Shown piece after piece: positions 1 through 64,000 of a stretch of DNA of 64,000 nt. The stretch is from Octopus sinensis (taxonomy: Eukaryota). A program made the position numbers and the translations under genes. Where the stretch lies: NCBI RefSeq assembly GCF_006345805.1, contig NC_043011.1, forward strand, positions 11,966,001 to 12,030,000. The letters are read 5' to 3'. Each line of letters opens with the position of its first letter. The first letter of the stretch is position 1. The notes beneath the pieces were generated by a model, which searched no databases, was not told the origin of the DNA, and was given only the letters and a program-made list of their open reading frames with translations.

Positions 1-8
1 TTTCGTAA

Positions 9-141
9 CCGTTAAGATTACAGGGCAATTCATGCTGTTGATCTTGAAAGAGGCATCGCTTTATATTTATATAAAGTTAACAAATATAAAGCGATGCCTC
101 TTTCAAGATCAACAGCATGAATTGCCCTGTAATCTTAACGG
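9..141. repeat. Perfect inverted repeat (60-bp arms, 13-nt loop)
   Basis: 9-68 is the exact reverse complement of 82-141. Confidence 0.95.
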
Positions 142-210
142 AGCAATTAAAAAATGTAATCCAAAAAGAAAATGTATATTGCTCAGTAGCTTTGGATTCC
201 ACAGACTCAG

Positions 211-553
211 AGGATTCGTTGGACACAGTGTGAGACGACTGTTGTTATCGCTAGGCCTAACTCATCGTAAAGTCAATACCACCATGACCGATATCCAATC
301 TGCAGTGGAGAAGGCTAGCCACTGGATTTGGTTAAAAAGAGACGATGAGCGATGGCTAGAAGGATATTGAACTTTATTTGATAACAAGCTGATCTAGCAA
401 GCAGGGCCTCATATCAGTGCGCATTGATGCCGTCGAGAGGTAGGCCCCGAAACGGCGCGCATTCTCTCCTGATGACCCCATACACTTGCTGGCTTCCGGT
501 ATGCGGAGTTTTTGATTGGTAGAACTTGTAGGTGCAAGTTGTTCGCAAGACAT
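211..553 (+). mobile_element. 5'-truncated HERO-like (restriction-like endonuclease) LINE, 3' end
   Basis: Encodes RGFVGHSVRRLLLSLG...AVEKASHWIWLKR, resembling the C-terminus of HERO/R2-group ORFs. Flanked by the direct repeat ctcagtagctttggattccacaga(c/t)tcag at 182-210 and 554-582. Confidence 0.7.
416..483 (+). ncRNA. Hammerhead-like motif with non-standard strand order in the HERO 3' UTR
   Basis: GCCGT-C-GAGAG (429-439), GAAA-CGGC (449-456) and CTCTC-CTGATGA (464-475): stems I and III pair perfectly; stem II is weak. Confidence 0.45.
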
Positions 554-750
554 CTCAGTAGCTTTGGATTCCACAGATTCAGCACAAGTATTGTATTTTA
601 TTTGTACTATAACTGATGATTTTCAATTATATGAAGAATTATTTGCTTTAGGCACCCTTAAGGGAAGGACACGGGAGATATTTTTAACAACTTCAAAGAG
701 TAACGTCATAAAGTATGTGGCGAAAGAGTCAGCAGAAGTTTCGCCATTAC

Positions 751-1020
751 CCGTATGAATATGTCCCTCGTTTAAGAAACAGATTGGGTTTATTTACATT
801 TGTGAAGAAAAAAAAGATACCCTTCCCCCACCCTTAACCCTAACCCTAACCATAACCCTAACTAACCCTAACTCTAACCCTAACCCTAAAACAGATTGAA
901 ATGCAATAGATCGATACTAGGGTCATAATTATGGGTGACAACGGCAGACGAATTACGGCTACGCATTTCGCCCGGCGTGCTAACGTATAGGCACAAAGCC
1001 TGAAATTTGGTCGAGGAGTA
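751..1020 (+). repeat. Partial telomeric-repeat MITE fused to SINE fragments; near-identical to 11443-11709
   Basis: Same CCCTAA array pattern and same ggtgacaa|cggcagacg junction in both copies. Confidence 0.8.
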
Positions 1021-1234
1021 TTTGGTCGAGGAGATAAGAGGGAGAGAAACAGGCAAAGAGGAAGACAGACAGGAAGGAAGGAAAGGTCAAGCAAAGGATT
1101 ATAGAGTTCGCGTCTTAATTATATATAAAAACTTACTTGGAGAAAAGAAAAGAAACGAAACGACGCGATGGCGCTCAGTCATACAATAATGTAATAAATA
1201 AAATATATGTATACATACATATATGTACTATATG

Positions 1235-1385
<151 letters not shown>

Positions 1386-1570
1386 GTGAGAATTCACAAA
1401 AAAAAAACAAAAGACGAAGACAGATGGTGTAGACAACAAACAGATGTATTACTATAACGCTCAGGAAGTGGAAAAAGTATTTAACGTTTCGAGCCTACGC
1501 TCTTCCACAGAAAGGAACACAGAAAGAAACAAGGAGAGAAAATAAAGAATGTGTAGTGGCTAGCGATCTA
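1386..1570 (-). mobile_element. Penelope-like pLTR-derived element with variant hammerhead
   Basis: Minus strand cttt-CTGTGGA-A-GAGC-gtag-GCTC-GAAACGTT. Homologous to 15693-16040 and 33421-33621; embedded in a microsatellite. Confidence 0.6.
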
Positions 1571-1598
1571 TACATACATACATACATACATACATACA

Positions 1599-1629
<31 letters not shown>

Positions 1630-1632
1630 GTA

Positions 1633-1665
<33 letters not shown>

Positions 1666-1669
<4 letters not shown>

Positions 1670-1957
1670 AGGTGCAATGGCCCAGTGGACTCACGGTTGT
1701 AGGATCGCGGTTTCGATTCCCAGACCGGGCGTTGTGAGTGTTTATTGAGCGAAAACACCTAAAGCTCCACGAGGCTCCGGCAGGGGGTGGTGGCGATCCC
1801 TGCTGTACTCTTTCGCCGCAACTTTCTCTCACTCTTTCTTCTGTTGGCCTGTTCGCTTAGCCAGCGGGGTGGCGTCATTTGAAGGCTAAAACGATGCGAA
1901 ACGCATTGTGACCAGCGATGTGTAGCAACATCTGATAGCCTGGTCGGTCACGGTGAC
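1666..1957 (+). mobile_element. tRNA-derived SINE (head shared with family B, different tail)
   Basis: A/B-box-like head; body matches 5717-5900; distinct 3' tail ending ggtcggtcacggtgac. Confidence 0.75.
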
Positions 1958-2039
1958 ATACATATGTGTGTAGGTATGTATATACGTGAGTATATATATA
2001 TGTATGTATTTATGTATGTATGTATGCATGTATGTATAA

Positions 2040-2320
2040 TTAAAACAACGAAGAAAAAAGACAAGAAAAAACAACAACTTGAGGACGTAACGCATACAAA
2101 GTATTAAAAAGACGCTCAGAGAAGGGAACAGTGGTTGTTTTGCGTTTCGAGCATAGATCTTTTTCGGAAACAGGAGACATAAGAAAGTCCAAAAGAAAAG
2201 GGAGAAGGAGGAGAAAACTTGCCAACAGTCCACGTGTAGTTACATTTTTGAAATGACCGGAAGTAGATGGACAAAAGGAAAGTGCTTTCTGGGACATGAG
2301 TGTGAAAAACGGTCGGTATC
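2040..2320 (-). mobile_element. Degenerate Penelope-like pLTR-derived element
   Basis: Minus strand gttt-CCGAAAA-agatctatgctc-GAAACGCA-aaac (2137-2171); related to the element at 20520-20780. Confidence 0.45.
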
Positions 2321-3500
2321 TTTGTGTATGTATGTGTGTAATGTGAGTGCATGCGTGTATGTGTGGTGACATGTGTGTGTGTAATAGCGTGTATGTATGG
2401 TAGCGTATGTGTGTGTGACAGTAACTGAGTGTGTATGTATGTGTGCATGTGGTGGTGGTATGTGTGTGTGATAGAGTGTATGTGTATGTGTATGGTAGCG
2501 TGTATGTTGCAGTAACTGAGTGTGTGTGTGCTTGTGCATGGTAGCGTATGTATGTGTGTGGTGGTAACTGTGTGCGTGGTATTAACTGTGTATCTGTGTA
2601 GTAAACTGTTTCCATGTGTTTGTGTTGTATGAATGGTCTGTTTGTGCGTGTTCTTGTCGTAGTGAGAGATCAGCAGCTATGGGTGGTTGTGGCAGTGTGT
2701 GTGTGTGTGTGTGAGTGTATGAGGGTTTTGCACGTGTGCGTAGATGGGATGGTCAGTAGTGAGTCGAGGGGCAGTTTGAAGGGTGTGTGAATGGGTGGGT
2801 ATGGGTGTGTGCGTGTGTGTTTCTTAGCATGTGTATGTAGACGGAGTGGGGAACTTGTATATGTGTGTGTGTGTCACTCTGTGTGTCTGTCTGTCTGTCT
2901 CTCTCTCTCTCTATCTCTCTCTCTCTTTCTCTCTCTCTCTTTCTCTCTCTCTCTTTCTCTCTCTCTCTTTCTCTCTCTCTCTTTTTCTCTCTCTCTTTCT
3001 CTCTCTCCATCTCTCTCTCTCTGTATATGTATGTGTGTTCATGTGTGCGTATGGGGATGTGTGTGTGCATGTGCGTGTGAGTAAGTGTGGAAATTATGTG
3101 CGTGTGTGTACGTATGTATATGCATGTATGTGCGTTGTGTGTGTGTGCAGGTATATGTGCGTTCATGTATATGTGCGTGCGTGTGTGTGTGCCTGCGTGC
3201 GTGTGTGTGTGCACGTACGTGGGAAGAATGAGGTGGGGTGTGGATGTGTTGTCTGAAGGGTGTGTGTGTGTGTGTGCGTGTGTGTGTATCACACTCTGTC
3301 TCTCTCTCTCACACTGCGGGTGTGTGGAAGTGTATGTACGTACGTGTATATGTGTGTATGTGTGTGCCTATGTTGTGTGAGTGTATGTGGAGGGTTGTGT
3401 GCGTTTGAGTGCATGTGCGCGTGTGTGTGTGCATGTGTGTGTGTGTGTGTGCGTGCGTGAGAGGGAAAAAGGGTAGTAAATGATGTGTGGTGTGTGGTAT
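2320..3500. repeat. Degenerate (TG)n and (CT)n low-complexity region
   Basis: Directly visible; accounts for the spurious His/Thr, Cys/Val and Leu/Ser ORFs. Confidence 0.9.
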
Positions 3501-3799
3501 ACAATTATCTTATAATAATTCTATTTGTCCTTGCGTTACTTAGTCCGTCGGTAATGCCTCCACGTGATTAGAGAAAAAAAGGGATAAAGAAAAGTGGAAG
3601 GGAGAAAAAGAGGGAGAAAGAAGCGTCCATGACGTGAGGTAGAGGGAATGTAATTGTAACGCTTTCACGTTCAGTTGAAGTGAAAGAGAGGAGAAAGAAA
3701 AAAAAGAGAGAAAAGAGGATAAGGCGAAGAATGAGACAGAGAAGAGAAAAAAATAGGGAGAGAGAAGGTTCCATGACGTAAGGTAAGGAGAACTAATAT

Positions 3800-4407
3800 C
3801 TATTACGTGGTTTAAAAAGTTAGTTAAAGATAGAGGAGAGTTAAAAATATAATTTTAGCAGAGGGGTGATGTTCTGATGGTGAGCTTAAATAAAGGCACA
3901 GAGAGAGGGGAAGAAAGGGAGAGAGGAGAGAGAGAAGGGAGAGAGGGTGGTGGTGGTGGTGGTGATTGGATAGTGAAAAATGTATTTTTTTTTAAATTGA
4001 GCTGTTTTTATATCACTTATCACTTTACGCACGCGCATAAGCGCAATTCCGTGAAATATTCACGCTTATTTACGTGGCAGATATATGCAATTTAACTAAA
4101 GGTGGTATCATATGTACGGGATTTTTTTTCTTTTGTTTATGGGGAAAATGGAAAAATAAGAGTAAATATTTATTTTATGGGTGCTGTGTATTAAGTCTAT
4201 AAAATTGTGAGTATATAAAGTATATCTATAAAGTGCATTAATTATCGTGGTCCAGTCACTTTCACTCTTCAATGAGTTGCAGATGAACGACTACCTTTCT
4301 ATACAGACACAACACAGGCTTCGCTTTCAGATTTTTTGGTTAAAGTTTTCGGAAATAACCCAATCAGTTTGTCGTTGATTCCGTGAGATATTCACGGGTC
4401 CCGCTAG
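3800..4407 (+). mobile_element. Helitron-like non-autonomous element (3' end clear, 5' end uncertain)
   Basis: Terminal hairpin CCGTGA-gatat-TCACGG followed by CTAG|T at 4404-4408. Confidence 0.45.
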
Positions 4408-4618
4408 TTATTAGTTGTCACTCGTCATCACTTCTTCATTTAATACAGATATATATATTCATACAGATAGATATGTTTCTTTAATAGCCACACAGGGCTG
4501 CACACAGACGGGACAGATTACAAAGTAGAGCTTTTCTTGGGGGGGGGTCGATCAAAAGGGATCGTAAAAGGGAAGAAGAAGAAAAAGGAAAAAAGGAAAA
4601 GAAACAAAAGAAAAAAAT

Positions 4619-4619
<1 letters not shown>

Positions 4620-4712
<93 letters not shown>
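4620..4712. repeat. (GATA)n microsatellite
   Basis: Directly visible. Confidence 0.95.
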
Positions 4713-4713
<1 letters not shown>

Positions 4714-4943
4714 TAAAATTTATGACGTTTCATAATGATCGTCGATCTTGTTAAATGTTTTCCAACCGCATGATCGTTTTTACCTCACAAGTTTTGGTAA
4801 ACAATGCGAGCGCGCGTGTCTGCGTGAACATGGCTGTGTGGTTTGGAAGTTCGCTTCACAGGCATATAGTTTGGGGTTCGATCTCAGTGCCTGAAACCTT
4901 AGATAAGTATCTTCAACTATAGTTTGCAGAAGCCCATTGTACG

Positions 4944-4991
<48 letters not shown>

Positions 4992-5079
4992 TACATACAT
5001 ACACACATACATACATACATACATACATACATACATACATACATACATACATACATACATACATACATACATACATACA

Positions 5080-5634
5080 TGGTGGCTGCCCCCTCGTTAT
5101 CGAGTATGGCCATTGCACGAAGCTTAATCAATGTTGTTATCATGCAATGCCTGTGCAAGAAGATATTTTTTTTAAGTGAGGAAAGGCTGTGCACTGAGTC
5201 AATCCCACTCACTAAGCAACAGTAGCCATAATCCAAAAAGAAGAACAAGTCAACATCATTGGTAACCACTGAGCCGCAGGTTTTATGTCGGAGTTATCCG
5301 AGTTACCTGAGTTACCTTCTCCTAGAAGGATGCCCTAACAAAGGCTATAGGAGTCCTTCACTCCCAATGGTTTAACCACGCGATCGGGTATTCAGTCCGA
5401 TTATTTCTGTCCCCGCACATGATACAGCCTTAAGACATTTATTGGATGGCCATTGACTCTCAAGAGTTCCTCCGCCCTTTGACGGGTTTTGTTTTTCATC
5501 CCGCAGGTTGTCCAATAAACACCCTCCTCACGAAGCAAGCTTGGTGGGGTTGCCGGTTTAGTCGCCGACGACCCGACGATGCAACAGGTTGTACTGGGTT
5601 ACATGTTACCAGTAGCACTCGAAAGTGACCTGAC
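5080..5634 (-). mobile_element. Non-autonomous RTE-like retroelement inserted in (TACA)n
   Basis: (TACA)n on both sides. Minus strand has an RTE-type 5'-region motif (ccttgttagggcatccttctaggagaaggtaactc) and an RTE-like tail (ggccatactcgataacgaggggcagcc). Confidence 0.5.
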
Positions 5635-5716
5635 ATACATACATACATACATACATACATACATACATACATACGTATATAAAAATTTTTAATCCCCACT
5701 CCACTACTCCACCAAT

Positions 5717-6025
5717 GTGGAGGCATATGGCCTAGTGGTTAGAGCAGCGGACTCGCGGTCGAGGGATCGCGGTTTCGAATCTCAGACCGGGCGATGTGTG
5801 TGTTTATGAGCGAAAACACCTAAGCTCCACGCGGCTTCGGCAGAAGGTAATGGCGAACTTCTGCTGACTCTTTCGCCACAACTTTCTCTCACTCTTTCCT
5901 CCTGTATCTTGCAGCTCACCTGCGACGGACCGGCGTCCCGTCCAGGTGGGAAACCTACACGCCAAAGAAACCGGGAGACCGGCCCTTATGAACCAGGCAT
6001 GGCTCGAGAGGGAGCAAACAAAAAA
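5717..6025 (+). mobile_element. tRNA(Arg)-like SINE family B with V-domain-like segment
   Basis: Head tggcctagtggttagagcagcggactcg...ggtttcgaatc; segment cctgcgacggaccggcgtcccgtccagg; further copies at 36591 and 45870. Confidence 0.85.
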
Positions 6026-6429
6026 CACTCCACCAATACTTGGGTGAAGTGATTGCATACTGGAATCGAAATAATGCAACAGATTCGGTTTACGACTTTT
6101 TTTTTAAACAACAGAATTATTGATACAGTCGACTAAATGCAGGTAGTTTATAAGTATATACGTGATTGAACATTTCAGCTGGGAAATCTGAAACTTCCGG
6201 GACCAACTACAAACGGGGACTTCGTTTGACTATCTATTATTTGCATTTATTTAACTATAGTATACTATATTGCATGGGTTAAGAAACATTACTGCGAAAT
6301 TTAAACTCGGAAATATCTATATTGCATTTAGGTCAGCGTTCTGCTGAAATTTTTCATTTCAATGTCTTTGAAAAATAAATTTTACAAAAAATATGAAAAC
6401 ACGTTAGCAGTAAAAACACGTGCATACAT

Positions 6430-6518
<89 letters not shown>

Positions 6519-6939
6519 CATCATCAGATGTATTAAATATCCGAATATATGTCGTTTTAAATAGGAACCACAGAGAAATTACAAACACAAGAAACAAGAA
6601 CAGGAATTTTTAACGTGTAAAGAATGTACGTGAAGTGAGGGAAACCATATTTTGCGAAAAATCTAAGGTTTAGAGCAGAAAAAAGAAGGCTTTGAGAGGC
6701 GCTCTTTTACTCATTCGTTGAAAGATAAGTTTGTCAATTTCCAGTCAACGAGCTTTCATATAATGGTCGTTAATGGTGTCGAGAATGAATGTAAAACTAA
6801 CAGAAAAATATATCCTCACAGATGTTTCAGAGATTCACTAAATGCCTTTATTTTGAAATTTTGCCAGTTGTGACTTCATTGTTTTTCCTTAAGATATGAG
6901 TTACAAGAAAAGAAGAATGTAAGAAGAAAGAAACGAGAT

Positions 6940-7140
6940 CTCTTTTACTTGTTTCAGTCATTTGACTGCGGCCATGCTGGAGCACCGCCTTTAGTCGAGC
7001 AACTCGACCCCGGGACTTATTCTTTGTAAGCCCAGTACTTATTCTATCTGTGTCTTTTGCCGAACCGCTAAGTGACGGGGACGTAAACACACCAGCATCG
7101 GTTGTCAAGCAATGCTAGGAGGACAAACACAGACACAGAA

Positions 7141-7186
<46 letters not shown>

Positions 7187-7188
7187 AA

Positions 7189-7222
<34 letters not shown>

Positions 7223-7395
7223 TCACATATACGACGGGCTTCTTTCAGTTTCCGTCTACTAAATCCACTCACAAGGCTTTGGCCGGCCCGAGGCTATAGT
7301 AGAAGACACTTGCCCAGGGTGCCACGCAGTGGGACTGAACCCGGAACCATGTGGTTGGTAAGCAAGTTACTTACCACACAGCCACTCCTGCACCT
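6940..7395 (-). mobile_element. tRNA-derived SINE family A (CORE-like ccttgggcaagtg)
   Basis: Full copy with internal microsatellite and tail gctccagcatggccgcagtcaaatgactgaaacaagtaaaag; more than 15 full or partial copies in the window. Confidence 0.9.
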
Positions 7396-8128
7396 ACGTG
7401 TGGTCTTTAAAATATATTGAAGGAAAAAAGGAATAGAAATGAAAATAAAATGAAAATAAATCGTTTATAAGATGAATAAGATAGGAAAAAGTAGGAGTGG
7501 AAAACTACCTAAGGTACCATAACGTGGATGTTCTGTTAGAACAAACTATACTGTGGTAGATACCACAAGAGACACTCTCATACTGACTTTTGGTGCAAAA
7601 TACATACTTGCTTATACCACTAGCGAGAAGACAAATCCTCCACCACCTCCATCGCCGAGAGCACCAGATCACGTGATTTCGACCTTCCTTGGTCTCGTAA
7701 ATGATGGGCGCTCGACTACTAGAGACAGCAGCGACTCATTTATTTCTCCGCCAGCGATTTATAGAAAAGCAGTGCCAGAACATGCGCTTGTGTCGCGAAG
7801 AAGAAAGGAAAGAAAGATGGAAGACTGCAAAAAGAAAAAGCAAGAACAAAAACAAAAACATCCCAGAAACACGAGGAATTCGTCGTCGGACGACATAAAA
7901 GGAAATACAGCAAATTTTTAAACAGGAATACTTTAAGGGACAGAGTTGTAAGATGCAAACATTTTGTCAGATGACTTTAGACAATAATACCAAGAGGAAA
8001 AAAATCATAGCTGAATGTTGTCCAACGCAAATGTCTTTTTTAAGCAAGAGAATATAGGAGACAGATTGGTACAAAGTTATATGGGATGATGACACGAAAA
8101 TTTCAACTTGGTGGAACAATGGCTTTAA

Positions 8129-8349
8129 CCCTTTTGTTACTAACCTGGCCAAAACCGGCTCTGGCTCTGTGGTAAAATGTCTTGTTTTCATAAGTTTTGA
8201 ATTAAAATATTCCACCAAGCCTTAGTCACAATTTACGTTCCTATCACCAGATTAATGATAACTAAGTTATTTAACTAAATTCTTTGTTATATTTAAAATT
8301 AATTGAAAGAAACACAGAGCATCTCAAAATAAATACAGTAACGAAAGGG
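8129..8349. mobile_element. piggyBac-like MITE
   Basis: TTAA on both sides; TIRs cccttttgttact / agtaacgaaaggg. Confidence 0.8.
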
Positions 8350-8432
8350 TTAAATATGTGAGGCAGAGTGCAAATAAAGAGTTTTTATTTGAATGTTTTA
8401 CAGAAAGACATCATGTCTGTGTACCGTTTGGT

Positions 8433-8518
8433 AAATAGTTTGTTAGTATTTAAAAGTTTGTCCAGTATTGCAATATGTTGCAATACTGGACAAACTTTTA
8501 AATACTAACAAACTATTT
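8433..8518. repeat. Perfect hairpin (41-bp arms, 4-nt loop)
   Basis: 8433-8473 is the reverse complement of 8478-8518. Confidence 0.95.
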
Positions 8519-8559
8519 GGAAACTAGGCTACTCCTTCGATCAGTAATATGTTGCCATA

Positions 8560-8960
8560 TGATTCAAATGAAGCTCTTTGGTGCCTTATGTCATACAGGA
8601 AAATCCAGTATGAAACGGTTGAACCTATAAAAATAAATGTAGGTTTTACACTAGCCAGGAAACAGCACCGAGATTTACTAAATAGGAAATTTTGTGATCA
8701 ACTCCCAAGAGACTGGTTCTGGCCTCCAAACCAACCGAACTCAATTTATTGAAGCTAGGATCAAGGTCTGGTTAAGAATCATAAATCTCGATAAACTAGA
8801 GGGACTTACCGTTTTCATGCCAAGAATCGCTGCGGTAATAAAAGCAAATGTTTTCCTACCAAATATTATTTATAAACTACCGTATAAAGTTAATAAAATT
8901 ATTCCGTTTTATATCGTATTTCAATATATCTCTTATACAGGTTGTTATGTTTTAGTGTAA
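8560..8960 (+). pseudogene. Degenerate Tc1-like transposase C-terminal relic
   Basis: WPPNQPN...IE and MPRIAAVIKAN...TKY motifs across frames. Confidence 0.55.
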
Positions 8961-9125
8961 CAACTACCCTTATGAATGATCAAAACTTTACATCTTAACT
9001 GGTGACTATACCAAACTTAGTTGGTGAAAAGAGTTATATTTTGAAGAACTTGTGAGATGAAGTAACAAAATCCGTCAAAGGGATGATGAACTCAGGAGAC
9101 GCCATGCCATCCAATATTGAGTGTA

Positions 9126-10405
9126 TCAGATAATCCCTTAAGTTCTGTCCGATTTTACCTTTTTTAAAATTGAATGAAATTTAATAGTATTTTAGAATGT
9201 CTAATGGAATTAAAAATTCTTTTTATGTATTTGTGTACATTTAAACTAATTAAATATTATTTAACAGAATAATAATTCTATTATTGATTAAAACCCTGAT
9301 TAAAATATGGAAGTACCCAAAGAGCATTCAAGGCACTTAATGCTTTATGAGTACAAAAAAGGAAACTCTTCAGCCGAAGCGACTCGAAACATACACTCAG
9401 TTTATGAGAAAGAATGCTTGAATGAAAGAACGTGCAGAAGATGGTTTGCAAAATTCAAAAGTGGAGATTTCAGCCTTGAAGATGAAGATCGAACAGGACG
9501 TCCAGTTGAGTTTGATGATAAACTCCTTGAGGCATTACTTGAAGGAAATCCTGCATTATCAGTTGAAGAATTGGCGATAAAGCTTAGTTCAAACCATACA
9601 ACTGTTCATCGTCATCTTCAATAAGTTGGAAAGGTTCCTAAACTTGGAAAATGGGTGCCTCATGAATTATCCGAAAGCAACCGCAAATCCCGAGTTGACA
9701 TCTGCTCTTCTCTCCATTCTCACGAACTCATTTCACCCTTTTTGGATAGACTTGTGACTGGTGACGAAAATGGATCTTCTATCGAAATGTTAAATGTCGT
9801 AAACAGTGGCTTAGTAAAAGGGAAAAAGCTCAACCACAATCGAGAAGGGAACTTCATGGAAAAAAGGTTCTTCTCTCTGTCTTGTGGGATTGCAAAGGAG
9901 TAATTCACTTTGAATTGTTACCACCTAATGCAACAATCAATGTTGAAGTCTTTTGACGGCGATTAGAGCGTTTGACCCAAGCTTTGAAGAAAAAAAAGAC
10001 CCGCTTTAGTGAATCGAAAAGGAGTGATGTTTCATCAGGACAATGCGCAACCCCAAACTGCAAAGATCATATCACAGAAGATCGAAGAGCTTGGTTGGGA
10101 AAAAATTCCTCATCCACCTTATTCTCTTGACCTTGCTCCTTTAGACTACAATTTGTTTTGTAGTTTACAGAATCATTTGGGGAACATAACTTTCGCAAGC
10201 CAGGAGGAGGTCGAAACTTTCAGAGTTCTTCGTTTTGAAACCAAAAGTGTTTTACATTGATGGAGTTAAAAACCTTGTAAATAGATGAAAGGAAGTCATA
10301 GATAATCAGGGAAAGTACATTGATGATTAAATTTCAATTAAATATAACAATTGATCATTTGTTTTCTTTATTCAAAATTTGAACAGAACTTATGGGATGA
10401 CCTGA
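9126..10405 (+). mobile_element. Mariner transposon (D,D34D), inactive copy 1
   Basis: TIRs tcagataatcccttaagttctgtcc / gaacagaacttatgggatgacctga; transposase from 9307 with WVPHEL, TGDE, HQDNA and HPPYS.DLAP.DY motifs; stops and frameshifts. Confidence 0.95.
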
Positions 10406-10964
10406 TTAATTGCAAAATCTTTTTTACTCCTTTCTTGTATTTGAAAAAATATATATAATCGCTTACTCTAGTTCATGTTTTAATTTGAATTTAATTACCT
10501 ATATTAAATAATTAGAATTGAAGAACGATCTCCATGGGAAGAATTTGAAAAGCCAAAGCGGCGAATGGCGGTCTGGCAAATAAATTCATAAATATTTATC
10601 TAAAATACAAAGGATTGCGATTGGTTCCGAGTTTAGTTTTAAAGATTTTTATCATAGATTATTTTACTAATGACATTTTTCGAAACTCTGAGAATTATTA
10701 ACTAACAGCACTTTCTCCTGAGCATTCCCACCACCACCACCACTGCTCGTTTTAGATTGGCTTTTTGACCACAGCCGTCAGAAATTTATTTGAGATCGTT
10801 TTTTCCATTAGTGTTGTTGGTAGTGGCGGTGGTGGTGGCGGTGGTGGTGGAGATTAAGTGAAATAGTGATTGTAGAAGCAAAATCTAACGGTCAGTCATT
10901 TCCCAGCTTCAACAAAAACAACTTGATTCACACGTTGTTTATTTAGATGGATTGGCAGCAACAT

Positions 10965-11225
10965 TTCACTGTTCCACCACTACCACCACTACCACCACAA
11001 CAGCACACTCGGCTCCTCCCCTACTCCGTCTTTGTTACCAAAACACATCAACAACCAAAATGTCAGCAAATTCTTCTTCTTCTACTACTGCTACTACTAT
11101 CAGCACAACCATCATCATAACAACCATCACCACAACAACCATCACCACAACAACCATCACCACAACAACCACTACCATCACTAATCCTACCACAATTTCT
11201 ACTACAATTACTACTAATAATTATA
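10965..11225. repeat. (ACC/ACT/ACA)n trinucleotide low complexity
   Basis: Directly visible. Confidence 0.85.
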
Positions 11226-11226
11226 A

Positions 11227-11630
11227 TCTTTTCGGTTTGAACGGCAGTTTTTAACATAATTTCTAGGTAACTAAATACTTTTAAACTTCGTATACTGGTA
11301 GAATGTGTTTTATAAATTTATTTTTCTCTTGGCTTTATTGAGAAAATTCTATATTTGTAAGATATTTGTTATTTTTTTCCTTCAATTTCTGCAATTTCAA
11401 CCAATCAATGACCGTCTATTGAGGTGAAAACATTCTGTGCAATATGAATATGTCCCTCGTTTAAGAAACAGATTGGGTTTATTTATATTTGTGAAGAAAA
11501 AAAAGATACCCTTCCCCCACCCTTAACCCTAACCCTAACCCTAACCCTAACTAACCCTAACTCTAACCCTAACCCTAAAACAGATTGAAATGCAATAGAT
11601 CGATACTAGGGTCATAATTATGGGTGACAA
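11227..11630 (+). mobile_element. Telomeric-repeat MITE, 3'-truncated
   Basis: Left TIR atcttttcggtttgaacggcagttttt; internal (CCCTAA)n. Confidence 0.85.
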
Positions 11631-11711
11631 CGGCAGACGAATTACGGCTACGCATTTCGCCCAGCGTGCTAACGTATAGGCACAAAGCCTGAAATTTGGT
11701 CGGGGAGTATA

Positions 11712-11881
11712 GTCGATTACATCGACCCCAGTCTTTCACTGGTACTTAATTTATCGACCCCGAAAGGATGAAAGGCAAAGTCAACCTCGGCGGAATTCGA
11801 ACTCGAAACGTAAAGATGGACGAAATGCCGCCAAGGTTTTTGCCGGTGTGCAAACAAACGATTCTGCCAGCTTGCCGCCCT
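11712..11881 (-). mobile_element. SINE family C (Deu/Nin-like domain)
   Basis: Minus strand gcctttcatcctttcggggtcgataaattaagtacc. Confidence 0.75.
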
Positions 11882-11931
11882 TAGACAAAGCAGCAATAGT
11901 AATCGCTTACAAAGTGCCACCGCCACAACCA

Positions 11932-11947
11932 CTAGTAGTAGTAGTAA

Positions 11948-12011
<64 letters not shown>

Positions 12012-12063
12012 TGTTGTAGTAGTAGTAGTTGTAGTAGTAGTGGTGGTGGTGGTGGTGGTGGTG

Positions 12064-12152
<89 letters not shown>

Positions 12153-12174
12153 GTGGTGGTGGTGGTGGTGGTGT

Positions 12175-12208
<34 letters not shown>

Positions 12209-12228
12209 GGTGGTGGTGGTGGCAGTAA

Positions 12229-12272
<44 letters not shown>

Positions 12273-12298
12273 ATAGTAGTAGTAGTAGTAGTAGTAGT

Positions 12299-12346
<48 letters not shown>

Positions 12347-12362
12347 TGTTGTTGTTGTTGTT
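11932..12362. repeat. Compound (GTA)n/(GTG)n trinucleotide array
   Basis: Directly visible. Confidence 0.95.
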
Positions 12363-12973
12363 GCCTTGGCTCCGTCCCCTGAACCATTGCAGAAAGACAC
12401 TAAGACTTTCGTCTAATTAAATATGGCACCTAAACCAATTGACGCCGGGTCAAAACATGACGATCAGTCTTGAGGTCGGCCTTTCAACACGGTAGATAGA
12501 GTCACACGTCAGTTACGGCGTTAAGCCTGTGAAAGTATGTTTCATTTCTATAGAATGTCCCAACCATCAGGTTCAGCTCGTTGTTAGTTGGTTTGTTTTT
12601 GTTTCTTTGTTGCCTTTTGGTGATTTAAGGCTATTCACACACACACACACACACATACACGCACGCATATATAAACTGAACGATCAAAAACAACACTAAT
12701 AATAATAATTTCCCTATAATAAGAATTGGAATAAGCGATTTCAGAACTATTCCTAGAATTTTTCCCGTTACATGCGTCAGTCAAAATTGATTAACTTGCA
12801 GCTTAAAAAGAAATTAATGTTGGTATGAGTCAACCATAGTCTCTTGACGTGGTTATTTGGTCCTGCTTGTCAGTTCGATCAAGTAGAGGCCCAGGAATGA
12901 ATGAAATAAGGTTTATAAACCTGGACGTCGAGACACAAAATAATTATGTGCTAATGACACAGAAAATTAGATT

Positions 12974-13456
12974 AGGCACAGGCGTGGCTGTGTGGTAAGA
13001 AGTTTGCTTTCCAACCACAAGGTTCTGGGTTCCGTCCCACCGCGTGGAACCTAGGGCAAGTGTCTTCTGCTATAGCCACAGCAAACCAAAGCCTTGTGAG
13101 TGGACTTGGTAGACGGAAACTGAAAGAAGCTGGGGCTGGCCAGATTGGAGCAAGCTCAAGATTAATCAGCCGAAATTGCGAGGATGATCCGGTTCTTGAC
13201 TGAAGATTAAAGGCTTCGAATGACCCGTCCGTGTTTTTTGTATCGTCTATCTGGATGTTTTGCGTTCTTGTCCCATATATATACTCTTACTCTTTACTCT
13301 TTTACTTGTTTCAGTCATTTGACTGCGGCCATGCTAGAGCACCGCCTTTAGTCGAGCAAATCGACCCCGGGACTTATTCTTTGTAAGCCCAGTACTTATT
13401 CTATCTGTCTCTTTTGTCGAACCGGTAAGTGACGGGGACGTAAACACACCAGCATC
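12974..13456. mobile_element. SINE family A fragments (5' part on +, 3' part on -)
   Basis: 12974-13130 matches the head; 13283-13456 matches the tail in reverse. Confidence 0.75.
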
Positions 13457-13707
13457 ATTATATATATATATATATATAATATATAAATAATGAGGGAGAT
13501 AAATTGAATATTGATTTAATTAATATCAATTTAAAACCAGTAGCCCAGCATATAAAAAATCTGAAAAATCAGAAAAAATTTCAATACATGTGTGGTTTTA
13601 GCCCTAAATATACACATATATACATAATATATATATATATATAATTATTACTACATAATATAATATATATTCATGTGTGTGTATGTATGTATATGTATAT
13701 ATATATA

Positions 13708-13867
<160 letters not shown>

Positions 13868-13966
13868 AAATTAAAGTCAAAAAGAGGGTGAAAAAGTTGG
13901 ATATTAATTTAATAACATCAATTTAAACACCAGTGGCTTAGCGCATAAAAGACTGAGATTCAGTAA

Positions 13967-14530
13967 ATATTAATACACAAATATGAGAGAGAATCCACTA
14001 TGTGGACACTCTTGTGCTAGATATAGATCCGCAAAGGGACTCAACCACTAAGAATTGTTCTCAAGAAAAAATTTTAGTACACTAAGAACGTAATCGAGCA
14101 GGACAAATGAAAAATAACGAAAATATAGATTAACCCCATACAATTGTTTCACCGTTAATAAATTATGTAATTTTACTTACATAAATATCATCGGATCATC
14201 GGTGGAGTACGTCATAAAATATAATTTGTCGAACTGCACGCTGTATATTAACACGAGGTCAGAGACCCGAGCAATTCGGCCGATTATATTCACAGTTATA
14301 TTCAATCCAAGGATATTTATGTAAGTAAAATTACATAATTTATTAACGGTGAAACAATTGTATGGGGTTAATCTATATTTTCGTTATTTTTCATTTGTCC
14401 TGCTCGCTTACGTTCTTGGTGTGCCAAATTATTTCTTGAGAACAATTCTTAGTGGTTGAGTCCCTTTGCGGATCTATATCTAGCGTAAGAGTGTCCACAT
14501 AGTGGATTCTCTTTCATAGTTGTGTATTGA
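13967..14530. mobile_element. Fold-back Penelope-like element (about 220-bp inverted arms) next to (TA)n
   Basis: About 13967-14189 is the imperfect reverse complement of about 14312-14530; contains a hammerhead motif. Confidence 0.75.
14134..14207 (-). ncRNA. Type-I hammerhead ribozyme (U4C core variant)
   Basis: CTCCA-CCGATGA-tCCG...CGGt-GAAACAATTGTA-TGGGG: stem I, long stem II, palindromic stem III, GUA triplet. Confidence 0.7.
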
Positions 14531-15290
14531 TAATATATATATACCGTCGTCACTGTCCTGTTTTTACCCCTCCGCAAAAAGATCTCAAATTTTATTTAAT
14601 TTGCTTTTCGCGGGAAGGAAAGTTTCAATTGAAGATGCGTATCGCCTTCACCTTCGAAACGCAGAGTAGATGAAACCATGGCGACTGAAGAAGGGGAATT
14701 TTCTTTATGTTATTTGTCCTGTACTCTATTTTTTCGTTGTTTATGAAAAATGTCTAGTTCCTTGGTTTTGTGTTTATGTTTTCGTTTCTCATTGTGTTCG
14801 ACGTTTTTTTTTTTTTCGGTGTCCTGTACTCATAAATGCATGTATATATACATGTAGAGGTAGGTACGTACATATATGTATGTATATATGCATATGTTTT
14901 ATTTATTAATTTATTATATATATATATATGTAAATAATCTACTGTTAATAAAAGCCGGGCTGCGTTACTAATTCTTCATCAGATATCAACGTGAAACTGA
15001 ATCTGAATAATAACATCTGGTTGATAACTGACGAAGAATTAGGGACTTTTTGTGTCTGTTCCCCGTCTTGTTGTACACCGAGTAACATTTTTTACCTGTC
15101 CTTTGTCTATTTACAATACATTTTTTTTATGTCCAAGTGGGTGTGTAGGAAATAGCATGCTTACCAACCACATGGTTCCACGTTCAGTCCCACTGTGTGG
15201 CATCTTGGGCAAGTGTCTTCTACTATAGCCTCAAGCTGACCAAAGCCTTGTGAGTAGATTTGGTAGACGGAAACTGAAAGAAGCTCATCG

Positions 15291-15345
<55 letters not shown>

Positions 15346-15399
15346 TTTACGAAAAAACAAAAGACGAAGACGTGGTGTACAAAACAAACAGATGTATTA

Positions 15400-15444
<45 letters not shown>

Positions 15445-15457
15445 AACAGATGTATTA

Positions 15458-15506
<49 letters not shown>

Positions 15507-15565
15507 TATGTATATGTGTTTGTCCCCTCAATATCACTTGACAATCGATGCTGGTGTGTTCACGT

Positions 15566-15692
15566 GATCGTGAGCTCCTAGCGGTCTATCTATCGGTTCG
15601 TCATTTTCAGCATCAACTCGAAGGTCGAGATTTTGTGGTCTATACTGATCACAAGCCTCTTACGTTTGCCCTGTCATCTAAAACGGACAAAC
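15566..15692 (+). mobile_element. Ty3/Gypsy pol RNase H-like fragment
   Basis: DRELLAVYLSVRHFQHQLEGRDFVVYTDHKPL motif. Confidence 0.85.
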
Positions 15693-16037
15693 TCAACTCT
15701 CGCCTCATGCTTTCCGTCAAGACCACCAGCCCTCTTTCACACGCACATACGTACTCTCTTACACACACACGCACCTTCGTTTTGTGGATCATCTTTACTT
15801 TGTTATCTCCCCTACTTCTTCGCTCTCCTGTGTGACCCTTCTGTCCGGCAGTCGCCATGATAGATCGGTAGCCACTACACACATTTTTTTCTCTTCTTGT
15901 TTCTTTCTGTGTCTCTTTCTGTAGAAGAGCGTAGGCTCGAAACGTAAAAGACTTTTTCTATTCCTGAACGTTATGCTAATACATCTGTTTGTTTTCTACA
16001 CCACCTGTCTTCGTCTTTTGTTTTTTTCGTGAATTCT

Positions 16038-16040
<3 letters not shown>
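15693..16040 (+). mobile_element. Penelope-like pLTR-derived element with variant hammerhead (15914-15951)
   Basis: TCTTT-CTGTAGA-A-GAGC-gtag-GCTC-GAAACGTA-AAAGA; ends at (TA)n. Confidence 0.65.
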
Positions 16041-16119
<79 letters not shown>

Positions 16120-16194
16120 ATATAATTAAAGGATAAATCATTAAAATTAATGAATTTTTTCAGTGGCCAGCGTATAAATAATAAACGTCTAGGT

Positions 16195-16234
<40 letters not shown>

Positions 16235-16258
16235 CGTGTAGGATACAAATACACTATA

Positions 16259-16313
16259 TTTTGCTGACGAAGGAAAAGTGATTAAACTAATCCGGAAATT
16301 GATCAATCCAAAA
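16259..16313 (+). ncRNA. Type-I hammerhead ribozyme motif
   Basis: TTTTG-CTGACGA-aGGA...TCCg-GAAATTGATCAATC-CAAAA; palindromic stem III ATTGATCAAT; AUC triplet. Confidence 0.7.
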
Positions 16314-16399
16314 CCATCTGAATAATTTTTGAATTTTAATCAGTCCGCTTTCCCACTTTCAACCTGTGTATGTGTTAAGTGAAGATTTGCAGTGGGTGG

Positions 16400-16712
16400 A
16401 CGTATTTATTTCTTTATTTCCCTCAAGGGTAATAAAGAAAATAGAAGGGACAAACAAGGACAGACAAATATATTAAGTCGATTACATCGACCCCAGTGCG
16501 TAACTGGTACTTATTTAATCGACCCCAAAAGGATGAAAGGCAAAGTCGGCCCCTGCGGAATTTGAACTCAGACCATAACGGCAGACGAAACACCTATTTC
16601 TTTACTACCCACAAGGGGCTAAACACAGAGAGGACAAACAAGGACAGACAAACAGATTAAGTCGATTATAACTGGTACTTATTTAATCGACCCTGAAAGG
16701 ATGAAAGGCAAA
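16400..16712 (-). mobile_element. Tandem partial SINE family C copies (duplicated near 18110-18520)
   Basis: Repeated Deu/Nin-like domain. Confidence 0.75.
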
Positions 16713-17760
16713 GTAACCATAAATACATGCCCAAAGAAGTCACATGACTTTACTGCAATGTATCGTCAGATGAAAAAATTAGCGTATATCAGCAGAAGAC
16801 CATCTGGGATGAGAGCAACACGGATCATCAAAGCAGTCTATTATGCACCAACAACTAGATTACTAATTTCTACTTTGAAGGGTATACATTTGCCATCTAC
16901 GAACAGGAAATATCAACCAAATACCTGATGCACAAAAGGGACAGCCACGCAGGAAAGCAGCAATATACGATAACCGATGTAGTCTTTGGGGAGTTAACGC
17001 CGAAGATATCACCCGCATCATAAGCACTCGCCCGAAAATGTCATCATGGTATTATCTGCCAATGAGACATGATATTGTAGCTAGAACACTGTATAATGAG
17101 ATCCGTCGGAAGGATAACCCTGAGGACAAAGAAATAAGAACCCACAGTATGGTAGAGGCCGTAGCCACTCATAATAAAAAGGAATACTGGTGGAATGTCC
17201 TAGTGAAGACCTCAATTAAGCTTAAGCACAACCGACCTGATATAATGATTTGGGATAGAGAAGAGAAACTGTGTACAGTTGTGGAAATTAGCTGCCCAGT
17301 AGATGCTAACATAAAGCCTTCGATCAGGGAAAAAGAGAATACCTACACTGAACTATTGAGAAATCTGCAGTTAATCTATCCAGATTACAAGTTCAGGTTT
17401 ATAACTGTGATTATTGGGGCACTGGAATATGTAACACACTGCCTAAGTACCAATCTTGAGAAATTAGGCTTTTCAAAACCAGGAAGGAGAAAGTTGATTC
17501 AAAGACTACAGATCCAAGCCATCATTGGAACTGTAAAAATTTGTAAAACTTTCCAAACACTTATCTTTTAAGTACATATGAGCATGTCTAGACATGCAAG
17601 TATATAAAACAAAACATACAAATTTGCACATATAAATTCATACATACAAAAATACTCTGTTGATGTTGTTGAAATTTCAATGACAGAGCCTTGGATTTAG
17701 GTTAGAAACCAGTTCTTTCTCTAATGGCAGGAAATTTTAAAATGAAACTGGAAAATGACA
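16713..17760 (+). mobile_element. Dong/R4-clade LINE 3' fragment (degenerate CCHC plus restriction-like endonuclease)
   Basis: ORF 17038-17571 with RHD, NRPDIMIWD and VEISCP motifs; degenerate CCHC just upstream; 3' end abuts (TACA)n. Confidence 0.85.
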
Positions 17761-18558
17761 TACATATATACATACATACATACATGCATGCAATGATGCA
17801 TGCGTACATTCATGCATGAATGCATACATACATACATACATACTTACATACATACACACACACATACATACATACATACATACATACATACATACATACA
17901 TACATACATACATACATACATACATTGTACCCATGACATTTACTTTGTCAAAGCAGAGGATTTAATCCAATAAAACTAAAAGTAACTAAAACTACTACCG
18001 TATCCTGTACTTAACTAACGAAAGGTACATAGCTAAATATATATACAAAGTCCGCTTTCCCGCTTTCAACCTGTGTATGTGTTTAGTGAAGATTTGCAGT
18101 GGGTGGACGTATCTATTTCTTTATTTCCCTCAAGGGTAATAAAGAAATAAAGAAAATAGAAGGGACAAACAAGGACAAAGATATTAAGTCGCTTACATCG
18201 ACTCCAGTGCGTAAATGGTACTTATTTAATCGACCCCAAAAGGATGAAAAGCAAAGTCGACCTCTGCGGAATTTGAACTCAGATCGTAACGGCAGACGAT
18301 ATACCTATTTCTTTACTACCCACAAGGGGCTAAACACAGAGAGATCAAACAAGGACAGACAAACGGATTAAGTCGATTATATCGACCCCAGTGCATAGCA
18401 GGTACTTATTTAATCGACCCCGAAAGGATGAAAGGCAAAGTCGACCTCGGCGGAATTTGAATTCAGAACGTAAGCGGCAAACGAAATACCTATTTCTTTA
18501 CTACCCACAAGGGGCTAAACATAGATATGTTTTCTTTCATTTGTTTTGGGGGTTTTTT

Positions 18559-19612
18559 TGTCACCACATGCTTTGTGTTGTCCCCTTTATGATTACCCCT
18601 TGGGGGAAAAAAAGAATAACTTTGGTCTCAGACCTTTTAAGGTCTAGCCACTGACCACACAAAACACAGCCAGTTCTAGCGACAACGCCAGACGACAATA
18701 CCCGTCCAACAGCATTACGGCAACCTCCGTCTTCGTCACTACCATCATCTTCTTAACGTCATCAGCATCATCTCTAGGTACACAGCTCAACAAGTAATCC
18801 ACCCAGTAATCCACAAAGCATTGTTCGTGAATTACTTCACTATGGATCAACAGCGAATACACAACCTGCGAGAACTCCTGTACCAAGTGACACAGGCAAC
18901 AGCATTACAGCCACAACTTCACGTATGACATGTACCGCAACTGGCTCAGCATCATGGCCACAACTTCTTGATACAGTATTTCAATTACCATGTACAATTG
19001 ACTAGAAACTGGTATTTCTCATTCTTGTGTCTATGAACATTCATCTAACTTCTCATTATAGATTCTTTCACTGTTTCCGTCTTCATTGCTATTCTTTTAT
19101 GTACTTAGGCGGCGAGCTGGCAGAAACGTCAGCACGCCGGACGAGATGCGTAGCCGTATTTCGTCTGCCGTTACGTTCTGGGTTCAAATTCTGTCGAGGT
19201 CGATTTTGCTTTTCATCCTTTCGGGGTCGATTAAATAAGTACCAGTTATGCACTGAGGTCGATGTAATCGACTTAATCCGTTTATCTGTCCTTGCTTGTC
19301 CCCTCTGTGTTTAGCCCCTTGTGGGTAATAAAGAAATATGTTCTTATATGTACTTAACACACACGCATACATCCATACCTTTACATATAAACTTTGTTCT
19401 CATGATGGCCTGTCTATTATTCTGTATACATGACGCACACAGAGCCACACATGTTAACCTATCAATAAATCTTCTCTTAAACATTCTTCTCGGTTGTGTC
19501 TCCCTTTTTCCCACTAGCACATTATATGTATTATTCTTTTTATATTTATTGTATCGACCGTGTGATGTACTAAAGACTCATTCTCGTTACCCTGAATCGC
19601 ACAGTCGTTACA
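18559..19612 (+). mobile_element. Possible solo LTR containing a SINE insertion
   Basis: Begins TGTC, has AATAAA near 19465, ends GTTACA; no TSD found. Confidence 0.25.
19107..19338 (+). mobile_element. SINE family C, full-length (Deu/Nin-like)
   Basis: Head ggcggcgagctggcagaa...gggttcaaatt; Deu/Nin-like core. Confidence 0.8.
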
Positions 19613-19677
19613 GTATTTACAGAATACACCGGCTGAAAGGTATTTACAAAAATTTTCATTGAAAATACTCGTCTTTG

Positions 19678-20098
19678 GGATCTTTTCAGTTTGAATGGCA
19701 GTTTTTAACATAATTTCTAGGTAACTAAAAAATTTTAGACTTCGTATACTGGTAGAATGTGTTTATAAAACATCTTTTTCTCTTGGCTTTATTGAGAAAA
19801 TTCTATAGTTTGTAAGATATTTGTTGTTTTTTTCTTCAATTTCTGCAATTTCAACCAATCAGTGATGTCTATTGAGGTGAAAACATTCTGTGCCGTATGA
19901 AATATGTCCCTCGTTTAAGAAACAGATTGGGTTCATTTACATTTCGGAAGAAAAAAAGATACCCTTCCCCCACCCCTAGCCCTAACCCTAACCCTAAAAC
20001 AGATTGAAATGCAATAGATCGATACTAGGGTCATAATTATGGGTGACAATTTCATATGACACCGCTAGAAAAAACTGCCGTTCAAACCGAAAAGATCC
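19678..20098 (+). mobile_element. Telomeric-repeat MITE, complete
   Basis: About 29-bp TIRs GGATCTTTTC(A/G)GTTTGAA(T/C)GGCAGTTTTT; 8-bp TSD cgtctttg; internal CCCTAA repeats. Confidence 0.9.
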
Positions 20099-20486
20099 CG
20101 TCTTTGTGAAAGTTATGGCGAAACAAAATTCAGGCATGTGAATTATCCCAAACTCTTCTCGTCCACATCCGAAAATAATTTCCACAGTAAATTACGATAT
20201 AATCCGAAATGACACCATCTGAAACGTGTTTCGTAGAAAATTTCATTTAAAAATATCCATTTTTCATAGTTATGAGAAAACAACATTGGAATGGAGGACA
20301 CACTTGCAGAGTTATACCATTCCAACTTGTCAAGCAACCTCTCTGTTTGTGGTGGCCATTTCTCGACTCTCGACCGCAAATGCAGCATAAAAAAACCTCA
20401 AGCCGTTCTCTCATTCTCAGTCGGGCAGAAACAGCATCTAAAGTTCTTTCTCATCCCCTCGCCCATGGCTCTCTCTCTCTCTCTTT

Positions 20487-20517
<31 letters not shown>

Positions 20518-20519
20518 AG

Positions 20520-20780
20520 GTTAATCCAAACGGGAAAACAGAAAAAACAACACGTGGAACAATTAAAGTATTATTATTAGACGCTCAGGAAAAAGGTATG
20601 ACGTTTCGAGCGGAGCTCTTCGTCGGAAACATAAGAGAAGGAAGAAAGAAGGATCCCGAAGTGGGCGAACGGAGGGAAAAAAAACGCGACTGGTTTTTAC
20701 GAAGTAAACATGCTGAAAGGCTGGAAGTTTTGGATAACAGGGGCTGGTTTTTAAAGACAAAAGAGCGGAAAAAGGAAGGT
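20520..20780 (-). mobile_element. Penelope-like pLTR-derived element with hammerhead-like motif (20596-20630)
   Basis: gttt-CCGACGA-A-GAGC-tcc-GCTC-GAAACGTC-atac; abuts (TA)n. Confidence 0.55.
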
Positions 20781-21138
20781 TGGTAACAACTCGAAGAATG
20801 GGAAGAATAATGTGTATGTATGTGTGAGTGTGTACGTGTGCGTGTGTGTAAGGCGAGATAAAAAAATATGTATATGTTAGTGCGTGCGTCTGTATGTAAG
20901 TGTGTGTACGTAGGGCGAAAGTAGTTGACATAGCAGTCGCAAGTCAGTGGTCAGTGGTAAAAGGAGGAAGGAGGGAATGGGTGGGGGCGTATGTACGTGC
21001 CGTGTGTGTGTTGAGTTGTAGTGTGTGTATGGCAAGTAAATTTGAAGCGTGTGTAAGTGTAATGTATATATATATGCAAATGTGTGCGTGGGAGTGGGTG
21101 TATGTATGTGTGTGCGTGTGTGTACAAATATATATATA

Positions 21139-21181
<43 letters not shown>

Positions 21182-21445
21182 GTATATATGTGTATATATA
21201 TATACATATATATATTTTTTTTTTTTTTTTTTTTTTGTTTTTCCAGTTTCAGCTCTTGAGCTGTGGCCATGCTGGGGCACCGCCATTGTGGTGAATGAGT
21301 ACAGCAGGGATCACCACCCCCTGCCGGAGCCTCGTAGAGCTTTTTTAGGTGTTTTCGCTCAATAAACACACACATATATATATATATATGTATATATATA
21401 TATGTGTATATATATATACATATACACATATATATATATATACAC

Positions 21446-21548
<103 letters not shown>

Positions 21549-21756
21549 ATGAAATGGATAAATGAATTATCTTGTTACGGATTATTCAAAATTTAACCGA
21601 TACCTGTGTAGCAAAAATCACAACAGAAAAGACACGGTTGAGGTTACGACCATGGGGTTTCGCCCCCGTGCTTTAGCGCGGATAATTGAAGTTTTATATA
21701 TTTAGTGAAGGGAAGAAATGGAGCCGAACGAAGATTCTACAAAATTCCTTTTTATT

Positions 21757-21842
21757 ATTTTCTACACATGTTTCAAAGGCTGCAAATTCCCAAATTCGGA
21801 TTGAATAAGGAGACCATTCTGCAGCTTTCTCTTCAGGAAAAT
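21757..21842 (-). ncRNA. Type-I hammerhead ribozyme, identical copy on the opposite strand
   Basis: Reverse complement of 21933-22018 in the left arm. Confidence 0.8.
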
Positions 21843-21932
21843 CCAGGAATTTAAAATTTCCAAACAAATGCGCAGCAAGCGTTTTGTTCGAAAAGCTTGC
21901 TGCGCATTTGTTTGGAAATTTTAAATTCCTGG

Positions 21933-22018
21933 ATTTTCCTGAAGAGAAAGCTGCAGAATGGTCTCCTTATTCAATCCGAATTTGGGAATTTGCAGCCTTT
22001 GAAACATGTGTAGAAAAT
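21933..22018 (+). ncRNA. Type-I hammerhead ribozyme, canonical core
   Basis: ATTTTC-CTGAAGA-GAAAGCTGCAGA...TTTGCAGCCTTT-GAAACATGTGTA-GAAAAT. Confidence 0.8.
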
Positions 22019-22073
22019 AATAAAAAGGAATTTTGTAGAATCTTCGTTCGGCTCCATTTCTTCCCTTCACTAA

Positions 22074-22107
<34 letters not shown>

Positions 22108-22510
22108 ATCCATGCGCGCACGCGTGTGTGTGTTTCCTTACCGCAATTCCTGATTATTTCGTTGTTTCGGCAGTTTTTATCCTGCCCTATTATTCTTTGA
22201 TAATAATTTGTTTTCCAATATAATTTCCACATCTAATAAACATTTCGTTTCTCTCCGATAAATGAACCTACTCTTCACGGCAAAATAATTTATTCTACTT
22301 CGGCGAACTTTCCTATTTTGCAGAGATATGTAAAGAAATTCAATTCAAGGGAAATAACCACCATCATAATGATTTTGATTATAACCCTTTAATAAAACTA
22401 TTGGCTGTCAAAACAAATTAGTTGTTGTTCTTTAGGCCGATACAGCAGGCCTAGGATCAAAGATATTTTAGCATTAATCATCCCATGCTTATTTTTAAAG
22501 GAAAAGTTTA

Positions 22511-22926
22511 GGATTTTTTCGGTTTGAACGGCAGTTTTTAACATAATTTCTAGGTAACTAAAAAATTTTAAACTTCGTATACTGGTAGAATGTGTTTATA
22601 AAACATCTTTTTCTCTTGGCTTTATTGAGAAAATTCTATAGTTTGTAAGATATTTGTTGTTGTTTTTTTCTTCAATTTCTGCAATTTCAACCACGTCTAT
22701 TGAGGTTAAAAAAAAAACATTCTGTGCCGTATGAATATGTCCCTCGTTTAAGAAATAGATTGGGTTTATTTACATTTGTGAAGAAAAAAATACCCTCCCC
22801 CACCCCACCCTAACCCTAACCCTAAAACAGATTGAAATACAATAGATCGATACTAGGGTCATAATTATGAGTGACAATTTCATATGACACCGCTAGAAAA
22901 AACTGCCGTTCAAACCGAAAAGATCC
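22511..22926 (+). mobile_element. Telomeric-repeat MITE, complete
   Basis: Both TIRs present; flanks aaagttta / aaagtttg. Confidence 0.9.
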
Positions 22927-23301
22927 AAAGTTTGTCTAGCATTACATTACCCAATATATTCTTCATTTTAGAGAGAGAATTTATTCATGAGAAAGAAAAA
23001 AAAAACAGTAATATTAATTTGAAATAGTAAATACCATCTTCAATTGTCCGTTTTTCCCAGAAGATCGAGAAACACTGTACAAGCTCCTTCGCAACAACAA
23101 GTCGTCTTGGCAAACTAAGTCGTGAACCCCAAAATGGTAACATTGCATTTGGTCCTCAGATCACTAAAATAATTTGCTTAGTATATTCTTCCACCAAAAA
23201 CATTGTGTTTCATTTAATTAAAGGAAGCTTGATTATTAAATACAAACTTATATCCTCTAAATGCATTAAATGGATAGGATATAAACAAAAATAAAAAAGA
23301 A

Positions 23302-23715
23302 TGTGGTGTTGTGTGGTAAGTAGCTTGTTTACCAACCACATGGTTCCGAGTTCAGTCCCACTGCGTGGCACCTTAGGCAAGTGTCTTCTACTATAGCCTC
23401 GGGCCGACCAAAGCCTTGTGAGTGGATTTGGTAGACGGAAACTGAAAGAAGCCTGTCGTGTATGTGTATATATATATATATGCGTGTGTGTGTTTGTGTG
23501 TCTGTGTTTGTCCCCCTAGCATTGCTTGACAACCGATGCTGGTGTGTTTATGTCCCCGTTACTTAGCGGTTCAGCAAAAGAGACCGATAGAATAAGTACT
23601 GGGCTTACAAAAAGAATAAGTCCCGGGGTTGAGTTGCTCGATTAAAGTCGATGCTCCAGCATGGCCGCAGTCAAATGACTGAAACAAGTAAAAGATAAAG
23701 ATAAAGATAGAAAGA
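23302..23715 (+). mobile_element. SINE family A
   Basis: Matches the other family copies. Confidence 0.9.
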
Positions 23716-24754
23716 TAATATATAAATATTTCGCATTTAAACAAGCCTACACATATCACATGTTCTAGAAAACCACTAAAACAGACCTCATGCTCTAGCA
23801 GGGGGAAGCTATGGCCTTCCGGGCCATCAAGTGCAGCCGTCTGCGGCCATTGGTATATTTTCTTTCTTTTCTGAGATTGAATATTATTTTGTCAAAACTC
23901 ATTATACGTCCTAAACTTACAATACACACTTAGACGAAAGGAAAGTTGACTGTGTTTATTGGCGTCGCTCCCAGAGATTGGAAGCATTTTTCTTTGAACC
24001 CAATGAAAAAAGCAACAAGTATATAAAGTAATAATTTCCTTGGCAGCTACAGCAGCCAAGTGGGAGTAAGTGACTTCACGTATGATACACGAAGTGTTCC
24101 TGTCTCGTCCACATTTCCATTGTGATCTGTGCTATGGACTTTATTTACTTAGGCCAACTTGATACTGACTTATTTTGTGAGATTGAGTTAGTTATAGCCT
24201 TATTTGAAACCGTAAATCCATCAGTGCATGCGTTAATTCTACAGACTTGCTTTTTTATCATTGTGACTTGGTAAGTGACACAGTGATCGTATTCATTGCT
24301 GTTCTGTTAAGCCACCGGCTGCACACTGCTGCAGACAAAACGGTCTGAGACAAGACACGGTCAATCAGCGTCCGAAACCATGTGTGTGGAATCTTGATCA
24401 TAACTTCAACAATTATCGTTATCTTGTGAGGTTAGAAACCGTCGATATTTGACATTATTTCTGCAACAATTAGGTAATGATAAGTAATAGTACTAATTAC
24501 AAAAAAAAAAAATTATAGCCAATCTAGATGTTGTTCAGTCTCAAACAGTAGTAACAATTGCTAAAGTCAAAACCAAAAACATGGTCTGGGATGCAAGTTT
24601 ATCGTGTCTTGTCTAAGACTGTTTTATTTGGGTCGTTATTAAACTTTTATTTTTATGGTTTTTCAGAAGAAATACATTTCTTTTTAACTCTGAGCAAGAG
24701 GCCCTTTGTCACCAGCAGAGATAAGAGCTCTCTGAACTTTGCCCAGGCTATTCT

Positions 24755-24785
<31 letters not shown>

Positions 24786-24822
24786 ATATATATGTGTATA
24801 TATATATCTATATATATATATA

Positions 24823-25430
24823 TACAAGATAAGAAAATGGAGAAATACATCTAAATCAAATATCAATTACCAGATAATACTCAATCACATACTTTATTAA
24901 ACCACCACATAAGAGACTGTAGGGTTAAATATAAAAAGCAGAACAAATCAGTGTACATAAAGGAATGTACATAAAACAGTGTACATAAAAACATAAAAGA
25001 GTAATGTTGTATAATAAGTAGAATATATATAAAAGAGAATATAAATATAAGTATAGGTTACATCTTACAGCTGTTTCGGCCATGTAGATAAGTATGTCTC
25101 ATTTTACCAATATTAGCCCTTTATGGTTACACTGATTTGTTCTGCTTTTTATATTTAACCCTACAGTCTCTTATGTGGTGGTTTAATAAAGTATGTGATT
25201 GAGTATTATCTGGTAATTGATATTTGATTTAGATGTATTTCTCCATTTTCTTATCTTGTATTAGTAATTTGTGGTAAATCATTTTACCTTTGCCCATATA
25301 ATACAGTAAATGAATTGGTTGCATCGCAATCATTAACATTTATGTATTAACTTTGTTGGGTACTTCACTAGCAGTATTTTGGATATATGTTATCCCATGG
25401 AGGGTTGCATTTACAACCCCTATCTCAATT

Positions 25431-25432
<2 letters not shown>
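24823..25432. mobile_element. Fold-back Penelope-like element between (TA)n tracts
   Basis: About 130-bp inverted arms (about 24823-24956 and 25128-25260); minus-strand GCC-GAAACAGCTGTA hammerhead half in the spacer. Confidence 0.7.
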
Positions 25433-25471
<39 letters not shown>

Positions 25472-25612
25472 CATTATATAATTAGGGCTTAGTAAAATAA
25501 ATTACTTTGCCACAATACTGAACTTTCTAGAAATAGCAGCCAAAAAAGTTTTTTAGCCATTTCCACTACTTAAAGAAAATTTCTCTCAGATAATGTTTAA
25601 TATATATATATA

Positions 25613-26870
25613 TCAGGTCATCCCATAAGTTCTGTCCGATTTTACCTTTTTTAAAATTGAATGAAATTTAATAGTATTTTAAAATGTCTAATGGAATTAA
25701 AAATTATTTTTATTCATTTGTGTACATTTAAACTAATTAAATATTATTTTACAGAATAATTGAATTCTTTGATTAAAACGCTTTCTTTGATTAAAACCCT
25801 GATTAAAATATGGAAGTATCCAAAGAGCATTTAGGGCACACAATGCTTTGAGTACAAAAAGGAAACTCTGCAGCCGAAGCGACTCGAAACATACACTCAG
25901 TTTATGCTTGAATGAAAGAACTTGCAGATGGTTTGCAAAATTCAGAAGTGGAGATTTCAGCCTAAAAGATGAAAATCAAAAAGGACGTCCATTTGAGCTT
26001 GATGATAAGCTCCTTGAGGCATTACTTGAAGAAAATCCTGCATTATCAGTTGAAGAATTGGTGACAAAGCTTAGTTCAAACCATACAACTCTTCGTCATC
26101 TTCAACAAGTTGGAAAGGGTCCTAAACTTGGAAAATTGGTGCCTCAGAAATTGTCCGAAAGCAACTGCAAATCCCGAGTTGACATCTGCTCTTCTCTCCA
26201 TTCTCATGAACTCATTTCACCCTTTTTGGATAGACTTGTGACTGGTGTTGAAAAACAGTCATAAACAGTGTCTTGGTAAAAAGGAAAAAGCTCAACCACA
26301 ACCGAGAAGGGAACTTCATGGAAAAAAGGTTCTCTCTATCTGGTGGGATTGCAAAGGAGTAATTCACTTTGAATTGTTACCACCTAATGCAACAATCAAT
26401 GCTCAAGTCTACTGTCAGCAATTAGAGCATTTGACCCAAGCTTTGAAGAAAAAAAAAGACCTGCTTTAGTGAATCGAAAAGCAGTGATATTTCATCAGGA
26501 CAATGCATGACCCCACACTGCAAAGATCACATCACAGAAGATCAAAGAGCTTGGTTGGGAAAAAAATTCCTCATCCACCTTATTTTCCTGACCTTGCTCC
26601 TTCAGACTACCATTTGTTTTGTAGTTTACAGAATCATTTGGGGGACATAACTTTCGCAAGCCAGGAGGAGGTCAAAACTGACATTTCAGAGTTCTTTGGT
26701 TTGAAATCAAAAGAGTTTTACATTGATGGGATTAAAAAACTTGTAAATAGATGGAAGGAAGTCATAGATAATTAGGGAAAGTACATTGATGATTAAATTT
26801 CAGTTAAATATAACATTTGATCACTTGTTTTCTTTATTCAAAATTCTGACAGAACTTGTGAGATGACCTG

Positions 26871-26871
<1 letters not shown>
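25613..26871 (+). mobile_element. Mariner transposon, inactive copy 2
   Basis: TA-flanked TIRs tcaggtcatcccataagttctgtc / gacagaacttgtgagatgacctga; frameshifted transposase; same family as 9126-10405. Confidence 0.95.
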
Positions 26872-26901
<30 letters not shown>

Positions 26902-26903
26902 TA

Positions 26904-27153
26904 CTAGTTGATGTACCCAGTAATTCCCAGGAAAGGGGTCTCATCCCTTGGTTCCGTCCTCATAATTGTTTCGCTAATTCAATAACAACAATACCAAGTA
27001 TGCAGCCCTTAATATGGTTTTTGTGCATTTACAGAAAATACTGAACTGTTTTATACAGGAACTTGTGTGTGTGTTTTAGCAGATTGAAAAATGCTGACAT
27101 GCAAAACTCTTGGCCCTTGAATCACTTTGTTGCTTCTGCTAAATATTAATAAG
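26904..27153 (-). mobile_element. Helitron-like non-autonomous element
   Basis: Minus strand ends cctgggaattactgggtacatcaaCTAG|T and begins TCTTATTAAT. Confidence 0.4.
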
Positions 27154-27163
27154 AATACATATA

Positions 27164-27512
27164 TAGGCGCAGGAGTGGCTGTGTGGTAAGTAGCTCTGCC
27201 TACCAACCACATGGTTCCGGGTTCAGTCCCACTGCATGGCATCTTGGGCAAGTGTCTTCTGCTATAGCCCCAGGCCGACCAATGCCTTGTGAGTGGATTT
27301 GGTAGACAGAAACTGAAAGAAGCCTGTCATATATATGTATATCTATATATGTGTGTTTGTCCCCCTAGCATTGTTTGACAACCGATGCTGGTGTGTTTAT
27401 GTCCCCGTCACTTAGCAGTTCGGCTAAAAGAGACCGATAGAATAAGTATCAAAGGCGGTGCTCCAGCATGGCCGCAGTCAAATGACTGAAACAAATAAAA
27501 GAGAGTAAGAGT
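27164..27512 (+). mobile_element. SINE family A
   Basis: Family match with several CpG losses. Confidence 0.9.
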
Positions 27513-28032
27513 ATACAATAGGCTTTCACACAGTTTCCATTCTACTTACAAGGCTTTGTTTGATCTGGAGCTGTATATAAGAGTATGTTTATATATAATG
27601 TGTGTATATAGTGCATACACTCGTATATGTTTCTTTACATATAGCAAACAGCTTTTATTTTAGAAATATATCGAAAACACAGCTATGTTCCAAATTAATC
27701 ATTTTTAGGTTCATCCGTATCTTTGTATAAGATCCTGCAGTTTCATCATCATCATTGCTGGCATGGTTTAGACAGTTTGACAGGGGCTAGCAAACTGGAG
27801 AACTGTCCAGACTCCATCTGTCTGTTTCGGCATGGTTTCTATGGCTGGATGTCCTTCCTAATACCAAGCACTTTACAGTGTGCTGGGTGCTTTTTACGTG
27901 CCATAGCACTGGCACAAGTGCATCTTACGTGGCAGTGGCTCCTGCAAGACAAAGACCTCTCAGCTGGGAGGCCATAAAGAACAGGCCTGTAGGTATGGTG
28001 GCTGTGATTTTGCTTAGCTTGACATGTCTTCT

Positions 28033-29260
28033 CATCATCATCATTTAACATCCGCTTTCCATGCAGGCATGGGTTGGACGGTTCAACTGGGGTCTGGGAA
28101 GCCAGAAGGCTGCCCCAGGCTCCAGTCTGATCTGGCAGTGTTTCTACGGCTGGATGCCCTTCCTAACGCCAACCACTCCGTGAGTGTAGTGGGTGCTTTT
28201 TACGTGCCAGACGAGGCTGGCAACGGCCACGATTGGATGGTGCTTTTTACGTGCCACCGGCATGGAGGCCAGTCAGGGCGGCGCTGGCAACGGCCACGTT
28301 CGGATGAGCAAATCACCACAAGTCCCGGTGCTTTGTCATCTTCTCAGGGAGGCCTAGTGTCTGATGATCCTTTCTCACTACTTTGTTCCACATCTTCCAG
28401 AAGTTCCCTCCACAATTAAGGATCAGCACTTCTTTACACAGCAATCCTTATGCATGTGCATCACATGACCATACTAGCTTATCATACCAGCACATATGCC
28501 ACACACAAAGACTATTTTCTCTGTTAACTTTCCTGTTTCTACCAACACTCTTCTTACAAATTGAGCAGGGTCATCTCCCTGAAGGGATCTGTGATTTGTT
28601 TATTGTCTTACTTACTGGAACGTTGGCCTTTGCTAAAGGCCCTTAGATTCCAGACTTTGCTTCCACATCTGAAATTTCTTCTCTAGGTAGATAGTGATTC
28701 AGCTATAAGAACAAGGTCATCAGTGTAGAGGAGCTCCTAAGGGCAGCAAGTCTTGAATTCCTTGTTATGCCTGGAGGAACTATGATAAACAAGAGGGGGT
28801 CGAGAAATGATCCTTGGCGAACTACTTGTACACTAAATTCATTGCTGTACTCATTGCCAACCTTCACCTTAACGGCAGCATCCCTGTTTATGGCTTGTAC
28901 AGCTCTCACCAACCACTCATTTATCCCTAGCTTCCACATTGACCACCAGAAAAGGGAGCAGGGAATCCTGTCAAAGACTTTCTCCAGGCCTACAAAAGCA
29001 AAGTACAAAGGTTTATTTTTGGCTCAATACTCCTCTTGATGTTGCCTTACCAGGAATATAGCATTAGTCATGCTTCTCCCAGGCACAAAACCAAACTGCA
29101 TCTTATCCGGGCTCTCTTTCTAAACATCTCAACAATCTCACCAGACCTACCTTTTAATGTGCCCACATTGAGTGTGCCAACCCTAAGGGTGAGGAAGGAG
29201 TGGCTAGAGGGAATACAGTAATGGGGGACAGCATTCTGCATCTGAAAAGGAAGTTTCCCA
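28033..29260 (-). mobile_element. Internally deleted RTE (BovB-like) LINE
   Basis: APE N-terminus (LRVGTLNVGTLKGRSGEIVEM), RT fragment (FAFVGLEKVFDRIP...VRQGS), 3' UTR and (GAT)n tail, all in 1.2 kb. Confidence 0.85.
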
Positions 29261-29723
29261 AACATATAAAAGTTCGAATAGGTCTCAACCTGCATTTAAT
29301 TCATCATCATTTATTCGTTTCACATTTGCTACATTTACTAGGAGACAAGGCAGTGGTATTGACCACTGAATAGAAGTAGGGGGTAAAAGAGAGTATTCCG
29401 AACAGGTTTCCAGTACAGAGGTTCTAGAAAATATTCAAATAAAATGAAAAGGTGAAAAAGACAGCAGATTTTCACTAGGATTGCTTAACTGTTATTTAAC
29501 ACAGCAAAGAAATAACAAGGCTTTTGACACAATAGGAGCAAGATGAAATGACATGAGAATTAAAGCAAGAAAAGAAAAATGAAATTACTTAGTTGATCAT
29601 TAGGATTGCTAAACTTAGCTGTTTAACACATAGCATGGAAAAAAACAAGGCTTTAGACCTAATAGGGTGAGATGAAATGGTGTGAGAATTAAAGGCAAAA
29701 AAACAGCACAGTTTCACTAGGAT

Positions 29724-29960
29724 TCATCATCATCAACTTTGTCGTTTAACGTCCACTTTCCATGCTAGCTTGGGTTGGACGGTTCGACTGTGGGCTGGCG
29801 AACCAGATGGCTGCACCAGGCTCCAGTCTTGATCTGGCAGAGTGTCTACAGCTGGATGCCCTTCCTAACGCCAACCACTCCGAGAGTGTAGTGGGTGCTT
29901 TTATGTGCCACCGGCACGTGGAGGGGGGGGCAGTCAGGCGGTACTGGCAACGACCTCGCT
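29724..29960 (-). mobile_element. RTE 3' UTR fragment
   Basis: ggagtggttggcgttaggaagggcatccagctgtag plus (GAT)n tail. Confidence 0.75.
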
Positions 29961-30083
29961 CAAATTTTTTTCCACACGCCAACGCCGATTACTTAACGTA
30001 ATGCTTCTAGCCATACCAATCAGATGTGAACGAAGAAATGTTCCGATAAGCAATTTTGTTTTCTTTCCTAGCTTTAATTCTCA

Positions 30084-30492
30084 TGGCACAGGAGTGGCTG
30101 TGTGGTAAGTAGCTTGCTAACCAACCACATGGTTCCGGGTTTAGTTCCACTGCATGACATCTTGGGCGAGTGTCTTCTACTATAGCCTCGGGCCGACCAA
30201 AGCCTTGTGAGTGGATTTGGTAGACGGAAACTGAAAGAAGCCCGTCGTATAAATGTAGATATATATATGTATGTATGCGTGTGTGTGTTTGTGTGTCTGT
30301 GTTTGTCCCCCTAGCATTGCCTGACAACCGATGCTGGTGTATTTACGTCCCCGTCACTTAGCGGTTCGGCAAAAGAGACCGATAGAATAAGTACTGGGCT
30401 TACAAAGAATAAGTCCCGGGGTCAATTTGCTCGACTAAAGGCAGTGCTCCAGCATGGCCGCAGTCAAAATGACTGAAACAAGTAAAAGAGAA
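30084..30492 (+). mobile_element. SINE family A
   Basis: Family match. Confidence 0.9.
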
Positions 30493-30873
30493 AAAAAAAG
30501 AAAATGTACTTACACCTCACTCCTATTATGTTTAAATCTTTGTTATATCCAAAACAATAAAATTCACAAATTCATTTTTATCAGCAATTCCAGCCGAGTG
30601 TCCAACTTTGGGACATGGAAGGATACTGATTTCCGTATTACTTCTTTCATTGTGAGAGAGACTTTTGTCTATGCAAACATTATAACCAAAATTTGATCAT
30701 GACTCTTCTATGTAAGGCACATATTTTGGCTGGTAGAGTTACAAGTCCTCAGCAGAATGCCTATCCTGTTTGTGACGCGAGTATGTTTTGTGCATTAATT
30801 TTAACTTTATGTTGTAATATGATTATTTCCTCCACAATTACATATTTTTGTGGTGTATTCATATAAGTATCTG

Positions 30874-31282
30874 GGATCTTTTCGGTTTGAACGGTAGTTT
30901 TTTCTAGTGGTGTCATATGAAATTGTCACCCATAATTATGACCCTAGAATCGATCTATTGCATTTCAATCTGTTTTAGGGTTAGGGGTGGGGGGAAGGGT
31001 ATCTTTTTTTTCTTCACAAATGTAAATAAACCCAATCTGTTTCTTAAACAAGGGACATATTCATACGGCACAGAATGTTTTTTACCTCAATTTGTTGATT
31101 GGTTGAAATTGCAGAAATTGAAGAAAAAAAACAACAAATATCTTACAAACTATAGAATTTTCTCAATAAAGCCAAGAGAAAAAGATGTTTTTATAAACAC
31201 ATTCTACTAGTATACGAAGTTTAAAATTTTTTTAGTTAGCTAGAAATTATGTTAAAAACTGCCGTTCAAACCGAAAAGATCC
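30874..31282 (-). mobile_element. Telomeric-repeat MITE, opposite orientation
   Basis: Both TIRs; internal TTAGGG; no clear TSD. Confidence 0.9.
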
Positions 31283-33420
31283 GTCTTTCTCATCTTCCGT
31301 CTAAAGTTGAGAACTATTCATCTAAGCTGATCTCAATAACTGTGCATGTCTTGTTTTCTGGTCTCTTTACAAAATCATCTTGTACCTGAGTGGAAGATGG
31401 TCAGTTGGTTGACTGGCTTTCTGAAGCATCTTGCAAGTGGTACAAATCCAAGAAAGCTTGATCCCTCTTCTCTGCTTATATATATATATATATATCTCCA
31501 TAGCTTCCATGCATACGGCATTCTCACTTTACAAAACACAACCACTGACATTGCTATCCTGTTTGTATACACGTGGACATTGCTGTCCTGTTTGTATACA
31601 CGTGGACAGGTGTCTTCCACTATAGCCCCGAGCCGACCGAAGCTTTGTGATTGAATTCGGTAGGAGGAAGTTACTGCCGTGTATGTATATGTGCGTGTAG
31701 GTGCTTGTGCCTCTCCGAAAGAGAGAGAGGTTTCTATATTTTGATGGAAAATGTGAGCATAAAGGACACAGGTAGCATTTGAACATTTTGTTTCTGGATT
31801 ACTGTGTGCAAAGACCATACATGCACACACACACAGCAACACAGTGAACACTTAGGCAATTTTGTCTTTCATTTTTTCAGAGCTGATACAGTAGTAGTAA
31901 TATATCAGCAGATTCAACCGACACAAAACATACCTTTCAGTTTAGTTAAAAGAAACTGATACACAAATACACACACTTCCAGGTATATCAACTAAAGTTA
32001 CAATTAATGTAATATGGAAAAGAAAATACAAAAAGTAAATGAAAGAATAAACTTCTAGTTCTAGGTACACAAGATATTTTTCTTTTTTTTTTATTATTTA
32101 TTAGTTATAATGTGAAAACATGTACATTAACACAAATCCACATGGCTAAATTGTTTTATAAACACCCTTCCCCCTCCATTAAAACAGTTTGTTTGAATTA
32201 AAAATCAGACCAGTGACCTTCCTCATCTGCTTAGTAGAGAAAAAGACTGAGAAATTTTATGAAAAGAAAGCCATGATAAAATGAATAAGGGTGATGACAC
32301 ATTGAAATAATATATATCTGTTCAATGAGTACGCTGCCAGCAGTTGTGGACTTCGAAGGGGTTAACTGTGTAATAGTCAGAGAAAGGGTTAAATCGGTAT
32401 GAGCAAGATTTATATTTAGAAGTTCAATGTAGTAGCCATTACACTGTGCTGCCAGCAGCTATGGGCTGTGATTTTATAAAATAACATTTCATTAGCAAAC
32501 CTCAATCGTTTAGAAGAAATACGAAATTATGGTACTGGTAAAGTAAGTTGCAAGTTTTAGAAACATTCCTCAACACACACATACACACATGCACTAAGAA
32601 TTTTCATTCCAGATTAACAACATTGCTTTAACCATAAAAATTAAACAAGCATAAACACTTAAAGGTTATTGTTAAGGTAGAAATTTCACTGAGTGAAGGC
32701 ATACTATTGTCTAATACAAGGATATTACAAAGGGGTCATGAATGTGAGTACAGAAATCTAGTTCTAACTCAGCTAAATCTATCACATATATATTTGTGGC
32801 TTTAATGCATTACAAAGTAGATATAAAAACCAAATATTACTGAAATTTAAACACAAAATGAAAAAAAAAGTCTATGGAAAAAAGAAAAAAAGATGAATAA
32901 GCTTCCATATAAACCACATAAACGTTGAATGTGGATGAGCTTTGCATCAAAATTTACCACACACAAATTTAGTGCATCTTTCCTGATTTCGCTGCTATCA
33001 CTACCCAAACATACAAAAGCTATCCAGATAGGAAAATATTTAAACTACCATAACATAACACTGCTATAATACTGCATGTATATTCCTGAAAAAAGATTGC
33101 ATGATCAAACATCGAACATGGTTGTGGCTCAGATCGAAGCATGTGATAGTGGGTGTACAGAATACGAGGGTCACAATCCCAGATTTCATTTAATACTTTT
33201 GCATGCTCTGATGGAGCTGCAGAAAACTCTCAACAAAACCAATGTCTATTGTATAAGAAATTTACTTATGTAAACTATTACCCATGAAATTAATACATAG
33301 TTTTCTGATTTTTATACTAACTGGATTTCATCAAAACCTCATGTATCTAACAGAGATGAAAGATTTATACAGAGAAAGTATTACAAGAATTTAAGTTATT
33401 TATATGTATATATATATGTA

Positions 33421-33621
33421 GGGAAAGTTTACAAAAATAAACAAAAGACGAAGGCAGGTGGAGTACAAACAAACAAATGTATTAGTATAGCGCTCAGGAA
33501 TAGAAAAAGTCTTTTACGTTTCGAGCCTACGCTCTTCGACAGAAAGATACACAGAAAAAAACAAGGAGAGAAAAAAATGCATGTAGGAGCTAACGATCTA
33601 TCATGGCGTCCTGACTTCGGA
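33421..33621 (-). mobile_element. Penelope-like pLTR-derived element with variant hammerhead (33510-33547)
   Basis: TCTTT-CTGTCGA-A-GAGC-gtag-GCTC-GAAACGTA-AAAGA; (TA)n on both sides. Confidence 0.65.
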
Positions 33622-33622
33622 C

Positions 33623-33653
<31 letters not shown>

Positions 33654-34966
33654 TACAAGTGACTAGAGTGTGTCTGCTTGTGTCTCCTTGTCTTGACATC
33701 TCATGATAGTTGCAAAGGAGTATCAGTCATACAAGTAGTATCATTGATCTCCAGTTTTCTGAAAAACATGTCTGACCACAGGATTGGCGATACATGTTAC
33801 TTGTATTACGGTGACACTCATTTACAGCTATTTTGGGATGTTAAAGTTCAAACACACATGCACAGTCATATTTTGTCAGCCAAATCCCCCCTACAAAGCT
33901 TGATATACATATCTATCCATCCATATATCTTTTATCTTTTACTTGTTTCAGTCATTAGACTGTGACCATACTGGGGAACTACCCTGAAGAATTTTGAGTC
34001 AAATGAATCAACCCCAGGACTTTTTTTTTAAGCTTGGTATTTCAGATATTGGTCCCAAGTTATGGGAACATAAAAACTCCAACACCGATTGTCAAACAAT
34101 GGTGGGAGACAAACATAAAGACACACACACATATACAAGTGAATGGACAAATGGAAGAAAGTGGCACTCAACACATCTGGCAGGAGTTAGATATGTTATT
34201 TAATAACAGTTTCAGTCAGCCCTGAGCATTTGGAGATTTCTAATTTGTTATTAAATAATTATATTTATATATATATATATATTTATATTTATATAATTTG
34301 TTATTAAATAATTATATTTATATATATATATATAAATAAGGGTGTCTGAGCTTTGCATCAAAATTTACCACACACAAATTTTGCAGTAATTGACTTAGTC
34401 TACCATACATGAATATCAGTGAATAAAAGAGACATTCCCAACACTTTGGATTTCTTCTCAGCAGTAACAGCACAATGAAACTGATCTAGACTTTAAAGTT
34501 CTGACATCAAAGATGTCAAAAGTAAATTCTTTTTCTTTGACTCTAAAACGATCTATGTTGCAGAATTGTGGAACACAGTAAGGAGAGAAATGGAGAAACT
34601 GAATTCTTCTGATTGTAGATAGACTTAACTTCTTGAGAATCAAGATCAAAAATAAACTTTGAAAGCACAATATAGCTACAGGCATTTGTGTCTGACATCA
34701 TCTTTTTAAGCAACTCCCCAAAGAGGATTATTAAGACATCAGGACTCATAGAGTTGGGTAGGCAGCCAAATATTGCCATCACAATTATCAATGTTGTCAC
34801 ATAAATCAATTAAACAACTTAGAGAAAATATAAAAAAAAAAAAATTGAAAGAATGGTACACCTAGAATGACTTAAGTATTATTACTTGAAATTTTGTATG
34901 TGAGCATCCAGGGATAGAATAAAGAAATTCTAAGATTAGAACATAATCAGAAAATAATACAGAACA

Positions 34967-35133
34967 TAGGCGCAGGAGTGGCTGTATGTTAAGTAGCTTA
35001 CTTTTCAACCACATGGTTCTGGGTTCATTCCCACTGCATGGCACTTTGGGCAAGTGTCTTCTACTATACCCTCGGGCCGACCAAAGCCTCGTGAGTGGAT
35101 TTGGTAGACGGAAACTGAAAGAAGCCCGTCGTA

Positions 35134-35184
<51 letters not shown>

Positions 35185-35398
35185 ATATGTTTGTGTGTCT
35201 GTGTTTGTTCCCCGCCCAACATCGCTTGACAACCGATGGTGGTGTGTTTATGTCCCCGTAACTTAGCGGTTCAGAAAAAGAGGCCAATAGAATAAGTACT
35301 AGGCTTACAAAGAATAAGTCCTGAGGTCGATTTGCTCGACTAAAGGTGGTGCTCCAGCATGGCTGCAGTCAAATGACTGAAACAAGTAAAAGAGTAAA
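34967..35398 (+). mobile_element. SINE family A
   Basis: Family match. Confidence 0.9.
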
Positions 35399-35947
35399 CT
35401 TCCTAGAGTAGAAAAATCATAAGACACTTTACAAAATGTGCAGGATATCTATGTACAACATGCTTCGACTACAAAAGGCAAAAAGTGCTCTATATCAAGG
35501 TGCAATTCCTTGCATCCTTTGATCATATAAATATTGTAAATAAATATGAAACGGTCACTGATGGTCGAATTGTTAATAGTGATATAAAGTGAAAAAACAC
35601 TCCCAACAAGAGATCAAAACCAAGTTGTAGACATGGTTTACGAGTAACTTACCTCTACAATTTTCAGCAGTCATAATATTGATTAAATCTAGATTATAAG
35701 TAAATTCCGTAGGTACTGGAACCACCGAGGAATTAAATGGCTCATCTTATCTCATAGTTCAAATGAGTAAGACACCAACAGTTTAGCTTTTACAAAGGAA
35801 CTAATAATGAATTACCATGAATACACCAGTTTTAGGAAAAGGTGTACAGCATCATGATGTAAGAAGTAACCAAAAGGGTTGGTAACAAAAAAGGGCATCC
35901 AGCTGTAAAACACTGTCTCAAAAAAAACAAAAAAACCTATGCAAACT

Positions 35948-36043
35948 AGGCACAGGAGTGGCTGTGTGGTAAGTAGCTTGCTTACCAACCACATGGTTCC
36001 AGGTTCAGTCCCACTGCGGGGCATCTTGGGTAAGTGTCTTCTG

Positions 36044-36087
<44 letters not shown>

Positions 36088-36306
36088 ATATGTTTGTGTG
36101 TCTGTGTTTGTCCCCCTAGCATTGCTTGACAACCGATGCTGGTGTGTTTACATCCCTGTCACTTAGCGGTTCGGCAAAAGAGACCGATAGAATAAGTACT
36201 GGGCTTACAAAGAATAAGTCCCGGGGTCGATTTGCTCGACTAAAGGCGGTGCTCCAGCATGGCCGCAGTCAAATGACTGAAACAAGTAAAAGAGTAAAAG
36301 AGAGTA
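35948..36306 (+). mobile_element. SINE family A (internal deletion)
   Basis: Family match. Confidence 0.9.
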
Positions 36307-36590
36307 AACTATGCCAGAATAGACATAAAACAATGATGATGTTAATGAAAAAGGCTGATGTAAGTACAACAGTATAGACCAAGAATCAGAAAGCTTTCAT
36401 TTGATGACAAGAACACACACAGCTGAATGACCATGTAACAATATCTGAAAGTCAAATACTGCAACTCAATGTGGTACTATATCATAAAAGCTGGTTGCAC
36501 TGGTGCTATACATGTGAAATAGCTTGATATAGAATGAGATGTTCTATTGAGTTATCGTGTGAAGAAATATATGAGGTTAGAAGTAACCAG

Positions 36591-36897
36591 GTGGAGGCAC
36601 ATGGCCTAGTGGTTAGAGCAGCGGACTCGTAGTCGAGGGATTGCAGGTTCGAATCTCAGACCAGGCGATGTGTGTGTTTATGAGCGAAACACCTAAGCTC
36701 CACGCGGCTCCGGCAGAAGGTAACGGTGAAACTTCTGCTGACTCTTTTGCCACAACTTTCTCTCACTCTTTCCTCCTGCATCTTGCAGCTCACCTGCGAC
36801 GGACCGGCGTTCCGTCCAGGTGGGGAACATATGTGCCAAGAAACCGAGAAACCAGCCCTTATGAGCCAGGCATGGCTCGAGAAGGAACGAACAACAA
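36591..36897 (+). mobile_element. SINE family B
   Basis: Matches 5717-6025. Confidence 0.85.
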
Positions 36898-38664
36898 ACC
36901 AAGAAGTAACCAGAGATACACTAATTAGTAACACTAATTAGATACACTAATTAGTAAAACAAATTAAAGAAACAGCAGGTATGTCAGCCTGGATAGATGT
37001 GATATATGAATACAGCAGGTATGCTAACGATTATTTTTCTTCCACATGATTATAATAGCTCTTAATTAATTAATCAAATACATTATGAGAAAACTTTGAG
37101 AAACAAAGTCGTTAATTAAACACAGACTATTTGTTGACTTCATAGTCACATGTGAGACTAGGAAATCAATAAATAACAAATACAAAAGAAATTTAATGTT
37201 TGTCATTGAAATGACAATCTGATAATGCTGTATATCATTCATATGTATTAGTGAACTACTGAAGCAAAATATAAAAAAGTCTTCTAAAAAATGTCTAATA
37301 GGGAATACATTTAGTATATTAAGAGGGAGCAATTAATAAAAACTAAATGTTGGATTTATGAAATGCATATAAAGCTATCGAGAGTCGCCATGTCACAATT
37401 TTGGAACCATATATCTGGCCAAAATATTTAACTTGTTTTATATTGAAACTGACCAGATCTGGCCTCTAACCTCAGCCCTACCATGTCATTCTAAAACTAA
37501 AAAATCACATCACTGAAATATCTAAACTACAAGATAATGCATGATTAATTCAAACCATTTTAAATAAACAAACATCACATTTGACAGAATAATCTGAACA
37601 CTAAAGGGTTAAAGCAAATATTTAGCCTCTTTCCAACAGAATAACATATAATAGATATTGTAAGTTATTTATCATCAGTTTTATGCATAGTATAACTTAG
37701 ATTATTAAAGGACTTATCAATGAATGTTCAAGAAAATCACAAGTAGTTTATAAATACCACTTAACTAAAAACTATTCAAGAAGCCCCAGCATGGCCGCAG
37801 CCTTCGGGCTGAAACATTTTTAAGGATTTAAGCATATTGAGGTGCACAACAATGTCGTAGACTTGGATATGATACACTGATGCCAGGTATTTGAGAGACA
37901 GACAGACAAAAGGCAAATGTCCTGTTTGCAGAAAGTGACATACCATATACAGTTTCTTGAGACTAAATGCACCATTCTTAAAATTTTTTTTTTCCCTCCA
38001 AGTTTTTAAGTGTATTTAAGAGAAAATCTTAGCAAAAAGTGCAATGATCTTAAACAGAGCAGCTCATTTACTGTCAGATGAGAAGAGTTGACTTGGTTGG
38101 AAAACAATCTAAGAGAGGATATCTTGTCCTCTCTTAAACTGTCATTATCACAAGCAGTACAACATGTGGAGCCGAGGTAATTCAACCTCAGCTTAAAAGA
38201 ATGCATTTCATATACGCAAACCAATCTCTACTTCAATTATTGCAAATACAATGAAACATATATGTATACACATAAACATGTACAACACACACACACATAT
38301 ATAAATATATACACATGCATAAATACTTTTATATACACACACACACACACACACACAGATATATTTTCACATATATACTATCATAATCATAATAATTATT
38401 AGTGTTTGTTATTTAAACATAAAAACTTAAAGCTAGCTTTAAGGCAAAAAAGAAATTTAAAAAGTGGTTCACGTAATTTCAGCAACTGCATTAGAACATA
38501 GAAATAAAACCATTCACTCTATCCAGGAATCAAACGTTTATCGGTAACTCACTATACTTGTTCCATATTATTAACACAACCAAACGCTTAATATAAGCCA
38601 ATCAAAAACCCTGCTGGTGTGACACTGTTGCACAACTATTTGTGATAAACAATGTGAAATTCAT

Positions 38665-38925
38665 TTTATTTTATTTTATGTTATCTAGTTTTAGCTCACG
38701 AGCTGTGGCCATGCTGGGGCACCACCATTCGGTGTTGCTACATGATTTTACTTCATGAATGCTTTTTAGCAACTGCCATTTGGTGCATAAGAGAGTTCGA
38801 TGCAGCTGCCCTCATCTGCACCTCCTGCCATGAAGTTGGTTCATCTGGGACACCTGACAGGAAGAGATCCAGTTTTATTTTAAAGACATCTGCATCCACC
38901 ACATATAGTAACTGAAGGAGCATTT
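38665..38925 (-). mobile_element. CR1/L2-group LINE 3' end
   Basis: FKIKLDLFLSGVPDEPT...RAAASNSL C-terminus; tail ggtgccccagcatggccacagctcgtgagctaaaactag. Confidence 0.75.
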
Positions 38926-40965
38926 CCTTATTTAGACAATACAATTTCTAAAATAGTATGGTTTTAATTCCATCGAGTTTCTGTCTTAAGCTCTGTTCTG
39001 ATGATCCTCATGCACTGATGGATGTGTGTGTGAAATTAGGTTACGTGACATTAAATACTGTGTCACTCAAATTGCTAGATCTCATCCACTACGTCGTTCA
39101 TTATGGATCTTTTATTTCCAGCTCGTTTTTATCATTAGACCAACGAAAGATCCACAGCCATGCAGTGGGATATTTTGTGTGCATAGGGAGCAAAAGGAAA
39201 GGGGGAGGAAGGACTCAAAAAATGACACTGATGCAATTTTGAACAAATAAAAGGGACAGTCTAGCAGTGTGGTCCCTTCAGGATGATAATTCTGGAGAAA
39301 AGATCATTAGTTAGAGATCAAAACAAAAAGCAACTGGTCAGAAACAGAGAGAAAGAATTAGTTTAAAGTTGCATCAGATGGATAAGTCCTGCCCAGTGGT
39401 CATTGCAGTATTCTAAAATTGACACAAATGGCTTTAGATATTGTAAACAGTGGTAGCTGCTTGACATATAAATGCTCAACAGACTTAGCATAGCACATCC
39501 TATAGAGATCCATATGAACGGGAAGTGACAAATGACTGTGGCAGTCTTCAACATGTAAGCAACTATCTACACAAAGATTCTTTAGAAATGAAATAATGGA
39601 AAGTCTAAAAAAGAATTACTCATTTCCTAGTCTCACATTTATGATTAGCAACTGTTGACAGAACATCCTAAGCATTCTTCATTCTAAAATTCACAAACTG
39701 GTCAAAAGTAAAAGGTGGAACAACATAAAAGTGGAGTGTATAGAACCTAGGATAAGATGTGATTGGCTAACTACTCAAGCTATCTCTACCAATCTCTACC
39801 AATCAACAACACCAAGAACATTTTGTCTGAGGGAATTTAAGCTTGCTGGTATACTAATCTAAATATAATAGGTTCGATTTCAGCTGCTGGCATTTCATTG
39901 TGTCCTTAGGGAAAAGTCATTTACATCAATAGATTAGGTTTTGCTTGGGAGAAAGATGGATTACTATCACTAACCTAAAAGGTCATAAGGTCAAACTATC
40001 CCAGTTTTCCATGGTAGTATTTCACTGCAAAATATGACACAAGGTTTTAATCATTTTACTTAGTACAATAAAGACACGCATAGCTATTCTATTTAGATGC
40101 ATGGTGATGATCTTTGGATGCAACAGAAAAAGGCAAAAGCAGTTGAAAGTAGTGTGGTAGTGGCAACGAAAACTCAACTCAACTGGACAATTTTCCAGCT
40201 CACTCTTGACCCAACAGCTCTCCTTAAAACATGAGGAGTGAAGACAAGGTTATTATCTTATCTTACTCCACTTTACTTTTTTTAATCTTAAATGAGCTTT
40301 TAGATGCCCACATACATGATAAACTGGCCTAATGATTGTATGATGATCATAATCACAAGTTCAATCTCAAGTAACACATTCTTCTCGCCCTGGTTGCTTG
40401 CTTTATTCATTCGGTTTCTACTTCAAAGTAAAGTGTCAAACAAATATTAGCACCCAACTATACATGTCATGTGTAGTAATTGAAAAGGTCTGACTTCGCA
40501 GAACCAAACGACCCATAGGAAAAAAAAAGATGGTGGGGAATAAACTAAGAGTAGAGAAAAGAAATCAAAACAAGGAAAAAAAAAAAACCAATTCTAATTT
40601 GGTATATTTAACCAAGAAAATGTAATGAAAACCTTGGTTTAAAATCTGATAATAGTAATAGGTGAGAGGAAATATAGTTGGAGATAGAACCGCACTAATG
40701 TTTAGGCATACATACACATAAATAGCTAGATAGGTTGATAGGTAATAGCCAGAAATAGGCAAATAAATAGACATTAAAAAATAGACGGACAGGTAGACAG
40801 GATAAAACAGTTAAATGTGGTTTAGACATAGAGTTAGATGGTTTAAGAAATAATGAATTGATAGATAAGCAGATATATATCTACACCTCTCTCTCTTCCG
40901 GGTGAGGATGGTGAATAGCTTATGCTCAGAAGTTCAGTTCCCTAGCCCACCGTGTCAGCACCCAG

Positions 40966-43900
40966 TCAGCTTGTAGAAGTGGAGTTGATAGAAATATTTG
41001 TAGCCAAACAAAGGTTAAAATCAACATTGTCATAATTCTGTTGTTGTCCAGTTACTTGCTGCTGCTGCTGTTGTTGTTGTTGTTGATGCTGAATTTGTGA
41101 TTGTTGTTGATGATGGTGATGATGCTGCTGCTGATGATGGAGTGCTTGCTGTGAGTTTAAACAGGGCTGTTTTTGTTGAGAATTTTGTTGCTGTTGTGAC
41201 TGATTAAGATGAATAGGTAAATGCCTGTGTGAGGAGTGTGATGGGTGAGGTGGATGCGCCAAAGGACCTATCTTTGACCCATTAGACACAGTTTGGGAAG
41301 GATTTGAAATTAAAGCAGATTTTGACATTTGCAACGTATCCATCTGGATATTGTTATTTTTATTGCTATCATTATTATTGCCATTATTTTTGTCGTCATC
41401 ATCATCATTATCATCGTCATCGTCCTCATCATCGTCATCATCATCATTGTCATCATCATCGTCGTCATCATCATCGTCGTCATCGTCGTCATCCTCCTCA
41501 TCCTCGTCTTCTTTTTTAACTAAAACGTTCAAGTTGTTAGAGGCATCCTCAGCCGCGACCTCTGCAGCATGTGTACGTACATGACGATGCAACCCGTACT
41601 GATGTGCAAATCCTTTACCACACGTGACACACACATAAGGTTTGATTCCCGAGTGAATGGTAATGTGATACTCGTAGGAGGACTTCTGACAGAACGATTT
41701 GCTGCACTGAGTGCATTTGTACAGGTTGTCACCCGTGTGGATGCGAATGTGGCGCTGGAGAGAAGTGCGATGACTGAACGCCTTCCCGCAATAGACACAC
41801 GTGAAAGGTGACTTTTGGGTCAATGTGTTAACAGGATTACTGGGAGATGAAGTAATCTTTTTGCTGGCAGGCTGATGACATGCAGAGAAATGTTCTTCTA
41901 ATTGAGAACTCTGCGAAAAATCTTTACCGCACTCACTGCACCTCAATGGTGTTGAACTTCGTTGCACAGAGGTCTCATCAGCAGGAGGTTGCAAGGTTGT
42001 AGCATTATGCGCACTATGCATGTGCTGCTGAAGTGTCAGTTCATCAGGAAAGCTTTCAGCGCAGTAAGAACAGTGCCACAGTTCAGACTGCTGTTCTTTG
42101 CTTGTGTGGACAGTAGCTAAATGATTCTTTAGGGAAGAGTGCTCACAAAACACTTTCTCACAATGGGGACATTGATGTGGACGTACTCCTGTGTGGGTAC
42201 GTAGGTGCCGCTTCAGATCACAATGCTGTGAAAACTTCTTGCTGCAATGGACACATAAATATGGTTTCTCCCCAGTGTGAGTACGTACATGCTGTTGAAG
42301 ACTAGCTTGGCTAAAGAAAGCCTTGTCACAACGTAAACACTTGAAAGATCGCTCTCCTGAGTGTAAAGAAGTATGTCGCTTCAGGTTGGATTCATCAACA
42401 TATGACTTGTTGCATTCTTTGCATTTAAATGTACCTTTTGCATTAGTTCGAGTTCCACCTCGTTTTGATGATTTGTTAGCTTTTGCAGAACGGTTGTTTT
42501 TTTTTTTGCTATTGTCCTTACCGTCCTCGGTGTTGTTGGTCTGGTCATTGTTCTGGGAGTCATGGCTAGTGACATGATATTTCAGTGAAGACTGGTTATG
42601 AAAAGCTTTGCCACACTGCTTGCAAGTGTACGGTTTTTCATCTGTGTGGATACGCATGTGACGGCGTAACGATGTGCGCTCTGAAAACGGTCGATTGCAC
42701 TCGAGACACATGAATGGTTTTTCACCCGTATGGGTGCGAAGATGTGACTTCAAGTGGGAGGCATGAATAAAGGACTTTTGGCATTTCAGACACTTGTACG
42801 GCTTCTCGCCTGTGTGCTTGGCCAGGTGGTTTTTCAGCGAAGTCTGATTGTAGAACGACTCCCTGCAGTGCAGGCAGACATATGGACGCTCTCCGCTGTG
42901 CAGACGCAAATGCCTCTTCAGTGACGACTGTTCTGAGAATGCACGTGGACACTTGTGACATTTGTGTGGCTTTTCCCCCGTGTGTGTGCGCACGTGCGAC
43001 TTTAAGTGTGAGGTAGTTGCAAAGCACTTCTCGCAGTGCACACATTTGAATGGTCGATCAATGTTGCTCTTGCGTAGATGTGAGAATAATTGGTACTTGG
43101 TTTTGTATGGCTGATTGCTTTCCTCCTCTGGCTCATCATATGACCACTCATAGATGCTTTCTCTTTCCTTCAGACTGAGACTAGATGCTGTAGCACTGCC
43201 ATCAACAGAAGCAGAACTACTACTTTTACCTGTACTTGGGGTGTTGCTATTTGGCTGGAGTTGCTTGTCTCCACCCTCTGTCTGCTCTTCTTTCTCTACC
43301 TTTACATAATTTTCAATCATTCCTTCCAATTTTTTATCACTTTTCCCCATTTCCTCTCCTCCTCCTTCATCATCATCATGATTATCATCATCGTCATCAT
43401 CATCGTCGTCATCATCATCATCATCATCGTCATCGTTATCAACACCATCATCTTCGTCGTCGTCCTCGTCATCATCATCATCATTGCCATTTCCCATTTT
43501 TTCTTGTACTTTCTCTTTCTCTGCCGCCGCAGCTTCCAATATTGGTTTCGGATTCAGAACTAGGTTTATGTTTGGACTGTTAGTTTTGACGACTGCGTTT
43601 GAAGTAGCTACTGTGGCCACGGCCTGCTGCTGTCGATGTTGTAGATGCTGTTGACTGCAGTGACTGTTACCAGAAACTGCATTTGTCAATGACGAACTGA
43701 TGCTGTTATTATGACTGGCAGTGCCGTAGAGCTTCAAGTAGCTACTGTTGGCCTTCATCGACACACTGTATGCACTACAACCATCACTACTACCGCTGCC
43801 TGTAGCCCCATTTAACAGACTACTGCTGCCACTGAATTTACCACAGGTGTTCTTCAAGTTTTTAACACCTGTCATAGAGACACTAGATTTACTGCTAAGA

Positions 43901-44067
43901 TAGCTGTGATGGTAGAGAGGCTTGCTGTGGCGACCATTGCTGCTGATGCTGCCGAGAGGGTTATCACCATTGCTATTGTTCTGTACAGGTGACTGTAGTT
44001 TGCCGATTGGGGGTAATGGTGAGCATCTGCTGTTGTTGCTGCTGCTATTGAATTTAACATGGTCCAT
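40966..44067 (-). CDS. Multi-C2H2 zinc finger protein (15 fingers, 1033 aa), single coding exon
   Basis: Uninterrupted 3.1-kb ORF with 15 C-x2-C-x12-H-x3/4-H motifs, many joined by TGEKP/SGERP linkers. Start in strong context (agaaccATGG) with an in-frame upstream stop near 44134. Poly-Asp tracts at about 43367-43482 and 41393-41512; poly-Gln/His C-terminus. Confidence 0.95.
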   Translation of the reverse strand: MDHVKFNSSSNNSRCSPLPPIGKLQSPVQNNSNGDNPLGSISSNGRHSKPLYHHSYLSSKSSVSMTGVKNLKNTCGKFSGSSSLLNGATGSGSSDGCSAYSVSMKANSSYLKLYGTASHNNSISSSLTNAVSGNSHCSQQHLQHRQQQAVATVATSNAVVKTNSPNINLVLNPKPILEAAAAEKEKVQEKMGNGNDDDDDEDDDEDDGVDNDDDDDDDDDDDDDDDDDNHDDDEGGGEEMGKSDKKLEGMIENYVKVEKEEQTEGGDKQLQPNSNTPSTGKSSSSASVDGSATASSLSLKERESIYEWSYDEPEEESNQPYKTKYQLFSHLRKSNIDRPFKCVHCEKCFATTSHLKSHVRTHTGEKPHKCHKCPRAFSEQSSLKRHLRLHSGERPYVCLHCRESFYNQTSLKNHLAKHTGEKPYKCLKCQKSFIHASHLKSHLRTHTGEKPFMCLECNRPFSERTSLRRHMRIHTDEKPYTCKQCGKAFHNQSSLKYHVTSHDSQNNDQTNNTEDGKDNSKKKNNRSAKANKSSKRGGTRTNAKGTFKCKECNKSYVDESNLKRHTSLHSGERSFKCLRCDKAFFSQASLQQHVRTHTGEKPYLCVHCSKKFSQHCDLKRHLRTHTGVRPHQCPHCEKVFCEHSSLKNHLATVHTSKEQQSELWHCSYCAESFPDELTLQQHMHSAHNATTLQPPADETSVQRSSTPLRCSECGKDFSQSSQLEEHFSACHQPASKKITSSPSNPVNTLTQKSPFTCVYCGKAFSHRTSLQRHIRIHTGDNLYKCTQCSKSFCQKSSYEYHITIHSGIKPYVCVTCGKGFAHQYGLHRHVRTHAAEVAAEDASNNLNVLVKKEDEDEEDDDDDDDDDDDDDDDNDDDDDDEDDDDDNDDDDDKNNGNNNDSNKNNNIQMDTLQMSKSALISNPSQTVSNGSKIGPLAHPPHPSHSSHRHLPIHLNQSQQQQNSQQKQPCLNSQQALHHQQQHHHHHQQQSQIQHQQQQQQQQQQVTGQQQNYDNVDFNLCLATNISINSTSTS

Positions 44068-44255
44068 GGTTCTTGTTGCACCAAATGTGCAAAGACGTTC
44101 CTCAGAGCAAAGGAATAGGAATGTAAAAGCAGCTCAAGCAGCTGTGGTAAGAAGAGTGTGTGTGTGTGTGTGTGGAAATGGATGTGATGATGTGAATGTT
44201 TCTATAACAGGTACTTCTCACTGTTGCTCACCATCTTCAGGCCACAAGATAAAAC

Positions 44256-44280
44256 ACTGTAAGAGAAAGAAAAAAAGAAT
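44256..44280 (-). promoter_or_regulatory. Splice acceptor of the zinc-finger coding exon
   Basis: Minus strand reads a pyrimidine tract ...ttctttctcttacAG|tgtttt, about 190 nt upstream of the ATG. Confidence 0.6.
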
Positions 44281-44336
44281 TATTTAAAATAAACAATATA
44301 TGCATATAAAAATTTGTGTACATTGGATTAAACAAC

Positions 44337-44740
44337 AGATCTTTTCGGTTTGAATGGCAGTTTTTAACGTAATTTCTAGGTAACTAAAAAATTTTAAACT
44401 TCGTATACTGGTAGAATGTGTTTATAAAACATCTTTTTCTCTTGGCTTTCTTGAGAAAATTCTATAGTTTGTAAGATATTTGTTGTTTTTTTCTTCAATT
44501 TCTGCAATTTCAACCAATCACTGACGTCTATTGAGGTAAAAAAACATTCTGTGCCATATGAATATGTCCCTTAAAACAGATTAGGTTTATTTACAATTGT
44601 GAAGAAAAAGGATACTCTTTCTCCAACCCCTAACCCTAAAACAGATTGAAATGCAATAGATCGATACTAGGGTCATAATTATGGGTGACAATTTCATATG
44701 ACACCGCGAGAAAACACTGCCGTTCAAACTGAAAAAATCC
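44337..44740 (+). mobile_element. Telomeric-repeat MITE, complete
   Basis: TIRs; 9-bp TSD ttaaacaac. Confidence 0.9.
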
Positions 44741-44931
44741 TTAAACAACTACATGCATAGTTGAAAAAAAAAAGTTCTATGTCAAGATTGCATTTAACTA
44801 TAACAGACATTATCAGTAAATAAAAATGAAAATCTAAAATGTTTAAGCTTTCGAGTCTTAATTCCTTTTCTTAGACACTAAGGCAATTTCTAGGAGGGTT
44901 TTTTTGTTGAATTGAAATTAATAAGTACTTA

Positions 44932-45142
44932 TACTCTTTACTCTTTTACTTGTTTCAGTCATTTGACTGCGGCCATGCTGGAGCACTGCCCTTTAGTCGA
45001 GTAAATCGACCCCAGGACTTATTCTTTGTAAGCCTAGTACTTATTCTATCGGCCTCTTTTGCCGAACCGCTAAGTTACGGGGACGTAAACACACCAGCAT
45101 CGGTTGTCAAGCAATGGTGGGGGGACAGACACACAAACATAT

Positions 45143-45177
<35 letters not shown>

Positions 45178-45341
45178 AGACGGGCTTCTTTCAGTTTCCG
45201 TCTACCAAATCCTCTCACAAGGCTTTGGTCAGCCCAAGGCTATAGTAGAAGACACTAGCCCAAGGTGTCATGCAGTGGGAATGAACCCGGAACCATGTGG
45301 TTGGTAAGCAAGCTACTTACCACACAGTCACTCCTGCGCCT
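44932..45341 (-). mobile_element. SINE family A
   Basis: Family match. Confidence 0.9.
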
Positions 45342-45414
45342 ACATATTATTTTATAATTTATAATTTCATACTTGGAACCACGGAAAACAAACTAAAATC
45401 TTTACTGTCTAGAC

Positions 45415-45739
45415 AAGGGGTTCTCAACTATTTTTTAACCTACAGACACCTTCGATTACTATTCTATTCTGGTGGACTCCCATAGCCATTCAATGTTTAA
45501 AAGCTAGTTTTATAGAAACTTTTACAAGATTCCTATTTTGTTTTTCACACATTAATTTGTGTAAGTTGAACTATGTAAAATGCTACAGAAAGAACCCTAG
45601 CTGTTTCTTACAATACATACCAATACATACAAAATGACATTTTTCAGGGACCCTTAAGATACTATTGTGGATCCCCAATTTACTATTTTGTTGTGTGGAC
45701 CACCAAGAGTCTTTTATGAACCCCCGTTGAAAACCACTG
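45415..45739. mobile_element. hAT (Charlie-like) MITE
   Basis: 8-bp TSD gtctagac; TIRs aggggttctcaac / gttgaaaaccactg. Confidence 0.8.
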
Positions 45740-45869
45740 GTCTAGACAATCTCTACAATCAAAAGCTGACATCCAAAGGCTGGAGGTAAAAGAGAACTCC
45801 ATCTGCAGTGAAGGCTACAGAAAAAAAGCAGGATCAGAAAGTGAAATTCAGCACTTCTTTTTTTTTTTT

Positions 45870-46170
45870 ATGTTCCTTCTCGAGCCATGCCTGGCTCATA
45901 AGGGCCAGTTTCCCGGTTTCTTGGCATATAGGTTCTCCACCTAGACGGTACGCCGGTCCATTGCAGGTGAGCTGCAAGATGCAGGAGGAAAGAGTGAGAT
46001 AAAGTTGTGGCGAAAGAGTCAGCAGAAGTTTCGCCATTACCTTCTGCCGGAGCCGCATGGAGCTTAGGTGTTTTCGCTCATAAACACACACATCGCCCGG
46101 TCTGAGATTCGAACCCGCGATCCCTCGACCGCGAGTCCGCTGCTCTAACCGCTAGGCCATGTGCCTCCAC
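45870..46170 (-). mobile_element. SINE family B
   Basis: Reverse complement of 5717-6025. Confidence 0.85.
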
Positions 46171-46570
46171 ACCACTTTTTGGTAGAATGACTGAAAAAAT
46201 GTTGATTCATAAGATGCATGATGAAATCAAAATATTGTTGGTGATAAATTCATGAATGACAATGATGATGAACTGGTCATCCAACTAGTATTCTCATTAA
46301 CATGATCAGACCTAACAGGAAAAAATATCACTGTTTCATAACAAACTTTACCAAATACCCAAACAACCTACCTTGAAGTTATTTAACAGGTATGTGGAAT
46401 TAAATATAAACAACAAATGCTGCCAATTTCTGGATGAAGGGACTTCATCTGGGCATCATAGGGATTATTCTGAAGCTGTTACAATGAGTTCAGTCTGCTA
46501 AATAGACATTCAAGTAATGCCATCAACCCAGACTAAGCAAAGAATGTCTTTTACAAGTAAAGAAAAGCAT

Positions 46571-46915
46571 AGGCGTAGGAGTGGCTGTGTGGTAAGTAAC
46601 TTGCTTACCAACCACATAGTTCCGGGTTCAGTCCCACTGCGTGGCACCTTGGGCAAGTGTCTTCTACTATAGCCTCAGGCCGACCAAAGCATTGTGAGTG
46701 GATTTGGTAGACGGAAACTGAAAGAATCCCGTCGTATATATGTATATGTGTGTGCATATGTTTGTGTGTCTGTGCTTGTCCCCCCAACATCGCTTGACAA
46801 CCGGTGCTGGTGTGTTTACGTCCCCGTAACTTAGCGGTTCGGCAAAAGACACCGATAGAATAAGTACTAGGCTTACAAAGAATAAGTCCTGGGGTCGATT
46901 TGCTCGACTAAAGGC
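46571..46915 (+). mobile_element. SINE family A, tail truncated by an RTE 3' UTR fragment
   Basis: Family match up to cgactaaaggcg. Confidence 0.85.
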
Positions 46916-47721
46916 GTGTGCTTAACGTGCCACCGGCACAAAGGCCAGCTTGTTGCTCTGGCAACGATCTCACTCGTATGGTACTGTTAGCGCTCCACTA
47001 GCAACGGATGCCAGTCACCGAGTTTGATTTTGACTTCGATTTTCACTTGCTTCAACTGGTCTTCGTAAGCAGAGTTTAGTGTCCAATGAAGAAAAGGCAC
47101 GCATAAGTGGACTGGTTACCCCCTAGCATAGGCCACGAGGTTATGGTCACACTTGCACTTCGGTTGATAATGATGACTGTTAGTTCAATGGTCAGAGAAA
47201 ATTGCTTATTATACCTTCGCATTCTTTTATACGTTTCAGCCCTAAGGCTATGGCCATGCTAGGGCACCACATTGTGGATAATGTACCTTAATGCGTTACG
47301 GTTAGGGCTGATTGATCTAGGGTTGATGTACTGACCTCATTTTAAAGCTTTTTCTCAAATTTACCATTGATTACCTGCATCAGCTGGATGATATGAGGCA
47401 CATATTAACAGATCAACTTGCTTTATACATACCATTAGTGAATCACAAACTAACTTTGAATGTAACAACAGAATTCTGAGAGTAACATTTGCGGATGTAC
47501 ATAGCAACTCCACCATTGCTTCTTTTTTGTTCTTGCTTGTACAAAATACAATAAACTTCAGTATGTGTATCTCTACATGGGAAAGTGGACATTATGATGA
47601 TGTAGGCGCAGGTATAACTACTTCCAAACCATGTAGTATCAGGTTCAGTCGTACACCGTGGACATCTTAAGCAAATGTCTTCTACTACAACCCCATGCCA
47701 ACCCAAGCCTTATAGATAGGT

Positions 47722-48102
47722 TCTTTTACTCTTCTACTTGTTTCAGTCATTTGACTGCAGCCATGCTGGAGCACCGCCCTTTAGTCGAGCAAATCGACCC
47801 CAGGACTTATTCTTTGTAAGCCTAGTACTTATTCTATTGGTCTCTTTTGCCGAACCGCTAAGTTGTGGGGAATTAAACACACCAGCATCGGTTGTCAATC
47901 GATGCTGAGGGACAAACAGACACACAAACACATATATATATACATATATATGACAGGATTCTTTCAATTTCCATCTACCAAATCCACTCACAAGGCTTTG
48001 GTCAACCCAAGGCTGTAGTAGAAGACACTTGCCCAAGGTGCCACGCAGTGGGACTGAACCCAGAACCATGTGGTTGATAAGCAAGCTACTTACCACACAA
48101 CC
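47722..48102 (-). mobile_element. SINE family A nested in an older opposite-strand copy
   Basis: Older copy pieces at about 47603-47715 and from 48104 onward. Confidence 0.8.
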
Positions 48103-48432
48103 ACGGAAATTGAAAGAAGCCTGTGATATATACATCTGTGTCCATGTCTGCGTGTTTGAATTATTTCCCTTGTGTAACCTTGTTTGTAAAAAAGTGACTT
48201 ACTAAACAATGTCATTAGCTTACAAAGAGCATGTCTAGACTGTTTGTAGTTTGATAGACTAGAAACAAGGTGGTTGCAAGAGGAAGGGCATCTAGTCATA
48301 CAAAACTCTACTTCAGCATACTCTTGTCTGATTCAAGTAAGCATGGAAAAGTAGACATTAAAATGATGATGATGTATACATACATCCTCGGAATAAATAA
48401 AACCCAAATCTTTCAGTTTTCTTTTAAAACAT

Positions 48433-48797
48433 AGAGGCTTCTGTGCCAGTGGCACATGACCTGCTGTGCTTGAGGAGACCTATTGAGTCGAGTACATAAA
48501 CATCGAAATAAATCTCAAATGGAAATAGCAGTTGCGATCCCTGTGCCGGTGGCATGTAAAAAGCACCGTCCGAACGTGGCCAATGCCAGCGCCGCCTTGA
48601 CTGGCTTCTGTGCCGGTGGCACGTAAAAAGCATCCACTACACTCACGGAGTGGTTGGCATTAAGAAGGGTATCCAGCTGCAGAAACACTGCCAGTTCAGA
48701 CTGGAGTCTGGTGCAGCCTCCTGGCTTCCCAGACCCCGGTCAAACCGTCCAACCCGTGCTAGCACGGTAACAGACGTTAAACGATGATGATGATGAT
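48433..48797 (+). mobile_element. RTE 3' UTR (5'-truncated copy)
   Basis: Matches the reverse complement of 53922-54330; (GAT)n tail. Confidence 0.8.
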
Positions 48798-49139
48798 GCA
48801 TATGTATGTGTGCGTGTATTTAATCAAAAAGTGTGCCAAAAGGCAGACTTGAAATTAACCATCATATGACTGGACAGGCTAGGATGTGGAGTTCAAGCCA
48901 TGTTGTGTAGTAATAAGAAATGCAGAAAAAGTTGTTGGTATTTCCAGCTGGATATAACAAGCACTTCAGTATTAATAGAAAATACACACATATACACATA
49001 TTGCTCTTAATACTGAGGAAACAAGCCAATCAGTTTGAACAAACATTCCAATCAGATTGTTATATAAATGTTGAAAAATATCAATTATTCATTACTATAT
49101 ATACAAAGGTGATGCATGGGAGAGAAAGTATTACAGAAG

Positions 49140-50290
49140 CATCAAATTTCTGGATCAAGCTCTGCAGATGTTGAGAGTAAGGGCGCAAATGATTATGAAT
49201 GGAGTTGGTGACAATGAAATGCAGTTTGGCTTTATACATGAAAGAGATAAACTGATGCAATCTTCCTGCAGAAGAAATAGGTTGCTAAGAGTAGACTACA
49301 AGAGTAGATGCCTGCTCCAGAGCGTCAGCTGCGGGGTCACTCCGAAAAGCTCTATCTGCGACGATTTCATCTCAATCGAAGGAGAGGGGCTTTCTCCGTC
49401 TGGGTTGCAGATCCATGGAATAAGCTGCCGGACGAGATAGTGAAGATGCCGACGACCGCTTGGTTCAAAGTCTCTCTTGACCAGAAATGGCCTGAACTCT
49501 TTGCATGAACAACCTCCCTGTACATAACTCCATGTCCCCCTACATGGCCTTGCTTTTTGCATTTTGAGCCAAAAAATTAACTTAACTCAAGTGACTTTTG
49601 TTGACTTGGAGACGGCTTTTGACAGGTTTCTACAATCTGTAATCTGATGAGCATCTAAAGAAACAAGGTATAGTCGAAAGGCTTGTTAGTTATGTACAGG
49701 GATGTAGTAAAGTGAGAGTCAACAAGTTCTTCAGTCCCCTCTCATCCATCATATTCTTACAGGCCAGCTACCCAAGGGAACTTCTATATGCTATTGATCT
49801 AATTCTTATAACTGAACCTGTAATAAAATTAAAGAAGAAATTCTAGGAATGAAAGTAAACCTAGAACCAAGAGACCTCAAGGCAAACTTAGCAAAAACTA
49901 AGTGGCTAGTAAGTGGGGGAAAAAAAACAGTACTTCAGTATTATCAGGAAAATAGCCTGCTCAATATAGGAAAGGAGAAGATATGAACTCCAGATGCTGT
50001 ACCTAGTTTAAGGTATGGACACACAAGAGATGTAGTGAACTCCCAAGCAAACAGGGAAGCCAAGCTTTGTATGAAGAAGATGCACTGGAGCAATAAAAAC
50101 AGTAAGAGCATATTGGAAAGACTCTTGGATGCACAGCTGGTTCACTTGATGTAGTTGATAGTAATTGTTATCTAGGAAACAACATTAGAAGTGAAGGTTG
50201 TTGTTCAGAAGGTAGAGTAGAAGGTAGAGTAAGAAGAAGATGGGAAAGTTCAAGCAATCACATCTGTTAACAACTAAGGATTCTTTTTCC
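49140..50290 (+). mobile_element. Old degenerate RTE ORF relic interrupted by a CR1-like insertion
   Basis: MQFGF, FVDLETAFDRF and ELLYAIDL motifs across frames. Confidence 0.65.
49305..49590 (+). mobile_element. CR1-like LINE 3' end
   Basis: LRGHSEKL...FSVWVADPWNKLP...FKVSLD C-terminus and aact-like tail. Confidence 0.8.
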
Positions 50291-50417
50291 TTCAGATGTA
50301 CATATACATCCTCGGAATAAATAAAACCCAAATCTTTCAATTTTCTTTTAAAACATAGATGCATATGTATGTGTGCGTATATATAATAAAAAAAATGTGC
50401 CAAAAGGTAGACTTGAA

Positions 50418-50830
50418 AGGAGTGGCTGTGAGGTAAGTAGCTTGTTTACCAACCACATGGTTCCGGGTTCAGTCTCACTGTGTGGCACCTTGGGCAAGTG
50501 TCTTCTACTGTAGCCTTGGGCCGACCAAGGCCTTGTGAGTGGATTTGGTAGACGGAAACTGAAAGAAGCCCGTCGTATATATGTATATATGTGTATGTAT
50601 GTGTGCGTGTATGTTTGTGTGTCTGTGTTTGCCCCATCCAACATCGCTTGAGAACCGATGCTGGTGTGTTTATGTCCCCGTCACTTAGCAGTTCGGCAAA
50701 AGAGGCCAATAGAATAAGTACTGGGCTTACAAAGAATAAGTCCCGGGGTCGAGTTGCTCGATTAAAGGCGGTGCTCCAGCATGGCCGCAGTCAAATGACT
50801 GAAACAAGTAAAAGAGTAAAGAGAGAGAGT
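50418..50830 (+). mobile_element. SINE family A
   Basis: Family match; empty site visible at about 48850-48865. Confidence 0.9.
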
Positions 50831-51189
50831 ATCATATGACTGGACAGGCTAGGATGTGGAATTCAAACCATGTTGTGTAGTAATAAGAAATGCAGAAAAA
50901 GTTGTTGGTATTTCCAGCTGGATAATGGTTAGAGCAGGACATGGTGGAGTAGACATAACATGGGTGATAGGAGGAGAAATGAATCAGAAGTGCCTGAATC
51001 GCACAAGCCAACTAGCTCCAAGAAGCAGAAACCACTGTAGTAGCAGTAGAACAAGAAAAAAGAGTAGACTGTATGATGCTTATGTTAGAATTATGATGCT
51101 GCATGGTAATGAGAGATGAGCCTAGAGAGGAGACAAACCTGCTTGTATCTAGTAAACAATTTATAGAAACAAGGAGACATAAACATCTG

Positions 51190-51500
51190 TTGAGGCAAGT
51201 GAAAATCAAAATCAAAATCGATCAACATCAATGGAAATTGTAACTGTGATACCAGTGCAGGTGGCACATAAGAGAACCATCTGAACGTGGCCATTGCCAG
51301 CGCCGCCCCGACTGGTAGCACGTAAAAAGCACCCACTACACTTATGGAGTGGTTGGCTTTAGGAAGGGCATCCAGCTGTAGAAACACTGCCAGATCAGAC
51401 TGGAGCCTGGTGCAGCCTTCTGGCTTCCCAGACCCCAGTTGAACCGTCCAACCCATGCCTGCATGGAAAGCGGACGCTAAACGATGATGATGATGATGAT
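51190..51500 (+). mobile_element. RTE 3' UTR fragment
   Basis: Family match with (GAT)n tail. Confidence 0.8.
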
Positions 51501-52059
51501 ATATATAATGGGTTTCTTTCTGTTTCTATCTACCATATCCACTCACAAGAGACTTTTCCAAGGTGCAGCAACGGGGCTGAACCCAAAACCAAGGGGTTGG
51601 GAAGCCAGGTGGTTTATAGGGCTAGTTTAAGCTGATTAAATTACTACTTTATTTTATGGTACTGAGTACTTTTACTTACATTTGTCACAACTACTAATGC
51701 ATATATGCATACACAAATATACACACACACACACACACATGTACCAATACCTCATTTTCGCAACACATGCTAGCATGGAAAACGGACGTTAAACGATAAT
51801 GATAAGTGGGAAACAAAAAACAACTTGTTATAATGAAGCTTAACATTGCAGTAAAAGCCAAACTCAGGAAAACAGATAAGATTGGGGTCTTATACATACT
51901 CAGAGTATTATCAGTTTACTGTATTTTTTCATGTGCGGAAGTACTCAGACCAAATTCAGCAAAAGTACTAAGTGAAGTAAGGAACAAAAAGCAGAGGAAA
52001 AGAAAGATAAAGTTATGGTAGTTTAATGTATAGACATCAGACTTGGAGTACAGAATGTT

Positions 52060-52660
52060 TTTCTTTTTGTTTTTGTTTCTTTTTTTATTGATTTGGTCGA
52101 GAAGTAGCAGCAGTGGCTATGGATATCACAGGCCCTGGGTACTGGTGAGATTGATGCCTTTAATGTTCCTCTTGAACAGCTGTAAGGTGACAGCAACAAG
52201 AAAAACATCCCAAGAGAGAATTTCACTGGGAAGAACTGGAAATAATGGTTAGAGCAGGACATGGTGGAGTAGATATAACATGGGTGATAGGAGGAGAAAT
52301 GGATCAGAAGTGCCTGAATCACACAAGCCAACAAGCTCCCAGAAGCAGAAACCACTGTAGTAGCAGTAGAATAAGCAAAAGGAGTAAACAACACACGTGC
52401 AGACCAGAAGTTGGAGTATTTTTTATGAACAGCTCCATACAAATCAGTTGACTGGCTTTTCTGTGAATGCAGCTTAGAATGTCTATGTGTGAGTAGCAGC
52501 AGTACCATCTCTGGTGTGTGAGCAGTCCTCTGTAGTAGGTTTAAACTGAGTTTTGTTAGAGGGTTACATATTTTGTAGCCAGTTTTTGAGATACAGTCTT
52601 TAGTGAGGATGCATGTTCACTGAGAGAGATGTTCAATGATGGTTGATGAATTTCAAGCCA
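52060..52660 (-). mobile_element. Degenerate L2/Crack-like LINE 3' end (partly duplicated at 50922-51066)
   Basis: LFYCYYSGFC and LQLFKRNIKGIN motifs. Confidence 0.5.
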
Positions 52661-52957
52661 TTTTTACCAAATTAGTACTAATAACTAACACGATAATGGC
52701 TGAGATGAAACACAGTTAATCAGAAAAAAAAAACACCAGGTTCACTCAGTAAAATGCAGCCAACAGAACAGTATCTGAGGTGGGAAAAAGCATGTGGCTT
52801 GCAAGAAATTGTCATGTAGGTATGGGAACTTGTAGGATAGTGATTCCTATGAAGTCAACATGATATGTTCTTATCTACTGCTCACCATTTATATAAGAAA
52901 TTCTTTGTGGATGACAACTATATGTGTAATCAATATGGCAAACTATCCAATTTTGTC

Positions 52958-53232
52958 TGTCGGTGGCACGTCCGTGCCGGTGGCACATAAAAAACACCAT
53001 CCGAGCATGGCCGTTTGCCAGCCTCGTCTGGCACCTGTGTCGGTGGCACGTAAAAAGCACCCACTACACTCACGGAGTGGTTGGCGTTAGGAAGGGCATC
53101 CAGCTGTAGAAACACTGCCAGATCTGACTGGGCCTGGTGCAGCCTTCTGGCTTCCCAGACCCCAGCTGAACTATCCAACCCATGCTAGCATGGAAAGCGG
53201 ACGTTAAACAATGATGATGATGATGATAATGA
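52958..53232 (+). mobile_element. RTE 3' UTR fragment
   Basis: Family match. Confidence 0.8.
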
Positions 53233-53921
53233 TGTGCCATAGCCTGAAACATGATTATACTTAGTTTCCCATCCAAGTAGATTCTGAATTTTCTTCAATG
53301 AAAGTAAGAGATCAATCAAGAGAAAATATTTCACCTGGGAGGAAAAGCTGACTCTTTAAATCACAGCCTTATGTCAAACCTGTATGAGATTCAGTAGTAT
53401 GGAGTAATGATGACGAAGCAGTAATCCTACTCGAACTATCATCATAGGAAGGGAATACTGGAGATGTGGAACACCAAAGTTTGTATTCATTTTTGGACTG
53501 ATCATTGACGGAGCATCAGGAAACTCATTTTTCACATTGTTGCCTGGTAATTATTATTATTTTTTTAAATAAATCTATCATTTACAAATCATCCAACAAT
53601 GAGGCTTTGGTAGTTCAACTGATTTACCTACTCTTTAATTAATGTGTAGGCAGTTAGGTATTCCACAGACATTTCTACCTTCAGGTAGAATCAGTGTAAA
53701 AACTGTATCTCTTGAATTTTTAAAGGTACAATCTAACCAATAGCCTCTGTACATCTCCACCTACCTAATTTCACTCCCCAGGATCAGTTGGTCAGGGCCA
53801 TTAAAAGATAATTGCTCAAGATCAAACCCAGGACCCCATGGTTGCAAAATGAACTTCTTAACAATTCAACTATATTGTGCTAATAAATACTATTTATATG
53901 TATACATATATACACACACAC

Positions 53922-55134
53922 GTCATCGGCGGCAGCAGCGGTGTTTAACGTCCGTTTTCCATGCTACCATGGGTTGGACGGTTTCACTGAGGTCTGGGAA
54001 GCCAGAAGGCTGCGCCAGGCTCCAGTCTGATCTGGCAGTGTTTCTACAGCTGGATGCACTTCCTAACGCCAACCAGTCCGTGAGTGTAGTGGGTGCTTTT
54101 TATGTGCCACCGGCACAGGGGCCAGAGCAGGCTGGTAAATGGCTACGATCGGTTGGTGCTTTTTACGTGTCACCGACATGGACGCCAGTCAGGTGGCACT
54201 GGCATCAGCCACATTTGGATGGTGCTTTATACATGCCACCTGCACGGGAATCTTAACTATAATTTCCATTTGATTTTTATTCTGATGTTGGTGTTGACGT
54301 ACTTGACTCAATAGGTCTCCTCAAGAACAGCGGGTCACTCTACAATCCAAGGTTAGCACAGCAGGCCATCCTGTGAACCATGAACTCACTTCATTTGTCG
54401 GGTCTTTGAAGTCACAGCATATCTCCAGAGGTCTCGGTCATTCATCATAGCCTCTGTGAGGCCCAACGTACGAAGGTCATGCTTGACCACTTCATCCCAT
54501 ATCTTCCTGGGTCTACCTCTACCCCGGATTCCTTCAAAAGTTTGGGAGTGGCACTTCTTCACATGTCTCTCCTCATCCATCCGTAGTACATGACCATACC
54601 AACGCAAACATCTCTCCTGCATGCCACATCTGATGCTTCTTATGTCCAGCATTTCTCTCAGAGCAATTACACTCTGTCATGCCTGGACACTGACATTACA
54701 CATCCAACGGATCATGCTAGCTTCATTTCTTTCGAGCCTACGCATGTCCTTTCGCAGTCACAGCCCATGTTTCACTGCCATGAAGCATGGCAGTTCACAC
54801 ACATGTGTCATACAATCTACTTTTCACTCTGAGCGAGAGACCCTTTGTCACCTGTAGGGGAAGAAGCTTTCTAAACTTTGTCCAGGCTATTCTTATTCTA
54901 GTTAGTAACACTCTCTGAGCATCCACTCCCACTACTAACTTGGTCATCTAGGTAGCAGAAACTATCAACTACTTCTAGTTCCTCCCTCTGGAATGTAATG
55001 GAATCTGTTTTCTGAGTGTCAGTGGTGTCTATTGCCCCTGTGCATCTGCTGCACACGAAAGCTATCTTCTCAGTTAACTTTCCTTGGATGTTGCTGCACC
55101 TCTTATGTGTCCATAGCTTACACTGGGTATACAT
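53922..55134 (-). mobile_element. RTE (BovB-like) LINE, 3' portion with 3' UTR
   Basis: LRWYGHVLRM...RGRGRPRKIW...DRDLWR C-terminus and VVDSFCYL, contiguous with the UTR seen in the short copies. Confidence 0.9.
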
Positions 55135-55928
55135 TATTTAATGTGCACAGTATAAAGATACAAGCTACTAAGGGTTTCTTGCTATGAAGACAAGTGTCTA
55201 AGCAGGTCTTTTATAACACACCCTATGTCTCCAAACAATCTCCTGGCTCAGAGCACATGATCTGATCTATTTGAAAATCAGGATGCTGCAAGATGTTATG
55301 CAAACCACCAATCTTCTTTCCAGTACATCGACAAAATTAAAGCCACTAAGCTGGCTAGCCATGTATGGGGTTTGAAGACCATGACAAATAATCAAATGGA
55401 GAATCATAGAGAAATCCATGCCATATGCAAACGGATCTAAAAATGCATCTTATGCATAACTGAAAGATTGCACATTCTTTTTAGCTCTAAGAATTTTACT
55501 GCACTACTTAATTCCAGATAACAAAATTTTCATCAAATGCAAGATTATGAACAAATTTATTTTGATGAACTGGAGGTAACAACCCTTTCTGAAATGAGCA
55601 GCTGTCTCACAGACCTTGGACCCCTCTCTGTTGAATTATTTTCTACTAGTTTAATTACAGTTTCTACAGTCAAAGGGCACATAACTCTAATTTTTTTCTT
55701 TCCTTTCCTTTTTTGTTTTTATTCACCTATCCACTTTTTTTGCAACAACCTTCTTGTAATTTCTTTACCAGCATCCTGATTTTCAAATAGATCAGACCAT
55801 GTGCTCAGAGCCTGATATTAGGTTGGAGACAAAGGGCATAAAATTTAAAAAAACCTACCTAGACATATGTCTTCACAGCAAGAAACTATTAGTATGTTGT
55901 ATCTTTATACTGAATACATTAAATGATA
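55133..55928. mobile_element. Old fold-back/MITE-like element with about 155-bp imperfect inverted termini
   Basis: 55133-55288 aligns to the reverse complement of 55769-55928. Confidence 0.6.
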
Positions 55929-55937
55929 TTTATCTCT

Positions 55938-56228
55938 GTTGTGTCTGGGGAGAGTCGTTTTCTTTTTGTACCATATAATGTTATACACTCACCGGTAAAA
56001 TTTCCACTTATTTCTAATTTTTATTTTCCTAAAATTTTCACTGCATCTTGCAACCTTTTCAATAGTAAGACTATTGAAAAAGTTGCAAGACGCACTGAAA
56101 TAAGTGGAAATTTTACAGGTGAATGTGTTATAAGGCACAAAAAGAAAACGACTCTCCCCAGACACAACAGAATATGCTTCAACACACGAACTCATATAAA
56201 GAATCTTGCAAACCAAATCCAAAAATGA
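55938..56228. mobile_element. Palindromic insertion with 13-bp TSD
   Basis: Arms about 55938-56014 and 56097-56170; TSD gatatttatctct at 55925-55937 and 56229-56241. Confidence 0.7.
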
Positions 56229-56384
56229 GATATTTATCTCTTTATACTGGATGGAGAACTTTCTTTGTTGATCTCACCTTCATAAAACTGTAAACTATAT
56301 CTATATACATATATATATAGTAAACTATATCTCTCTCTCTATATATATATAGTAAACTATATCTATATATATATATATATATAG

Positions 56385-56710
56385 GTTATAAAATGAGATA
56401 GGGGTTGAAAATTCAACCCACCAATTATCCTTGTTAATGCCTCATTTATACCTGCCTTTATGGCTTATAGGTTAAATGAGGTATGACTGTCCTCACTGCC
56501 GAAACAGCTGTCAGTTTTGATTTATTTGCATATTATATTTGAAAATTTTTTACTTATATCTCTTTATCTTTTTACTATTACTGTATATCTCATTTCATTT
56601 TATGTATTGCCTTTACTCATATGTAATGGTGTATTAAAGTATGGATTGAGTATCATCGGATAGTTGATGTTTTACTGATTTAAGTATATTTCTCCATTCT
56701 CTAATTTCGT

Positions 56711-56712
<2 letters not shown>
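56385..56712 (+). mobile_element. Penelope-like pLTR fragment between (TA)n tracts
   Basis: TGCC-GAAACAGCTGTC; ends resemble those of the 24823-25432 element. Confidence 0.55.
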
Positions 56713-56755
<43 letters not shown>

Positions 56756-57086
56756 CAGACAGCTGTGTGCAATGTTACCAAAAGGTAATATATATATATA
56801 TATACCAAAAGATATATACATATATATGGGAAGGTAGTGTTTCCAACAATGAACATATGCCAAATAATACTATTCTTATAACGATACATAATATACACAC
56901 AGTCATGGTTGTGTGATAAGAAACTTGTTCCTAACCTGAGGGTTTCAGGCTCAGTTCTACAGCATGGCAACTTTGGCAAATGTCTTATTAGTATGTTGTA
57001 TCTTTAAACTGAATACAATAAATGATATTTATCTCTTTATACTGGAAGGAGTACTTTCTTTGTTGATTTTACCTTAATAAAACTGT

Positions 57087-57397
57087 GGTGCTGGCACGTA
57101 AAAAGCACCATCCGATCGTGGCCGTTTGCCAGCCTCGCCTGGCCTCCGTGCCGGTGGCACGTAAAAAGCACAATCCGACCGTAGCCGTTTGCCAGCCTCG
57201 TCTGGCACCTGTGCCAGTGGCACATAAAAAGCACCCAGTACACTCATGGAGTGGTTGGCGTTAGGAAGGGCATCCAGCCGTAGAAACATTGCCAGATCAG
57301 ACTGGGCCTGGTGCAGCCTTCTGGCTTCCCAGACCCCAGTTGAACCGTCCAACCTATGCCAGCATGGAAAGCGGACGCTAAACGATGATGATGATGA

Positions 57398-57400
<3 letters not shown>
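57087..57400 (+). mobile_element. RTE 3' UTR fragment with tandem sub-repeats
   Basis: Three gtgccggtggcacgtaaaaagcac-like units; (GAT)n tail. Confidence 0.8.
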
Positions 57401-57438
<38 letters not shown>

Positions 57439-57589
57439 GCATACAGCTGTGTGCAATATGTTACCGAAAGGTAATATATATATATATATATATATATACC
57501 AAAAAATATACATACATATGGGATTTTAGCGTTTCCAACAATGAACATATGCCAAGTAATACTATTCTTATAACGATACATAATATACA

Positions 57590-57975
57590 CACACAGTCAT
57601 GGTTGTGTGATAGGAAACTTGTTCCCAACCTGAGGGTTTCAGGTTCAGTTCTACTGCATGTCACCTTTGTCTTCTACAATAGCCCTGGGCAAACCAAAAA
57701 CTTGTGAGTGGATCTGATGGACAGAAACTGAAAACGGGCCATCGAGTGTGTGTGTGTACACACACACATAGACACGTGTTTTTGTATCATGTGCAGGTTT
57801 CCAACACTGCTTGACAACCAGTATCAGTCCGTCTACATCCCCGAAGACAGACAGAAGAAAACAATGGAATAAGTATCAGGCTTAAAAATAAGTAGTGGAG
57901 CAGATTTCTTTGATTAAACCATTGAAGGCGGTGCCCCAGCATCACTGTAGTCCAATGACTGAAACAAGTAGTAAA
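57590..57975 (+). mobile_element. Old diverged SINE family A copy
   Basis: Head, body and tail recognisable. Confidence 0.65.
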
Positions 57976-57978
57976 TAA

Positions 57979-58063
<85 letters not shown>

Positions 58064-59283
58064 CATTTAACTTACACTTTCCATGCTGGCGTGGATAGGA
58101 CAGATGCGTGTGTGGGAGATGGAGATATTTGCCACGATAGAGTATTACTATGAAGATATTACAGAATTGTAAGAATTAGCTATAGTGTCCGAATGTACAG
58201 AATTCTTAGAATTTTTAATGCAAGGGAAAAAGATATCATTTTGATATTTATGTCTCATCATCACAAGGCATTTAGCCAAATATGATAATTCCAAGTGGAA
58301 TCAAAATTCAAAAGCTGGGTTTCAAATTGGTTTCACCAAGCACTTGCTCAGCTTCACCTGTGACAAATTCGTCAGGATAGTAACAAGGAAACAGTCGAAC
58401 AATCTCTAATTTGTGACAATGGAAAGAATTGAAATTTCCGATGTTTATAGCTATGTCCAGGGAGTAGCAACTAAGTGATGCGAGAACAACGGATTGGATG
58501 CGTTGATAATTTTATCATAGCACTACAGTTACCCTAAATAATATTCTGGTTTTGCAACCACCATTACTACAACCAATATTGATTTCTTGTTCAGACACAA
58601 TTGCCATAAATTAATAAAAGTGGATGCGATTGTGTGACGCTCATGCCTTCTTTGATCTGATTTAAACTAAAAATGATTACTGTTACATAAGCATGATTTT
58701 GGAGAAAGAAAATAATAGTGGAGTTCAAAGCGTTTTCCCGGGATCCGAGTAACTAATTAAGCTGGAATTATAGAATTATTGGGAAGCGGTGCGCGGAACA
58801 AGAGTTGAAGGCTAAAAAAAAAAAGTGGGAGTAGGGAAAGTACAAGTAAAAGCCGACGCCATGACGCCACGGCTCAGACCCAATATATCTTTGTCTCATG
58901 CCTTCTACTTTCTTCCCTCCCTTGTTAAAAACACTCCGAACATTCCCTTCGTTACCACCACTACCACTACAACATGTACACACAAGCACATGCGCAGAGA
59001 TCGATATACATACGCACCAAGATCGATACATACACACACCGATCATTGTCCTCAACACACACATACCAACATATGCATCGACTTCAATTTCCTATTTTCT
59101 CTTACAATCCTTCATACACACACACACACACACACAATATGCATATCTGTCTTTTCCAAAAGCAAGAATTCTTATTGCCATCCAAGTATTTCTCCACCCA
59201 CCAAATCACACATTTCTTCACCCCCAATACACAAACCCATAAACAGACGTATAGATTTTTTAGAGCGACTGTAATCGAGCATA

Positions 59284-59317
<34 letters not shown>

Positions 59318-59348
59318 CATTCATACATACATGTGTGTATATATATGT

Positions 59349-59411
<63 letters not shown>

Positions 59412-59664
59412 CCACACACACACCAACATGGGACTATTATAATCAAATATATGTGTGTGTACGCATTACAGTAGCCTAGTAATGAGTATAATACATTAGT
59501 ATAGTAACAGTAGTACAATCTAATATATAGTTTAGTAATTATTGTCCAGTTTTGTTTTTCCCTTGTCTTTGTTGCCTGAGAGATCTCAAATAAGCTTTGC
59601 AGAAGAACCAGCAAAAAGAACCCTCGCCAGGAGTAAAAGTACTCGACAAACCGATTAATTAACA

Positions 59665-59715
<51 letters not shown>

Positions 59716-60016
59716 CACAATGACTACGAATTTAATTTTTTGTTTGCTTTTTGGATTTTTGAAGCCTTTTTCTTCACAATGAAGACAAATGAAAGGAAAT
59801 CAACAACAGACTCAATTCACAAAAGAAAAACTATATTTGAACGTGCAATGAACACATACGTGTGTATGTACACACACACATATATATACATATACATATA
59901 TATATATATATATATATAGTTCGCTCTCTCATTAATGTGTATATATACATATATGTGTGTGTATCTATATATATATATACATATATATATATATTGGATA
60001 ACTGCAGAAATATGTT

Positions 60017-60110
60017 ACCTTTTAGACAATCATTCGCAAAAAAATAAGAGGGGCTGATTAAGTCTCCTTTCTGCTTTGGTTTAGGCTTTCTATTGGTTAA
60101 TATAACTTCC
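60017..60110 (-). promoter_or_regulatory. Candidate non-coding first exon/promoter of the zinc-finger gene
   Basis: Minus-strand donor-like AAG|GTAACA at 60019/60018 and a CCAAT box (ATTGG at 60092-60096) in non-repeat, CpG-retaining sequence. Speculative. Confidence 0.2.
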
Positions 60111-61336
60111 CGTAATGGCTTTTTCGAAACGGAACGAAAACCAAAGAGAAAGAGAGAGAGAGAAAATTTGCCGAAAAACGAATTCCAAAATAGGTTAACT
60201 ACACGAATGCTTGGATAAATTATGAACTAACGTCCACAGATTTTATATATATGTATACATATTATTCATATTATAAACGAAAGTGTGAAATGATAACCTA
60301 ATTAAAGCGGTTGTTTACATATATATTATGCTTAATATCGTTTAGATTAAAATCTTCCAATTTCTTTTATAATTGATTCCTACGCTATACATTTTCGCCA
60401 ATCCATTTAATTAAGACAAGATATCTTGCCATTTATGAGATTATTTTAAGGAAACTTAAGATTACCAAAGTAATATAATCTACGTGAGCTGCATGTCGAA
60501 ATGAGTCTTTAAGTGTGTAAAGAAAATCCGCATGACTGTCTTGCTTAAATGGTAGGACGTTTATTCGGAAGCAAGAAAGATTTTGTTTTTGGGGGTGTAG
60601 GGTGTGATAATTAATTTTCGACCACAAATTGTTTATAAATCCAGAGTTGTGTGTGCGTGGTACCAATTTTATTGTTTATGGGAATGCTCAGTATTTCACA
60701 GCCGTCTTGAGAATATGAACTTACGAACTGTGATATTATTTTATGGAATTTTTATTCGTTGGACTTTTAAAATGTAGAGATAGGGAAGATTTTTGTTTTT
60801 ATCTTTTTCTCTCTCTCTCTCTTTTTTCTATACTTTTATTTGAATGCAGAGTCACAGTTTGAAGATGTATATATTTGTGAGCGGACAAGTTGAGGTCTGT
60901 AAAAAAATAATATGTGCTTTTGCGATTCGGAAAAAAAGTTTGGTCTATCAATCAGTGGGGTGGAATGTGCAAATAGGTGTAGAGGAGGCAAGGCAATGCA
61001 ACTGGCACAAGTGTTTATGAATATGAGGATCACTGGTGCATTAAGTATTTTGTTCATAGAGATCAGTGTAGGGTTTAGAATAAAGTTAGTAAGCAAAGAA
61101 TTTAATATGGTAACAAAGGCAATATCTATACCAAGATTTTATGTTTTTGAGCAAATTAATCTCTATGAGAGGCTGTATATGTATTATTGCCAGGTTTGAT
61201 GAACACAAATACGGGACATCTCATTTTAATTCAAATGAATTCTAATGTATGTTCACATATCTAAACATGTTGCAATTAAAATTAAATTGATTTCACAAAA
61301 ATATGTGGAAAAAAAAAACATAAATTGCTTTATATA

Positions 61337-61702
61337 TACTCTCTTTTACTCCTTTACATGTTTCAGCACCGCCTTTAGTCGAGCAAATCGACCCGGGACT
61401 TATTCTTTGTAAGCCTAATACTTATTCTATCGGTCTGTTTTGCCGAACCGCTAAGTTACGGGGACGTAAACACAACAGTGGTGTTGGGGGGACAAACACA
61501 GACACACAAACACACACACATATATATATATACATATACGACAGGCTTCTTTCAGTTTCCGTCTACCAAATCCACTCACAAGGCTTTGGTCGGCCCGAGG
61601 CTATAGTAGAAGACACTTGCCCAAGGTGCCACGCAGTGGGACTGAACCTGGAACCATGTGGTTGGTAAGCAAGCTACTTACCACACAGCCACTCCTGCGC
61701 CT
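61337..61702 (-). mobile_element. SINE family A
   Basis: Family match. Confidence 0.9.
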
Positions 61703-61766
61703 ATATATATATTTCACTGATGAGGTCCTTACAAAATTCCTTGTACTGACAGTTTTGGTTCTTATA

Positions 61767-63092
61767 CAGGGTGGCGCAGGAGGATGGACGTTTTTGAAAT
61801 GGCTATTACTCAACCCCCATGAGGAGGGAGATCTGTCCGACAGGTACCATTCGGTCCGTGATGTCTTACCATTTTTTTTCCAGTGAAGCCATGGCGCTGT
61901 GAACGATAGAGCATTGTGTGTTTGCCTACGACATTTACGTGAAGAATAACGAGTCTGTCACAGCAGTTCAGTGTGAGTTTCGGCGTCACTTCAACATTCA
62001 CCGAAATCAGGCTGTTCCCACCCGTAACACAATCTTGCGTTGGATGAATGCACTACGTACACGAGGTACACTAATGAATTGGGGATTGGTTGGGGTGCCA
62101 CGAACAGTACGGAACCCAGAAAATGTGGAACGCGTCAGAAAGCTTCGATACGGAGTCCGAATCGCTCTGCTCGGAAGCATTCCACTAAACTGGGCATCGG
62201 TAACCGATTGGTAAGGCGTATTTTGCATGGAAACTTGCATTTCTACCCGTACAAATTGGGCAACAGTTGAAACCATGGGACTATGCACAGCGGCTTAACT
62301 TCGCACATCAGATGGAAGCAATTTTTGAGGCAAATAACAATCTCGTTTTGCTAATGAGTGATGAGGCTCATCTTCATCTCAATTGCATGGTGAATCAACA
62401 GAACTGTTGTTATTGGGCTCTTGAAAATCCAAGAGAACTGCACGAATGGCCACTGCACAGCCCAAAAGTGACGGTCTGATGTGCTGTTGGAAAAGCTGCC
62501 GTCATTGATCCTTACTTTTTTGAAGACAATAAAGAAAATGTTGTTACTGTGAACTCCGAGATTATACACAGCTTCTTTGTGTCTGAATTACGACGAAAAC
62601 ATATGCCTATTCTACGTGTGTTGTTTCAGCAGGATGGGGCGACAACCCATACAGCCAGTGCATCAATAGACGTTCTTCGCTCTCTCTCTTTTCGGTGATC
62701 ACCTCATTTGCTGACATTTCTTGCCCACCCCTCCATCCAACCCGCTAGTCTCCTGATTTGTCCATGTGTGATTATTTCCTGTGAGGAAACCTCAATGCAC
62801 GTGTGTACGCGCATAAGCCCCGTACATTGGACGACATGAAAGAAACTATTCGTGTGGAAGTCGCCTAGATCGACAGAGCAATGCCGGAGAGAGCGGAGGC
62901 CAACTTCGAAGAACGCTTTCAGAAATGCATCAATGAAAACGGACACTACATGATGGATGTTGTTTTCCCACACTTGATTCTGATAAATGCTAATTCAATA
63001 TGAACACATTGATGTCAATAAAATTTGTTTCCAGCAAAAATTAATGATTTTGTGAATTTTTCAAAAACGGCCATCCTCTCTGCCCCAACCTG
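61767..63092 (+). mobile_element. Tc1/mariner-superfamily transposon (DUF4817-type, rosa/DD41D-like), inactive
   Basis: TA-flanked TIRs cagggtggcgcaggaggatggacgtttttgaaa / tttcaaaaacggccatcctctctgccccaacctg; SVTAVQCEFRRHF, MSDEAH, PLHSPKVTV and FQQDGA motifs; frameshifts. Confidence 0.9.
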
Positions 63093-63175
63093 TATAACAT
63101 CGCTTCTATTGAAGTTGCATCCAACTTATTACGCTGAGCAATAATAATATGAGCTGGTATTCCCTTCAAATTCAG

Positions 63176-63540
63176 TTTACTCTTTTACTTGTTTCAGGCA
63201 TTTGACTGCGGCCATGCTGGAGCACCGCCTTTAATCGAGCAACTCGACCCCGGGACTTATTCTTTTGTAAGTCCAGAACTTATTCTATCGGTCTCTTTTG
63301 CCGAACCGCTAAGTAACGGGGACATAAACACACCAGCATCGGTTGTCAAGCAATGCTAGGGGGACAAACACAGACACACAAACACATACACGCATATATA
63401 TACATATATACGACGGGCTTCTTTCAGTTTCCGTCTACCAAATCCACTCACAAGGCTTTGGTCGGCCCGAGGCTATAGTAGAAGACACTTGCCCAAGGTG
63501 CCACGCAGTGGGACTGAACCCAGAACCATGTGGGTTGGTA
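63176..63540 (-). mobile_element. SINE family A
   Basis: Family match. Confidence 0.9.
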
Positions 63541-64000
63541 GAACAGAAAGCCATTTTTCATGCCATAGATGGCTTTTTTATCCTTCATTTTTTTCATTAC
63601 ATTCCTTCATTTTAAATACTGACCACTGACGAAAAATATTGTTGTCAATTTGTATCCAGTGTTCATTTATCACTACACATAATGAGTCTACTTATTCCCA
63701 TGCTGGAAGACTATTTAGTAACATCCATGTAAAACTATCAAATTCTTCGAGATGAAATTTCTTCCACAAGATAGTCATCACGATTTTACTCATAATCTCA
63801 CGTTTTCACTAGTAATTTCTCACTGTTGATTGGGGGTTTTTTATATCTGATAGTATATTTTTATTTTAAACCAATTGATCACATTTTAAATTATAACATT
63901 TAAATAAAAAAAAAAACTGAAAAAGAAAAAGGAAAAAAAGAGGCAGTTAAGCAGCAGAAGATGGAGGAGGAGGGGAGCAATGGATCCCCCATCCTAGAAC

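Follow-up and report, generated by a model that had tools for sequence, protein, structure and literature searches.

Origin of a ribozyme-bearing fold-back in Octopus sinensis: a Penelope-like family with two fixed termini

The perfect fold-back at positions 21695-22080 of the window (the whole 64,000-nucleotide stretch of Octopus sinensis DNA that was analysed) is almost certainly a truncated Penelope-like element (PLE), the product of a head-to-head insertion of the element's ribozyme-bearing 3' end; the locus itself is an ordinary dead stump. The copies of its parent family end at two fixed termini within (TA)n tracts, and head-to-head copies join one end of each kind at junctions that vary from copy to copy. 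Taken as a whole, these insertions are probably best explained as PLE 3' ends with two unequal termini produced by two copying events, and we favour, with slightly less assurance, twin priming on either side of a break in a (TA)n tract as the way in which this came about.

Structure of the fold-back locus

The two arms (21695-21880 and 21895-22080) are exact reverse complements at 186 of 186 positions around a 14-nt loop, as the initial annotation of this DNA had reported, and their symmetry extends neither outward nor inward, stopping sharply at both ends. Folded as RNA, the fold-back reaches -333 kcal/mol (z = -52 against 100 shuffles). It had been described as lying between (TA)n tracts, which is true of the right side only: the right arm adjoins its tract (22074-22089) directly, whereas the left arm is separated from the left tract (21374-21544), the insertion target, by 150 bp more of element sequence (21545-21694, minus strand). 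This one-sided tail has terminus site 2 at its outer end and, where the element is full-length, continues into the 5' leader of the ORF. The long arm (21695-21880) is a 5'-truncated pseudo-LTR that runs in minus-strand sense through site 1 into the tail, and the short arm (21878-22080, plus strand) is a 5'-truncated pseudo-LTR that reaches terminus site 1, its exact end falling anywhere in 22072-22080 where AT microhomology with the target blurs it. What appears as the loop (21881-21894) is ordinary plus-strand sense sequence of the element, belonging to the plus arm only; that arm begins at 21878, AGC (21878-21880) being common to both arms as microhomology at the head-to-head junction, and the contigs of other copies run on upstream from this point. 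The total insertion comprises 536 bp, differs from the commonest letters of the family at 2 of 179 columns, and has two variants in common between its arms. Since the 23-mer spanning the junction occurs once in the genome and other copies invert at other points, the fold-back was made at insertion. There is no credible ORF at the locus, in agreement with the initial annotation: five ATG frames of 47-103 aa overlap 21545-22080, and four of the five run into simple repeats.

Our own motif scan finds only two type I hammerhead motifs in the 64-kb window, one per arm (21757-21842, minus strand; 21933-22018, plus strand, with a predicted cut after A22012). Each combines a 6-bp stem I, the core CUGAAGA / GAAA / GUA, a long stem II and a 2-bp stem III. 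A canonical hammerhead had been claimed for each strand, and both motifs are indeed present, but stem II forms 11 of 12 pairs, with an A21949 x C21997 mismatch and a closing G-U, rather than the full 12. A search of Rfam with the motif gave no match at the gathering score, and the lone motif folds freely at -16.7 kcal/mol versus -14.6 kcal/mol when constrained (z = -0.48), so that the hammerhead is not its minimum-energy structure. The copies nevertheless keep the core, as the initial annotation would have it: 1.2% of core cells differ among 101 copies versus 2.7-3.6% for the stems and loop, and the corresponding values in 26 older copies are 2.9% and 8-10%. The stems are kept mostly by one-sided G-U/A-U changes, two-sided changes being almost absent. 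The loop of stem III is self-complementary, allowing an 8-bp self-duplex, and is a perfect palindrome in 12 of the 101 copies. The hammerhead is a passenger of the pseudo-LTR and is predicted to need a partner in the same orientation, as a dimer through stem III; in a read-through transcript of the fold-back locus, it would be locked in the rod.

The parent family and its protein

A search of the genome with the arm gave at least 51 matches (the best 40 of 1998 candidates being scored), at least 44 of them near full length and 97-100% identical. The exact 23-mer of the hammerhead core, used for the genomic copy count, occurs 70 times; these matches were merged into 57 loci, each examined in full. 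Long copies continue from the arm upstream through a 3'UTR into an ORF, and the full-length layout is pseudo-LTR, tail, leader, ORF, 3'UTR, pseudo-LTR and tail, with a monomer of ~3.64 kb. The earlier identification of a young, ribozyme-bearing, Penelope-related retroelement in (TA)n is borne out; its description as non-autonomous is not supported, the same sequence being the 3' end of copies with a long reverse transcriptase (RT) and endonuclease ORF. One copy (L104) has an open 902-aa ORF encoding RT and GIY-YIG domains, and its comparison with another (L033) gives dN/dS values of 0.16 for the RT and 0.22 for the nuclease, with 0.72 and 1.13 in two inserts, of which the former is an N-rich linker. 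The parent family is autonomous, and its ORF is under purifying selection. Mobilisation in trans by a linker-bearing Hydra family is conceivable, but the selection on the family's own nuclease speaks against it.

Among 7999 candidates scored, 113 homologues of the protein were found, including a close named homologue from Argonauta. The YRDD motif is invariant over 96 homologues except for its R, and the residues Y, Y, G, R, H, E and N of the C-terminal domain are kept in 52 of 52 sequences. The protein model (pLDDT 80) contains two disordered inserts; its best fold matches are telomerase RTs (E = 3e-8), and for the C-terminal domain each of the ten best-scoring folds is a GIY-YIG nuclease, with weak scores (E = 0.19-0.57). 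No match was returned by a Pfam search with the ORF and 11 aligned proteins, or by a sequence search of the protein against solved structures. Family sequence is present in contigs from four DNA runs and from four possibly-RNA runs, whose RNA status is uncertain.

The traits of endonuclease-bearing PLEs are all in evidence: pseudo-LTRs in partial tandem or inverted, 5' truncation, a tail at one end, here of 150 nt and not 30-40, and a hammerhead in the pseudo-LTR. The protein has the Hydra motifs SDKT (DKT for DKG) and CNLC..E..N..CPH and is without CCHH, and its RT motifs agree with those of the Hydra sequences in the supplement rows of PMC8557442, as compared by eye. The RWK motif retains RW, with K replaced by L at a position where the nearest homologues carry R or M. 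The CxCX5C linker, which is found in 65 of the 67 homologues extending into the nuclease, is absent from 15 of 15 copies read (16 loci tried) and is replaced by ~135 disordered N/S/D-rich residues. The family is therefore filed as Hydra-like with a lost linker, a placement by motifs for which the reference clades were compared by eye. Nematis-type identity was considered and rejected: the Nematis nuclease rows of the PMC8557442 supplement differ, and the description of Hydra fits. A second Hydra family in the genome (L147-L191) is very abundant and young, with an intact CxCX5C linker and a tail of ~65 nt; its hammerhead-like core reads CCGAAGA, not CUGANGA, in L147 and L148.

Paired ends, variable junctions and the origin of inverted copies

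Two termini account for nearly all copies of the fold-back's family: site 1 follows the ribozyme cut site at a distance of 60 nt, and site 2 lies another 150 nt on. Both sites are AT-rich, resembling the target, and the motif TTCAYTAAAYATAT is common to them inside the element. The ends lie within (TA)n in 48 of 48 true site-1 cases (50 were flagged, of which two were removed as run-ons) and in 38 of 39 site-2 cases. The 57 young loci include 36 head-to-head copies with both ends visible, and 34 of these combine site 1 with site 2; the others are L023, with site 1 at both ends, and L089, which is unclear, so that mixed pairs number 34 of 35 (p = 1e-9 under an expectation of 0.5). Single-arm copies account for 19 loci, nine ending at site 1 and ten at site 2, and among them is counted L080, which has an inner inversion without a second end; L091 (complex) and L095 (at a contig end) were left unclassed. 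Older loci chosen by their RT region number 14, with eight head-to-head copies, all eight mixed. In the second Hydra family, chosen by endonuclease matches, 13 of 13 opposite-strand pairs are mixed (among 150 nuclease matches). In both families together, 55 of 57 head-to-head cases are mixed, as assigned by hand from alignment tables in which second arms shorter than 28 bp would be missed. The only insertion with site 1 at both ends (L023:1100-1740) has ~48 nt of unique host flank inverted on both sides, a result to be expected of self-priming or of a chimera. In L091 (1180-2899), a 50-nt fragment of the tail occurs three times, with a period of ~833 nt, after the junction.

The junction point is different in each of the 36 head-to-head young loci. 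Four young copies (L006, L009, L075 and L087) have arms without common sequence, and some arms lie wholly inside the tail. In the 34 junctions scored (L077 and L082, which contain extra segments, were left out), 16 are without inserted bases and 18 have intervening bases by exact match, which are partly substitutions near the junction. An overlap of 2-6 nt is found in 10 of the 16 junctions without inserted bases, in excess of the 17% expected for random joins; microhomology is not the rule, given the 18 junctions with intervening bases. Eight variants in 6 of 29 loci, the fold-back locus included, are common to both arms and found nowhere else, as would be expected if one RNA is copied twice, but against twin priming, such private variants could also come from gene conversion between the arms or from polishing.

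The steps of nicking, priming and joining, as we infer them, would begin with the element's endonuclease nicking both strands of a (TA)n tract, each freed end then priming its own cDNA on the element's RNA, one from site 1 and the other from site 2, where the short AT-alternating stretch at each site could pair with the nicked target. At the fold-back, both cDNAs would have halted early, neither getting farther than 120-134 nt upstream of the cut; the site-1 cDNA would have paired by its 3' end, over the 3 nt AGC, with the site-2 cDNA, and fill-in would then have yielded two inverted arms, just one of them flanked by the tail. Anchored at site 1, the loop-bearing strand goes on in sense orientation into the tail, a stretch for which the site-2 cDNA is needed as template. 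In 79 of 91 cases the arm begins upstream of the ribozyme cut, which suggests that uncut RNA is mostly the template, although the selection of loci for an intact core biases the count in that direction. There is no pile-up of arm starts at the cut, with 1 of 91 within 5 nt of it. A different accumulation was observed, 32 of 91 arm 5' ends lying 120-180 nt upstream of the cut (21832-21892 on the scale of the plus arm), in a stretch of small hairpins, and it may mark either the 5' end of the RNA or a roadblock to the RT.

Of the other ways to obtain such insertions from the same element, self-priming, in which a cDNA or antisense RNA folds on a short palindrome and copies itself (PMC3846280), would account for the small natural hairpin at the junction (AGC...GCT, with a 14-nt loop), for the identity of the arms with their two common variants, and for L023 as a case of copying into the flank. 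We nevertheless regard it as unlikely. The loop-bearing strand is anchored at site 1, so self-folding would copy host flank and not the tail; self-priming cannot give arms without common sequence, so the four young copies of that kind favour two cDNAs; and it offers no reason for one end per site in 34 of 36 cases, the end rule in two families favouring twin priming. The explanation could be partly saved by assuming an antisense RNA that begins at site 2, but in ten single-arm copies site 2 serves as a normal priming end. Quite unlikely, too, is a single priming event leading to a tandem or circular DNA intermediate that is then resolved when the endonuclease makes staggered cuts, one at site 1 and one at site 2 (PMC8557442): one-sided tails follow from it directly, and both sites are AT-rich and target-like, but a stagger of 150 nt is long, and the independent 5' truncation of both arms and the arms wholly inside the tail are left unexplained.

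The initial annotation saw in the palindrome a young, non-autonomous, ambisense ribozyme retroelement moving as a unit, a mobile system of its own. Its youth, perfect arms, ORF-less locus and conserved core would all suit such a unit, but the evidence from the other copies makes the idea highly improbable, and as a family the ambisense unit is already refuted: the junction is found once in the genome, the other inverted copies each break elsewhere, and long copies run straight from this sequence, the 3' end of a coding PLE, into the RT-endonuclease ORF. Even the perfect arms are unremarkable, since 49 arm-only differences in 3783 columns give a chance of ~10% of none in 175, and perfect arms are thus expected in about 10% of such young copies. 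Least probable of all is a read chimera or assembly artefact. No bridging contig was found among the short-read contigs listed, which carries no weight, and the symmetry stops at a biological terminus without including the flanks, one side bears a tail that ends at the family's second terminus, and dozens of loci follow the same grammar with other junctions.

Twin priming, the preferred reading, leads to a broader proposal that we offer tentatively: Hydra-type PLEs may insert only by twin priming at two sites, with one of two duplicated AT-rich start signals on the same RNA allotted to each side of the (TA)n break, and with RNA-DNA pairing at these start sites, not a zinc finger, picking the target. 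If true, the inverted pseudo-LTR and the one-sided tail would be explained in one step, and (TA)n targeting would survive the total loss of the linker zinc finger that is credited with recognising (TA)n, for which the family offers a natural loss-of-linker case in the study of zinc-finger-directed microsatellite targeting. With a 150-nt tail that can be scored readily and dozens of copies at 98% identity, the family provides a countable rule and exact start sites.

Neighbouring elements and known systems

The initial annotation related the fold-back to elements at about 14.0, 25.0 and 56.5 kb of the window, but these have no detectable sequence in common with it, and the three neighbours are not one system. 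Copies of the 14.0-kb family are arrayed head to tail in units of 525-537 nt, as in L207 (three units, 1117-2589) and L208 (two units, 630-1491), and every unit has a full hammerhead and lacks a long ORF. The hammerhead loop III reads AATT, the ends are paired in PLE style within (TA)n, and the tail measures ~95 nt. The hammerhead core of the copy in the window (13870-14530) is mutated, and another copy (L137) has two long ends, which speaks against twin priming. This family is a retrozyme-like parasite of PLE machinery and a better candidate than the fold-back for the idea of the initial annotation. The 25.0-kb element (24825-25432) has a tail of 171 nt and is missing the 5' half of its hammerhead, and overlapping copies tie it to a Hydra nuclease; the 56.5-kb element (56384-56712) is its relative at 78% identity, and the two probably represent another PLE group of Hydra type. 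In this group, to which L120, L196 and L197 also belong, the stem II region of the hammerhead spans ~110 nt, ~2 kb of 3'UTR lies behind the Hydra nuclease, and each of the 7 inverted copies seen has one short and one long end, in a query biased to long ends. The window also contains an abundant SINE-like repeat with an internal microsatellite, in both orientations (7185-7401, 23296-23706, 30085-30499, 34969-35404, 45131-45347, 46572-46966, 50413-50826 and 61492-61708), and a region (55267-55518) with weak tblastn matches (E ~0.01) to Hydra nuclease that is possibly an old PLE remnant.

The head-to-head architecture of truncated PLEs is already known; what sets the present case apart is a new Hydra-like family that has lost its linker and has a long tail, together with a strict end rule and (TA)n targeting without the linker zinc finger. 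LINE-1 twin priming likewise primes from two target strands and joins the products by microhomology, but its second priming takes place internally, at variable positions, and duplicates little, unlike in the fold-back family, whose 3' end is copied twice because the second priming occurs at a fixed site. Our literature search on twin priming or two-ended initiation in PLEs found no such model; Arkhipova 2006 and Evgen'ev and Arkhipova 2005 may discuss one.

The closest relatives belong to the Hydra clade, which includes Hydra-1_Obim of Octopus bimaculoides (Craig et al. 2021, PMC8557442). As described there, they resemble the fold-back family in GIY-YIG, in DKT, in CxxC and CxH around the catalytic E and N, in the absence of CCHH, and in the hammerhead of the 3' repeat, the (TA)n targets and the 5'-truncated inverted copy at the head of the element. 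The family described here differs by lacking CxCX5C, by having RWL versus RWK, and by its size (3.6 kb versus <3 kb) and its tail (150 nt versus 30-40); the hammerhead sequence of Hydra-1_Obim, in its supplement row, is also unlike that of the fold-back family. The relevant text of PMC8557442 states that the tail is often at one end only, and names the origin of the inverted repeats and one-sided tail of PLEs as open. In the portion available to us, the 2026 repeat annotation of Octopus vulgaris records 31 Penelope-like families with recent activity but gives no such particulars (PMC13282606).

Poseidon of Anolis carolinensis (PAc; Frangieh et al. 2024, PMC11167929) cuts and extends both strands in vitro, a finding that lends outside support to twin priming, and it resembles the fold-back family in its two initiation sites bounding the tail, its AT-rich targets and its uncut RNA template. 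The start sites of PAc lie in the ORF and are not homologous to the target, whereas here both are upstream of the ORF, in AT-alternating letters that match (TA)n; inverted insertions receive no explanation in the available text of that study. The Penelope elements of Adineta vaga (Arkhipova et al. 2013, PMC3846280) have head-to-head pseudo-LTRs with a tail on one, microhomology joints and an asparagine-rich insert between RT and endonuclease, all as here, but they are attributed there to self-priming on an antisense template, whereas the present census favours two independent cDNAs. Truncated PLEs with head-to-head hammerheads, on opposite strands and 100-700 bp apart, are described in PMC4209133, and the fold-back motif resembles the dimer-dependent, weakly active PLE hammerheads of that report in its short stem III and self-complementary loop. 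Non-LTR retrozymes (Cervera and de la Pena 2020, PMC7229834; Li et al. 2026, 10.64898/2026.07.22.740005) share with the fold-back a non-coding stretch, a type I hammerhead and a short stem III, but as reported they are arranged head-to-tail without an ORF, in contrast to the head-to-head copies of a coding element found here, and the 14.0-kb neighbour fits their description better than the fold-back does.
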